From Eledone cirrhosa (Eukaryota), in contig OZ024743.1 in NCBI GenBank assembly GCA_964016885.1, forward strand, positions 346,518,001 through 346,582,000: a stretch of 64,000 nucleotides of DNA, read 5' to 3'. The position numbers and the translations under genes are program-made. Below are positions 1-64,000 of this stretch, piece by piece. The notes under the pieces were generated by a model. It was not told the origin of the DNA, searched no databases, and saw nothing but the letters and a program-made list of their open reading frames with translations. The stretch's first letter is position 1; every line of letters begins with the position of its first letter.

Positions 1-99
1 TTAAAATCAACTATCTGAAATACTACAGTTACATTCAGAAATAAATTTGGTATCATTGCCAGAAATGAGGTTAAGAAGGTTATTATGTGGTGCGCAGTT

Positions 100-720
100 A
101 CAATTTAACTTTCAATTAATTACTTTATTATTGCAATACACGTTAATGTTAGACTTTCTCAACTTGGTCTATATAATAAGGATAGATCAACTTATTTAAG
201 GATTGTACTGTGGTTACTAAAGGTAATTTAGTCGACTGCATTAGGTGGCGTAGTGAATTATATATTAATTGGGTTATTGTTAATTAATGTATGGTACCAA
301 TGTTTGGGAGGAATGTTTCTTTCTAAGATGCTGAAAAATAATTCAGGGATACTTGAGGTCACGTTTATTCTGAATGGAGTCTATAACCATGTCGTTTCAT
401 GCCCGTGATTTTTATGTTTATTGTGTGGCTAGTTGACTGTGTAACGTGCAGTTCTAGTTGAAGGTATAACGTTTTCTGTTATGTATATTGACTTTTTCTG
501 CTAGGTGGGATCTTCTATTTACAATATATGAAGTATTGAACGAATGTTCAACATTACTTGGTTCACTATGTACAAGAGATTGTACAGTCATTTATTATGT
601 TCTGGGTGAAAAAGCGGGCCGTTGTTCCTTTCAATTTTCAGAGGTTTAACATTATTGTGGTCTGAGTCTGTAGATAATTGGGGGTTTGGAAACAGACATT
701 ATCTCATTTAATTTTCCATA
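100..720 (-). mobile_element. Degenerate Penelope-like element fragment (RT thumb/linker region)
   Basis: Minus-strand translation W-L-*-TPFRINVTSSIPELFFSILERNIPPKHWYHTLINNNPINI*FTTPPN resembles the PLE motif WFNPPF...IGK.F..HF...YH..IN.N.I..SYST.PN, also seen at 24895-25030. Stops present; boundaries approximate. Confidence 0.6.
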
Positions 721-1199
721 TACGATATTAAGGGCTATTTTATTGTTATTAGGATAGCCCCATTTTAGAGCATTCCAAATAGTCTTTTGGTTCCTAACAC
801 TATTGAATCTATTCCTTTTTTTTTATAGAGTTACTAGTAATCACGTTTAAATGTTTATATGTTTTATAGTAGTTATTGGTAGGGATATAATATATTTTTT
901 TCCTTTTAACCAGATGTAACTAATAATTCATTATAATAACAGGCGCTGCAATAGAACATATCCACGTCGGTCGACAACCTGGGATTCTAGAATATACACA
1001 CGTAACGATAGAATTGATCACTGGTTTTAAATGATTAAACAAACTATGCACGTAGCATAGATGTTCTCCTGGTTTGTAATAAATCGGTATTGAGCAGTGT
1101 TCATTTCTAAAGCAATACTCAAAAATTTAACAATCTTATACTTTAAGTCTATTTTGTTGCTAAGGCTATAAGTTTTGAAAATTTTTAATGTTTTCTAGT

Positions 1200-2770
1200 C
1201 TACGCTGGTTAAAATTTTCCCACTGAAAATATACACATTGAAACAAACACAAACACATGCACAGCCACAGACACACTTACAGGCACAGACACATACACCT
1301 CATCTTCCAGTAGCGAAGAAGAACAAAACGATAACCCCCCCCCCCCCACACACACACACACACAAAAGAAAAAAAAGAAGGCACATAAAATCCTCCACAC
1401 AACACACACACACACAACAAAAAATGCAGACGCCTCACACAAAACAACCACAAACTTCCACAACAACAAACCACAATCTCCTAATCGCAATCACCCACAA
1501 CAAACACTACAACGAAACAAAACACAACCTCGTGCTATTAAGAAGGGACAACAAGGATTTGATGGCCATGATAGTGCGAAGGAAAGACATAGAAAAGGAG
1601 GGGGAAATATTCGGCACCACCACATTAAGCGTACCCGTGGATCGGTCGATGGTACTTATGTCGTTCGGTGCCTACAAAGAGATCATAAAGAGCATTCCTC
1701 AGGACGTGGAAACCCCGTAGGTGAAACCCACGGCAATACTCTTAAACCGGTTCCCAAAGAAAACCCCACCAACCATAGAGGTCGAACAATCTGTCCTTCA
1801 CAAGCCACCGGGAGGTAAGTAAACCTTTCTTCTCTCTTTTAGCTTGCCAATATGGCCATTCTAAGAGTATGATGCTTAAATGTTCGTGACCTGGGGTCGC
1901 CCTGGAAGTGGGGTCGCTTGCTCAACGTCTTCAGGTCACAAAATATGTTTGTGATTGTCGTCTGTGAGACCAGAATTTCCAACACATGCGCACTAGTCCA
2001 CATTTTCGACGACTATGATATCATCACATCTCTTAGTCGACCAGGAATGGGATGAAGTGTGGCAGTGCTGTTTAGGAAAGGCCTGGATCTCGAGGTAAGG
2101 TCAATCTTTCTGGACTCGGACGGAAAGTGGTCGTGGACGTGAGTTATAGCGAAGAAGGTGCTTTTAGACTGGTGGCCGAATTTCTTTAGGCACCAGAATG
2201 CCTTTCTGTGAACGTCACGCCCTTTACTGTTAAAGTGGAACTTGATCGGCATCTTAGACGCACATTCGAAATGTGTTAGAATAGCTGATATTTTGCAAAG
2301 GCCTCGAGTACCTAATCAGCCAATTCCAAATTCAGACAGATACCGAGCTGATTTCCCTAATGCCCCAGTGTAGACCTGGACCAACCGCATAGAGTCAACT
2401 AGATCGTATATAGATAGTCTTTTTATTAGATCAATATATAAAAATATTGTATGTTGTCCACATTTGCAAACCGTCGCCTATTCACATCACAGGTTTATGA
2501 TCTGCATGGTCGACCTAGATAAAACGCACAGTTTAGGACGTAGTTACTGGAAGCTGAACATGCCGTCTCCGGCAGGTAAAGCTTACAGCGACCAGGACAA
2601 CATTTTAGTTAAGCAAAAGTTGACTGGGGGGGATCGTCAACAACATTTGGTGGTGGTGGAAGAAAGATTAGAGTGATGTCGATATGTTTAGCGTTAGAGA
2701 AAAATAGAAAGGAGGGGGAGCTAGTATCTAAATTAGACGAAGATGTTTGTAGTGGCATTGCAACTGACGT
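1200..2770 (+). mobile_element. Tx1/L1-clade LINE remnant: ORF1 C-terminus plus APE endonuclease pseudogene
   Basis: From ~1852: MAILRV*CLNVRDLGS...VCETR (APE N-terminus), later SRSYID and YWKLN motifs. Homologous to 51480-53400. Multiple stops and frameshifts. Confidence 0.8.
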
Positions 2771-3244
2771 TGTTTTTTTTATTTTTATGTTTTTGTAATT
2801 GTTACTGCTGTCTTTGTTCATGTTGTTGTTGCTGTTATTGTTGTTGTTATGACAATTGACAAACACATTTCCTTCATTTTTTACCGTATAAATACGGTAT
2901 TTTAACTCTTTATTTTCATTATCGGCTGTCTGTTGACAGGCTTTCCGACTCTCTCTCTTTCTACCTTTCTGAACAGTATCGGAGATGCGTCGGGACGTCT
3001 CCATGTTTGAATTAGGCAGTGAAAACATAGATGACAAATAAAAGCTTGCTGGCAGAAAACCTCCGTAGGGGTGTCTTTCAACACATAATACTCTACTTCC
3101 TAGAAGCAGGTAGACTTAGAGAAACTTTTATCAAGTTTAAAAACTTAAATTAAAGATTAGAGCAAGCAAAAAAGGAAAATATACCTTGTAAATACTGGAG
3201 TTGATGTTTTCCGTGGCTTTCATTTAGAGAGTCCATAATATAAA

Positions 3245-3465
3245 TAATCATTTCTAGTATACACACAAGGCCAGTAATTTAAGGAGAGGGGAAAGTCGAT
3301 TAAATCGACCCCAGTACATTACTGGTGCTTTATTTTATCGACCCCCGTAAGGATGAAAGGCAAAGCTAACCTCGGTGGAATTTGAACTCAGATCGTAAAG
3401 GGTCATAACTCTATGCAGAAAAAGATGGTGTCCGACGCTTTAACAATAGAGCCAATCCACCATAA
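3245..3465 (-). mobile_element. tRNA-derived SINE, family 1 (Nin/Deu-like core, octopus OR-type)
   Basis: Reverse complement of GAGTTCAAAT B-box + GCCTTTCATCCTTACGGGGTCGATAAAATAAAG(T/C)ACCAGT core; more than 15 copies in the window. Confidence 0.8.
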
Positions 3466-3569
3466 ATTTCCTTTATTGGCCAAATGGCCGACATATAGCC
3501 GACTTTACACAGAGAGGGACAGTTGGGGGGTAAATAGCAATAACAAAATAACAATAGTGTGACACTCTG

Positions 3570-3890
3570 TCAGTTACGACGACGAGTGTTCCAGTTGATA
3601 CGGTCCATGGAACAGCCTGCTCCTGGAATTAACATGGTAGTGGCTCAGCATTGAACAAACATCCGTACATTTAAGGCAGTTCCCGGGAGATTCAGTGTCA
3701 CTCAGAATATGACAAGGCTGGCCCATCGAATTACCGGTACGACCCATTTTTGCGAGCTGAGTCGCCTGATGCAATGTGAAATGAAATGTTTTTCTCAGGA
3801 ACACAACGCACCACCCAGTCCTGGATATGAACAACCAACCTAACGATTGTGAGCCCAACGCTCTAACCTCTAAGCCATGCATCTTCACAA
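3570..3890 (-). mobile_element. tRNA-derived SINE, family 2
   Basis: tRNA-like head on the minus strand (ATGGCTTAGAGGTTAGAGCG...); related pieces at ~6200-6350, 28015-28125, 32720-32860 and 46258-46320. Confidence 0.7.
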
Positions 3891-3959
3891 AATATATTTT
3901 TTTAAAAATTGTTATAAAAGAATAAGAATGAAATTATAACAAATTACATTCCCCAATAG

Positions 3960-4835
3960 GGGCTGGGGTAACCACCCAGGGGTGACTCAGGTAGCCACTC
4001 TCACCCAGAATTGGGCCGAGAGGAAGCCGTCCTTGAAAGGCCGAGCGGAGGTGACGAACGCGTACATCGCGTCCGTCATCTACTACCTCCTGACCATCGT
4101 ACCATGCCCCGTTTGTGCCTCGCCAAATTGGAGCGGCTCCTCTTCAACTTATTGTGTAGGGGACAAGTTCCGTTGGTGAGGCGGTCCATCTGCTGCCAGC
4201 ATCATTTGCATGGAGGACTGGGCATGACGTGGCTAATGATGTGGAAACATGCGATGAGGTTGCGTGTAGAACGGATCCATTTATCGGCCGAATCTATATT
4301 GATGATCGACCCGCTGCATTTATTTGGCCGGAAAAGGCTGGCAGTTCTCTGGTGGCGGTAGCCAAAGAGGTTGTGTGGTGGTCCAGGTTGAAAGGACTGA
4401 AAATGGACTGTTTTATCTTCAGCCAATCCCTCATCAACTTTTTCAAGTTTCACTTGGAAAGGAAGGTGGATATCAAGAAAGAAGTACTGTCCCCCAGTAC
4501 ATTTGCTAAACTGTAGGTGAATGTGGTGAGAACGGCCAGTGTGAATGGGCCTAATCTGAGCATGCACCTGAAGGCTTGTGTATTTGAGGTAATGAGTTGT
4601 GCCCCTCCCGAGTCTCTTCGAGTCGTTCGGTGGAGTAACTGAGCCGCGCTCTGGGTGGTTATTGCCCCTATTGAGGAATGTAATTTCTTATAATTTTGTT
4701 ATTTTGTTATTGTTTTCTTCACTTTTAGTCAATTTGATTGTAACCCACCCACCCACCGCCCACACACACACCCGATCATGTCCCTGTCTTTTGTATTGTC
4801 CCGTATTTATAGGCCCTTGTGGCCAATAAAGAAAT
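3960..4835 (+). mobile_element. Tx1/L1-clade LINE 3' fragment (post-RT region + 3' UTR)
   Basis: WAERKPSLKGRAEVTNAYIASVIYY...GGLGM motifs typical of the L1/Tx1 ORF2 C-terminal part; AATAAA at ~4825; similar to 52017-52979 and 54400-54950. Confidence 0.8.
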
Positions 4836-4864
4836 TATTATATTCACCATCAAGGACAATTGAT

Positions 4865-5250
4865 TAGCCATATCGGCAGAGCAATTACGGTATAGAGTTT
4901 CGTCCCTTTGCGTTCTGCGTTCAAACCCCACCGAGGTTAGCTTTGCACTTCGTCTTTACGGGGTCGTTAAAATAAAGTACCAGTAACGTACTGAGATCGA
5001 TTTACTTGACTTTCCCTTGCAATTGTCAACCTTGTTCCTAATTTTTTATTATTATGGCGGTAGATTGGCAGTATCCGTAGCGGGTTGGACGCTATGCTTC
5101 GCAGCATAGAGTTACGGCCCTTTACAGCCTGAGTCCAAATCCAGCCGAGGTTAACTTTGCGTTTCATAGTTACGGGGTCGATAAATTAAAGTACCAGTAA
5201 TCCACTGGGATAATTTCTGGCCTTTTGCCAAAAGTAGAAGCAATTTTTAT
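4865..5250 (+). mobile_element. Two tandem family-1 SINEs
   Basis: Two successive A/B-box + CGGGGTCG(T/A)TAAA...GTACCAGTAA units. Confidence 0.75.
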
Positions 5251-5312
5251 TATTGTGGTTGCTTTCGTTGCATCAGTGCTGTTGTTGTTTTCGTTGTCTT
5301 TTAGCTCTATAC

Positions 5313-5448
5313 CAGTCATGGGCAAACTGCGGCCCGCGAGCCGCATGCGGTGCGTTTGGCTTTCTGAATTGCACGCCTAATTCCAAAATTGCCTTAAATG
5401 TTTTTAATAGTGCGGCCCTCTGCTAAAAAAAAAGGTTTTCAATACCTG
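5313..5448. mobile_element. hAT (Charlie-like) MITE
   Basis: Starts CAGTCATGGGCAAACTGCGGCCCGCG, ends ...AATACCTG; near-perfect 8-bp TSD CTCTATAC (5305-5312) / CTCTATAT (5449-5456); internal TGCGGCCC motifs. Confidence 0.75.
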
Positions 5449-6089
5449 CTCTATATTATCCTAAATGAAGCAGCCATAGTGGAAAATATATTCCAGGCGT
5501 AACTATATAATTGATTTGTGTCCTTCACATAGTATTGCCTTATAATAGATTTGGCTGCTATTTCGAGCCACCCGACTGACTAGGTGGAGGATTATTCGTA
5601 TCCACCCACCTTTTGTCATTCCTGTTGATATTATCGTTGCTGTTATTGTTATTGATTTTTATTGTAGCACTAGTAGCCGTTGTTGTTGAGATAAATGTTA
5701 TTGTTGCTCTTGAAGTTGTTTTCCTTCTTGTTGATGCATTCATATATTATGTTGCCGTTGTTTTTGTTATTGTATTGTGATTGATGTATATTTTTATTGC
5801 AGTGATTACGTTAGTCTCATAAATTCCTTTCTTTTTACACAACAAACCACCAGTACAGGCATCATCAACATCACCATTCTCGCAGTTACCATCAATACCG
5901 ACACACTATTGCCTTCAACATTAACACTACTGCCACCATCAGTACAATGTACAGCACCACAACCATCACTGCCACCAGCACCTCTGATAACATTAACACT
6001 ACCAACAACATATCTATCTATCTACCTATAGATATTTAAAGAGAGAGATAGAGAGTGATATGGATAGGGAGAGAGAGGTAAAGACAGAG

Positions 6090-6193
<104 letters not shown>

Positions 6194-7239
6194 GCAGATA
6201 TGAGTGCGGGATTATGAAGTTCGTTTCGTAATCACGTCCTACTGCATAGTATCTTGGCTAAGGTCGTCTCTTAGCAAAGCATTGTATTGACACAAGTTTT
6301 GAGAGAGAAATCGGTTAGATTAGATGAAAAGAGTGTGGAATTTTTTAGGATGGATGATACTGGTAATTTAAAGGTGCGACCTTATCAACGTTGCCATAAG
6401 GTTTCAATGCTGGAAGTATTGTATCTACTTTATACGCTAATTCAACGACAACGTCGTTCAATTAATCGAGTGAATGGACGTATATCTGTTTGTCTGTATG
6501 AATTTAAATCACACCTTCTGTTCCTCTTAAAACTATGATGCATCTAACATAATTTGCGGCCGGCAGATAATATCAGTAATGGTAAGAATAATGAAAACAC
6601 ATTTCCCTTGGAAATCCCAATTCAAATTTCAAAGATTTACGCATATATTTGCAGCATTTTAAATTTAAAATATTTCCAAATATCAATGAAGTCATAAAAA
6701 TTACGGGCATTGAGATTCTGTATATATTTTTGAATGGTATGCTCCATAAATGTGTATATTCTTTTACTCTTTTACCTGTTCCAGAAATCCGGTTGAGGCC
6801 ATGCTGGGACTTTTTGTATGTAAGTATTTCACGTAAATTTATTCAAAATCTTTTACCCCATTTCCATAATCCCAAATCAAATACTTCCTCCAACTTTTCT
6901 TTCATTATTCCTTCTGTTCGTTTCACTTTTCATTTTCTTTCTTTGTTTTTTTTTTATCTTCGTTTCTCCTTTATAAACTATAAATAAATTTACCCATATG
7001 CCTCACCGACTAATTATAAAAGAAAAATATCTTCCATGCAACACACTTATCTATAATCACACATACGCCTATGCCTGGTCTCATATAATTCCTATGACGA
7101 GGATATCTCCGGACGCTGTGGCTGATAATGCGCTTGTAAGTTCTTATGATTTTTACGACCTTCTTTGAGGAAAACTATGGTGACCATGTGCGTTACCGTT
7201 TTCCTGACACAGTTTTTCTTTACTACAATTAATACACAC

Positions 7240-8010
7240 GTATGTACTTATTGAAAAGATGAAAAATATAGAGCTTGTCTATGTAACTGAGTCGCTAATG
7301 CTACATCAGTCGCAGATCGATGTCGAGCCTCAGGAATCTGGAATGTTACTAGATCAAGCAATCGGTGAAAGGAAAATCATTGCAGTATATTGGGTTTTAG
7401 TTGGGAATATATATGACGAAGGCAAGGAGGAATTCTGGGTGTTGAAGTGGAGAGTCTAAGCAGTCTGTTCTCAAGCAATTGTATGTCGGGAAATATGGAT
7501 ATGTTCTGGCAGTGCTACAGGGAGTATTGCGTCTCCGAGGTGCGTGCTAAACATCGAAACAGGTTTGCATGAGCGCCTTCAGTGCTCCTGCATTACTGGA
7601 TTTGAGTTAGTCTAAAACAGCTGATATCAGATGTAGAACGCATCTGGTTATCATCCGAGACTCTTATGGAAATCGACATATAGACGTAATAGACGTTCTC
7701 TGTTAGGTAGCCATGGTGATGAATGTAGACTAAAGGGCGCACTTGAAACGGGCGAAGACACCCAATTTCCCGCTATAGTCAAGACATTGTCGGCTTTTTC
7801 ATGTATCATTTGAAAAGGAATGTGAGGTCAGTGATGAGGGATGTTTATAAAACATGCCGTAAGCATTGAAACTGGCTCAGCTATATGCTCCTAAACTGAT
7901 TATGTGACCATAAACAGTAGACAAGTAACTAGGTGAGTTTTGAAGCATTTCATGCAGCCAATTAAGTTGGGATTTTGTGGGACTTCTCGAAAATGTCGAT
8001 CAGATATTCC
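7240..8010 (+). mobile_element. Possible highly decayed Gypsy-type integrase remnant
   Basis: Fragmentary motifs RDVYKTCRKH and WDFVGLL resemble the integrase Zn-finger and DFVGPL core; many stops. Confidence 0.3.
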
Positions 8011-8557
8011 CCTTCTCGGGGATCTTATGTTAATATTATGTTATTTATCATTCTGGGGAATTTCAACTTCGTTTTACTTGACTCAAACACTTACTGTGTT
8101 TCCGTCCTTAATATACTGAATATATTGGGTTCTGGTGCCCAATTATAAGAAACTGTTATTAATATATTGCTTTCATTATTCGATAAAAAGATTAGCTGTC
8201 AAATATTGTGGTCGATTTCATAATCAATTTTCCCCCAAAATGCTAGTCTTTTGCGTAAATTAGAAAGCTATCATAATTTTGTTGAATTATCAGAACTGTT
8301 ATAAAGTTCAACAAAATGTTCTAAGTTGTTTGTTGCGTTCTAAGTTCATACCCAGCAACATTTTATTTGACTTTCTTTATTCAAAAGTAGATTAACAGAG
8401 CGCCATTTAATCCACGAGTGTCACCCTTACTTACATAATTTTCAGTTATTGACATTGAGATGAAATCAATTATTATCATTATTCTCACTTTTTCTTCCAC
8501 AAACAAAACTAATTCTACATTTTTCTAAATTTCAACCAACAAAATATCATGACTAAA

Positions 8558-8834
8558 TACCACCACCACTGCCAACAATTTCATTGCTGCTGATGTTGAT
8601 GCTGCTGTTACTACTACTGCTACTACTACTACTACTACTACAACTACTACTACTACTACAACTACTACTACTACTACCACCTCCACCACCTCCACCACTA
8701 CTAAAACTACTACTACCACCACCAACACCACCACCACCACCACCACTACTAATACTGCTGCTACTATTATCATTACTACTACTACTACCACCACCACCAC
8801 TATTACTACCAACACCACCACCACCACCACCACA

Positions 8835-8902
<68 letters not shown>

Positions 8903-9173
8903 CAACCCCACCGCCAGCACCACCAACACTACTACTACAACTACCACTACCAGCACCACCACCACCACTTGCACCACCACCACCACCACCACTATTACTA
9001 CTACCACCACCACCACCACCACCCCTACTACTACCAACACCACCACCACCACCACCACAACCACTACTACTACTACTACTACTACTGCTACTACTACTAC
9101 TACAACTACAACTACTACAACTACCACCACCCCCACCGCCAGCACCACCACCACTACTACTACAACTAGCATT

Positions 9174-9204
<31 letters not shown>

Positions 9205-9350
9205 CTACTACTACCAACACCACCACCACCACCGCTACCACTACTACTACAACCACCACCAGCACTACCACCACCACCGCTACTACTACATCCACCACCA
9301 CCACCACCACCACCACCACCACACTACTACTATACTAGATTATTACTATT
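8558..9350. repeat. Compound trinucleotide repeat (ACT/ACC/ACA)n
   Basis: ~800 bp mixed CTA/CCA tract; yields spurious poly-V, poly-P/L and poly-H/Y ORFs. Confidence 0.95.
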
Positions 9351-9499
9351 ACTCGAGGTGAACGTTTCTAATAAATTATGAGGACAAAGTCCATTGTCTA
9401 ATGTTTCTTGTTTTATAGTCAGACAATTCAAATAGGTTTTAATTTTATGGCTATTTATGATGTTGATGTTGTCCAATAGTTCTCTTAGTTTTTAACATT

Positions 9500-10200
<701 letters not shown>

Positions 10201-10706
10201 TATATACCTATCCGACCTCCTCGGTATATACTTACATATATCACAAATGTTTATTCACTCGATGTTTTTCCTCTCTAGGTTCTGTTTAACATAAGCTAAT
10301 GTCAGGATAAATCTAAGACAGAAGCTAAACAATAAAACTTTGTGACGTCCGACCTCCCCAACGTCCCTAGTTCCTTGCATCACACCCTACATCGATGCTC
10401 TCCTATATCAATTTTCACCATCACACCACTTTACACTACACAACCACCGGACTACCAGCGAAAATACACTACATATCTACCACAACACTTTATAGTTCAA
10501 TAGTCACAAACGATGAGCTCGTAAAACATAGTTTTCCAATTGAGGAATCAAACCCCAAACGGTATAACAACCGGTTGTAATGCGTTGAAGGCTTCTTGTC
10601 TCAGCGGCAAATATTTTAAATCTATCATAGTTGTCCATCTTCAATTTTGAATTAGCTTTCTAGAAACAGTATGCTATTGGAGATTGAAAAGAAAAGGAAA
10701 AATATG

Positions 10707-10737
<31 letters not shown>

Positions 10738-10772
10738 ATGTATGTATGTAAGTCTGTATGTATGTATATATG

Positions 10773-10846
<74 letters not shown>

Positions 10847-10874
10847 TATAAATATATATAAATATATATATATA

Positions 10875-10935
<61 letters not shown>

Positions 10936-11744
10936 AAACTTATATGAGCGTGTATACACATGCGCACGCAAACACATAAAACACCCACATTCTACCTCTG
11001 TATGTCTCTCTCTCTCACTCTCTCACACAAACACACACATACGGAATGTGGTTTACGAGGTTTTGGGCTGCTATTTTTAATGGTCGAGCGACAATATAAG
11101 GCTCACTAGATGCTCCACCTTATATACTATAGTAGTGTTGTTCATGCGAGATTTTGGCAGGGACGTCCGAGTATAGGTTGAATAACATTTATTTCATGCT
11201 TTGCGTTCTGAGTTCAAATCCGGTAAAGTCACTCTGTTTCGCTCAACCAGCTTGCACTTACATACATTTATGGAAGTCCAGTCTGTTGTAGGCGTTCGAG
11301 TAATGTCTCCGATTTGAAAATACTTCCTACTTTTCTTCCTCTCCCCAACAATCAGAGGACATGTTTAAAGATCACGAGTGCTGTCGTAACCACTCCCTCC
11401 CCTGACAACACATTGGAAAAGAAAACATGTAGCTTAATATAAAATTGTATATTTTAGTGGGATATTAAATAGTGAAATACTATGATGTATAGTAATGCTC
11501 TGTGCAGTGTCCTACATAATTTTAAGCATAAGTTGCAATGGTTCCACTTGGTGCATGTTTAATTCTTACTTTAACATATTACTAATGAAATACTCTGCCT
11601 AATGTGTTTTAAATAATTTGGAAGGATTTAGCAAATAGTTTGCACATTACTATGATTAAACACAAATTTAAATATTTTACATAACAAGGTTTAAGGGGGT
11701 TTGGTATCAAAATGCTTAAATTAAACCATTATTAATCAGTATCA

Positions 11745-12325
11745 AGGCGGTGGATTGGCAGTATCGGTAGAGAATCGGACGCCATGCTTTCCAGCATAGT
11801 TACGTCCCTTTACCATCTGAGTTCAAATCCCGCCAAGGTTGACTTTGCCTTTCATCCTTACGGGGTCGATAAAATAAAGTACCAGTAATGCACCGGGTAA
11901 TTGTTGGCCTTGTGCCTAAAGTAGAAACAATTATTAATCAGTATCAGTAGAACATAGGACACCATGCTTTGCCGCATTAGGAGTCATGACCCTTTAAGTT
12001 CTGAATTAAAATCCCACCAGGTTAACTTTGCCTTTCATACTTACGGGTTCGATAAAATAAAGTACCAGTAATGCGCTGGAGTGTTTCCTGGTCTTGTGAC
12101 CAAAGTAGAAACAATTATTAATTAAGCAATGGCAGTGGATTGGCAGTATCGGTAGAGCGTCAGACACCATGCTTTGCAGCATAGGGTTATGGCCCTTTAG
12201 GTTATGAATCCAAATCCCGCCGAGGTTACCTTTGCCTTTCATACTTATGGAGTCGATAAAATAAAGTACCAGTAATGCACTGGGCTAATTGCTTGCCTTG
12301 TGCCAAAAGTAGAAACAATTATTAA
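11745..12325 (+). mobile_element. Head-to-tail array of three family-1 SINEs
   Basis: Three ~180-200 bp units, each ending AAAGTAGAAACAATTATTAAT. Confidence 0.85.
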
Positions 12326-12639
12326 TTAGTTCGTGCTATCTCTGCCTGTATGTAACTTTATTGCTATTTCTGTCTGCCCCTTTCCAGAGATTTATCAATA
12401 CATTTGACATCATTTCTAATGAGAATATATACTGAAGATCGGCATTGCTAATGTTTATTTATAATGTTTTCTTTTCTACCATTACTAGTAGTAATATTAG
12501 GCTCACGCTTGTATATAGAAATTGTGTAAATTGCTAAAATCTTTTAAATGACACACACAAATGTACTCACAAATACATACAAATGCATATATTTGTGACA
12601 CGGCCGTAACTATGTATAATCAATAAAGACCTTAATGTG

Positions 12640-13250
12640 AAACCTCCCTTTGTTTGTAACATATACATCCTGCCATAGCATAGCCCAAACAGCTAATTTT
12701 GGTACCTTCCTCAGTACACCACGAAGCTACTGAATCACTTATTATGTTTGGGTATAACTGACGTTTGAGTCCTGCTAGGGTCTTACTTATGCCCAGAAAT
12801 GCCATGCATCGCAAAAAATGTCACATATCAAGCGATGCCTGTGTTTGAAGCTTTTTTTACGTAAGGAAAGGCTTTGCACGGTGCCATTCCCAATCTCTGA
12901 ACATCGAATGCATTTACCCAAAAACTAGAACTGGTCTACATCATTGGATGCAAACGAAGGCGCAGGTTTTATATCAGAGTGACCTTCTTATAGAGAGATG
13001 TCTTAATGAAGACTAGGAGTCTCTCGCTCCAGAAAAAAAAAGTCTTTATTGGATTACCGTAGATTCTCCTGAGTTCCTCCACCCTTGGACGGGTTTGTTT
13101 TTCACCCTGCAGGGTATCCAAAATCACCCTCCTCACCAAGTAATCTTGGTGGGTTTGCCGATTTAGTCACCGACTACCTGACCATGCATAGGTTTTAATT
13201 GGTTACATGTTACTATTGGCGCTGAAGAGCGACCTGACCTAACAGTTGGC
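12640..13250 (-). mobile_element. RTE-like LINE 5' remnant
   Basis: GC-richer decayed segment with RTE-type 5' UTR appearance and a degenerate (G)TWNV.SL-like endonuclease start near 12890 on the minus strand. Confidence 0.35.
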
Positions 13251-13975
13251 AAATCTCAGTTTCTTCTATTCTTTCTTTTAGACCGAATGATAAAAACACT
13301 GTATCATAAACATACATACATAGATACATACATATATACATACAAATAGACTACTCAAAATAGCAGCAGAATTATGAAAAAAAACTAATAGAAAAATAAA
13401 TAAAATTCAGATAAGGTGGAAGGTCAGTGTGTGTAAAATGTACAACGTATAGCAAAACGGATAAGCGGATAGCATAAACATCTTTATTATCTATTTAGGG
13501 GGTTCTTACAACATACCAAACATCAAAATAATATAAGGAAATTTAGAAAGAAGGTAGAATACAAGATACAAAAGACGTAAAAAGGCGACAAAAATAGACG
13601 AGATTAGGAAGTCAAAAATATACAGTCGTGCATATACTTGGTAAGTTTATATGGAAACCTTGTGATAATGTTTTATAACTTAACATGGCTTCTTCATATC
13701 GACAAAATATGTCCAGAATGCGTTAGGTGTCATGGCGATATAAAACGTTTTGTTTATCTGGCTGTTTGAGATTTTGTTGCTGGGTTTTTTTTTTAAGATT
13801 GTTTCTTATATGGCGTATATTCACTTTTGTTGTTTCTCTGTTGTTTTTTTTTTAGTTTTTTTTTAATTTTCTTCTTCCTTTGCTGTTGTTGTTATGTCTG
13901 CAGGCTAGCTTGTTCATAGCGTTTGAGGATAGACAGGGTAGATGTGGACATTTTCGATATTCTACTATCGCCGAA

Positions 13976-14020
<45 letters not shown>

Positions 14021-14844
14021 GCTGCTGCTACTGCTACTACTACTACTACTACTACTATCATTACATGGCCAGTTTATGATACACTGTTTTTATCATTCTG
14101 TCTAAAATAAAGAATGGAAGAAATTGAGATTTGCCAACTGTTATCTAGAATCAACACACGCAAACAAACATATGCGCGTGTGCACACACATCCCCCACAC
14201 TCACGTACACACGAATACAAATGAGTACACGTGTACTAACACACACACATTCACATACCATCGCACACATATGATACAAACTGAGAGTGATTCACATTCT
14301 ATACGCACACATACCTATGCAAATATGTACACTCACATACACATACTTGTACACACACTCAACAAATACATGACTATAGCCATTTCACAACATATAAACA
14401 TGAAGACACCTCTACAAATATGAATGCACATGTTGCTTAGACACAGGGGAATATTTCAGATATACAAAGACATATTTTTTGAAAATTTCTAACACACGCT
14501 CAGAAATATCCATTGAAACAAACATGACACAAACATGCCTGGTTATTTCTTTCGCAATCCTAATCAGCAAAGAAGGGGTAATGTTCATTACTCAGTTTTT
14601 TTGTACTTCCAAGATCGGTTAGAGAGAAAAGGAGGGAGATTGGCTCAAATTAGAGACATGGTCCGAAATCTTGAAAAAAAAGGGATGCAACTAAAGGCGT
14701 TCAAACAGATTATAGGGGTGTTAAAATGAGCGATGGATCAACTCTATTAACATATTGAAGAACTTCGCGGTTATATGCATGCACACACACACACACACGT
14801 AGGCAGACAAACACACAGAGACACACATATATATGTGTGTGTAT

Positions 14845-14921
<77 letters not shown>

Positions 14922-15227
14922 TGTGTGTGTGTGTGCGTGTACATGTGTGTACGTTGTAATAACTTGGTAGAAATATCCAATGTAGAGAGCAGTTGGTCAT
15001 GTTATCCGTATTGCCAATATAAACAAGCAAACGAACCATATACTTTTCACTTTATCTTTAATATAAGTTATTCGTTAGTTCGTCACAGTTCTTTCGTCAC
15101 ACACTATGAGACCTCCTCAATGACTATTTTGTGCCTTCTCTTCTTTTTTCTCTTAATCTGCTATTCCCTTTCTGTATTTGTTATGATGTACATGTATTCG
15201 TGCTTGCACATGCGTTTCGGCCAGCGA

Positions 15228-15319
<92 letters not shown>

Positions 15320-15589
15320 ATGTGTGTGTTGTGTTTCTCATGTCTATGTGCGTTTTGTTTTGTTTGTGTGGATTGTATCTTTCACTGTTTGTGTCTTTTT
15401 TCCTATTCTGTCTTCAGTCGTTAATGCTGGGTTATCTTCTATTATGTGTGTGGCCGCAATAGTTTTTCTGTCTGTTGCACCAGTTGTATTTGCGGATAGG
15501 ATATTTAATTTTATGATATATATTGAGACCCGTGTTACATTTTGGCATGTCGATATAGCACTGATGAGCTTTTCTCCTTAAATTCTCGC

Positions 15590-16420
15590 CAATGTTCTTT
15601 TATCCTCTCTCCCATGCTACGGACAGTCTTTCCTAGACTAGATTTCTTGTTTTGCTCTTTAGTTTTGGCTTACCTTCCCGATTTACAGATTATACAGTTT
15701 CTATCCGCACAAAAGGTTTTTCTAAAGGGGCATGACCTACTGATCATGGATTTTATGGGAACTCTTAATTATTCTACTACTTTATTCCTTAGGTTCATTT
15801 TGTATAATGCTCTTCTAAACGATACGTTAGATCACACTGTTGCGTCGACGAATATGTCATATTTGTATTTTCGGCTGTCATACGATGAGTTGGCTTTCCC
15901 TAACTTCTTAATCCTTTCTATACTATTCCATGAGTTGCTCCTATATAGTGGACAATTCCCATTCGCATTATTCTCCACAGTGGTTTTGAATTAAGCCTTG
16001 ACTCCTTTGTATACCCTTGACCTGTCTCTTTGGTTGTAAGCATAGAACTGCATACTGGATAAAGTGCTGTATGTGACTCTTTAACTCTGTTGGATCAAAC
16101 ATGTGGGTCACATTTGTATTCATCGTTACAATATCCGCTATGAAGATATTGAACTAGGCACTATCTGAGATAGCTGAGCTCCGGTGGAATAGGTACTCAG
16201 AGGCCATGGATTTAGTATAATATAATAGATGATTTAGAATCTATCATTCTTAATTTCCCTCCAGAGTTCTGGGTAGTCTACGGTTGGGGTGCGTAGTGGT
16301 GTGGTCTACTATCAATTAATGATCAGAAGGATGGAGTTATTTGCTAGATGCTCTCCATGGTGCTAAATTCTACTTCCGGTTCATGGGAATTTCTCATAGC
16401 GCTTGCACACTGCCAACATT
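15590..16420 (-). mobile_element. Decayed APE-endonuclease LINE remnant (RTE/CR1-like)
   Basis: Minus-strand fragments such as QFYAYNQ (cf. QVYAPT); heavily mutated. Confidence 0.35.
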
Positions 16421-17120
16421 ATAGGAAACCACACATCTTATATTTTAGAAAGATCATTATAATTAGACTAAAAACCAAAGAGACAGAATAAATATTATAC
16501 TTAAATAGTTACTAAATGTTTAAATAACCTCTATGGTACGATTTCCTGCCATCAAAAATCATCAGCATTCACCACTGATAACAACAGCAAATGGTGAACC
16601 CAAGAAGTATCAATCATCAGTAGCCATTTTGTAATTCCAGAAAAAATATTAAATCCCACAGAACTGGAAGCCAACCATTGCTCAAGCCACGTGTAGAGTA
16701 AAGATCAAACTTTAACGTTTGGTAGCATGAAAATGGTAAGTGGCAACGCTAGAAATAACTCACACACTAACAAACTAACAAGCTAGAAGCATGAATAAAA
16801 AATAAAGATCGATACAATAGACAACTATAATGCGGTTCTATGATATACTAGACCACCCGTTGGGTCACGTTCACTTAAAAATAATTTTTTTTCAAATCAT
16901 GTTCACGTAAAAAATAATTAAAATAAAAACACGGACATGTATATAATGTGAAATGTGAAATGAAATTGGAAAGTCCTTATATATGTATGTGTGTATGTGT
17001 GTGTGTATATATATATATATATATTGGTGTCTGTGACCTATATACACTGGTCAGAGACACACAAACACACACACGCACACACATTATATATATATATATT
17101 CCATTTTCCTTCCCTGTCGC

Positions 17121-17206
<86 letters not shown>

Positions 17207-17579
17207 GTATGACTCTCTTACAATGTAATCCCTCACAACCACTATCTCTTTCTCTCTATTTTCTCTCTCTCTATTTATGAAGGTACCCGGAAAACCCCGT
17301 ATTTCCGGAGCACGTGCTCTGATTTACGCAAAACTTTTTTTTTATTCCATTTGTATTCCCATTTCAGGGGCAACTTCTTTCCCCATTATGTGCCATTTGT
17401 GGTGTATCAAATTACAGAGGTGCACACAATCACAGAGTTTTAGTAGTATATAGATAGATACAGGTATGTATATACATAATACATACCCCCCCATATATAT
17501 ATATATATATATATAAATACACATATATATATATAAGTTGACGAGATATTTTTTAAGGTTATCTAAGCAGAGATTATTT

Positions 17580-18035
17580 TTAATAGAGTTACGTCCCTTT
17601 ATGATCTGAGTTCAAATCCCGCCGAGGTTAAATTTGCCTTTCATCCTTACGGGGTCGATAAAGTATCAGTAATGTACTGTGTAATTGCTGGCCTTGTGCC
17701 TAAAATAGAAACAATTATTAATCTGTATCGAGCATAGTTTCTAGGTAAGCGGTTCTTGGAGTAATGATAGTAAATGTGTGAATAATAACGTGGTCGACTG
17801 TACAATATAGTTTTATACAAAGTATTTTATGTATATATATAGAAAGATTAATTGTTTCTACTTTAGGCACAAGGCCAGCAATTACCTAGTGTATTACTGG
17901 TACTTTATTTTATCGACCCCGTAAGGATGAAAGGCAAAGTCAACCTCGGCGGGATTTGAACTCAGATCGTAAAGGGACGTAACTATGCTAGAAAGCAGGG
18001 CGTCCGACTCTCTACCAATACTGCCAATCCACCAG
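17580..18035. mobile_element. Two family-1 SINEs in opposite orientation
   Basis: + copy ~17580-17720; - copy ~17850-18035. Confidence 0.8.
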
Positions 18036-18931
18036 AAAGATTAATATCTATTGGTCAGTTCAAGTTTGTGTAATTGATAATCTAGCATGATGTTCTATAA
18101 ACGGTTTTAACTTTACACATTAAAAATCAATTTTGAAGTAGTTTGTAATCGAAATAAAATTTTAGTCCAATCTAGAAAAGACGTAAAACCTGCACATGAA
18201 AATCGAAGTAGTAATAGAGAATACAATTAGTTCTGTTCTTTCCTACCTGCATCAACCACTTCAGTTTTCAGAAAAACTCTCAGACGTTCTCGCAGTATCT
18301 CCTTTTTTTCTTTTCTTCTTCATTACAAATATAATTCTCTTCATTTGTAAGCATATTCTTTAGTTTTAATTAATGTAAGATTTCAAAGTCAACAGAAACA
18401 TATCACGCCGCCTATGGCATGATTTTTGGAAACATTTGTTGCTTGGCAAAATTCAGCTACTAACGTGCATATGGAGCATATGGAAAATAACTATTATTTG
18501 TTACCCCGTATATATATATATATATGGGGGGGGGGGGGGGGGTATGTTCTACCTTTCTCTCTCTCCCACTCACATAGTCTCTTTCACTCTTACCATCTAT
18601 CGCCTTTCTACCACTCCCTCTCTGCTCCCTCATTATTTCCGTCTCCCCCTCTCACTTCCGTTTTTCTTTGTCTCTCCCTCTTTGCGTCTGTTCTTGCTAA
18701 GATCAGATGTTTTACTCTTCGCTCTCTCTTATGCTGTTAATACAGATTCAAGGATTACGCTCGGTCTCCCTTTTACCTACTCCCTTGGTTACTGCAAATT
18801 ACATGTCTCGTGCTTCCCCCTATCAATCGGTATGTTTTTCTTCTGCTTATTTTCTTTTTCTGTCGTACTCTTCGCTACGTCTCTACATTTTTTTTCTTCC
18901 TTAATAATTATTTATCTTAGTTATTAACGTA

Positions 18932-18996
18932 CTGTGGTGAGATGTACTGTCATTAATGTGTCGAAATATTAGCAGCCCGCAGCAGACAGCCGAAGA
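18932..18996 (+). ncRNA. Candidate non-circularly permuted hammerhead ribozyme (C1)
   Basis: CTGTGG-tga-GATGT-A-CTGTC-attaatgtgtc-GAA-ATATT-agcagc-CCGCAG-ca-GACAG-CCGAAGA. Confidence 0.55.
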
Positions 18997-19411
18997 GCGG
19001 GAATTGACCGCATGTTTATGTTTTGCTCACGTTTTCTAAACAATATTTATTAGTAACCGCACAGCTCCTTCATCACTTTTAATTAATATTAATTTATTGC
19101 TTTGATTTCCGTCCTTGTTGTTAATTCTGGTTTTGGACTTAAGTTCTGCCATTTTGGATTAAGTCTTTTCCTTCCTCCTTTCTCCCTCTTTCTTTCTCTC
19201 CCTTTCTCTCTCTCCCACTCACTTATTCTCTCTCTCTCTCTCCCCCACACACACACTTATTATTTTTCTCTCTTAGCCTCTATCGCATTTCTCACCCTAT
19301 TTATCTCTCTGCTCCCTTACCACTTCTCCTCAGCCCTCTCACTTTCGTGTTTCTTTGTTTCTCCCGCTTTGCACTTGTTCTCGCTAAGATCAGACGTTTT
19401 TCTCCTCTCTC

Positions 19412-19489
<78 letters not shown>

Positions 19490-19494
<5 letters not shown>

Positions 19495-19545
19495 ACTGCC
19501 TTTAATGAGTCGAAACATCAGTGACCCACAGCAGACAGCTGAAGA
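19490..19545 (+). ncRNA. Candidate permuted hammerhead (C2, 5' part lost)
   Basis: GATGA-A-CTGCCT-ttaatgagtc-GAA-ACATC-agtgac-CCACAG-c-AGACAG-CTGAAGA-g. Confidence 0.5.
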
Positions 19546-19590
19546 GTGGGAATTGTCCTTATGTATGTGCTTCTCTCACGTTTTCTAAAC

Positions 19591-19692
<102 letters not shown>

Positions 19693-19710
19693 TATATATT
19701 TATATATATA

Positions 19711-20579
<869 letters not shown>

Positions 20580-20584
<5 letters not shown>

Positions 20585-20780
20585 ATATTAACAAATGGAA
20601 ACTATATTTATAAAACCATATTTATTTTATTTTACATATTTCAAGGGCCACCAAGGCAGATTATGGTGCGCTTTCATCAGATAAAATACAATACAGATTA
20701 GTTTTATAAATTAGTTTTATAAATAACGGTTGGAGCTTCCTGGATAGTGAATCATGAATGTTTGATTCTTATAGAATTGT
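20580..20780 (-). mobile_element. PLE pseudo-LTR fragment with hammerhead-like motif
   Basis: Minus strand: ttttat-CTGATGA-aagcgcacca...tggtggccctt-GAAA-tatg-TA; same family at 29130-29314, 36225-36425, 45170-45432. Confidence 0.65.
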
Positions 20781-21190
20781 GTATATATATGTATATGTAT
20801 TAAGTATGTATGTATGTATTTATTAAAATAAATACGTAAAATAAAATGTGCTTCTGTACTTTATGTTTCTCTGTTTTGAGATAAGAAGTCCAATATGGTA
20901 GAAAAGCAAACAGCTTTCAACATTTATTTTGACATATCATCAAAAAGTGGATAAAATATATAAAATGAAGAATATTTATTGAGCTCTCAAATTTCATCGT
21001 TGATTTACTGCAGATAACTGTGACTGTTATAACTGTATGTGAAGCAATAAATAGTTTCGTCTTGAATTTCTTGTTTACTCCAAGTAAGTTGTGATGTATA
21101 AGTACCATAAACAGTAGCATCAATAACATTACAGCTAAGAATTCTCGGATCCAAAATCTTCCGAAAGCAGCAGAAATGAATTAAAATTAA

Positions 21191-21830
21191 ATGCCCAGTT
21201 CTCCCACCCTATGAGTACGAACCATTGGATTCCAGAGGGAAGCGTGGTCGATCATGTCGAAAGCCACTGTGGAGTCGACGAAGGTGACATAGAGGCAGAG
21301 ATTTCTATGGAAAACCAAATATGTTTCGATAATAAGGCGGAAGACAGTATTGTGGTGAGCATTGGAACAATTAGGCAATAATCCAGTTTGTCGTAGACGA
21401 CGTCCGCTTTTGAGAGCGGGACAGCACGGCTGAGGAGGATCTTGATGAATACCTTGTTTGGGATGTAGAGATGTGTGATGTCCGTGTGGTTTCAGCAGAA
21501 AAGTTTGTCGCCTTTCCGTTTCCAGAACAGGAAGATAATACCTCGGGTCCAGTCATTTTGGAGCCGCTCCGACACCCATACTTGGTTGCTGATACAGACG
21601 AGCCATTGGATCATGTTATATCCCCCCGCCTTCAATAACTCCGCAGTGATAGTACAGGCTTTGTGTTTTTGAGTTTGTTCAGAGCGGCTCTGGTTTCATC
21701 GGGAATGCATGATTCTTTAGCTGAATCTGTGTCTGCGGCGGTTTCTCCTAAGTCTGGCCTTGTTTAGGCGAGGGGTCTTGTGTGTTCTGTAAATTCGAGA
21801 TAGCGTTACCACCTGGAGATTTGCTCCTGG
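21191..21830 (-). mobile_element. RTE-clade LINE reverse transcriptase fragment
   Basis: YVTFVDSTVAFDMIDHASLW (cf. FVDFxxAFDSVDRxxLW). Confidence 0.8.
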
Positions 21831-22384
21831 TAGGGCCTCCCTAGGCGGGCAGGGTTTCTGGGGAGGTTCCAGACCAACAGGGACCCGCGGCGCGTTGGCT
21901 CGCCGCCAATATCACAAGCCCATCATCCGACTATTCTGCGGAGTGCCACAAACCGCCCAGAATAACCATCAACCTGTTACGAAACCAACTAGAAGAAACC
22001 AAACTGCTCAACATGGACCCCTGCATGAAGTGGACCCCTGCATGCCCCACCAACGAGAAAGTGCGCCATAAAATTCGTGTTGCCAAATGGAATCTCCTTT
22101 GCCCAGGAGCAGCCACCCTGATATCCCGAGAGCTATCACACCACAACATCACAATGGCAGGACTCTGAGAGACTCGCAGGCCTGGGAGCAGGGAATTCAT
22201 CACGAGACATCACTGCCTCATCTGGAGTGGCTCTAAGGATAGGACGGTCCTCTGCGGTGTGGCACTGGCCATGGTCATGCCCAAGCACATCCGCAAGTCA
22301 CTCATCAGCTGGAACCCGGTGAGTCACCGTTTGCTGTCCGCCCGTTTTCTTCGCCGGCACGGGAAGATGACTAACATCGTGGTA
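21830..22384 (+). mobile_element. RTE-clade LINE 5' UTR + APE endonuclease fragment
   Basis: KIRVAKWN...AGL*ETRRPGS...LIWSG...GVAL...SLISWNPVSHRLLSARF. Confidence 0.8.
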
Positions 22385-23149
22385 AGGAAATCCCACCCAA
22401 TGACATCACAATATTTTCTTACGTTAGGCTTAAATTGTTGAGTGTGGTAATTGTTAGACATTTCGTTGGTTAAAGAAATGTCAATAGTAAAAGTGCTGGT
22501 GGCATGATCCGAGCCTAGATTCATATTATTTTCTGATTCCCAGTTTTTTGTAAAGGTAGGTGCTGAGAGACAAGACCATAAATGATCTATTGTTGAAATA
22601 CCGTTATTAAAGACTCTGTAGATAGGGAATATGGTAAGGTATGTAAAATGAAGTTGTATTTATTCATAATCTCTATGAGATATTCTCTTTCTTTATACAA
22701 TTGTTTCTTATGTCAGAGATCCAAAATGTTTGATGTGCATTGAAAGCCCCTGAAATGAGTGTATAGCTGTGTGAAATTGATTCGTCTGGGAAATATTTAA
22801 TTGTTGTTATTATCTCTGTGCTTTTAATTGTGGGTAGTTATAAATATTTATTCAAGTGGAGTCTAGCTTTCTTGTGTACGTATACACAATATCTATCGTG
22901 TTACACTCCGTTTGTATTATGTCTAATTTATAGTCAAATTTTGATCTAGTCATTATGAGACACTTTGATGCTGCATTATAGCATGTATTGAATCGAAAAA
23001 AAAGGAAAGTTTATGATATCCCTGTTGTACATGTTAAATAATTTAGAATGGGGTCTTGAGAGACAAAAATATATAATAAATGTGCTATAAAGTTTTAAAT
23101 ACAATTCCAAAAGTTCACGCTGTTTGTTTAGGTTGATGTATGAATTGTT

Positions 23150-23730
23150 CATTGTTAACTTTGCCTTACGGGGTAGATAAAATAAAGTGCCAGTAACGTA
23201 CTGGGTAATTGTGGCCTTGTGCCAAAAGTAGAAACAAATATTATCGTTGACGCTTGAGGGCGTTGAATTAGCAGTATCGTAGAGGGTCTGACGCCATGCT
23301 TTGCAGCAAAGAGTTATGGCCCTTTATATTCTGAGTTCAAATCCTGCCGAGGTTGACTTTGTCTTTCACCCTTACGGGGTCGACAAAATAAAGCACCAGT
23401 AATGTACTGGGGGTAATTGCTGTCCTTGTGACAAAAGTAGAAACAATTATTATAGCTGGCGGTCGATAAAATAAAGTACCAGTAATACACTGGGATAATT
23501 GCTAGCCTTGTGCCAAAAGTAGAAACAATTATCATCGTTGACGGTGAATTGGCAATATCAGTAGAGGGTCGGATGTCATGCCTTGCAGCATAGAGTTACA
23601 CCCCTTTACGGTCTGAGTTCAAATTCTTCCGAGGTTAACTTTGCCTTCATCCTTACGGGGTGGATGAAATAAAGTACCAGTAATGCACTGGATAATTGCT
23701 GAGCCAAAAATATAAACACTTATTATTGTT
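23150..23730 (+). mobile_element. Tandem array of ~4 family-1 SINE units (some truncated)
   Basis: Repeated core ending AAAAGTAGAAACAA at ~23235, 23445 and 23528, with a degenerate last unit. Confidence 0.85.
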
Positions 23731-24265
23731 GATTTTTTTCGGTGTTTCTATTTGAGCCCAATTTTTTGTAAGCCCTTTGCTTTGAACCCTCTTGATTTTT
23801 ATTGGGAACGTTGTTGTTAGGAAATTGGTTTTCTTGTGTTGCCTTGCTTGATGTATTGCTGTTTTCAGTTGCATAATGTGAGAATCAGAAAATGGAATGT
23901 TTAACTTTGACCGCAGTAATTATCGAGTTTGTTAAACATTTTAATACCATGATTCCCTTCATTAGTAGGTTTAGGTTTTTGCTAAATACATCTCTCAATC
24001 TGAATTAAAATGGAAGAAAAAAATGTAAATAATCTCCACATGGTGTAACTATAACGTTTTACAGATGGTAGATAAAAGAGGACAGGCATTAAGTAGTGCT
24101 AGAAAGAGCTCCAGGCGAATCCATTTTAAACAACTCAAACTAATTTAGAGAAATTAGCAGCAGAAATCAGATAGATCTGTCTATGTACGTAGAGCACTAT
24201 TTTGAAACGTAAGAATATTTAATTAAATTTGTATTTAAATCTAAATATCTACATATCATTTGCGC

Positions 24266-24316
<51 letters not shown>

Positions 24317-24321
<5 letters not shown>

Positions 24322-24508
24322 AGTAAGTAAGACCCCGACGGCTGAGCTCAAGCCGTTTCGACGGCTAATTCTGTACTGGATTAGCCGTCGAAACGGCTTG
24401 AGCTCAGCCGTCGGGGTCTTACTTACTCCTATTACCCACTTTACTACCCTAAGTATTGACCACTTTGGTGCGTTATGGTCCACCTGGTTCCTTACCACTT
24501 TTCCCTCG

Positions 24509-24510
<2 letters not shown>
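24317..24510 (+). mobile_element. Fold-back PLE pseudo-LTR fragment
   Basis: 116-bp hairpin 24317-24432 plus unpaired tail homologous to 26313-26380; (TA)n on both sides. Confidence 0.8.
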
Positions 24511-24540
<30 letters not shown>

Positions 24541-24544
<4 letters not shown>

Positions 24545-26378
24545 TTCCGGGACTGGGGATTTAAAATAACCCTACAAACTTCCCTATCCCGTGTCAATTT
24601 CCTGGACGTTACCCTCAACACCGATAATGATCTGTGCTACATATACAGGAAACCAAACGACAAACTTCACTATATCCACCGCCGCTCTAACCATCATAGA
24701 ATCATCACCAATAACCTGGTTAAAAACACATCCCTCCGCATATCTCGTTTGTCCGCTAATGACCAGATATTCGATGAACATGCGCCTCATTACAACCAAG
24801 CCCTCAAGCCAAGCGGCTTTCGGTAGGAAATCTCCTTCTATCTAGCTCTCCTAGCGGAACCAGCAGGTAAAGCCGCCTCTCACGCAATGTAACGTGGTTC
24901 AACCCTCCCCACAATGCCGAGATGGCAACACCAATCGGAAAAATCTTTAGGCGCCTCGAAAAACACTTCCTACCACAACATAATCAACAAAAACACTATC
25001 AATCTCTCCTACAGCACCACACCCAACGTCGCACAAAACATCGACTCCTCAAACAAGATACTCAACCCCTATGGAGGAAACAACCTAGACATTAGTGGAG
25101 AGCCCACCAGGAGGTGTAACTGCCCTGATAGATCTACGTACTCCCTCAACAAAAAATGCCGAGAACGTAACGTGATCTGCCAATGCAACGTGAGGACGGA
25201 AACCTCCAACGAAGCCTATATAGGATAAACCACTTGCGACTTCAAGACCCGGCTCAACCAACACGGACATACGTTCCGAAACTCGGCCCGGCGACACGCC
25301 ACTACACTTTCGGACCACATCTGGGACCTGCAAGATAACAACATAACATACCACCTTACTTGGAGCTTACACTCCAGGGCTAACTACTACACGGGAGGAC
25401 GCCGTCCGTGTAACTTATGCTCGGAGGAAACATTACAAATGCTGTTTAGGAAGGACCAACTCCTAAATAAAAAATACGAACTTGTAACTGCATGTAAAAA
25501 CGATTGCGTAGGACTTACCTCGCCCTCAAATACCCTCATGACCCGGGTTGGTAGACAATGGTTGCAACATCCTTCTTTTACCAACTTGCCGAACAAGATA
25601 GGGGAAACCCCAGCATACATAGGTAGATGTACTTCTTTTCTTTTTCTTTTTCTCTTTCTTTTTCTTTTTCTTTTCTACTTCCTTTTATCCCTTCTTATCA
25701 CTTCCTTCCACCCCCACTCCTCTTCCTTTTCCTTTTTCCTCTTTCGCCTACCCGAAAGCAGCCCATCGGGCTTTTGTAGCCTCAGTCCCCCCATCCCAGT
25801 ATATTATTAAAAGCATTGGCCGAAAACGCAATACCAGCTAAAAATATAGCAACTGCTTTAGACTCTAGAGATTTTTAAAATTATTTTTTCTATTTAATTT
25901 TATTATTATTTTTTTTTTTATTATCTTTTAATCTCAATTTATAAATCTTTTAATTCTATAACGTCCCTCTCTCAGTATCCTTTTTCGTCTGCTTCCTAAC
26001 TAGCCTAATTTCATACACACTCCTTAGAATTTGCTGTATAGAATTCACTTTCAACGCTTGACCGGCTCCACCCACTCCCTCATTGGTCTACAGGCTAGTT
26101 CAGGCACCACCACCTCCCACCCACCACCATGACAGATTTAATTGTGTTTACAAGAAATGTTGACTAATCCTTTTGACAACTACAATCTTCCTATATAAGT
26201 AATTACCCCTTGAAAAGTTCGGCTATTTATTACCACGATGAAAATGCTAATTCAGTCCAGAAATAGCCGTCGAAACGGCTTGAGCTCTTCCGTCGGGGTT
26301 AAACATTTTTCTATTACCCACACTTTACTAAGTATTAAGTACTCAGGTCCATCTGGTTCCTTACCACACTTCCTTCGT

Positions 26379-26380
<2 letters not shown>
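24541..26380 (+). mobile_element. 5'-truncated Penelope-like element: RT C-terminus, GIY-YIG endonuclease, 3' UTR/pLTR
   Basis: VNFLDVTL...YRKPNDKLHYIHRRSNH; WFNPP; CNC...C...YIG*TTCDFKTRLNQH; CNLCSEE...LLNKKYELVTAC; stops and frameshifts; ends in (TA)n. Confidence 0.9.
26232..26300 (+). ncRNA. Degenerate type-I hammerhead in the PLE 3' region
   Basis: (a)CGATGA...gctaattc/gaaatagc helix II...GAAACGG-cttgagctctt-CCGTC-gggg; 5' core damaged. Confidence 0.5.
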
Positions 26381-26438
<58 letters not shown>

Positions 26439-26439
26439 A

Positions 26440-26755
26440 TAATTGTTTCTACTTTTGGCACAAGGCCAGCAATTAACGAGTACATTACTGGTACTTTATT
26501 TTATCGACCTCGTAAGGATGAAAGGCAAAGTTAACCTTGGCGGGATTTGAACTCAGATCGTAAAGGGACGTAACTATGCTGGAAAGCATGTCCAGCCCTC
26601 TACCAAATTCTGCCAATCAACAATAATTGTTTCTACTATTAGCACAAGGCCAGCAATTACCCATTACATTACTGGTACTTTATTTTATCGACCCCGTAAG
26701 GATGAAAGGCAAAGTTAACCTCGGCGGGATTTGAACTCAGAATGGCAATCCATAA
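26440..26755 (-). mobile_element. Two tandem family-1 SINEs
   Basis: Reverse-complement core present twice. Confidence 0.8.
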
Positions 26756-27323
26756 TAATGATATTATTTATAGTTATGTATATACTATAAACAGGAATGG
26801 TCAATAATTTATTACTACCTTATTACCAGTAATGGAAATAGCTCAATGTAAGAACATCAGGTGTTTTACAGAGCAGGAAGATAATATATTGTCCACACAT
26901 ACAAATTTGAACTCTACAGAGACTATCATCGCATTACATCGTCCATAATTTTAATACACTAACATATTCGCTTAAAGTGCTTGTATTTTATGTAATACTT
27001 TGCCATACAGTATTTATATATGCCTAATAACTTTGCTTGTTTCATTCTCATATATATGACTAACGCACGTTCACTCTCTACACGCTTGAATATGCACTTC
27101 TTTCTCAATGCCTCTTTAATTATTAAACTATTCTCTTGTATTATCTGTCGCATGTATTCCACTCTGTGCTTTTAATTTGAATTTGAATTTTTGTACAAAT
27201 CTCGTATAATATATGTCGCATCCATTACACCCTGTAAATACTAAACTGTTGTTCACAACATCAATGTATCTATATGATTGTTCAGTCGAATAAGTGGTTA
27301 ATTATATGTACAAACATTGATAA

Positions 27324-27370
27324 TGCCCCGATGATTCCAAACGAAAGTTTGGAAGAAACAATTGTCAGCA
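27324..27370 (+). ncRNA. Minimal type-I hammerhead, CCGAUGA core variant
   Basis: tgcc-CCGATGA-ttccaaac-gaaa-gtttggaa-GAAA-CAATTG-TC-agca: 8-bp helix II, palindromic helix III, GUC triplet; ~40 nt before (TA)n. Confidence 0.75.
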
Positions 27371-27406
27371 ATTAAATGGTTTGAACATAACTTTGATATT
27401 TGTGTA

Positions 27407-27540
<134 letters not shown>

Positions 27541-28305
27541 TACTAGTTTGTTTTTCAATTGATATATCTCGGTATATATCGTTTACACTTATATTATAGA
27601 TACTCTGAAGAGAAGTTTATTGAGATTTGTATTTACAAACGTTATCGATATATATTTTTATGTATTGATTAAACCTAAAATTAGCTTATATATATATATA
27701 TATATATACTTCGTTTTTCTATTTGTTTTGCGTGGCACGTATTTATCTTTGGAAATCTGCTTCCCAAGGAGAAGGCGTTTGGGCACATAGAGTTCCTGAA
27801 TTCCGAACAAAAAAAAAGAAGAAAAAAGCAAACACATAAACATAAGCTTATGTCATTTCTATCAACAAAATTATACGTTAATTCGCAGAGAGAAAAGGTC
27901 ACGGATAGCCAATCAAATTATTGAAGGATTTTTTTCATCGTCTGAGGAAACGTTCTTTTCTCCTGTCCGTCTTTCGATTTCGAATTGTTAATATGTCTAT
28001 GACTTTACGTCACAGCGTGGTTTAGTAGTTAGAGATGTTGGCTTACGATCGCAAGATTGTGAGTTCGATTAACGGAGGTGAGTTTTGTTCTTGACTAAGA
28101 TATTTTATTTTGCGTTGCTTCAGGCATCTTCCCTTAGGAACCACATTGGAGAGGATAGACGATTCGCAGAGACAAACCACAGGGAATGAGTAACGGGAAA
28201 AGTGGCGCGGAGGAAACATAGTGTGACATGGAAGAAAGAAAATAGAAAATTGAAAAAAATAAATAAAATTAAAAATTACCGGTCACCGACGGGCTACTCT
28301 GCTCG

Positions 28306-28390
<85 letters not shown>

Positions 28391-28435
28391 ATACTTGGCG
28401 TAAGCATACAATACAACAGGGAGAAACATAATAGC

Positions 28436-28477
28436 ACCACTGATGATGTTGCAGATGTGCAATGAAAGAACTTTGTT
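28436..28477 (+). ncRNA. Minimal type-I hammerhead in PLE pLTR piece 28384-28722
   Basis: CTGATGA-tgttgca-gatg-tgcaat-GAAA-gaac-TT; homologous to 59780-59821. Confidence 0.65.
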
Positions 28478-28718
28478 AGACTATATATATGTGTTTGTGT
28501 CTATATTATATCTGTATTTTTGACCGTTGGCCAGTCAATGGTAACATTGAGGACCGAATAAATTAAATTAACCGATATAAAAGACTCAGAAGGGAAAACC
28601 AACCAAACAGTGAGTGTGTTCTGTTATTAATTCTGGCAATATTATTACACAAATATGACCCTCCCCAAGTATAACAATATTTGTTTCGACACACGATTTC
28701 ATATAAAAAACCTCGCAA

Positions 28719-28839
<121 letters not shown>

Positions 28840-28852
28840 CATATAGAGAGAG

Positions 28853-29063
28853 AGAAGTGGTTACACAACAGTTAGTTCTCCATACCGAGAACAATTGTTT
28901 CACCTTAGCGTATCCCCAGCTCGTAATGGACGAGCTGAGGATCCGCTAAGGTGAAACAATTGTTCTCAGTATGGTGAACTAACTGTTGTGTAACCACTTC
29001 TACCTAACTGGTCCCATGGACTGAGTGCTCTACCACTACGGATATTACCTTCCAGTGTTCTAC

Positions 29064-29068
<5 letters not shown>
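28853..29068 (+). mobile_element. Fold-back pLTR fragment with hammerhead
   Basis: Inverted repeat 28853-29001 with 5-nt loop, plus tail running to (TA)n. Confidence 0.8.
28929..28970 (+). ncRNA. Minimal type-I hammerhead
   Basis: gag-CTGAGGA-tccgctaaggt-GAAA-CAATTG-TT-ctc; mutated antisense copy in the left arm. Confidence 0.75.
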
Positions 29069-29129
<61 letters not shown>

Positions 29130-29130
<1 letters not shown>

Positions 29131-29311
29131 AAAGTTTTATTTAAAATTGTTGGGTTACAACGAGTAAATATTTTATAACTGATATAAAAGCACTCAACAT
29201 GTTTTGGAGTATTTTACGATATTAAACAAATGGAAACTACATTTATAAAACCATATTTATTTCATTAAATAAATATGGTTTTATAAATGTAGTTTCCATT
29301 TGTTTAATATC

Positions 29312-29314
<3 letters not shown>
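29130..29314 (-). mobile_element. Fold-back pLTR fragment
   Basis: Perfect hairpin 29215-29314 (loop CATT) plus unpaired tail; homologous to 45190-45320. Confidence 0.8.
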
Positions 29315-29344
<30 letters not shown>

Positions 29345-29369
29345 TTCGGAGGGGGAGATAAGTATATAT

Positions 29370-29475
<106 letters not shown>

Positions 29476-30002
29476 GTGTGGTGTGTAGATATATGTGTGG
29501 GTGAAAGCTTTGATGATTGAGATGTATTAGTCAACTCCGGTGGGATTTGAACTCAAAACGTTGATGCAAGTATAATAAAATACATTTAGTCCAGCGCGCC
29601 ACCGTTCCAGCCACCCCACCATAGCCACCACTACCACAACCAGCACCGCCACCGCCACCACCAGCACTATAGTTAAACACAAGCAATGACGCAGGAAGTT
29701 CAGAAAGCACCTTTTCACTCACAAAACCAGATTTCTGTTCACCTGTAATTAATTCAATACATGAGATAAAAATAAAAGAACAAACAACTGCTTAAGTCAA
29801 ATTAGTTTATTGTTTTAATTGTCTTCTTTGTTTTCTTCTTCATTGCTATATCTTTGTCAGTGTTTTTATTTTTATTTTTGTTTTATTTTTTTATATTATT
29901 TTTGTCTCTGTTATTGATTTATTTTGTTTCGTTGTTTCTTTTTGTTTTCTTTAAATTATCATTTTATGAACTTTTTCTCATATATATATATATATATATA
30001 TT

Positions 30003-30065
<63 letters not shown>

Positions 30066-30197
30066 GTATGTATATATATATATATGTATATATATATGTA
30101 TATATATACATATATGTATATATATATATATATGTATATAAATATATATATACATATATATATACGTATATATATATATATATGTATATATATATAA

Positions 30198-30261
<64 letters not shown>

Positions 30262-31104
30262 TATATGCGCACAAACATACACACACACACAAATATATAT
30301 ATATATATATATATTTGTTCGCCTGCGTTTTCTATTTATGAATTTTTTCGCTTCATTTTTATTTTTTATTTTGGCTACTAGTTGTGTTTGATCTGAGTTC
30401 TTTCTGTTTTATTCATCTAATTGAACCTATGAATTAAAATGGTAAAACAATAGGAAACCGCTGAAAGAAACAAAGAGAATAATAACATTATCATGACCAT
30501 TACATTCACTACAATAAAAACAACTTCTACTACTACTGGCACTAGTAGTAGTAGTAGTAAGAGTAGTAGGTGTTGTTGTTGTTGTTGTTGTTGTGCTGCT
30601 ACTGCTTTCACGACATCTATGACAATAACAAAATCAAAACCATCACAAATGTATTTGGGCTGGAAGTAACGTTGAAGGGACAGACTGAAGCCATTTTTTT
30701 TTAAGTTCATGTTTTACATGTTTCGACGGTAGCTCTCATCCTTACTGGATGGATGAAATATATACCAATTAAGTACCGGTATTTGCTACGGTATCCCCTG
30801 TAGCAAAATATGTACCTAATATAGTACCAATAATGCACTGGATTAATTGCTGGCCTTGTGGTAAATGTAGAAACAATTACAGTGATTTCTTCGAAAGTCA
30901 TTAAATGAGAGATGAAAGTCGGTCACTGTTTGCAGTTGTCAAATAAATAACTAAAATAACAAATAAGAATCTGACTCGGAAACAATGACCATGTTGTTGA
31001 GATTTCTGGATTGTTTGGCAAATGAAGAGACGCCCGGTGATCCAGACATTTGGGTTCTATGGTAAAATACAAGTACCTTATTTAAAAAAAAAATCTAAAT
31101 AACA

Positions 31105-31295
31105 ATAATTGTTTCTACTTTTGGCACAAAGCCAGCAATTAACCAGTGCATTACTGGTACTTTATTTCATCGACATCGTAAGGATGTAAGGCAAACTTAA
31201 CCTCGGCGGGATTTCAACTCAGAATGGCAAGGGCCTTAACTCTATGCGCCAAAGCATGGCGTCCGACCCTCTACCGATACTGCCAATCCACTGCC
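31105..31295 (-). mobile_element. Family-1 SINE
   Basis: Near full length; flanked by the direct repeat ATCTAAATAACAATAAT (probable TSD). Confidence 0.85.
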
Positions 31296-31816
31296 TAATA
31301 TCTAAATAACAATAATGAAGATGGGAGTTAAGCTGGTGAACAAAAAGTACATTTTATTGAAACATGGTTCTTTTGGAATCGAAGGTCTAACAAAACTTAC
31401 TTGGAGAAGAAAGAACGTACATAACCTGAGATCAAAGTGATTAAAGGCTGTCTAACGCTTTCTTGTGTCGAGATACTCATTTGGGGATCATAAAAAGCAC
31501 GTGGATTATAAAGGATCCTATATGTTTCCTCTGTTTATTAGAAGTAGAAAAACCTACGGAGTCTACAACTGAACATTGGCGCTGGAATTGCTTCTGTCTA
31601 AAATTAAGAGTTTACATTTTAAGTAATGTGACGTATTGCTCAGGATCAGCATACGCAGACATACACACATGCTTATATATATATAAGATGATTTCTAAAG
31701 AATGAATCAGTTCTAGTCCTGTAGAATTTCATCTACATTAAAACTGTTATACTCTGCTATGTATTGAGTACCTTACTTACTGTGGTTACCTCCGATTCAA
31801 CCCGGAATAACTTACC

Positions 31817-31941
<125 letters not shown>

Positions 31942-32719
31942 ATATATATATATGTATATATATATATGTATATATATTGATATATATATATTTATATATA
32001 TATATGCAGTCGAAGTTAACTCTGCCTTTCATCCTTTCGGGGCCGATAAAATAAAGTACCAGTAATACACTGTTAAATTGCTGGCCTTGTGCCAAAAGTA
32101 GAAACAATTATATTATATATATATACTGTTTTTAGGGAGTAAAGACCAGTGTCTATGACCCTTTTCTGTAGCCTCCAAGACTATTCGGAAAAGTAAAGAA
32201 TATATCCTGGAACTAGTGACATGGTCCTATTCTGTGCAACACACCACTCACATTGTCGCCTATTTATATAGGATCCATTCAATACCACCCTTGGCCAAGG
32301 CGTGCTTTTAGTAGATTTCATTACGTTGCAAGAATGTGTAGCAATTCACTGCTTTCAGCATTTTTTTCTTCCCTTCCACCAATCATGGAGATCATAAAAT
32401 AACTCATGTCCACTGAACATCGACCTCCAATTTATTAGTATTAAAAAAAACTGTAAAATTATAGGGCCTATTCTATTGACGATAGAATATTTCCAGGCCT
32501 CATACCAATCAATACATTTCTAAAATAGTTCTTATTCTATTATTATTATTACTCTTGTGGCTGTTATTATTGCTGTTACTGTTAGTACACTTAACTATTC
32601 GGAAAAGTAAAGAATATGGCATTTCTTAAGCTTTTTCTTCATTTATGTTTGCCTTTATTGTTGTTCGATGCGTAGAGCTGGAACTACTGTCTTCATTGAT
32701 TTGGCAGGATCGCAACTCA

Positions 32720-32860
32720 TTTCTACAGCTGAGTAAACTGGAGCAACGTGATATAAAGTGTCTTGGTCAAGGACACAACACATCACCCGGTCCGAGAATC
32801 GAACTCACAACCTTTCGATTACAAGCCCAATGCTTTAACCACTAAGCCATGCACCTTCCC
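32720..32860 (-). mobile_element. Family-2 tRNA SINE 5' part
   Basis: Minus strand GCATGGCTTAGTGGTTAAAGC...GAGTTCGATTC A/B boxes. Confidence 0.75.
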
Positions 32861-33425
32861 AGTGTAGTGGTTCTGAGAACAATGCGGCTTTGCAGAAGAT
32901 CAATGCAAATTGAGAATGGAAAGGTGCTCCAGCTTGAGTTAGAAGAGAACTTTTGACCTTCAGGAGAAGCAGCGAGCCCTGATTGTATTCAGCAACCGAA
33001 ACAAATATGAAGTACGCCAAATCCAATGCTCCTAGGGGCGGCCCTGGTTCTTCTTATTTGCGAGTGTAAACTCGGCCAGATTAGATTAGATATTGTTGTT
33101 CTAGTCAGCAGTGAGAGCATTTTTTATGGGATTGAATTCCGTTGTTTCGCAGCTATGAACTTCATTATTATCTAAACAAGGTTGTTGGATTTGTAGATTC
33201 ATTAGAGTATCGGACACATGTGTAATAGTAAGTATCCAGCTCTTTACGCTCTGAGTTAAAATTCCAATGAGGTCAACTTTGAATTTCATCCTTCAGTTGT
33301 TACTAATATAAATCGCCGAACATTTTCTATATTCCAAATAATCGACTTACCATCTACACAAAACCCCCCAAAAAAGCAGCAAATTGCTGACCTTGTGCCA
33401 GAATTAGAAGTTATTATTTAAAAAG

Positions 33426-33457
<32 letters not shown>

Positions 33458-33540
33458 TTTGAACTAGTTACTTTTGTTGTTTAAACAGTTTAGCTGTAAT
33501 TGGACTAATCCATTCTCAATGGCATATATATAAGTATATA

Positions 33541-33699
33541 TAACAAAGAGGGTGTGATAAGGTACCAGATAAACCATAACGTACCAGAGTACTTAATACT
33601 TAGGGTAGTAGAGTGGGTAATAGGAAAAGAGTCAGGACCCCGACGGCTGAGCTACGGCCGTTTCGACAGCTAGATCGGATCTCAGCCGTCGGGGTCCTG

Positions 33700-33701
<2 letters not shown>
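33541..33701 (-). mobile_element. Fold-back pLTR fragment (same family as 24317 and 26240)
   Basis: 21-bp arms 33631-33651 / 33681-33701 enclosing the hammerhead GAAACGG strand on the minus strand. Confidence 0.75.
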
Positions 33702-33765
<64 letters not shown>

Positions 33766-33766
33766 T

Positions 33767-33931
<165 letters not shown>

Positions 33932-35050
33932 TATTTTGAATGTATCATTCATTATTTGAGACAGTGCTGTGTAATTTGAGGAAGAATTGACAGCTATTTC
34001 TAGCAGGCTCGATGCCCTTGGTGTCTGAATGCTGTTCTTGTCATGGCTGCTGTACTTGCTGTAGCTCTTGTACTTTAAATATTTGATGGCTAGTATAGGC
34101 ACAAAATCAGAAATTTGAGGGAAGTGCCTAATGAATTAAATTTACCTCAATATTTCACTGGTACTTTATTTACCGATTCTGAAAGGATTAAAGCAAACGT
34201 GATCACGACGCGGTTTAAACTCAGAATGTAACAGGCGTTTGCTGCAATTTGAATAATTATTTCTAGCATGGATACAAAAGCAGAGCAGTCTGGGGCTTAC
34301 TTTATAAAATAAGGCACAACAATGTTGGCCCCAGTGACATTTGAACTCAGCTCGTAAACGGTTGTAACAACATACCACTAAGCATTTTGTCCAACGCTCT
34401 AACAACTCTGTCAAACATTTGCTATTGTTTAATTTTTTTTTTAATAATAGTTGTTTGATCATGTTGCGGTTGCTGCTTCTGCTGTTTGTGTTACAAATGT
34501 TGCTGTTGTTTTTGTCGCTTTTGCTGTCACTACTGCTGCTGCTCCTAATACTACTACCGTCGTTGTTGTTGTTCCTCTTGTTCTCTTTTTTCTTGTTGTT
34601 GTTACCGTCGTCACCGCCGCTGTCGTTTCTTAACGAGTCAAATTCCTCACTTGTAACAAGTTGAATAACCAGAATATCAGTCATGCTCTTTATAACAACA
34701 TGTCATTTCAAACATAAATCTATTTTCTCAGTTGATTATATGTTGAAATAAACATTAGTCCATTCTCCACTATACCAACTTTTGTTTTTATATTGCTTTA
34801 TTCTTATTTGAAATTTCGCTGTTATTTTTCTACGTTTATGTATAGGTTTTGTTTTTGTGTTTTAGTTTTAGTTTTGTTTTTTAATCTTCCTTAAGACAAG
34901 TCCACTTTTAATGACCAAACTTAATACTTCCATGGTCACATTACTCTGTTCGAAATTTCGGTTAATTGTATTTAATTTTTACCATTGAAAAAAAATTCGT
35001 TAGCGAATAACAATGGTTGCCATCGAATATACCTCTATCTATCTACTTAG

Positions 35051-35143
<93 letters not shown>

Positions 35144-35144
35144 C

Positions 35145-35176
<32 letters not shown>

Positions 35177-35837
35177 CTGTGTCTGTGTGTGTGTGTGAGC
35201 GTGTATGTGTGTATGAATCTATGTATGTATTTATCTCTGTTTCTATATATCAAACAAACTAACTCTGTATGTATATATATATATATACATACATTGCTGT
35301 ACATTGGGAAGGCCATGTTTCAATGAAAACAAACACACCAGCTGAGTTTCACTTCGATTTTTATCATTTGTTAATTAACCTATCCATTTCCGAGTTGTTT
35401 AAAAATAGAATGCGTATGGTGTTGTTTAAACTTCTTCGACACATATTGAGTGGCCTTTGCAAGGAATATTTTAGCCTAATATGTTTCCTCTTTATTTCGA
35501 TTTTGTACTACTTACTCCATCTTTAACAAACAATTAAGTATCCAGTTACTGATGTGATGGAGTAATTACCATTAATTATCAATAAAAACGTTAAAGAACT
35601 GGTGCTTGTAATATTATTGTTAACAGCCATCGCAAATTACATATTGGTTTTAACACATGATTTCACATCAAGAATTTCACAAAAGAAATAAAAGCACCCA
35701 GGCATCCACATTTATATATAGATAGATAGATTCCCGAATTGTCGGGGAATAACAAGTTAAAAAAGGTACTCAATGCATTGGCAGCTTATAGGTACCAACC
35801 CCGCCCGTCCCTTCAATATTTCTAATTTCTCATTCTT

Positions 35838-35873
35838 TCTTCTGATGAAGAACTAGCCTCCGAAATGTTAAGA
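35838..35873 (+). ncRNA. Minimal type-I hammerhead-like motif
   Basis: tctt-CTGATGA-agaactagcctcc-GAAA-tg-TT-aaga (GAAACGTT-type); ~165 nt upstream of (TA)n. Confidence 0.55.
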
Positions 35874-36037
35874 CCCCCTTCCTGCTATTTCAAGAAATTA
35901 GATTTCAATTTAAAATTTATAAACCGCTTCCAAGCGTTGTTTCATGTTTGCTTTAGTATTCACTAGAGCAGGAGGATGGCGTCAATTGCGATATGTAATA
36001 TTTCATATATTATATACATTGCTTCAAGCAAACTACA

Positions 36038-36170
<133 letters not shown>

Positions 36171-36599
36171 CAAAGGGATATTTAATTTGTTGGTAATTCA
36201 ACAAATATATTTATAATAGATTCGAAGCACTCTACAAGTTTTCTGGAGTATAATATCAATGATATTAATAAATGGAAACTATATTTATAAAACCATATTT
36301 ATTCTTTTATATATATTTTAAGGGTACCAAAACTTTGGTACGCTGTCATGAGATAAAATACAAAATTTGTTTTATAAATAGTAACATACCCAGGAATCAG
36401 ACCTTAACGGTTCAAGTCCTGTTTGGATATATATATATATATATATATATATAGTAATAATAATAAATGTGAAGACTAAAATCCAAAGAGGGCTCGATAA
36501 GGATAAATATATAACAGAAGATCTCGTTAAGGGTGAAAGAAACAAATTCGTTGCTTAAACTTGAATCTTTTATTTTTATATATATATATATATTCATAC

Positions 36600-36693
<94 letters not shown>

Positions 36694-37491
36694 ATCTATT
36701 AATATCGGGTTTTCAGTGAGACAATACGAGTCGATAAATTTATATTCTCTCGACAATTGGGAAATCCCTAGTGAACGCTATTGTTTGACCTGAAAGTGAT
36801 TAATCAAACTACTCGGGTTGTTAGAAGAGGCTTACATTCTGAATTCAAATTTCACCCGCGTGAAATTTGCTACATTCTTCCGTGTTCGGTATTATAAAGT
36901 ACAAATCATTTACTTGTATTGAGGAGGATAGGAAAAGCTATCACAGTTCCTCTGTATATTCACAAATATAGATATAAACTCACTGATTCAATGAAAGATT
37001 TAGATAACTTACTATAGGCATAGAATTAACAATCTATGTTTACAACTACCATCACAAGTTTGTATGCATATATACATTGCAATGTCTAAATATATGCACA
37101 TTGTTGAAGAAACATACGTATCTGTAGATTCTCATACACACATACAGACTTATACATACATAGCAACATGCTCCTATAGCTGCTCATACAAATTATACAT
37201 ATAATTACTTATGTAGACACTCATAAACATATACATATACAAACCTATATGTAAACGAAGATAAAGGCATACGCTTCTTATTTACCCGTTATGAATCCCA
37301 CTTCTGAAATGTACTGCTATAAACAGTTCCAGAACAAAACCCTACGAAAAATGGCGCTTCAAGGAATGAGGTCACCGCTCTCTCTAACTGGTCCAGGTGT
37401 AACCCAGTTGTTAGGTCACTTACAGTGAATATAAACACAATAGCTATTGTATAAATCATTTATACACGCGCACACACACACATATAAACAT

Positions 37492-37612
<121 letters not shown>

Positions 37613-37654
37613 TACATATATACATATGTGTGTGTGTTTATGTATGCACGTATG

Positions 37655-37707
<53 letters not shown>

Positions 37708-38642
37708 GGGGGACAGAGCGGGAAAGTGTGGGTATGGGGTGGTGGGGAGACTTAGACAGAAATACATCGTGTATGTTTGTACAGTATATATAAAATTGTA
37801 GGTCATTTGTTATAATTTTGTAGGAGATTTATCTGAGTTTTTTTTCTTTCTCATTTTCTACTTATATGCTTGGGTATTTCTTTCCTTTACGTTGAATTGA
37901 CTAGGAGGCTTGTAGAAGAAAGCAAATAAACACATAAATAAATTAGAATTTGACCCCAAACATATAACGTTTAAAATATCATACACCATGAGGGGCACCT
38001 ACCTTCCTAAAAAGAGAGTTATAATAAGCCCTTCTGTATCAAGGAACCCTGTACAGTTTAGATGTTCAACTGTTCAAATTTTTGTTTATTATTTTGCTAA
38101 TGAAATCTCGATAAAAAACATAACATCACCACATTTCCTCCTAAAATTTATACAGAATCCCCAACTTGTCCAACATATGGATGTATTATCACGAATACTT
38201 AAAATTCGGAAATCAGAGAATAGAAAATAGCGGAACGATTTTGATTCGGGGATAATCTGCCATTAAAATAACACGTACAATATATGTTTTAATCTAATTA
38301 GTTGCTCTACGCTCACTGTTTCAATATAGTATTTATTCTTGAAAGCATTTGAAATTGGTCAACTTTATTCTTTCTCAAATTTTTCTGAGGATATGGTCGG
38401 ACAACATGCTTTATGGCATAGAGTTGTGGCCCTTTGCTGTCAATAAAATAAAGCCCCAGTAATACATTGAAATAATTGCTGACCTTGTGCCAAACGTAGG
38501 AACAATTATGTATGGTGTTGATAATTGATAACTAATCATTTTCAGTTGTTCTGCATATGCATGTATCATTGCACCCCTATTGAAACGAACGTAGAAGCAA
38601 AAGAATGAATTTAAATTGTTAAACTTGGTATTTTGTCATATT

Positions 38643-38681
<39 letters not shown>

Positions 38682-38684
<3 letters not shown>

Positions 38685-38846
38685 GTCTCACTTTCTCCAC
38701 CCAATTCTTTTTATCCCAATAACTTATTTTAGTTATTGTTCGCTCTAGCCTGATGTATCTGATCTTTAATGCGAAGAAATACCTATGATGGCTAGTAGAT
38801 CACTGACTATGGATAGTCCTGGCTTCTCTTTCTAATTTTTACTTCA

Positions 38847-38945
<99 letters not shown>

Positions 38946-40025
38946 AGTAAAAATTAGAAAGAGAAGCCAGGACTATCCATAGTCAGTGATCTACTAGCCA
39001 TCATAGGTATTTATTCGCATTAAAGATCAGATACATCAGGCTAGAGCGAACAATAACTAAAATAAGTTATTGGGATAAAAAGAATTGGGTGGAGAAAGTG
39101 AGACAGGTGAACAAACAAGAATGGTGAGGCAACATAAAGAGAGGAAAACATGAGAAAATCAAGTCAGTGATTCATTTGAACATAAGAACTTGCGAATATT
39201 GACGAGAAGACGAAAGAAACATCCGTACCATGCGAAAAGTGAGCGAGAAAAGAATTTCGCACGGTGTCGGACGATGGAGGAAGTGAGAGAGAGGGTGAAT
39301 AGCAGAGAGTGAGTGAGTGAAAGTGTGAGGAAGAGGCTAGCCGAGAGAGGGTGACTAGCAGAGGGGGAGAATGAAAGTAAGAGCGAGAAGAGAGGAGAGG
39401 AGAGAGAAAGAGGATAACAGTAAGGGAAGAGAAAAAGACAGGCGACAACCAAGGGGAAAGCATTTATGAATTAAAAATGGCGTGCTGTGTTGTTGCGAAT
39501 GTGATACATATGAAGTAAAGATTAAAAAGAGAAACCAAGACTATCCATCATCAGTGATCTACTCTGCTAGTCACCCTCTCTCGGCTAGCCTATTCCTCAC
39601 ACTTTCACTCACTCACTCTCTGCTACTCACCCTCTCTCTCTCACTACCTCCATCGTCCGACACCGTGCGAAATTATTTTCTCGCTCACTTTTCCTATGGT
39701 ACCGATGTTTCTTTCGTCTTCTCGTCAATGTTCGCAAGTTCTTATGTTCAAATGAATCACTGATTTGATTTTGTCATTTTTTCCTCTCTTTACGTTGCCC
39801 CACCATTCTTGTTTGTTCACCTGACTCTCTTTCTCCGCCCAATTCCTATAAATCGAATAACTTATTTTAGTTATTCTTCGCGCTAGCCTGAGGTATCTGA
39901 TCTTTAATGCGAAGAAATACCTATGATGGCTAGTAGATCAGTGATAATGAATATTCCTGGCTTCTCATGCTAATTATTACTTCATATGTATCAGAATCGC
40001 AACAACACAGCACGCCATTTTTCAT
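38682..40025. mobile_element. Non-coding tandem element (subfamily B) in a doubly inverted arrangement
   Basis: + arm 38682-38850, palindromic microsatellite, - segment 38941-39563, + segment 39564-40025 ending at (TA)n. Confidence 0.75.
39883..39947 (+). ncRNA. Candidate non-circularly permuted hammerhead (B)
   Basis: CTAGCC-tg-AGGTAT-C-TGATCT-ttaatgcgaa-GAA-ATACCT-atgat-GGCTAG-t-AGATCA-gTGATaA; an intact AGATCA-CTGATGA is present in the sister copy at 39548-39560 (-). Confidence 0.6.
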
Positions 40026-40043
40026 TATATATATATATATATA

Positions 40044-40179
40044 TTGTCTATGATGCGCTGAATTATACGTGACCCGTCGTAGACACCTGATGGCGGGAAA
40101 ATGTCTCTCTCTTGATTCTGTTCCCTTAACTTTCTAGCACTCGTTATCAGTAACCACGCATCCTCGTCTCTCACAATCC

Positions 40180-40180
<1 letters not shown>
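40044..40180 (+). mobile_element. 137-bp solo 3' piece of the tandem element (subfamily D)
   Basis: TTGTCT-atgatgcgct-GAA-ttata-cgtgac-CCGTCG-t-AGACAC-CTGATGg; downstream sequence homologous to 18997-19070; (TA)n on both sides. Confidence 0.6.
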
Positions 40181-40255
<75 letters not shown>

Positions 40256-42387
40256 CATATTATAAGGTAAGAAGAAATATTAGACATAAATAAATACCTA
40301 TTTTTTTCTTCAAATTCCCTACTGTACATTTCCGTTGGCTATTATGCAAAAATCCTACATGATAGAGATGTAACATTATTGTGAGGTGGGCCAACTTATC
40401 AAGGGATATATATATATATACCAGCTGGCTACTAGCATTGATGTTATTTAGTAGCAATCGAAATCTCCCCCTTCCCCAATTGACACTTTATAATTTATAC
40501 TGCTGCACCAAATGACCAGCCTTGTCCACTGTCCAGTTGGTCAAGTAGAGATTAAAATTGGCACTCCCAAAATTCTTATTTAGATTTACTCATGGTATTC
40601 TCATTAGAAACCCATTATATACTTGTTTAGCAGTAAATTAATTTACCATCTGTCATATACTATCCCCTCTGTTTCTTCCTCTATTACTAATATAAATACT
40701 TCAATTTTTCTGATTTTATCCAATTTATCCAAAATCTCTGAAGAAGTGACAACTGATTATACATTTGCTATCGAATACTTGCTAACATTATATGATTACG
40801 CAAGCAGCGATACATAGGTATTCCGTCTGTTACAGAAACATATGTCAATACCTAATAAATTCCTTTTTTTTAAAAAAGCACTTTCATTTTATATTCATCC
40901 TTTCTACATTTTCTCCGGAATATAATTTATACTCGTTGAGCAAACCTGCACGTACGCTGTTCATCTCTAACGTAACGATATATTATCACTACATTATTGA
41001 TAACCTGAAATTTTATATATATATATATATATATATACATAAACCACTTTCCTTTCTACTTTATTTTAGTCACTTAATCAGACCAAAATGTTAAATATTT
41101 CTCCGCCTTGTATGATTTAATTTCCACCCTGACTTAAATAGAGGGCAATATTTAACCCAAACATTAATAAGAAAATAAAAATAATACTAACCGCCAGAAT
41201 ATCGTCAATATAAAATGAAATCGCAATTTCTACACTCAAGCTTATACCCAAACAATAGATAGTAACTGAAAAAGAAAATCAGTTCTATAATTCAGTTATT
41301 TTCATATCTAACATTACGATGATGGCATTAGTAATATGAATGCAAACCAATATTTTATCAGACTCCATCAAAATATTTCAGACATTACAAAGAAGATGAA
41401 ATGTAAAACTGGCAAATTATAATTGGATTCTTCAATATAGCAATATACTTTTCTATAAATGGATATAAGGCATTAACTTCTGAGTATGCACACTTTTCTC
41501 TAGTCTTTCACCAAGGTAAGGCTTCGGATCTTAAAAGACAAAACTAGAATATCCACAAGAATACAGAATTAATTTTACCATGCCTCCCTCCACTTGTGAA
41601 GGTAACTACGTTAAAAATATAACATCATAATAGGTGTCACACGAAATATGGATACAGACAAACATTATTTCCTCTCACCACTTCCAGTTGTACTTCACGT
41701 AGAATTAATATTGATGTTAGAATTGCAGGTGTGTGTGCGTGTGCCTCTGTGTGATTGTGTGTGTGGGGGGTGGGTATGTGTGTGTGGTTATGTGTTGGAT
41801 TGTTAAAAATAAAATAATGTATCTCGGTTTTACGTACTGAACACCAATCCCATCGATCTCAACTTTATTTTCAGCCACCCAAGGTCGATACAATGAAGTA
41901 CCAGCAATTACTGATGTCAATTTATTTGCATAACTATTTTTCTTTTCATCCGTGAAATATTCGGATTGTGCTTAGGAGTAGGAAAAGTGATTGCCACAAA
42001 GGCTATAATATGAGAAATTAGACTTGGTCATGTACACAAACCTAATATAAAATTGAGCAAATATTTCCTTTTGTGTCCTTAACTCCAGACATTTCTGGTT
42101 TGGAAGGAAAGTAAATTGAGAACTAGTATTGTTCATGCATTTCCCAAAGGTACATGAAGCGACGTAACTCAAAAGAATACATTTGGGATTCGAAACGAAA
42201 TCACGTTGTCTGTCCTTTGAAATTTCAAAAAGACACCATGGCGCCCTGTACAACTTAGATATAACACGGATGGCTCTTTCTTCACTTCATTCTTTCCATT
42301 TTGTTTTCTCTATTTCTCTCAGTCTCCATTTTCTCAACACACAAATACACACACGCGTCCACGACACGCATACATATGCATACGCGT

Positions 42388-42462
<75 letters not shown>

Positions 42463-42635
42463 TATATGTATGTATGTATATATATATATATATGTGTATA
42501 TGTATGTATGTATATATATGTATGTATGTATATATATGAATGTATGTATATATATATGTATATATGTGTATATATATGTGTATATGTATGTATATATATG
42601 AATGTATGTATATATATATGTATATATGTGTATAA

Positions 42636-42675
<40 letters not shown>

Positions 42676-42991
42676 CTATATATTCATATATACTTTACTC
42701 TTGTACATACATTTAGATATTCTTTTTTTATATATATTTACATTTTATCGTTCTATTTAATGTTAATTGTTTCTTTTAGAACTGAATAAAGGCCCACGCA
42801 GAAACACACACTCCTGCAAATATACGTATATACATCACATCTACATACTTATCTGACAGCTTTACCCATTCATACCCTCTAACACACGCCCATTAATGTA
42901 CTACTTACATATTAAGCTTTCTACGTATTTGTATGTAATGAGATTCTTGTATGTATGTGTGTGCGTATATATACATACACATGTATATATT

Positions 42992-43045
<54 letters not shown>

Positions 43046-43077
43046 CATATATATATATATCTATATATATATATATG

Positions 43078-43153
<76 letters not shown>

Positions 43154-43206
43154 CATATATATATATATATATATGTTCATATATATATATATGTTCATAT
43201 ATATAT

Positions 43207-43237
<31 letters not shown>

Positions 43238-43352
43238 GTTCATATATATATATATATATATACATTTATGTATGTTCATATATATATATGTATGTATATA
43301 TATATATATATATAATTATATATAATTATATATACATACATACATACATACA

Positions 43353-43387
<35 letters not shown>

Positions 43388-43388
43388 T

Positions 43389-43420
<32 letters not shown>

Positions 43421-44025
43421 CGTGTGTGTGTGTGTGTGTGTGTATGTATGTCTACATACACACGTATATAATATACACTCAATAGCCAAACCATTTATTC
43501 CAGAAAGTCTCTATTTATGTATTCATTGTATTCATTGTATTCCAATAATTTATATAACGTTTCTGTCAATGTTTAGAATCACAACAAAGCAGCGACATTT
43601 TAAAGAACACGTGGTTTCACTTTTAACTTGACCCTTGACATTTCAAATGATTCTCACGATAGATCTGAACTACTCAAAGACATTTTGACGGGCGCCGAAA
43701 CAAAGAACAAAAAATACGAACAGAAGACGAAGCAATAGGACACAAGATTAGGCAAATGTTTCGGCATATTCAAAGCCAACCTGATGAGAATTTGAACTTG
43801 TAACCAGTAAATCGATGGAGTATTATTTTACCATTTAGCAGCTGAGATGAACCGCCAAAACGAAATCTCATTGGATTCTTCTACATTATTCTGTGTTTGT
43901 TTGTATTTGTAGATCTTTTTTTAAATCTATTCTTTATTATATATTTTTTTTAGAATCGCTGGTCTTTGTTTTCTTTAAATGTTTACATTTCATTGACTCA
44001 TTCCTTACGGGGCGAGTACTTTCAC

Positions 44026-44077
<52 letters not shown>

Positions 44078-44082
<5 letters not shown>

Positions 44083-44132
44083 GGTGTGAGTTTGTGTGTG
44101 TCTGTGTGTACGTATATATGTATGTATATATG

Positions 44133-44163
<31 letters not shown>

Positions 44164-44494
44164 ATGTATGTACGTATGTATGCATGATTCTATGTACGTA
44201 TTTATGTATATATATATATATATATATATTAGGGGGTGTATTTATATATTATACATTTCGTGTGTGTGTTTGTGTGTATTAGTATATATGTATATATATA
44301 TGTATGTATGTATTTATGTATGTATGTATTTATGTACGTACGTATGTATGCATGATTCTATGTATATATATATATATATATTAAGGGGTGTATTTATAAA
44401 TTATACATTTCGTGTGTGTGTTTGTGTGTATTAGTATATATGTATGTATGTATTTATGTACGTATGTATGCATGATTCTATGTATGTATTTATG

Positions 44495-44525
<31 letters not shown>

Positions 44526-44740
44526 AGGGGGTGTATTTATATATTATACATTTCGTGTGTGTGTGTTTGTGTGTATTAGTATATATGTATATATATATGT
44601 ATGTATTTATGTACGTACGTATGTATGAATTATTCTATGTATGTATTTACGTATATATGTATATATTAGGGGGCGATATGGCGGGGGGGGGGGGGGGTAA
44701 TTATAAATTATACATTGCATGTGTGTGTGTTTGTGTGTTT
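44078..44740. repeat. Minisatellite, ~140-155 bp unit x ~4.5, built from microsatellite blocks
   Basis: TATTAGGGG...TTATACATTTCGTGTGTG...TACGTATGTATGCATGATTCTATGT recurs at ~44078, 44228, 44380, 44523 and 44665. Confidence 0.85.
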
Positions 44741-44940
44741 GTGCCAATGCGTATGTGGTTATGTCTGTGTGAGAGAGAATATAGAGTTACTTTTTTCCTT
44801 TGTTCTAGAGGAGAAAGTAAACTTTCGGATATTGATATCTGAGATGTAAACTTTTGATGTCTTTGAATTGCCCCGTTATCCACACACATTCATGTACGTA
44901 AAAATAGATACAAAACATGCGCCTTCAATATATATGTGTG

Positions 44941-45017
<77 letters not shown>

Positions 45018-45169
45018 TCATAAGCATTGTGTTTTAATGATTATCGTTTGTATACATTCGGGGAATAATGATAAGATATCGTTGTTGTTGGTATAAAAAA
45101 GAGAGAATTGAGTGTCCATAAGTTTATATAAATATGTGTATATATATAAATATATATATATATATATGT

Positions 45170-46130
<961 letters not shown>

Positions 46131-46318
46131 GGATCGATCGACTTTCGTGAAATCGGACCGAGGAAACAATATTTTCTTCGGTCTTTCCAGTTGCTAGTAC
46201 TATCTATCGGTCGCAACTCGAGGTAGTCCGTCTACCTGGAGTTGCGACCGATAGATGTCTCGCTCAAGGACATAACGTATCGCCCGGTCCAGGAATCGAA
46301 CTCACAACCTCAATATTG

Positions 46319-46392
<74 letters not shown>

Positions 46393-46493
46393 ACATATTA
46401 TATATATATATAGTATATATATATATATATAGTATATATATATATATATAGTATATATATATATAGTATATATATATATAGTATATATATATA

Positions 46494-46561
<68 letters not shown>

Positions 46562-46954
46562 TATATATATTTATATATATATATAAACCCGGAAAAAAAT
46601 TATATATATGTATTTATATATATATATATATATATATAAGTTTTACCCGGGTTCAATCGGGATTAGCCACAGTAATTAAGGTTCTCAATACAAAGCAGAG
46701 TATAAATATTTAATATAGAAATTGCTTCTACAGGACTAGAACTGTTAAGAAGTAATTCTAATGATTGATATTTTCTTATTGAAAAAAGCTTCCATAAGTT
46801 CTATATTGCTTTTCTTATTATACTCTATTAAGGTTATGCTCGAAATCGTTGTTCCGACAATTAATAAGAATGATTAAATCTAAGAGCTCAAGTTGTGTTC
46901 TTATAATGTTATTTTAGAGTCTAATATAAGTGCATTAAATTGTATGAAACAACG

Positions 46955-47145
46955 GGTGGGGGGATTGGCAGCATCGGTAGACGGTCGGACGCCATGCTTT
47001 GACGCATAGAGTTAGGGCCCTTGCCATTTTGAGTTCAAAATCCCGCCGAGGTTAACTTTGCTTTTCATCCTCATGGGGGTCTATAAAATAAAGTACCAGT
47101 AATGCAGTGGATAATTGCTGTCTTGTGCCAAAATTAGAAACAATT
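46955..47145 (+). mobile_element. Family-1 SINE
   Basis: Full-length A/B box + core. Confidence 0.85.
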
Positions 47146-47328
47146 AAATTATATGATTCAATAAATATTGTTTATGTATGGCACGTTATATTCTATCACT
47201 AATAAATTGTAAGTTTAGTGTCCCATAAAGTTTTAACTTCTTACCCGCTTAAATTATAAGCTTGTTTACATTTTCGAATTGAAGTCGTTTGACATCGAAT
47301 TTAAATATGCTATTTATATTCTTTAATG

Positions 47329-47393
47329 AATTCTGATTGATAAACATCAGTAGAGAGGGGAAACATCTGTATTGATAGAAACGTTCGTAAATT
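47329..47393 (+). ncRNA. Hammerhead-like motif
   Basis: aatt-CTGATtGA-...atcagta/tattgat helix II...-GAAA-CGTTCG-TA-aatt; ~45 nt before (TA)n. Confidence 0.5.
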
Positions 47394-47435
47394 AATAAAA
47401 TAATTTAATGTAATTTAATCGTGGTTATTTTATTC

Positions 47436-47521
<86 letters not shown>

Positions 47522-47735
47522 TTATATACATATGTATATATACATATATACAGATATATACATATATATACATATATATACATATACTTATATACATATG
47601 CATATATACATATATACAGATATATACATATACATATATATATATATACATATATATACATATACTTATATACATATGTATATATACATATATACATATA
47701 TACAGATATATACATATACATATATATATATGTAT

Positions 47736-47798
<63 letters not shown>

Positions 47799-47849
47799 CA
47801 TATATACATATTTATATACATATATACATGTATACAGATATATATATAC

Positions 47850-47890
<41 letters not shown>

Positions 47891-48073
47891 TTTTGAGATG
47901 TCAAAGCTGATTTCTTAAAACCATTTAATAGCTTTAAAATTGTTTCAATACATGTCTCATTCATTTAGTGCTTAAGTGATTTGAATTTAGTTGAAGAGGG
48001 GAAAAAATATATTGAATCTTACAATACATCATTAAATATTGTACCTCTTCAGAAGAAATATAAACCTGATTAA

Positions 48074-48104
<31 letters not shown>

Positions 48105-48119
48105 CATCTCTCTCTCTCT

Positions 48120-48226
<107 letters not shown>

Positions 48227-48371
48227 TGTGTATGTATATATGTGTGTGCGTGTGTAACAAAACTCTCTAATTAGCCCTAATAAATGAATACTTAAACGCT
48301 ACTCCTAAAAGTATATTTTTTGAAACAGCACTGAAGCATTGACATAAATGTTATACATAACTGCTATTTAA

Positions 48372-48401
48372 TACCCGAGCAACGCCGGGTACCTCTGCTA
48401 G
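48372..48401 (+). mobile_element. Helitron 3' terminus
   Basis: Hairpin TACCCG-agcaacgc-CGGGTA, then CTAG|T. Confidence 0.75.
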
Positions 48402-50329
48402 TATATATATATAATTATTTGTAATAGATGGACTACAAATAAAGGATTGATTTGTCTTTCAATGGGATATATCGTACTAGTTTTACTATGACGTAACTTG
48501 CGTCCACTTCACCTTTCAACATTTTGTTATCATAAACATAAAGTAACAATCCTGTCATATAACGACACATATTCTGAGATAAACATTCCTATAGACCACG
48601 AAATATAAAACTTTAAAATATACCAAATATAAAACTTTAAAATGAAATGACAAACACAATTTAATTATGAAGAACACCAACGACTCTTGAACAATTCAGA
48701 TCTTTCGACCACAAGACAAAATAAGTTTACCGAGAATTAGCCGAAAACAAAATTGTAATCAATGCAGCACCAACAATATGAGCAGCAGGCGAATTCTGGA
48801 AAAGATCGTGGATATTAATTTTTTCATAACAGAGGTGAATGCTTAAAATAATATATGAGCAACACATGGTCAATCATGTATGTAATAACTGTTTCGACTT
48901 TAGGCACAAGACCAGCAATTTGAAGGGGAGGGGAAATTTGATTCAATCGACCCTAGTGCATTACTGGTGCTTTACCTATCGACCCCGCAAGGATGAAAGG
49001 CAAAGCTAACCTCCGAATCATGTAAGTAGTAACAACAAAAGAAGTGGCTCTTAGTTACAAAAATTGTATAACTGGAAAGCCCACTGAAATGAGAATGTTC
49101 GAAACTTCTATTAGCATATTTAACAAGCACACATAGATCGCGAGTGATTTATATAGAAGAATACAGTAACAATACCAGATGTCCAAGATAAAAGGAAAAA
49201 CAAACTACTGATCCATAATCTCTCTACATGCAATGAACTATGCTTATCGTGAAATAATATCGTAGATGATAAATGATTTCCTAAAAAAAAAATGATTTGC
49301 AAAAGAGCACATGCTGCAATCGCTCAAATTGTTGTAAAGATGAATTAATTATTCACCAGGAAAAAGGAAGGGCCTGAGTATAACTGTTATCAGTGTTCGT
49401 CAGATTTGGATTCTAGAATTATTCGCCGTAAGTAAGGTAGCAGCAATAATTAGATTTATGTCATTAATTGATATAAAATTCAATTTAAATAAACGTGGGA
49501 AAATAATATCGAAGAGAGAAAAACTAACAAAACATTAATTTATTTCAGTACTCCTCACTCAAGCTTAAATCTTTTAACTTAAAAAAAAAAAAAAAAATAT
49601 CTGATGAGATAAAGAAACAAACATGAGTGAATTAGATGAAACACACTCACAAAACATTAGGAATTAATAAACAAAAGACACAAATGAAAGAAAAGCTTAA
49701 GTTATAATATTAGAGAATAAGGCTTAAAACAGAGTTACAATGCTTAAAGTAAGGTAATTGATATCTATACTCGAGCAGTTCCCGTAACAAGTTATATTTA
49801 TAATATACTGAATTGAAAGCTAAATAAAATAGAGAGACTACATGGGGAAAGAAAGAAAATGATATCATTTAAAATAACCACCCAAAAGCCGACACAGAAA
49901 GATTATATTTATCTCGAGGACAGTAAATTAGTAAACTATTATAAAATATATACCGCAGGACTACAAAATACTTATTTAAGAATAAATTGAAAACAATACA
50001 AATATCTACATTAGGATACCAAATATAAATTATTTCTGTCTTCAAGGAAGCCAACAAATACAAAACAGAAGCTTAGATAACAGAAAACAGTTAAGAAGAT
50101 AAAGAAACGCATGATATTAACTATTAACCCATTTTTGACAAGGATTTAAAGAATAAATTGCCTTTGTGTAATAGTTTTTTAAATAATCAACAATTAGGAG
50201 GGGTTTAGTAAAATTAATAATTTTTACATTAATAATACATACAAACATATAACTACTAATATTATCTAGCATATAAAAATGAAATTACTGTCCAAGGTTC
50301 GAATGTAAATTTGAAAATTTCAATAGAGG

Positions 50330-53300
50330 TATGTGTACACAAAATAAGTACTCATATAGCCAATACCAGGAAAGATTAAGTAAAGTGGTATACTATATCC
50401 AAACTGTGAAAGTATACTTTATGGAGGTGTGCGAAAAGGCACTGGAAGGCATTATTCCCGATAGAGCGATATTACCGAAGCCAAGCAGTACGTGGCCATT
50501 TCAGTGCTCTTCAAAACAGAAGAGCTGGCCATCAAACACTCTGTAGTACACTTTCAGACAGAGCAATACATTCTATACCCTTCGTACAACGGAAAGAGGA
50601 CCGTAAGGAACAGAATCGATGGTGTCTCACCAGGAGTGAATGTCTGGTGTGTCCTAGCTTGGAAGTCAAGCGCACCCGGAGACAACACAGGTTAGGGATA
50701 TGTTTAGAAATGATTTTATATATCAAACCAGGATTTCATTTACCTACCAGATGTGATGGTGCTAAATGAAGTCATTGAGGGTAAAATGCCCCATTGTCAT
50801 CTTTGCGGAGAAACAGGAGACTTAAGGGATTTGTATCCTCAACAAAAAACGGGGAAAAAACCGATCCCGATTGCCGCATGTACCAGGAGCTCAGCAAATC
50901 CACCAGCAGTAAACAGAAATTGTAGCGGCACCAACATCAATAGCAAAAGCAACATCAGCTAGTCCAACAGCAACACGAACAACAGCAACAGAAACATCAA
51001 CACCAAAAAACCATCAGCACAAACCAAAGCTACAAAGGAATCATCACCAACTGCAACTACAAAATAATTGAGATCATCCCAGGGGCCCCCCAGCATATCT
51101 CTCCCATAACCCCTCTTTCAAACACACACATAGATAACAACACTCTCACATCCACAAACACTTCCACTCCCCTCTGACGCAGACTCCACAGATACTAATT
51201 CCTTTTCATCTCCAAGTGAAGATGAGGGGCAACACCAAAAACGAAAAAAAGAAAAAAGAAAAAAAGGAAACATATTCAAAGATACATTTTAACAAATACT
51301 GACAACTACCCAAAACACACACACAGCAAATACAGACATCAACAACAGCACCAACACTGCAGCCATTAACAAAATCTCAACTACTATTAGCAACACCGAC
51401 ACAACTGCAACACATGCCCCACTAAAGAAAACACAAGCTAGCACCAACGACAAAATAAATAACCAACTTCATGTTACTAACTTATGAGGCTTGTAATACA
51501 AAGTTAAGATATTGAGAAAGAGCTGTTTGGCACCTGCAACTTCACCGTGCCCAAATACGGCTGGTGGTTCGGATGCCAGTGAAACCTATAAGACATTTGA
51601 GACAGCTTCCAGAGGGCGTGAGGACCCCTAGCATGAATGCATTTAGTAGGTTTTTAAAGGGACCGCACCGACCAGGAGCAGAGGTGGAAGCACCCGAGTT
51701 TCAACAGCACTTGGAGGGTATGTTACCGTCCACATTTCCTTTTTCTTTCTGGCCACCATGGGTGAGTTAAGAGTAGCTTGTTTGTATGTCCGTTGTCTGG
51801 GGTCGGCCTGGAATAAGGTCGCCTGTGTACAACTCGCCCTTTGGTGTTAGCGGGAGACAGGAACGACATCTTAGATGACCACTGAGATTCTGTGGGAGTA
51901 GCAGTTAAGTACCTGATCAGCCAAATCCAACTGTCTGACATGCACAGAATAAATTCTTTAATGTGCCATTTTGGACACGGATCAATCCATAGGTTCATCT
52001 AGATCGTATATAGATATCTTTCTTTATTTGCCACAGGGGCGCCCACAAATGGGACATTACAAGACGTGACGGCGGGGGTTTTGCATAAAATCTTTAACAA
52101 TGATAAATGACAATAAACTATATAAAAATAAAACAAATGAAATCCCCATTAGGTGGGGGGGTAACGCTACTGCGGGGTTGTTTTGCACCCCGTGGATAGA
52201 ACAATCCTCAATACCAGGAACACGTTTTGTAGGTCTTCCCGTCTTCCCTCTGTTTATCTTCCTCAACTTATAGGTTTATATACAGAGAGGGCCCATTCAC
52301 TCGGGCCATTTTCGCCACATTCACCCAACTTTCGGCAAATTTACTGGGGTGTAGCACCTCTCTCTCCACTCTCACCTTCCTTCTGAAGTGGTACTTAAAG
52401 AAGGGGATGAGTCATTGTCCGGAGAGAAAGGTGTTTGCCCTCAGTCCTTTTAACCTCGTCCACCACATTACCTCTTTCGCCATAGTTACTAGACAGAGGA
52501 AAACCGTCTCTCCTTCATTCTTAAATGAAGGCGGTGGGGTGATCCTCCCGATGGACTCGGCTGAGAACTGAATGCGTACCACACGTTACAGTAGCTGTTC
52601 GACATAATTCCACAGGTCGGTCACCACTGGGAACTGAACAATTGCGTGCAGAACGGTTTCGATGTCCTGCTCGCACATTGGACAGGTCCATTTGGCATGA
52701 TCTCTGCCAGGGCGTCCGTGCCTGTATATTTTGTCTCGAACTGGTAGAGCTCCTCGGTAGCACTGCCAAGCCAGAGACATCTGGAAGTTATCCATAGACC
52801 CTGGACGGAAAGTCCTCCCGAACAGACTGGTCAGTTCGTCCTCCTCGATGCCTAGAGTTTCCCCGAGAATGCGTCGCACTTATCATCCACTACTCTCCTA
52901 TAGAATTTCGAAGTGCAGTCTCCGCGGATTGCTGCTTCCACTTGGTAGAGGGCTGTGAGCGCCTGAAAGCACTCGAGGTGTATATAGATAGGTATTTAAT
53001 TAGGTCAATAGATTATTAGTGTGTAGGCTGTTCACACTTTCAAACGGTCGCCAATTCAGATCACAAGTTTTTCATCTGTTTGATCGACCTATATGACACG
53101 CGGGTTAGGAACTAGTTACTAAAATCTGAACATGTCGTTTTCGGCCCGTAAGACTTACAGTGACCGTGTCAACAATTTAATCAAGCAGGGGGCCATCAGC
53201 AACATGTAGTGGCGGTTTCTTAAATGAGAGTAATTTCAATAGGTTTTACCAAAGAACGTTAGAGAAAAATAGAAACGACGGGAGCTGGTAACTAAACAAG

Positions 53301-54950
53301 ACGAAGCTGTTTGCAGTGACATTGCAACTAACGTGTCAGCGGCGAGAATGACATTAGACCATTTCTTCAATGCAAAACACGACGGTTGCATTGCAAGAGC
53401 TAAAGCTCGTGATCTAAGAAACGAGGGAACCAAATCTGTTCGATGGGCCCGCATGGCTGAGGCGCAGCGTGGTGACAATATCACAATTTTTTGAATTGGT
53501 CGAAACGAACGCAAGCTGAACGGTCGCAGGCGGATGTGTGAGGTCTTTCGCCACCATTTTTCTCGGCCGTTCGGGGTGGCGGGGTGGCTGAGATTGAAGT
53601 GGATTTCAGTCCCTAGCTCGATAGCCTACCACATCTCTCGCCAACCGTTGTTGAGCGCTGTGAAAGGCCAATAATTCCAGCTGAGATTCGGGAAGCCCTT
53701 GTCGCCTGCTCGAAGTGCATGTCAACCGGTTTGGATGATCTGCTCTGTGAGCGTTACGTACATATGCTAAACCTGTTCTCTGATCTCCTCGAAGCGCTCT
53801 ACTGTAATTGGCTCTATAGTTCTTTGAGCTTGGATGTAGTGACACCGATGAGGGAAGACGAGAACAAATGGGATACGTTAGAGAACTTCAGGCCCATAAT
53901 TCTGCTGAATGCAAATTTAAGATTTTGGCCAAGGGGAGGCGCATGTCCATACATGACAATCTACACCTCATGCGATACGTCATGGAAAAGGTAGTTTGTA
54001 AATCTTGATTCTGTAGGGCCGTGATCAATTTAGATCAATTGAAAGCTTTCGATAAGGTTGACCATCGATAACTAGAAGCTGTCCACAAAGCAACTGGCAT
54101 CGGTTCCGTCTTCAAAGGCTGGGTCACTGCAAGGCAGAGTGGCATCTGCTCGGTGTCAAAGTTAATGGCCATTTTTCGGAACCATTTCAGATCTCCTTTT
54201 GGTCCGTCCAGGGTACCATTTCTACGCCCTTCTGTACGTATTGACTCTCGAACAAGTACTACTGAAGCTGGCGCCGTTGCAGGGCATCACACTCGAACCG
54301 TGACGTAATAGAGATGCGTTAAAATATGCGGAATAGTAATGTTGCTCAGGTTCTGATTTGGTTCGGACTTCCAGCTGGATAATGACTGGGACTAGGTAGC
54401 GAGTTGGTTGGCCACTCTCACTTAGAAATATGCCAAGGGGAAGCTATCCCTGAAATTTCAGGTAGAGGTGTCAAACTCACACATCGCCTCGATCATCTAC
54501 TACTGCTTCACCCTCGTGTTCCGCCCAGGTTAGTATTCACCAAATTGGTGCGCCTGGTCTTCACTGTTTTGTGGGAGGGACAGATTCTCCTGCTGCCAAC
54601 ACCCTTTACGCGTAGGACTACGCATGGCGTGGCAGATGATGTGTAGACATGCGTTGAGGTTACGTAATCTACAGATATTCCTTACCAGTGTACAGGTGTG
54701 TTATCGCTTTTTTAGGCATATCTTTCTGCATCTAGTCTCTTTAACTGAACTGCAATCGTGGGTCATGCGAAGACCGAGAAAGGAAGCCAGGCAGCTGGAA
54801 TGTTTTCAGGCGCTTACAGCCCTATACCAATCAGGCAATGTGGTCTGTGAGAACACCACGCTAAGGTTCTATAGAGGATTTGTGGTGGGCAGTGCATCAA
54901 CGCTCTCAGAGAGACTCTAGGCATCGACTAGAATGAACTAGCCATGTTTT
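50330..54950 (+). mobile_element. Long decayed Tx1/L1-clade LINE (ORF1 zinc knuckle, APE, RT)
   Basis: CHLCGETG knuckle; APE start at ~51758; ENFRPIILLN, LDQLKAFDKVDH, SVQG and YA motifs; many disruptions. Confidence 0.85.
52017..52979 (-). mobile_element. 5'-truncated Tx1/L1 copy nested antisense in the above element
   Basis: zf-RVT motif CPMCEQDIETVLHAIVQFP; AATAAA near 52025 (-); TSD GTATATAGATA at 52006-52016 and 52980-52990. Confidence 0.85.
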
Positions 54951-54989
54951 AATATGATAGCTTATTTTGACCTTTGGTTAGTGTCAGGT

Positions 54990-55027
<38 letters not shown>

Positions 55028-55028
55028 T

Positions 55029-55573
55029 CGTTTCTGAATTTGTTTAGCAAGATTCTTTATCTGAAAACGTGTGTTGAAACCGATATTGTTATACTTTGGG
55101 AGGGTCATGTTGCCAATAAGAAACACACGCACCATGTTTCACTCCAATTTATTATAAATTAAATTATAATTTTAAAATGTATACATTTCCGGTTGGTTGG
55201 TTGGTTCCATAGCCAGACGGTTGTTCATATATTGTTAAAGTTATTTCGTCACACAGTATGTGACCTCTTCAGTGACTGGGGATTATTTTCTTTGTTTTGT
55301 GCCTCTCCTTTGTTCTGTCCTACGCCAACAAGATGGCATGGGACAGAACAAAGGAGAGGCACAAAACAAAGAAAATAATCCCCAGTCACTGAAGAGGTCA
55401 CAGAATGTGTGACGAAAGAACTTTGACAATATATGAACAACCGTTTGGTTGTGGAACCAACCAACCAACGGGAATTTATAAATTTGTTAATTTATAATTT
55501 AATTTATGATAAATTGGAGTGAAAGGTACTGGTGCGTGTGTTTCTTATTGGCAACATGACCCTCCCAAAGTAT

Positions 55574-55581
<8 letters not shown>
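55029..55581 (-). mobile_element. Fold-back pLTR with paired hammerheads
   Basis: Inverted repeat 55083-55581 with a short loop near 55330; unpaired tail 55029-55082. Confidence 0.85.
55385..55427 (+). ncRNA. Minimal type-I hammerhead
   Basis: gtca-CTGAAGA-g-gtcaca-gaatg-tgtgac-GAAA-gaac-TT-tgac; sister on - at 55234-55276. Confidence 0.75.
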
Positions 55582-55659
<78 letters not shown>

Positions 55660-55661
<2 letters not shown>

Positions 55662-57285
55662 TGTAGATAAAGTGGTGGACCACTTTCAACATCTCTAACA
55701 TTATCTCTAAACACAATAATAAAATATTAAATAATAAATTACATCCATCCAACACTGAGCATCATTATAATAACAGTACGTCAACGTTAACTGTAGGCTA
55801 GATTCAGTAAATTTAAATACGACGTCAAACGTAACTTCGTTGAATGTTCATAATACCAATCTAAATCAGGAAACTATAGTGCCTATCGTAAATAACTTCT
55901 CCAATCCAATTTTTTCTATAAATAATACTAAGTCACTTGTTAATAACTCTGTTAAATTCTCTAATCGTAATTGTAATAGCCCTGTTAGAATTAAATGTCC
56001 TCTTAATAACCAATGTATTCATAAAAACTTAGTGTATGAATGTAAGGTTATAATTGGTACTAATTATTTTACCTATTTCGGTTCCACTTCCTTTAAAGCA
56101 AGATTTTATAATCACAAATCGTCTTTTAAATACCAACTCAAAAGAAATAACACGGCACTCTCGGAACTCATATGGTCCTTAAAAGACAAAAAATATTAAC
56201 TATAACATCTCTTGGAGGAAGGTTTGCAACGCCTTTCCTTACCGAAATTCTTCCCTATCCAGAACATGTAATCTCTGCCTAGCCGAGAAATTTACCATCA
56301 TATCTAATTTTAATTCTATAATAAATAGACGTACGGATTTAGTCTCGCTCTGCTTGCATAAATCCCATAGAACTTTCCATAAAGTATACAGCTAATGTCT
56401 CAATACATAATTAGTTTAAAATCTTCTTTTTCTATTACAAATATACCAATGTGACTACCTTATTTCAGTATATTATATTATAGAATTTACTCATTCTATA
56501 TCGTTAGAGGTCCCCTATCTTTCTTCTTTTATCCTTTTTCCTTTCTTCCCTTTTTTCTTTTTTAATTTCTAATCTTTAATCTGTAACTTTTACTTCCCAA
56601 TTACTTCTCAATTCATATTATTACTCACTAATGCATTTTCCATTTTTCCATTTTTCCATTTTTCCTCATATTAGTGGCCATATGAACTATATTTTTAAAT
56701 ACATAATAATATTACCATTAGGACATGTTTGTAAACATATATAACTTTTGACGTTAGATATTTTTTCTTCCTTAAATTTTCTTTTTTCTTCTCTCCTTCT
56801 GTGCTCGTTTTAAACCTATTATTTACTTTTACATATTACAATACATAAAAACAAACTTAAACCCTAACTAATTCCTCTAAGTTCATAATTCATTTATTCT
56901 CCTTCTTTCGCATTATATCCTTAATATCCTTAATATTTTAATTTTAATAATACATATTAATAAATTCTTTTTTTCGCACATATTAAACCCTTCAATGTAT
57001 ACTTTTTCCCAATCTCATATATCCATCTTACTTTATATTTCATATGTTGATTTTAAACTTCGCTTCTCACAAGTGTTTTTTAAGCTTCATATCATGTTTC
57101 CCTATTTTATCTGATGAGAATGCAAATATCATCCCATGATGATATTTGTTTTTGAAATGCACATAACAAAATACTTAGAACTCTTTTAACCATCTTTTGA
57201 TCTTATATTATTTATACTCCTGTCCTATAAACTGTGGAGTGCTACTTATCCCATATTTGCATTGCTATAAAACTCACCTCCTACA
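55660..57285 (+). mobile_element. 5'-truncated Penelope-like element: GIY-YIG endonuclease + 3' UTR
   Basis: NCNS...CPLNNQCIHKNLVYECKV...YFGSTSFKARFYNHKSSF...TALSELIWSLK; CNLCLAEK...INRRTDLVSLCLH; (TA)n on both sides. Confidence 0.9.
57105..57168 (+). ncRNA. Hammerhead-like motif in the PLE 3' UTR
   Basis: ttttat-CTGATGA-gaatg-caaatatcatc/gatgatatttg helix II-GAAA-tgca-cA-taa; U16.1 apparently mutated. Confidence 0.6.
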
Positions 57286-57303
57286 TATATATATATATGT
57301 ATA

Positions 57304-57442
<139 letters not shown>

Positions 57443-57937
57443 GACGTAAAATAAGAAAATTTTAAAAATTAAAAATTAACTTACCTACTAAAATTTTCAC
57501 TCCAACTAATTAGTTTCTGTAATGGGATAAATATAGTTACACAATATAACTATCGAGAATTCATTACGTCATCAGGGAGTCTATTCTCAGCTAAGTTCCC
57601 AGGCAATGCGCGGACACTAGGAACCCATATAAAAATAATAATTCAGTGGATGTAATAAGCTAGCGAGGACTAAATTCCATAGCACTGATAAAGTTCACTG
57701 CCTCTGGTCAGTGGCAGATTCTAAAGAATCAATCACGTGACACTGCGGTTAGTCAGTTAGGAGTGGGGTGGTATTATGACAAGAGCCTACTACTACTACA
57801 TTGAATTAGCAGTAGATTTGGCAAGTTTGCTCAACAAATAATTTGGAGATAAATATAGAGAATTAGTACATCTACCAATTGGTAGATGTACTAATTCTCT
57901 CTCTATATACATATGTGTGTGTGTGTGTATATATATA

Positions 57938-57965
57938 CTAGCAGTATGGCCCGGCGTTGCTCGGA
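57938..57965 (-). mobile_element. Helitron 3' terminus
   Basis: Minus strand CCG-agcaacgc-CGGgccatactg-CTAG|T; same loop as 48372. Confidence 0.7.
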
Positions 57966-58170
57966 TCCTAAACATAGATTGGCATGTTTATCCCTCCTTT
58001 CTGAAACAGTTTCGTCGTATGTTCACCAATTGATGCAGAAGTCCTAATATAAAGTGAAGTCGCCTTGGGTGAATAGGCAAATCATTTTCCATTAAGATTT
58101 TTCAAAAGCATGTAATTGCGTTCCCTCTCGGTTTCGTTGTTTTTGCTGCTGTTGGTGTGGTAGCAGCCAT

Positions 58171-58288
<118 letters not shown>

Positions 58289-58398
58289 GACACAGAAAAA
58301 TATTGATATAAATGCAGAAGGAGAAGTTTTCCTAATATTTATATTTCTCTCCTACGTGTTTCAGCCGAGATATTGAGGCCATGCTGTCGCACCGCCAT

Positions 58399-58438
<40 letters not shown>

Positions 58439-58469
58439 GACTGCGTGACGTTAGGAAAGATTAAATCCA

Positions 58470-59040
58470 CAAACACTGAGAAATCGCTCCACGCTTTGCT
58501 TATCTTAAATTGGTACAATAAAAGATGCTTCCAAGATTCATCGAAAGGGGGAGAGAATGAGGAATCCATGTTAACAAATATTCAAAACAGACTACGAACA
58601 CAGGACAAATAGAATTCCAATGTGTCTGTGGACGGATTTTCTCCACTGTACGCGGCATGAAGTTCCAGCAAACGAAAGATGCTTGAGCAAGGACAACAGC
58701 GCATTGCTCTGGCATACAAGACGTCAGAAAGCAAGGCCAGGAGTCATGTCACAGCACTAAGGACAACCACGTCGTTATTTCAGTAAAGGAATTTGTGGAG
58801 GCTCTTGAAACCAAAGGTTAACATGCCCCCTTCATGTGCCAAAGAGAAATGGGAGTTGATGGACGGGAAAAAAGTCCAGAAATGAAAAGTGCTCATCAGA
58901 AATAGCAGCCTGGAACGCAAATTATCCACATTCGGGGACCTTGTTTACTCAATCTGCAAAGATGCCAATGGAGTAAGACTATTCAATACAAAAACACCGT
59001 CTAAGAAGTACACACGTCAGCGAGAGACCGCTTGAGAGGC
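58470..59040 (+). mobile_element. Hero-like (RLE-clade) non-LTR retrotransposon 5' fragment
   Basis: QCVCGRIFSTVRGMKFQ zinc finger and LERKLSTFGDLVYSICKD resemble the N-terminus of Hero-type ORFs; frameshifted. Confidence 0.55.
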
Positions 59041-59479
59041 ATCGTGTTTATATTTTAGCGAACACCAAGGAAGGTAACTCAGAGTGAATCGTAGTTTGTA
59101 GTGTTGGAGACGGTGACACTGTTGAAGTTTCACCACTACCACAACTACCAACGTTATATTTCCAACCACAAGAAAGCATATAAGTTATATGTTTTCTTGA
59201 AAGCAGAGGCAACGGATAGGAGTTCCAGCTAGATCCTGTCAACAAAATCTTCATACGGTTTAAATACATAAGTTTCCGATATCCGAATGGCTAAAAGTAA
59301 GCAGAAAAATACCCGAGAGTCAGAGCCCCATTCGGCCCGCCGGCCCCATTATAGTGTTAGAAGTTAAGGACCGATGGACTCGCTTTGAGTAGTTTCTTCT
59401 CTGAAGACCTTCTGCTGTTCAACTCTCCTGAAAATGTTTTACTTCAAAGTATATATATATATACTGTATATATACATAC

Positions 59480-59560
<81 letters not shown>

Positions 59561-59569
59561 CGGCGATGA

Positions 59570-60024
59570 ATTAGTTTTGCGAGGTTTTTTATATGAAATC
59601 GTGTGTCGAAACAGATATTGTTATATTTGGGGAGGGTCATATTTGCGTAATATTGCCAGAATTAATAACAGAACACACTCACTGTTTGGTTGGTTTTCGC
59701 TTCTCGCTGTCTTTTATATCTGTGATCTAACTTACTCGGTCCTCAATGATGCCATTGACTGACCGGCGGTCAAAAATAATACACTGACGATGTTGCAGAT
59801 GTGCAACGAAAGATTTATGTAAATTATGTAAACTATATATATGTGTTTGTGTCTATATTGTATCTGTATTATTTTTGACCGCCGGTCAGTCAATGGCAAC
59901 ATTGAGGACCGAGTAAGTTAGATCACAGATATAAAAGACAGCGAGAAGCGAAAACCATCCAAACAGTGAGTGTGTTCTGTTATTAATTCTGGCAATATTA
60001 CGCAAATATGACCCTCCCCAAATA

Positions 60025-60028
<4 letters not shown>
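59570..60028. mobile_element. Fold-back pLTR, 164-bp arms with a hammerhead in the spacer
   Basis: Arms 59620-59783 / 59865-60028; tail 59570-59619; same family as 28384-28722. Confidence 0.85.
59780..59821 (+). ncRNA. Minimal type-I hammerhead
   Basis: taca-CTGACGA-t-gttgca-gatg-tgcaac-GAAA-gatt-TA-tgta. Confidence 0.75.
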
Positions 60029-60082
<54 letters not shown>

Positions 60083-60085
<3 letters not shown>

Positions 60086-61305
60086 AGAATAGAAATGGCT
60101 GTGTATGTGCTATTTAAGGTAACTTAAAATGCAGTTGGAATACGAAGAAAGCAAGAACAGGTGGGGGGGGGGGGTCCTCATCAGTTGTCTACTGGGGTTC
60201 TAGGATATTTCTACGCTTTAAAGACAAGATACCACATCACCCCCAGGACGTCAATAGCTGGATAAGTTATTGGGAAAACGAAGGAAGGAGGAAAAAAAAC
60301 AAAGGGGAAGAAAAGAGAAAGAGTAAGAAAACAGCGAAAAACAAACAAACCGAGCAATGTGCGAGCAACTATAGGTAGGAAATCCAAGACCACTCCATCA
60401 GAGAACTTAAGTTCGAGACCGTGTAATCGAGAGAAAAGACACACATCCGATCGCTGCAGTTGTAAGTGAGAAGAGAACTGCTAAACGGTCAGACGAGGGG
60501 GCGAAAGTAAGAGGGAGAAAGGGAGAGGAAGAAAGTGGGGTATGAGTAGATAAGGAGAAAGGGAGGAGAAGAAAGAGGGGTGAGAGTAGAAAGTGGCGAA
60601 ATAGGTAGAAGAGGAGAGAAGAATGGTCACAGCGAAAAACATGATGATATATATGGAGAATAGAAATGGTTGTGTAGTTGCTATTTAAAGTAATTTAAAA
60701 TGCAGTGGGAATGCGAAGGAAGCAAGAACAGTGGGTGGGGAGTTTTCCTCATCAGTGTTCTACTGGGAGTCTAGGATATTTCTACGCTTTAAAGACAAGA
60801 TACCACTTCACCCCAGGGCGTCAATAACTGTATAAGTTATTGGGAAAATGAAGGAAGGAGGGAAGGAAAGCAAAAGGGAAGAAAAGAGAAACAGTAACAC
60901 AACAGCGAAAAAACAAACAAACCAAGCAATGCGCGAGCAACTATAGGTGGGAAATCCAAGACCACTCCATAAGAGAACTTAAGTTCGAGAGCGTGTAATC
61001 GAGAGGAGAGACACACGTTTGATCGCCGCAGTTGTACGTGAGAAAAGAACTGCTTAAACGGTCAGACGAGGGATTGAAAGTGAGAGGGAGAAAGGGAGAG
61101 GAAGAAAGTGGGATAAGAGTAGATAGGGAGAAAGGGAGCGGAAGAAAGAGGGGTGAGAGTAGAAAGTGGTGAAATAGGTATAAGAGGAGAGAAGAATGGT
61201 CACAGCAAAAAACATGATGAAATATATGGAGAATAGAAATGGTTGTGTAGTTGCTATTTAAAGTAACTTAAAATGCAGTGGGAATACGAAGGAAGCAAGA
61301 ACAGG
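60083..61305 (-). mobile_element. Non-coding tandem element (subfamily A): 2 x ~572 bp + ~80 bp
   Basis: TGGAGAATAGAAATGG at 60083, 60654 and 61227; strong purine/pyrimidine strand asymmetry; (TA)n on both sides. Confidence 0.85.
60178..60246 (-). ncRNA. Candidate non-circularly permuted hammerhead (A1, best copy)
   Basis: Minus strand: CTGGGG-gtgatgt-GGTAT-C-TTGTCT-ttaaagcgta-GAA-ATATC-ctagaa-CCCCAG-t-AGACAA-CTGATGA; second copy at 60749-60816. Confidence 0.65.
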
Positions 61306-61307
61306 GG

Positions 61308-61387
<80 letters not shown>

Positions 61388-61540
61388 TTAAGGATACTAT
61401 TTATGGTTATGTATACAGTAAAACCTTTTATAATTATATATATGTTAAACCCTAAACAGTGAAAGACTTATTTATTACTACCTTATTACCAGTAAGATAA
61501 ATAGCTCAATGTAATAACATCAGTTATTCTACAGAGCAGT

Positions 61541-62649
61541 TATATAGAAATTACATGAATCAAAGTTCTGTTCTAATCATTTATTCGCTTACAATTGTTT
61601 CTTCCAAACCAAGTTTTGGAGTCTTCGGAGCAATTTTTCAATGATTGTTTACATACTTGACCTCCTTTTCAACACAAGAGACATACAGAAACATATGTAT
61701 ATATTGATGCACAGTGGGTTGACATCCATTATAATATTTAAGCATGGCATTTTACATTTAAAGATTAAAGTCATATTAAAAGAAAATTACAACAAAATTA
61801 AAGTTATAATACAACATTGGCAGTCTATGAAGGTGATGCAGGAGGATAGTTAGAAGTAGTTAGTTACACGTGGGGCATGCACGTGTGTCCTATTTATATA
61901 GTTACCTCCCCTCAAGCATTAACTCCCCTTAATCACATACACACTTCCGGAAAATAATACGATGTTAAGCCTCGCAACAAAAACAACCTGCTATATAATA
62001 TTGGATTAAAGAACATCAAGATGTAATATTCTAACCTAATTCATCAAGCATCCAATATTGAATCATCGTAGATTATGTGAAGGACATATTCTCTATATAT
62101 TACGATTCCTGGATTGTGAAAATGGTGGTGTATACGAAAACCATAACACTGTTTTGCTTCTCATTCTTAATACTTTAAATATTTCTCTGCATACAAGCTT
62201 CTATATCATACATATAAAATACTATACAACCCCCATAATACTCTTGCTTGCCCGCTTAAAGTGCTTATATTCCATATAACACCTTACCGCACTATAATAT
62301 TATATAAATAGGACACACGTGCATGCCCCACGTGTAACTAACTACTTCTAACTATCCTCCTGCATCACCTTCATAGACTGCCAATGTTGTATTATAACTT
62401 TAATTTTGTTGTAATTTTCTTTTAATATGACTTTAATCTTTAAATGTAAACTGCCATGCTTAAATATTATAATGGATGTCAACCCACTGTGCATCAATAT
62501 ATACATATCTTTATGTATGTCACTTGTGTTGAAAAGGAGGTCAAGTATGTAAACAATCATTGAAAAATTACTCCGAAGACACCAAACCTCGGTTTGGAAG
62601 AAACAATTGTAAGCGGATAAATGATTTGAACAGAACTTTGATTCATGTA

Positions 62650-62660
<11 letters not shown>
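61541..62660. mobile_element. PLE 3' region with a 360-bp inverted pLTR copy
   Basis: Arms 61541-61900 / 62301-62660 with a 400-bp spacer; hammerheads at 61585-61633 (-) and 62568-62616 (+); related to 26960-27410. Confidence 0.85.
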
Positions 62661-62705
<45 letters not shown>

Positions 62706-63062
62706 GCACACACAAATATGCATACATATATATAGAGTTACCTGATGGAATATGTTATTTATCGATCTGTTTATACACATACATGGTGGCTGCCAACTCG
62801 TTTTCGAGTACGGCCACTACTTTATATCCATGTAGGAGAACCTCTACCGATGCGCTGAACGAGTGTGACTTTTTAGTTCAGCCAGCGACTTGAAAACTCT
62901 GATACAAACACTACACTTGTGACAATTACTGACACATAGTGCTGGGCCCATGGTACCATGGATACATACATGCATACATATATACATAAACATGAACAGA
63001 AAAATCATGCTGTAAACTCAGAAAGAGAATGTTTCCTCATATATGTGTGTGTGTGTGTATGT

Positions 63063-63186
<124 letters not shown>

Positions 63187-63519
63187 CTGTGTGTGTCTGT
63201 GCGTGTGTATGTGTGTATGTGTTTGTGTGTGTGTGTACAGAACACTGCGCTAATCACCTGAATCAAACATCACTTTATTAGAAAGAGCTGTCCACTGAGA
63301 AGCTTAAGGCGGGATTTAAATAAAAATTTCATGAAATTAATCCTCTAAATAAAAAGAGTATATCCTCATATATGTTGTTGATGGTATGTATGTGTACGTA
63401 TCTTTGCGTTTACGTCATTTTCTCAATGTTTTGTGTACATACACTTGTTAGTGTATAGTGTATCAGTAATATCTTTTTAGCATGTGTGTGTGCGTGGGCG
63501 CAGATCTGTGTGTGTGTGA

Positions 63520-63569
<50 letters not shown>

Positions 63570-63583
63570 TTATATATATATAC

Positions 63584-63645
<62 letters not shown>

Positions 63646-63675
63646 TATATATATTATATATATTATATATATATA

Positions 63676-63758
<83 letters not shown>

Positions 63759-64000
63759 GTTCTCCACTGTACGCGGTTATACATATATAGTGTGTGTGCG
63801 TTTGTGTGTAAATTATATATTACTTTTTGCAAGTTTTTTTGTTGTCAACATATTTACTTTGACGTGTGCATAAACCGATAAGTGTAAGAACGGGAAGGTT
63901 TTTTTCCATGCGATATATGCCATCGGTTTCTAAGTATTTCAAAGTCTATATGTATTTATGTTGTATATGCAATTGTCTGCATATATATACAACCTGAAGG

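Follow-up and report, generated by a model that had tools for sequence, protein, structure and literature searches.

Does a dispersed repeat of Eledone cirrhosa carry a hammerhead ribozyme with permuted strands, and was its pairing kept while its sequence diverged? The question was raised by two tandem repeat units in the window, by which we mean the whole 64,000-nucleotide stretch analysed (positions 346,518,001 to 346,582,000 of contig OZ024743.1, assembly GCA_964016885.1). We placed the window on a 379-Mb contig of the 3.0-Gb assembly.

Strand order and detection of the fold

The strands named in the preliminary description could be read in the window where it had put them, including stem I, stem III, the outer helix, GAAA and G10.1 (Table 1). 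Along the motif the cleavage site comes first, followed by GAAA and then CUGANGA, which is the order of type SGC of Eckert 2023. The circular C, G, S order of type I, II and III hammerheads was not found, the block order being reversed. A descriptor for the SGC order returned 89 distinct matches in 632,317 bases (family-enriched loci plus the window), 56 of which had the two extra helices, and it returned 0 matches in reversed sequence and in each of three shuffles. The C1 family majority has the same stems as first described (GATG-U/A-CATC, CTGTCT/AGACAG and CTGTGG/CCACAG), and 41 of 48 aligned C1 copies have the triplet GUA. Core letters C3, G5, A6, G8, A9, G12, A13, A14, A15.1 and U16.1 were invariant in 11/11 aligned rows.

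As expected, since Rfam models cover the circular order, an Rfam scan of the window found no hammerhead among the 150 listed of 187 matches (E up to 1); those listed were only microsatellite-driven miRNA families. Single-strand folding of C copies did not yield the model (z = 0.53, 0.67, 0.56 and -0.24) and is uninformative because the method cannot form pseudoknots and the model is a triple pseudoknot. The arm of P and stem III appeared in single-strand folds only for subfamilies A and B.

Table 1 Features of the permuted hammerhead and its repeat in the window
Feature	Position	Strand	Basis
Block S: stem III 5' strand GAUG, U16.1 (18945), A17 (18946)	18941..18946	+	GATGTA in sequence; family majority; subfamily comparison
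Predicted cut position	after 18946	+	GUA triplet 18944-18946
Stem I 5' strand, pairs with 18984-18989	18947..18952	+	4/6 pairs with a both-sided change
Outer helix P 5' strand, pairs with 18977-18982	18932..18937	+	5/6 pairs with a both-sided change
Strand X, 5' partner of stem II 11.2-11.6	18927..18931	+	94.5% of cells paired
P0 hairpin 5' of core (18903-18909 with 18919-18925)	18903..18925	+	Predicted folds; all subfamily majorities
Kink-turn-like loop, unbulged strand U-G-A	18938..18940	+	A invariant, 11/11 rows
TTAA linker, stem I to stem II	18953..18956	+	TTAA in 50/55 C1 rows
Block G: 11.6-11.1 (18957-18962), G12-A13-A14-A15.1 (18963-18966), stem III 3' strand	18957..18970	+	GAAA invariant, 11/11
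Kink-turn-like bulged strand (3-nt bulge, GA, 1 nt) and P 3' strand	18971..18982	+	GA damaged in unit 1
Block C: stem I 3' strand, core CCGAAGA (18990-18996), G10.1 (18997)	18984..18997	+	C at position 4
Unit 1 of non-coding repeat (subfamily C1), almost complete; approximate ends	18548..19149	+	BLAST to C1 loci
Unit 2, tandem copy, ends in (TA)n at 19593	19150..19592	+	Sequence; comparison with C1 loci
Second hammerhead motif, predicted dead, CTGAAGA at 19539-19545	19490..19546	+	A at 16.1 (19494)
Subfamily A motif, ends approximate	60165..60270	-	Sequence comparison
Second tandem subfamily A copy, stem I damaged	near 60750-60840		
Subfamily B motif, ends approximate	38717..38825	+	Inverted twin ~38965-39070; third copy near 39855-39960

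Covariation among subfamilies

We compared 23 pairs between majorities of aligned genome copies (47 rows for C1, 36 for A, 42 for B and 32 for C2), with D1, D2, E and A2 represented by single copies. Between the C1 and C2 majorities six pairs had changed, all on both sides. C1 differed from B by both-sided changes at 11 of the 23 pairs, one wobble and no broken pair, and from one D1 copy by 13 both-sided changes, again with none broken; against A there were three both-sided changes, one wobble and two broken pairs. Subfamily E parsed out of register in this comparison. Stem III reads GAUG/CAUC in C1 and C3, GACG/CGUC in C4, GACA/UGUC in C2, GGUA/UACC in B and D, and GGUA/UAUC in A. Pair 16.2-15.2 is G-C in C against A-U in A and B, and pair 16.4-15.4 is A-U in C against G-C in B. 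Since C1 and B differ by both-sided changes and no broken pair, the main claim of the preliminary description, that stem III covaries between subfamily C and subfamilies A and B in a permuted hammerhead, holds at both of these pairs, at the second of them relative to B.

A second test used 11 well-preserved copies, picked by hand, that aligned over 75 columns with no gap. Paired cells made up 97.6% of 253, a percentage that hand-picking raises, and the majority comparison is the cleaner evidence. Both-sided changes occurred at 14 of the 23 pairs, including three of the five in stem III. None of 500 shuffles scored as high, a count that is not a probability because the aligned rows are related, and slid controls were 26-52% paired. 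The result was comparable for a 13-row set with A and E. The covariation identifies stems I and III, the outer helix P and a composite stem II as paired elements of the predicted fold.

In clade C the covariation of stem III can be followed stepwise, one pair at a time. Subfamily C4 (L227, L230, L231, L232 and L240) has a TTGA or TTGG linker with stem III GACG/CGUC, and by sequence comparison it is an intermediate between C3 and C2. Subfamily E (L115, minus strand near 980; G000:C1, 152.19 Mb) has a GUC triplet and is otherwise diverged; its stem III is GAUG/CAUC, as in C1, and its strand X pairs 11.1 while 10.1 is unpaired, as in Naiad_Obim.

Stem II and the kink-turn-like loop

The preliminary description had also proposed a canonical G10.1-C11.1 pair. 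Positions 10.1 and 11.1 were paired in 11/11 rows, by four pair types, and in unit 1 G10.1 (18997) faces C11.1 (18962). Strand X, just 5' of helix P, pairs with 11.2-11.6 in 94.5% of cells, and its pair at 11.2 shows a both-sided change, with A-U in clade C and U-A in B and D. On this comparative evidence, stem II is built from one pair after the core (10.1-11.1) and five pairs from strand X. In subfamily A a G lies opposite an A both at 10.1-11.1 and at X-11.1.

Helix P joins strand X to the stem I 3' strand, in the place of the type-SGC brace helix. At the junction between P and stem III, one strand is U-G-A and the other has a 3-nt bulge, GA and one base; this loop is longer in subfamilies A and E. 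The kink-turn rule is a canonical helix, a 3-nt bulge, and tandem G-A and A-G pairs, and the corresponding pattern was seen, at the level of sequence, in C1, B, D, A2 and Naiad_Obim. The unbulged strand is TGA in C1, B and D1, and ATA or TTA, with U for G, in C2 and C3. The GA of the bulged strand is present in 10/11 aligned rows, unit 1 being the sole exception with AG instead. Upstream, the P0 hairpin formed in the predicted folds of unit 1, L026, L155, L088 and L069 (five of the seven folded; the other two lacked the stretch). The permuted hammerhead fold as earlier described stands, but that description had overlooked three parts: the 5' strand building stem II, the loop resembling a kink-turn and the hairpin upstream.

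Two further details concern the sequence after the core. The letters after 10.1 are GG in C2, B, D, E and the octopus Naiads. B, C1 and C2 could each fold a short GGA...TCC hairpin, ahead of which C1 has an extra C.

The host repeat and its decay

The motif lies in the 3' part of both tandem units of a ~620-nt pyrimidine-rich, non-coding repeat, across which open reading frames were only low-complexity frames. Tandem units at other loci are spaced 414-805 nt apart (620 and 626 in two). A search with unit 1 DNA gave at least 55 matches (40 scored of 466 candidates), a 27-letter piece gave 183 matches at ≤2 mismatches (sister subfamily C3 included; control 0), and window motifs A and B gave 1777 and 2088 first-look candidates, respectively; these totals are lower bounds and not copy numbers.

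In a BLAST of the unit 1 stretch, homology to C1 loci began at 18547-18560 in many copies. Six pairs are altered in unit 1, five of them wobbles and one a mismatch. In unit 2 a (CT)n(GA)n run at 19401-19491 has taken the place of the middle, and the motif of this unit is without U16.1, strand X and the P 5' strand, the whole 5' arm being lost to the (GA)n run. Judging from this damage, both units are likely inactive or weak as ribozymes. Other C1 copies are similarly worn: among the 43 of 47 that were scored, changed cells were 1 compensatory, 43 wobble and 81 broken, and all pairs were intact in only 4. The genomic copies thus appear to be decaying now, with no sign of selection. Mismatches were fewer at core positions (8/342) than in the flank (109/1619), a difference that we set aside because the copies had been gathered with core-containing queries.

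One locus (L023, G000:C11:14636837-14637474) has a tandem array of ~15 copies of a 44-48-nt piece, derived from the C1 part running from X and P through the site to stem I, directly 5' of a whole C1 motif.

Penelope-like traits and a possible link to Naiads

Coverage of C1 copies falls toward the 5' end, forming a gradient of 5' truncation. Of 106 C1 3' parts, 30 end in (TA)n ~45 nt past the core, 53 continue, 15 are without an anchor and 8 are other, and among longer copies 23 of the 33 scored end in (TA)n ~95 nt past the core. Neighbouring C1 copies (n = 15 pairs) were tandem in seven cases, head-to-head in eight and tail-to-tail in none. The available portion of Craig 2021 (PMC8557442) describes (TA)n targets, 5' truncation, partial tandems and head-to-head inverted copies for Naiads, and the (TA)n ends, truncation and tandem and head-to-head copies of C1 match these traits. 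The 5' ends of truncated copies did not peak at the predicted cut site (3/22 within 0 to +2; range -25 to +35).

In the Naiad_Obim and Naiad_Ovul sequences of Craig 2021, by-eye inspection of the 3' ends gave the order P0, X, P, kink-turn, AUGG-UA, stem I and a 1-nt linker, followed by a stem II strand, GAAA, CCAU, P, stem I and CUGAUGA; X also pairs 11.1, and 10.1 is unpaired. Naiad_Esco has the same block order in part, also by eye. It is on this by-eye reading of a shared fold that the proposed link between the C1 repeat and Naiads rests. A search for an autonomous Naiad partner covered 38 distinct GIY-YIG loci (of 150 scored, from 10,597 candidates); none matched the C1 unit, and in all 38 the endonuclease was C-terminal. 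A search for a 20-nt stretch of the motif from octopus Naiads gave no exact match in this genome.

Three Penelope-like elements (L264, L265 and L266) have frames of 938, 844 and 1096 aa from stop to stop, with a reverse transcriptase and then a C-terminal GIY-YIG domain. Loose scans linked neither a canonical nor an SGC hammerhead to them.

Core position 4 in subfamily C1

CUGANGA had been reported as kept, yet unit 1 and the C1 majority read CCGAAGA. The canonical core of the preliminary description was a chimera of two damaged units, unit 1 having supplied U16.1 and unit 2 having supplied U4. Among 69 C1 copies (80 distinct contexts minus 8 sister-family and 3 chance rows) we counted 45 CCG, 14 CTG and 10 CCA. 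An exact pattern left open at positions 4 and 5 had 85 matches in a hand tally (49 CCG, 23 CTG, 10 CCA and 3 CTA), the CTG count of which was confirmed by a separate search. A further hand tally of 94 exact matches gave 32 CCG, 9 CTG and 6 CCA with G2.1, and 42 CTG, 5 CCG and 0 CCA with A2.1. When a tree was built on 142 of the 173 rows, masking positions 4, 5, 1.1 and 2.1 (quick search, midpoint root), C1 formed one clade of 68 rows (SH-aLRT 99) that adjoined C3 rows and held 48 of the 50 rows with C at position 4. The association with letter 2.1 and the masked tree together indicate that the C1 master had C at position 4 and the pair C1.1-G2.1.

The U4 seen in some C1 copies is likely CpG decay. 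CTG and CCA stand at 14:10 (p = 0.54), close to six other CpG sites in C1, and the 19 U4 rows of the C1 clade are scattered within the tree; given this ratio and scatter, we rejected the CTG copies as a separate active lineage. The CTGAAGA of unit 2 likely arose by CpG decay as well.

When the subfamily consensus was rebuilt from copies, CUGANGA was absent in C1, an outcome that the preliminary description had named as refuting its claim, but sister subfamily C3 had CUGAAGA with the same stem III, and because of C3 the hammerhead claim survives. U4 is present in C2, C3, A, B, D and E. Its replacement by C marks one nested clade, which left at least dozens of copies and likely some hundreds. 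On the branch to C1 every other core letter is unchanged, and pair 1.1-2.1 changed from U-A to C-G. Two C2 rows (L156 and L171) also read CCGAAGA, a second, sporadic occurrence of this base.

According to Perreault 2011 (PMC3088659), citing Ambros and Flores, a naturally occurring U4C core lowers activity in vitro but still permits viroid infection. CYGANGA is a descriptor used in print, with C at position 4 as one core change allowed, in the available portion of PMC13481778. In the accessible part of Roberts 2023, a mutational scan found low activity for every single mutant of the CUGA region. By analogy with these cores, cutting in C1 was likely slowed by the C at position 4.

Proposed mechanism and alternatives

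By the comparative evidence, this Penelope-like repeat clade carries a genuine hammerhead variant shaped by selection on its structure, with cutting predicted from the fold; we infer its products and its role in transposition. For the window itself we favor, with good but not full confidence, a reading in which two decayed tandem Penelope-like units carry a hammerhead fold in SGC order, with a predicted cut after GUA that was likely slowed by the C at position 4. P would be the stem I-II brace of type SGC, relocated together with strand X to the 5' end and linked to stem III by way of the kink-turn-like loop. The RNA would then resemble a type-SGC ribozyme whose ends had been joined and which had been re-opened after 10.1, folding as one molecule. 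In active masters, the ribozyme may have cleaved tandem read-through transcripts at one site in each unit, 95-145 nt upstream of the unit 3' end, and a Naiad reverse transcriptase/GIY-YIG protein would have copied the RNA into (TA)n sites. Slow cutting may have sufficed for amplification of C1, or cutting may not have been rate-limiting.

The alternative that survives best, though we think it unlikely, is that the fold was kept as a platform for protein binding, either by the Naiad protein or by a kink-turn-binding protein of the host, and that C1 no longer cuts. U4C would then be a catalytic loss that did not stop copying. Consistent with this, C1 amplified while carrying C at position 4, mutants of the CUGA region were low in activity (in the accessible part of Roberts 2023), truncation did not peak at the predicted site, and the lack of canonical hammerheads does not hinder Naiads (in the available portion of Craig 2021, PMC8557442). 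Against it, the other core letters did not change on the branch to C1 while pair 1.1-2.1 changed on both sides, and C at position 4 is the only core change that the descriptor allows (PMC13481778, as available) and works in a viroid (PMC3088659, as available).

We regard as improbable a dimer, or trans cutting between tandem units, in which TTAA would help two molecules to form the ordinary hammerhead order. Dimer-forming minimal hammerheads of Penelope-like elements have a stub or very short stem III with a palindrome; they resemble the present motif in their Penelope-like host and tandem copies, whereas here a 5-bp stem III is closed by P, the order is non-circular and a conserved long palindrome is lacking. 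TTAA is widespread (50/55 C1, 23/24 C2 and 23/25 A rows), copies are often in tandem, and subfamily A has an 8-mer palindrome in 22/25 rows with a self-duplex of -5.0 kcal/mol. The palindrome was found, however, in 2/55 C1 rows and 0/46 rows of C2, C3 and C4, and the C1, C2, B, D1 and E sequences tested had no 8-mer palindrome and gave 0.0 to +0.4 kcal/mol. The linker palindrome earlier read as a hint of dimerisation (CATTAATG) is a single-copy mutation in C1, found in 1/50 copies against 36/50 with the octamer CTTTAATG, and the hint fails for this reason. TTGA or TTGG replaces TTAA in 10/21 rows of one clade C row set, and the linker is 1 nt in Naiad_Obim and Naiad_Ovul. The palindrome flanks are already taken by stems I and II, and the fixed spacing and helix P close the fold inside one strand. 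We rejected the palindrome dimer on its rarity in C1, the TTGA/TTGG linkers, the use of its flanks by the stems and the 5-bp stem III.

An ordinary type-SGC hammerhead of the published kind, whose stem II would use the strand immediately following CUGANGA, would explain the block order, the short stem I-II linker and the pair 10.1-11.1 in 11/11 rows, but it is very improbable because 10.2-11.2 is unpaired in 5/11 rows and 10.3-11.3 in 11/11, where X pairs in 94.5% of cells. We rejected the published register, in which the subfamily majorities reach at most a bulged 3-4 pairs. Complementarity that arose by chance in a worn repeat, with which the absence of a hammerhead among the Rfam matches listed and the unremarkable folding energy of the window copies would agree, is scarcely credible, as it is already contradicted by the compensatory changes and by the descriptor and shuffle controls.

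Comparison with known systems

Type SGC, in the available portion of Eckert 2023 (PMC10085705), has the order site, GAAA, CUGANGA, a short stem I-II linker and a brace helix, and cleaves in vitro. That portion names none from known organisms' genomes except one GCS candidate, and of its 583 sequences three are atypical, none of them at position 4. Permuted non-circular hammerheads are, on the same account, known almost only from environmental sequence, and the three blocks are assumed to be unsplittable. The present motif is like type SGC (HRIMA-1, SGC variants) in order, short linker, the additional helix that links stems I and II at their far ends, and core letters. It differs in that block C is split after 10.1, with the remainder of the strand for stem II and one brace strand lying 5' of block S; these 5'-moved strands enter stem III through the kink-turn-like loop, and a P0 hairpin lies upstream. 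It also lies in an animal genome repeat, and C1 carries C at position 4. The predicted fold would work like type SGC and is not a member of it as defined, because block C is split.

The repeat is like Naiad elements in (TA)n targets, truncation, tandems and head-to-head copies and, by eye, in the same 3' fold; it differs in having a unit without an ORF. The available portion of Craig 2021 (PMC8557442) reports no canonical hammerhead in Naiads, marking only 'HHR_core' or 'HHR_half_core'. Non-LTR retrozymes (bioRxiv 10.64898/2026.07.22.740005) are similarly short, non-autonomous, tandem, hammerhead-bearing derivatives of Penelope-like elements, although the available part of that preprint has no permuted hammerhead and no mollusc and uses Naiad just as a clade name. 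The viroid U4C hammerhead (via Perreault 2011, PMC3088659, as available) shares C at position 4, but there it is one variant in the ordinary strand order, whereas here it was fixed in a repeat subfamily master. A literature search on permuted hammerheads, Naiads, the kink-turn and octopus retrotransposons, with subscription papers mostly outside it, found no description of this motif.

We lean, by a small degree, toward the combined view that this wiring lies outside the six permutations of Eckert 2023, supplies the active ribozyme missing from Naiads and from the short elements derived from them, and was carried by a slow U4C master that still amplified. If so, the split block C breaks the assumption of unsplittable blocks and the fold fills the hammerhead gap of Naiads; stem II would be formed from three strands, with a kink-turn folding stem III back into the stem I-II brace. 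C3 with U4 and C1 with C at position 4 are matched subfamilies that make the need of Penelope-like elements for a hammerhead directly testable, and would provide a natural series for how much cutting Penelope-like transposition needs.

Other repeats in the window

Two subfamily B motifs, 99% identical, lie tail-to-tail around a (CT)(TA)(GA) run at 38682-39110. Both carry the same damaged core, CTGACTA, which suggests copying or conversion after the damage. A long inverted repeat at 55107-55580, with arms of ~200 nt that are near perfect at the centre, ends in (TA)n and is probably another head-to-head repeat pair; it has CTGAAGA at 55389-55395 with GAAA 17 nt upstream, and the descriptor did not match it. 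Another dispersed repeat with the core ...GCCTTTCATC...GTCGATAAA, a putative octopus SINE, occurs at 17600-18000, 11939-12328 and 23378-23532. Broken reading frames at 21139-22441 presumably represent a LINE endonuclease region.
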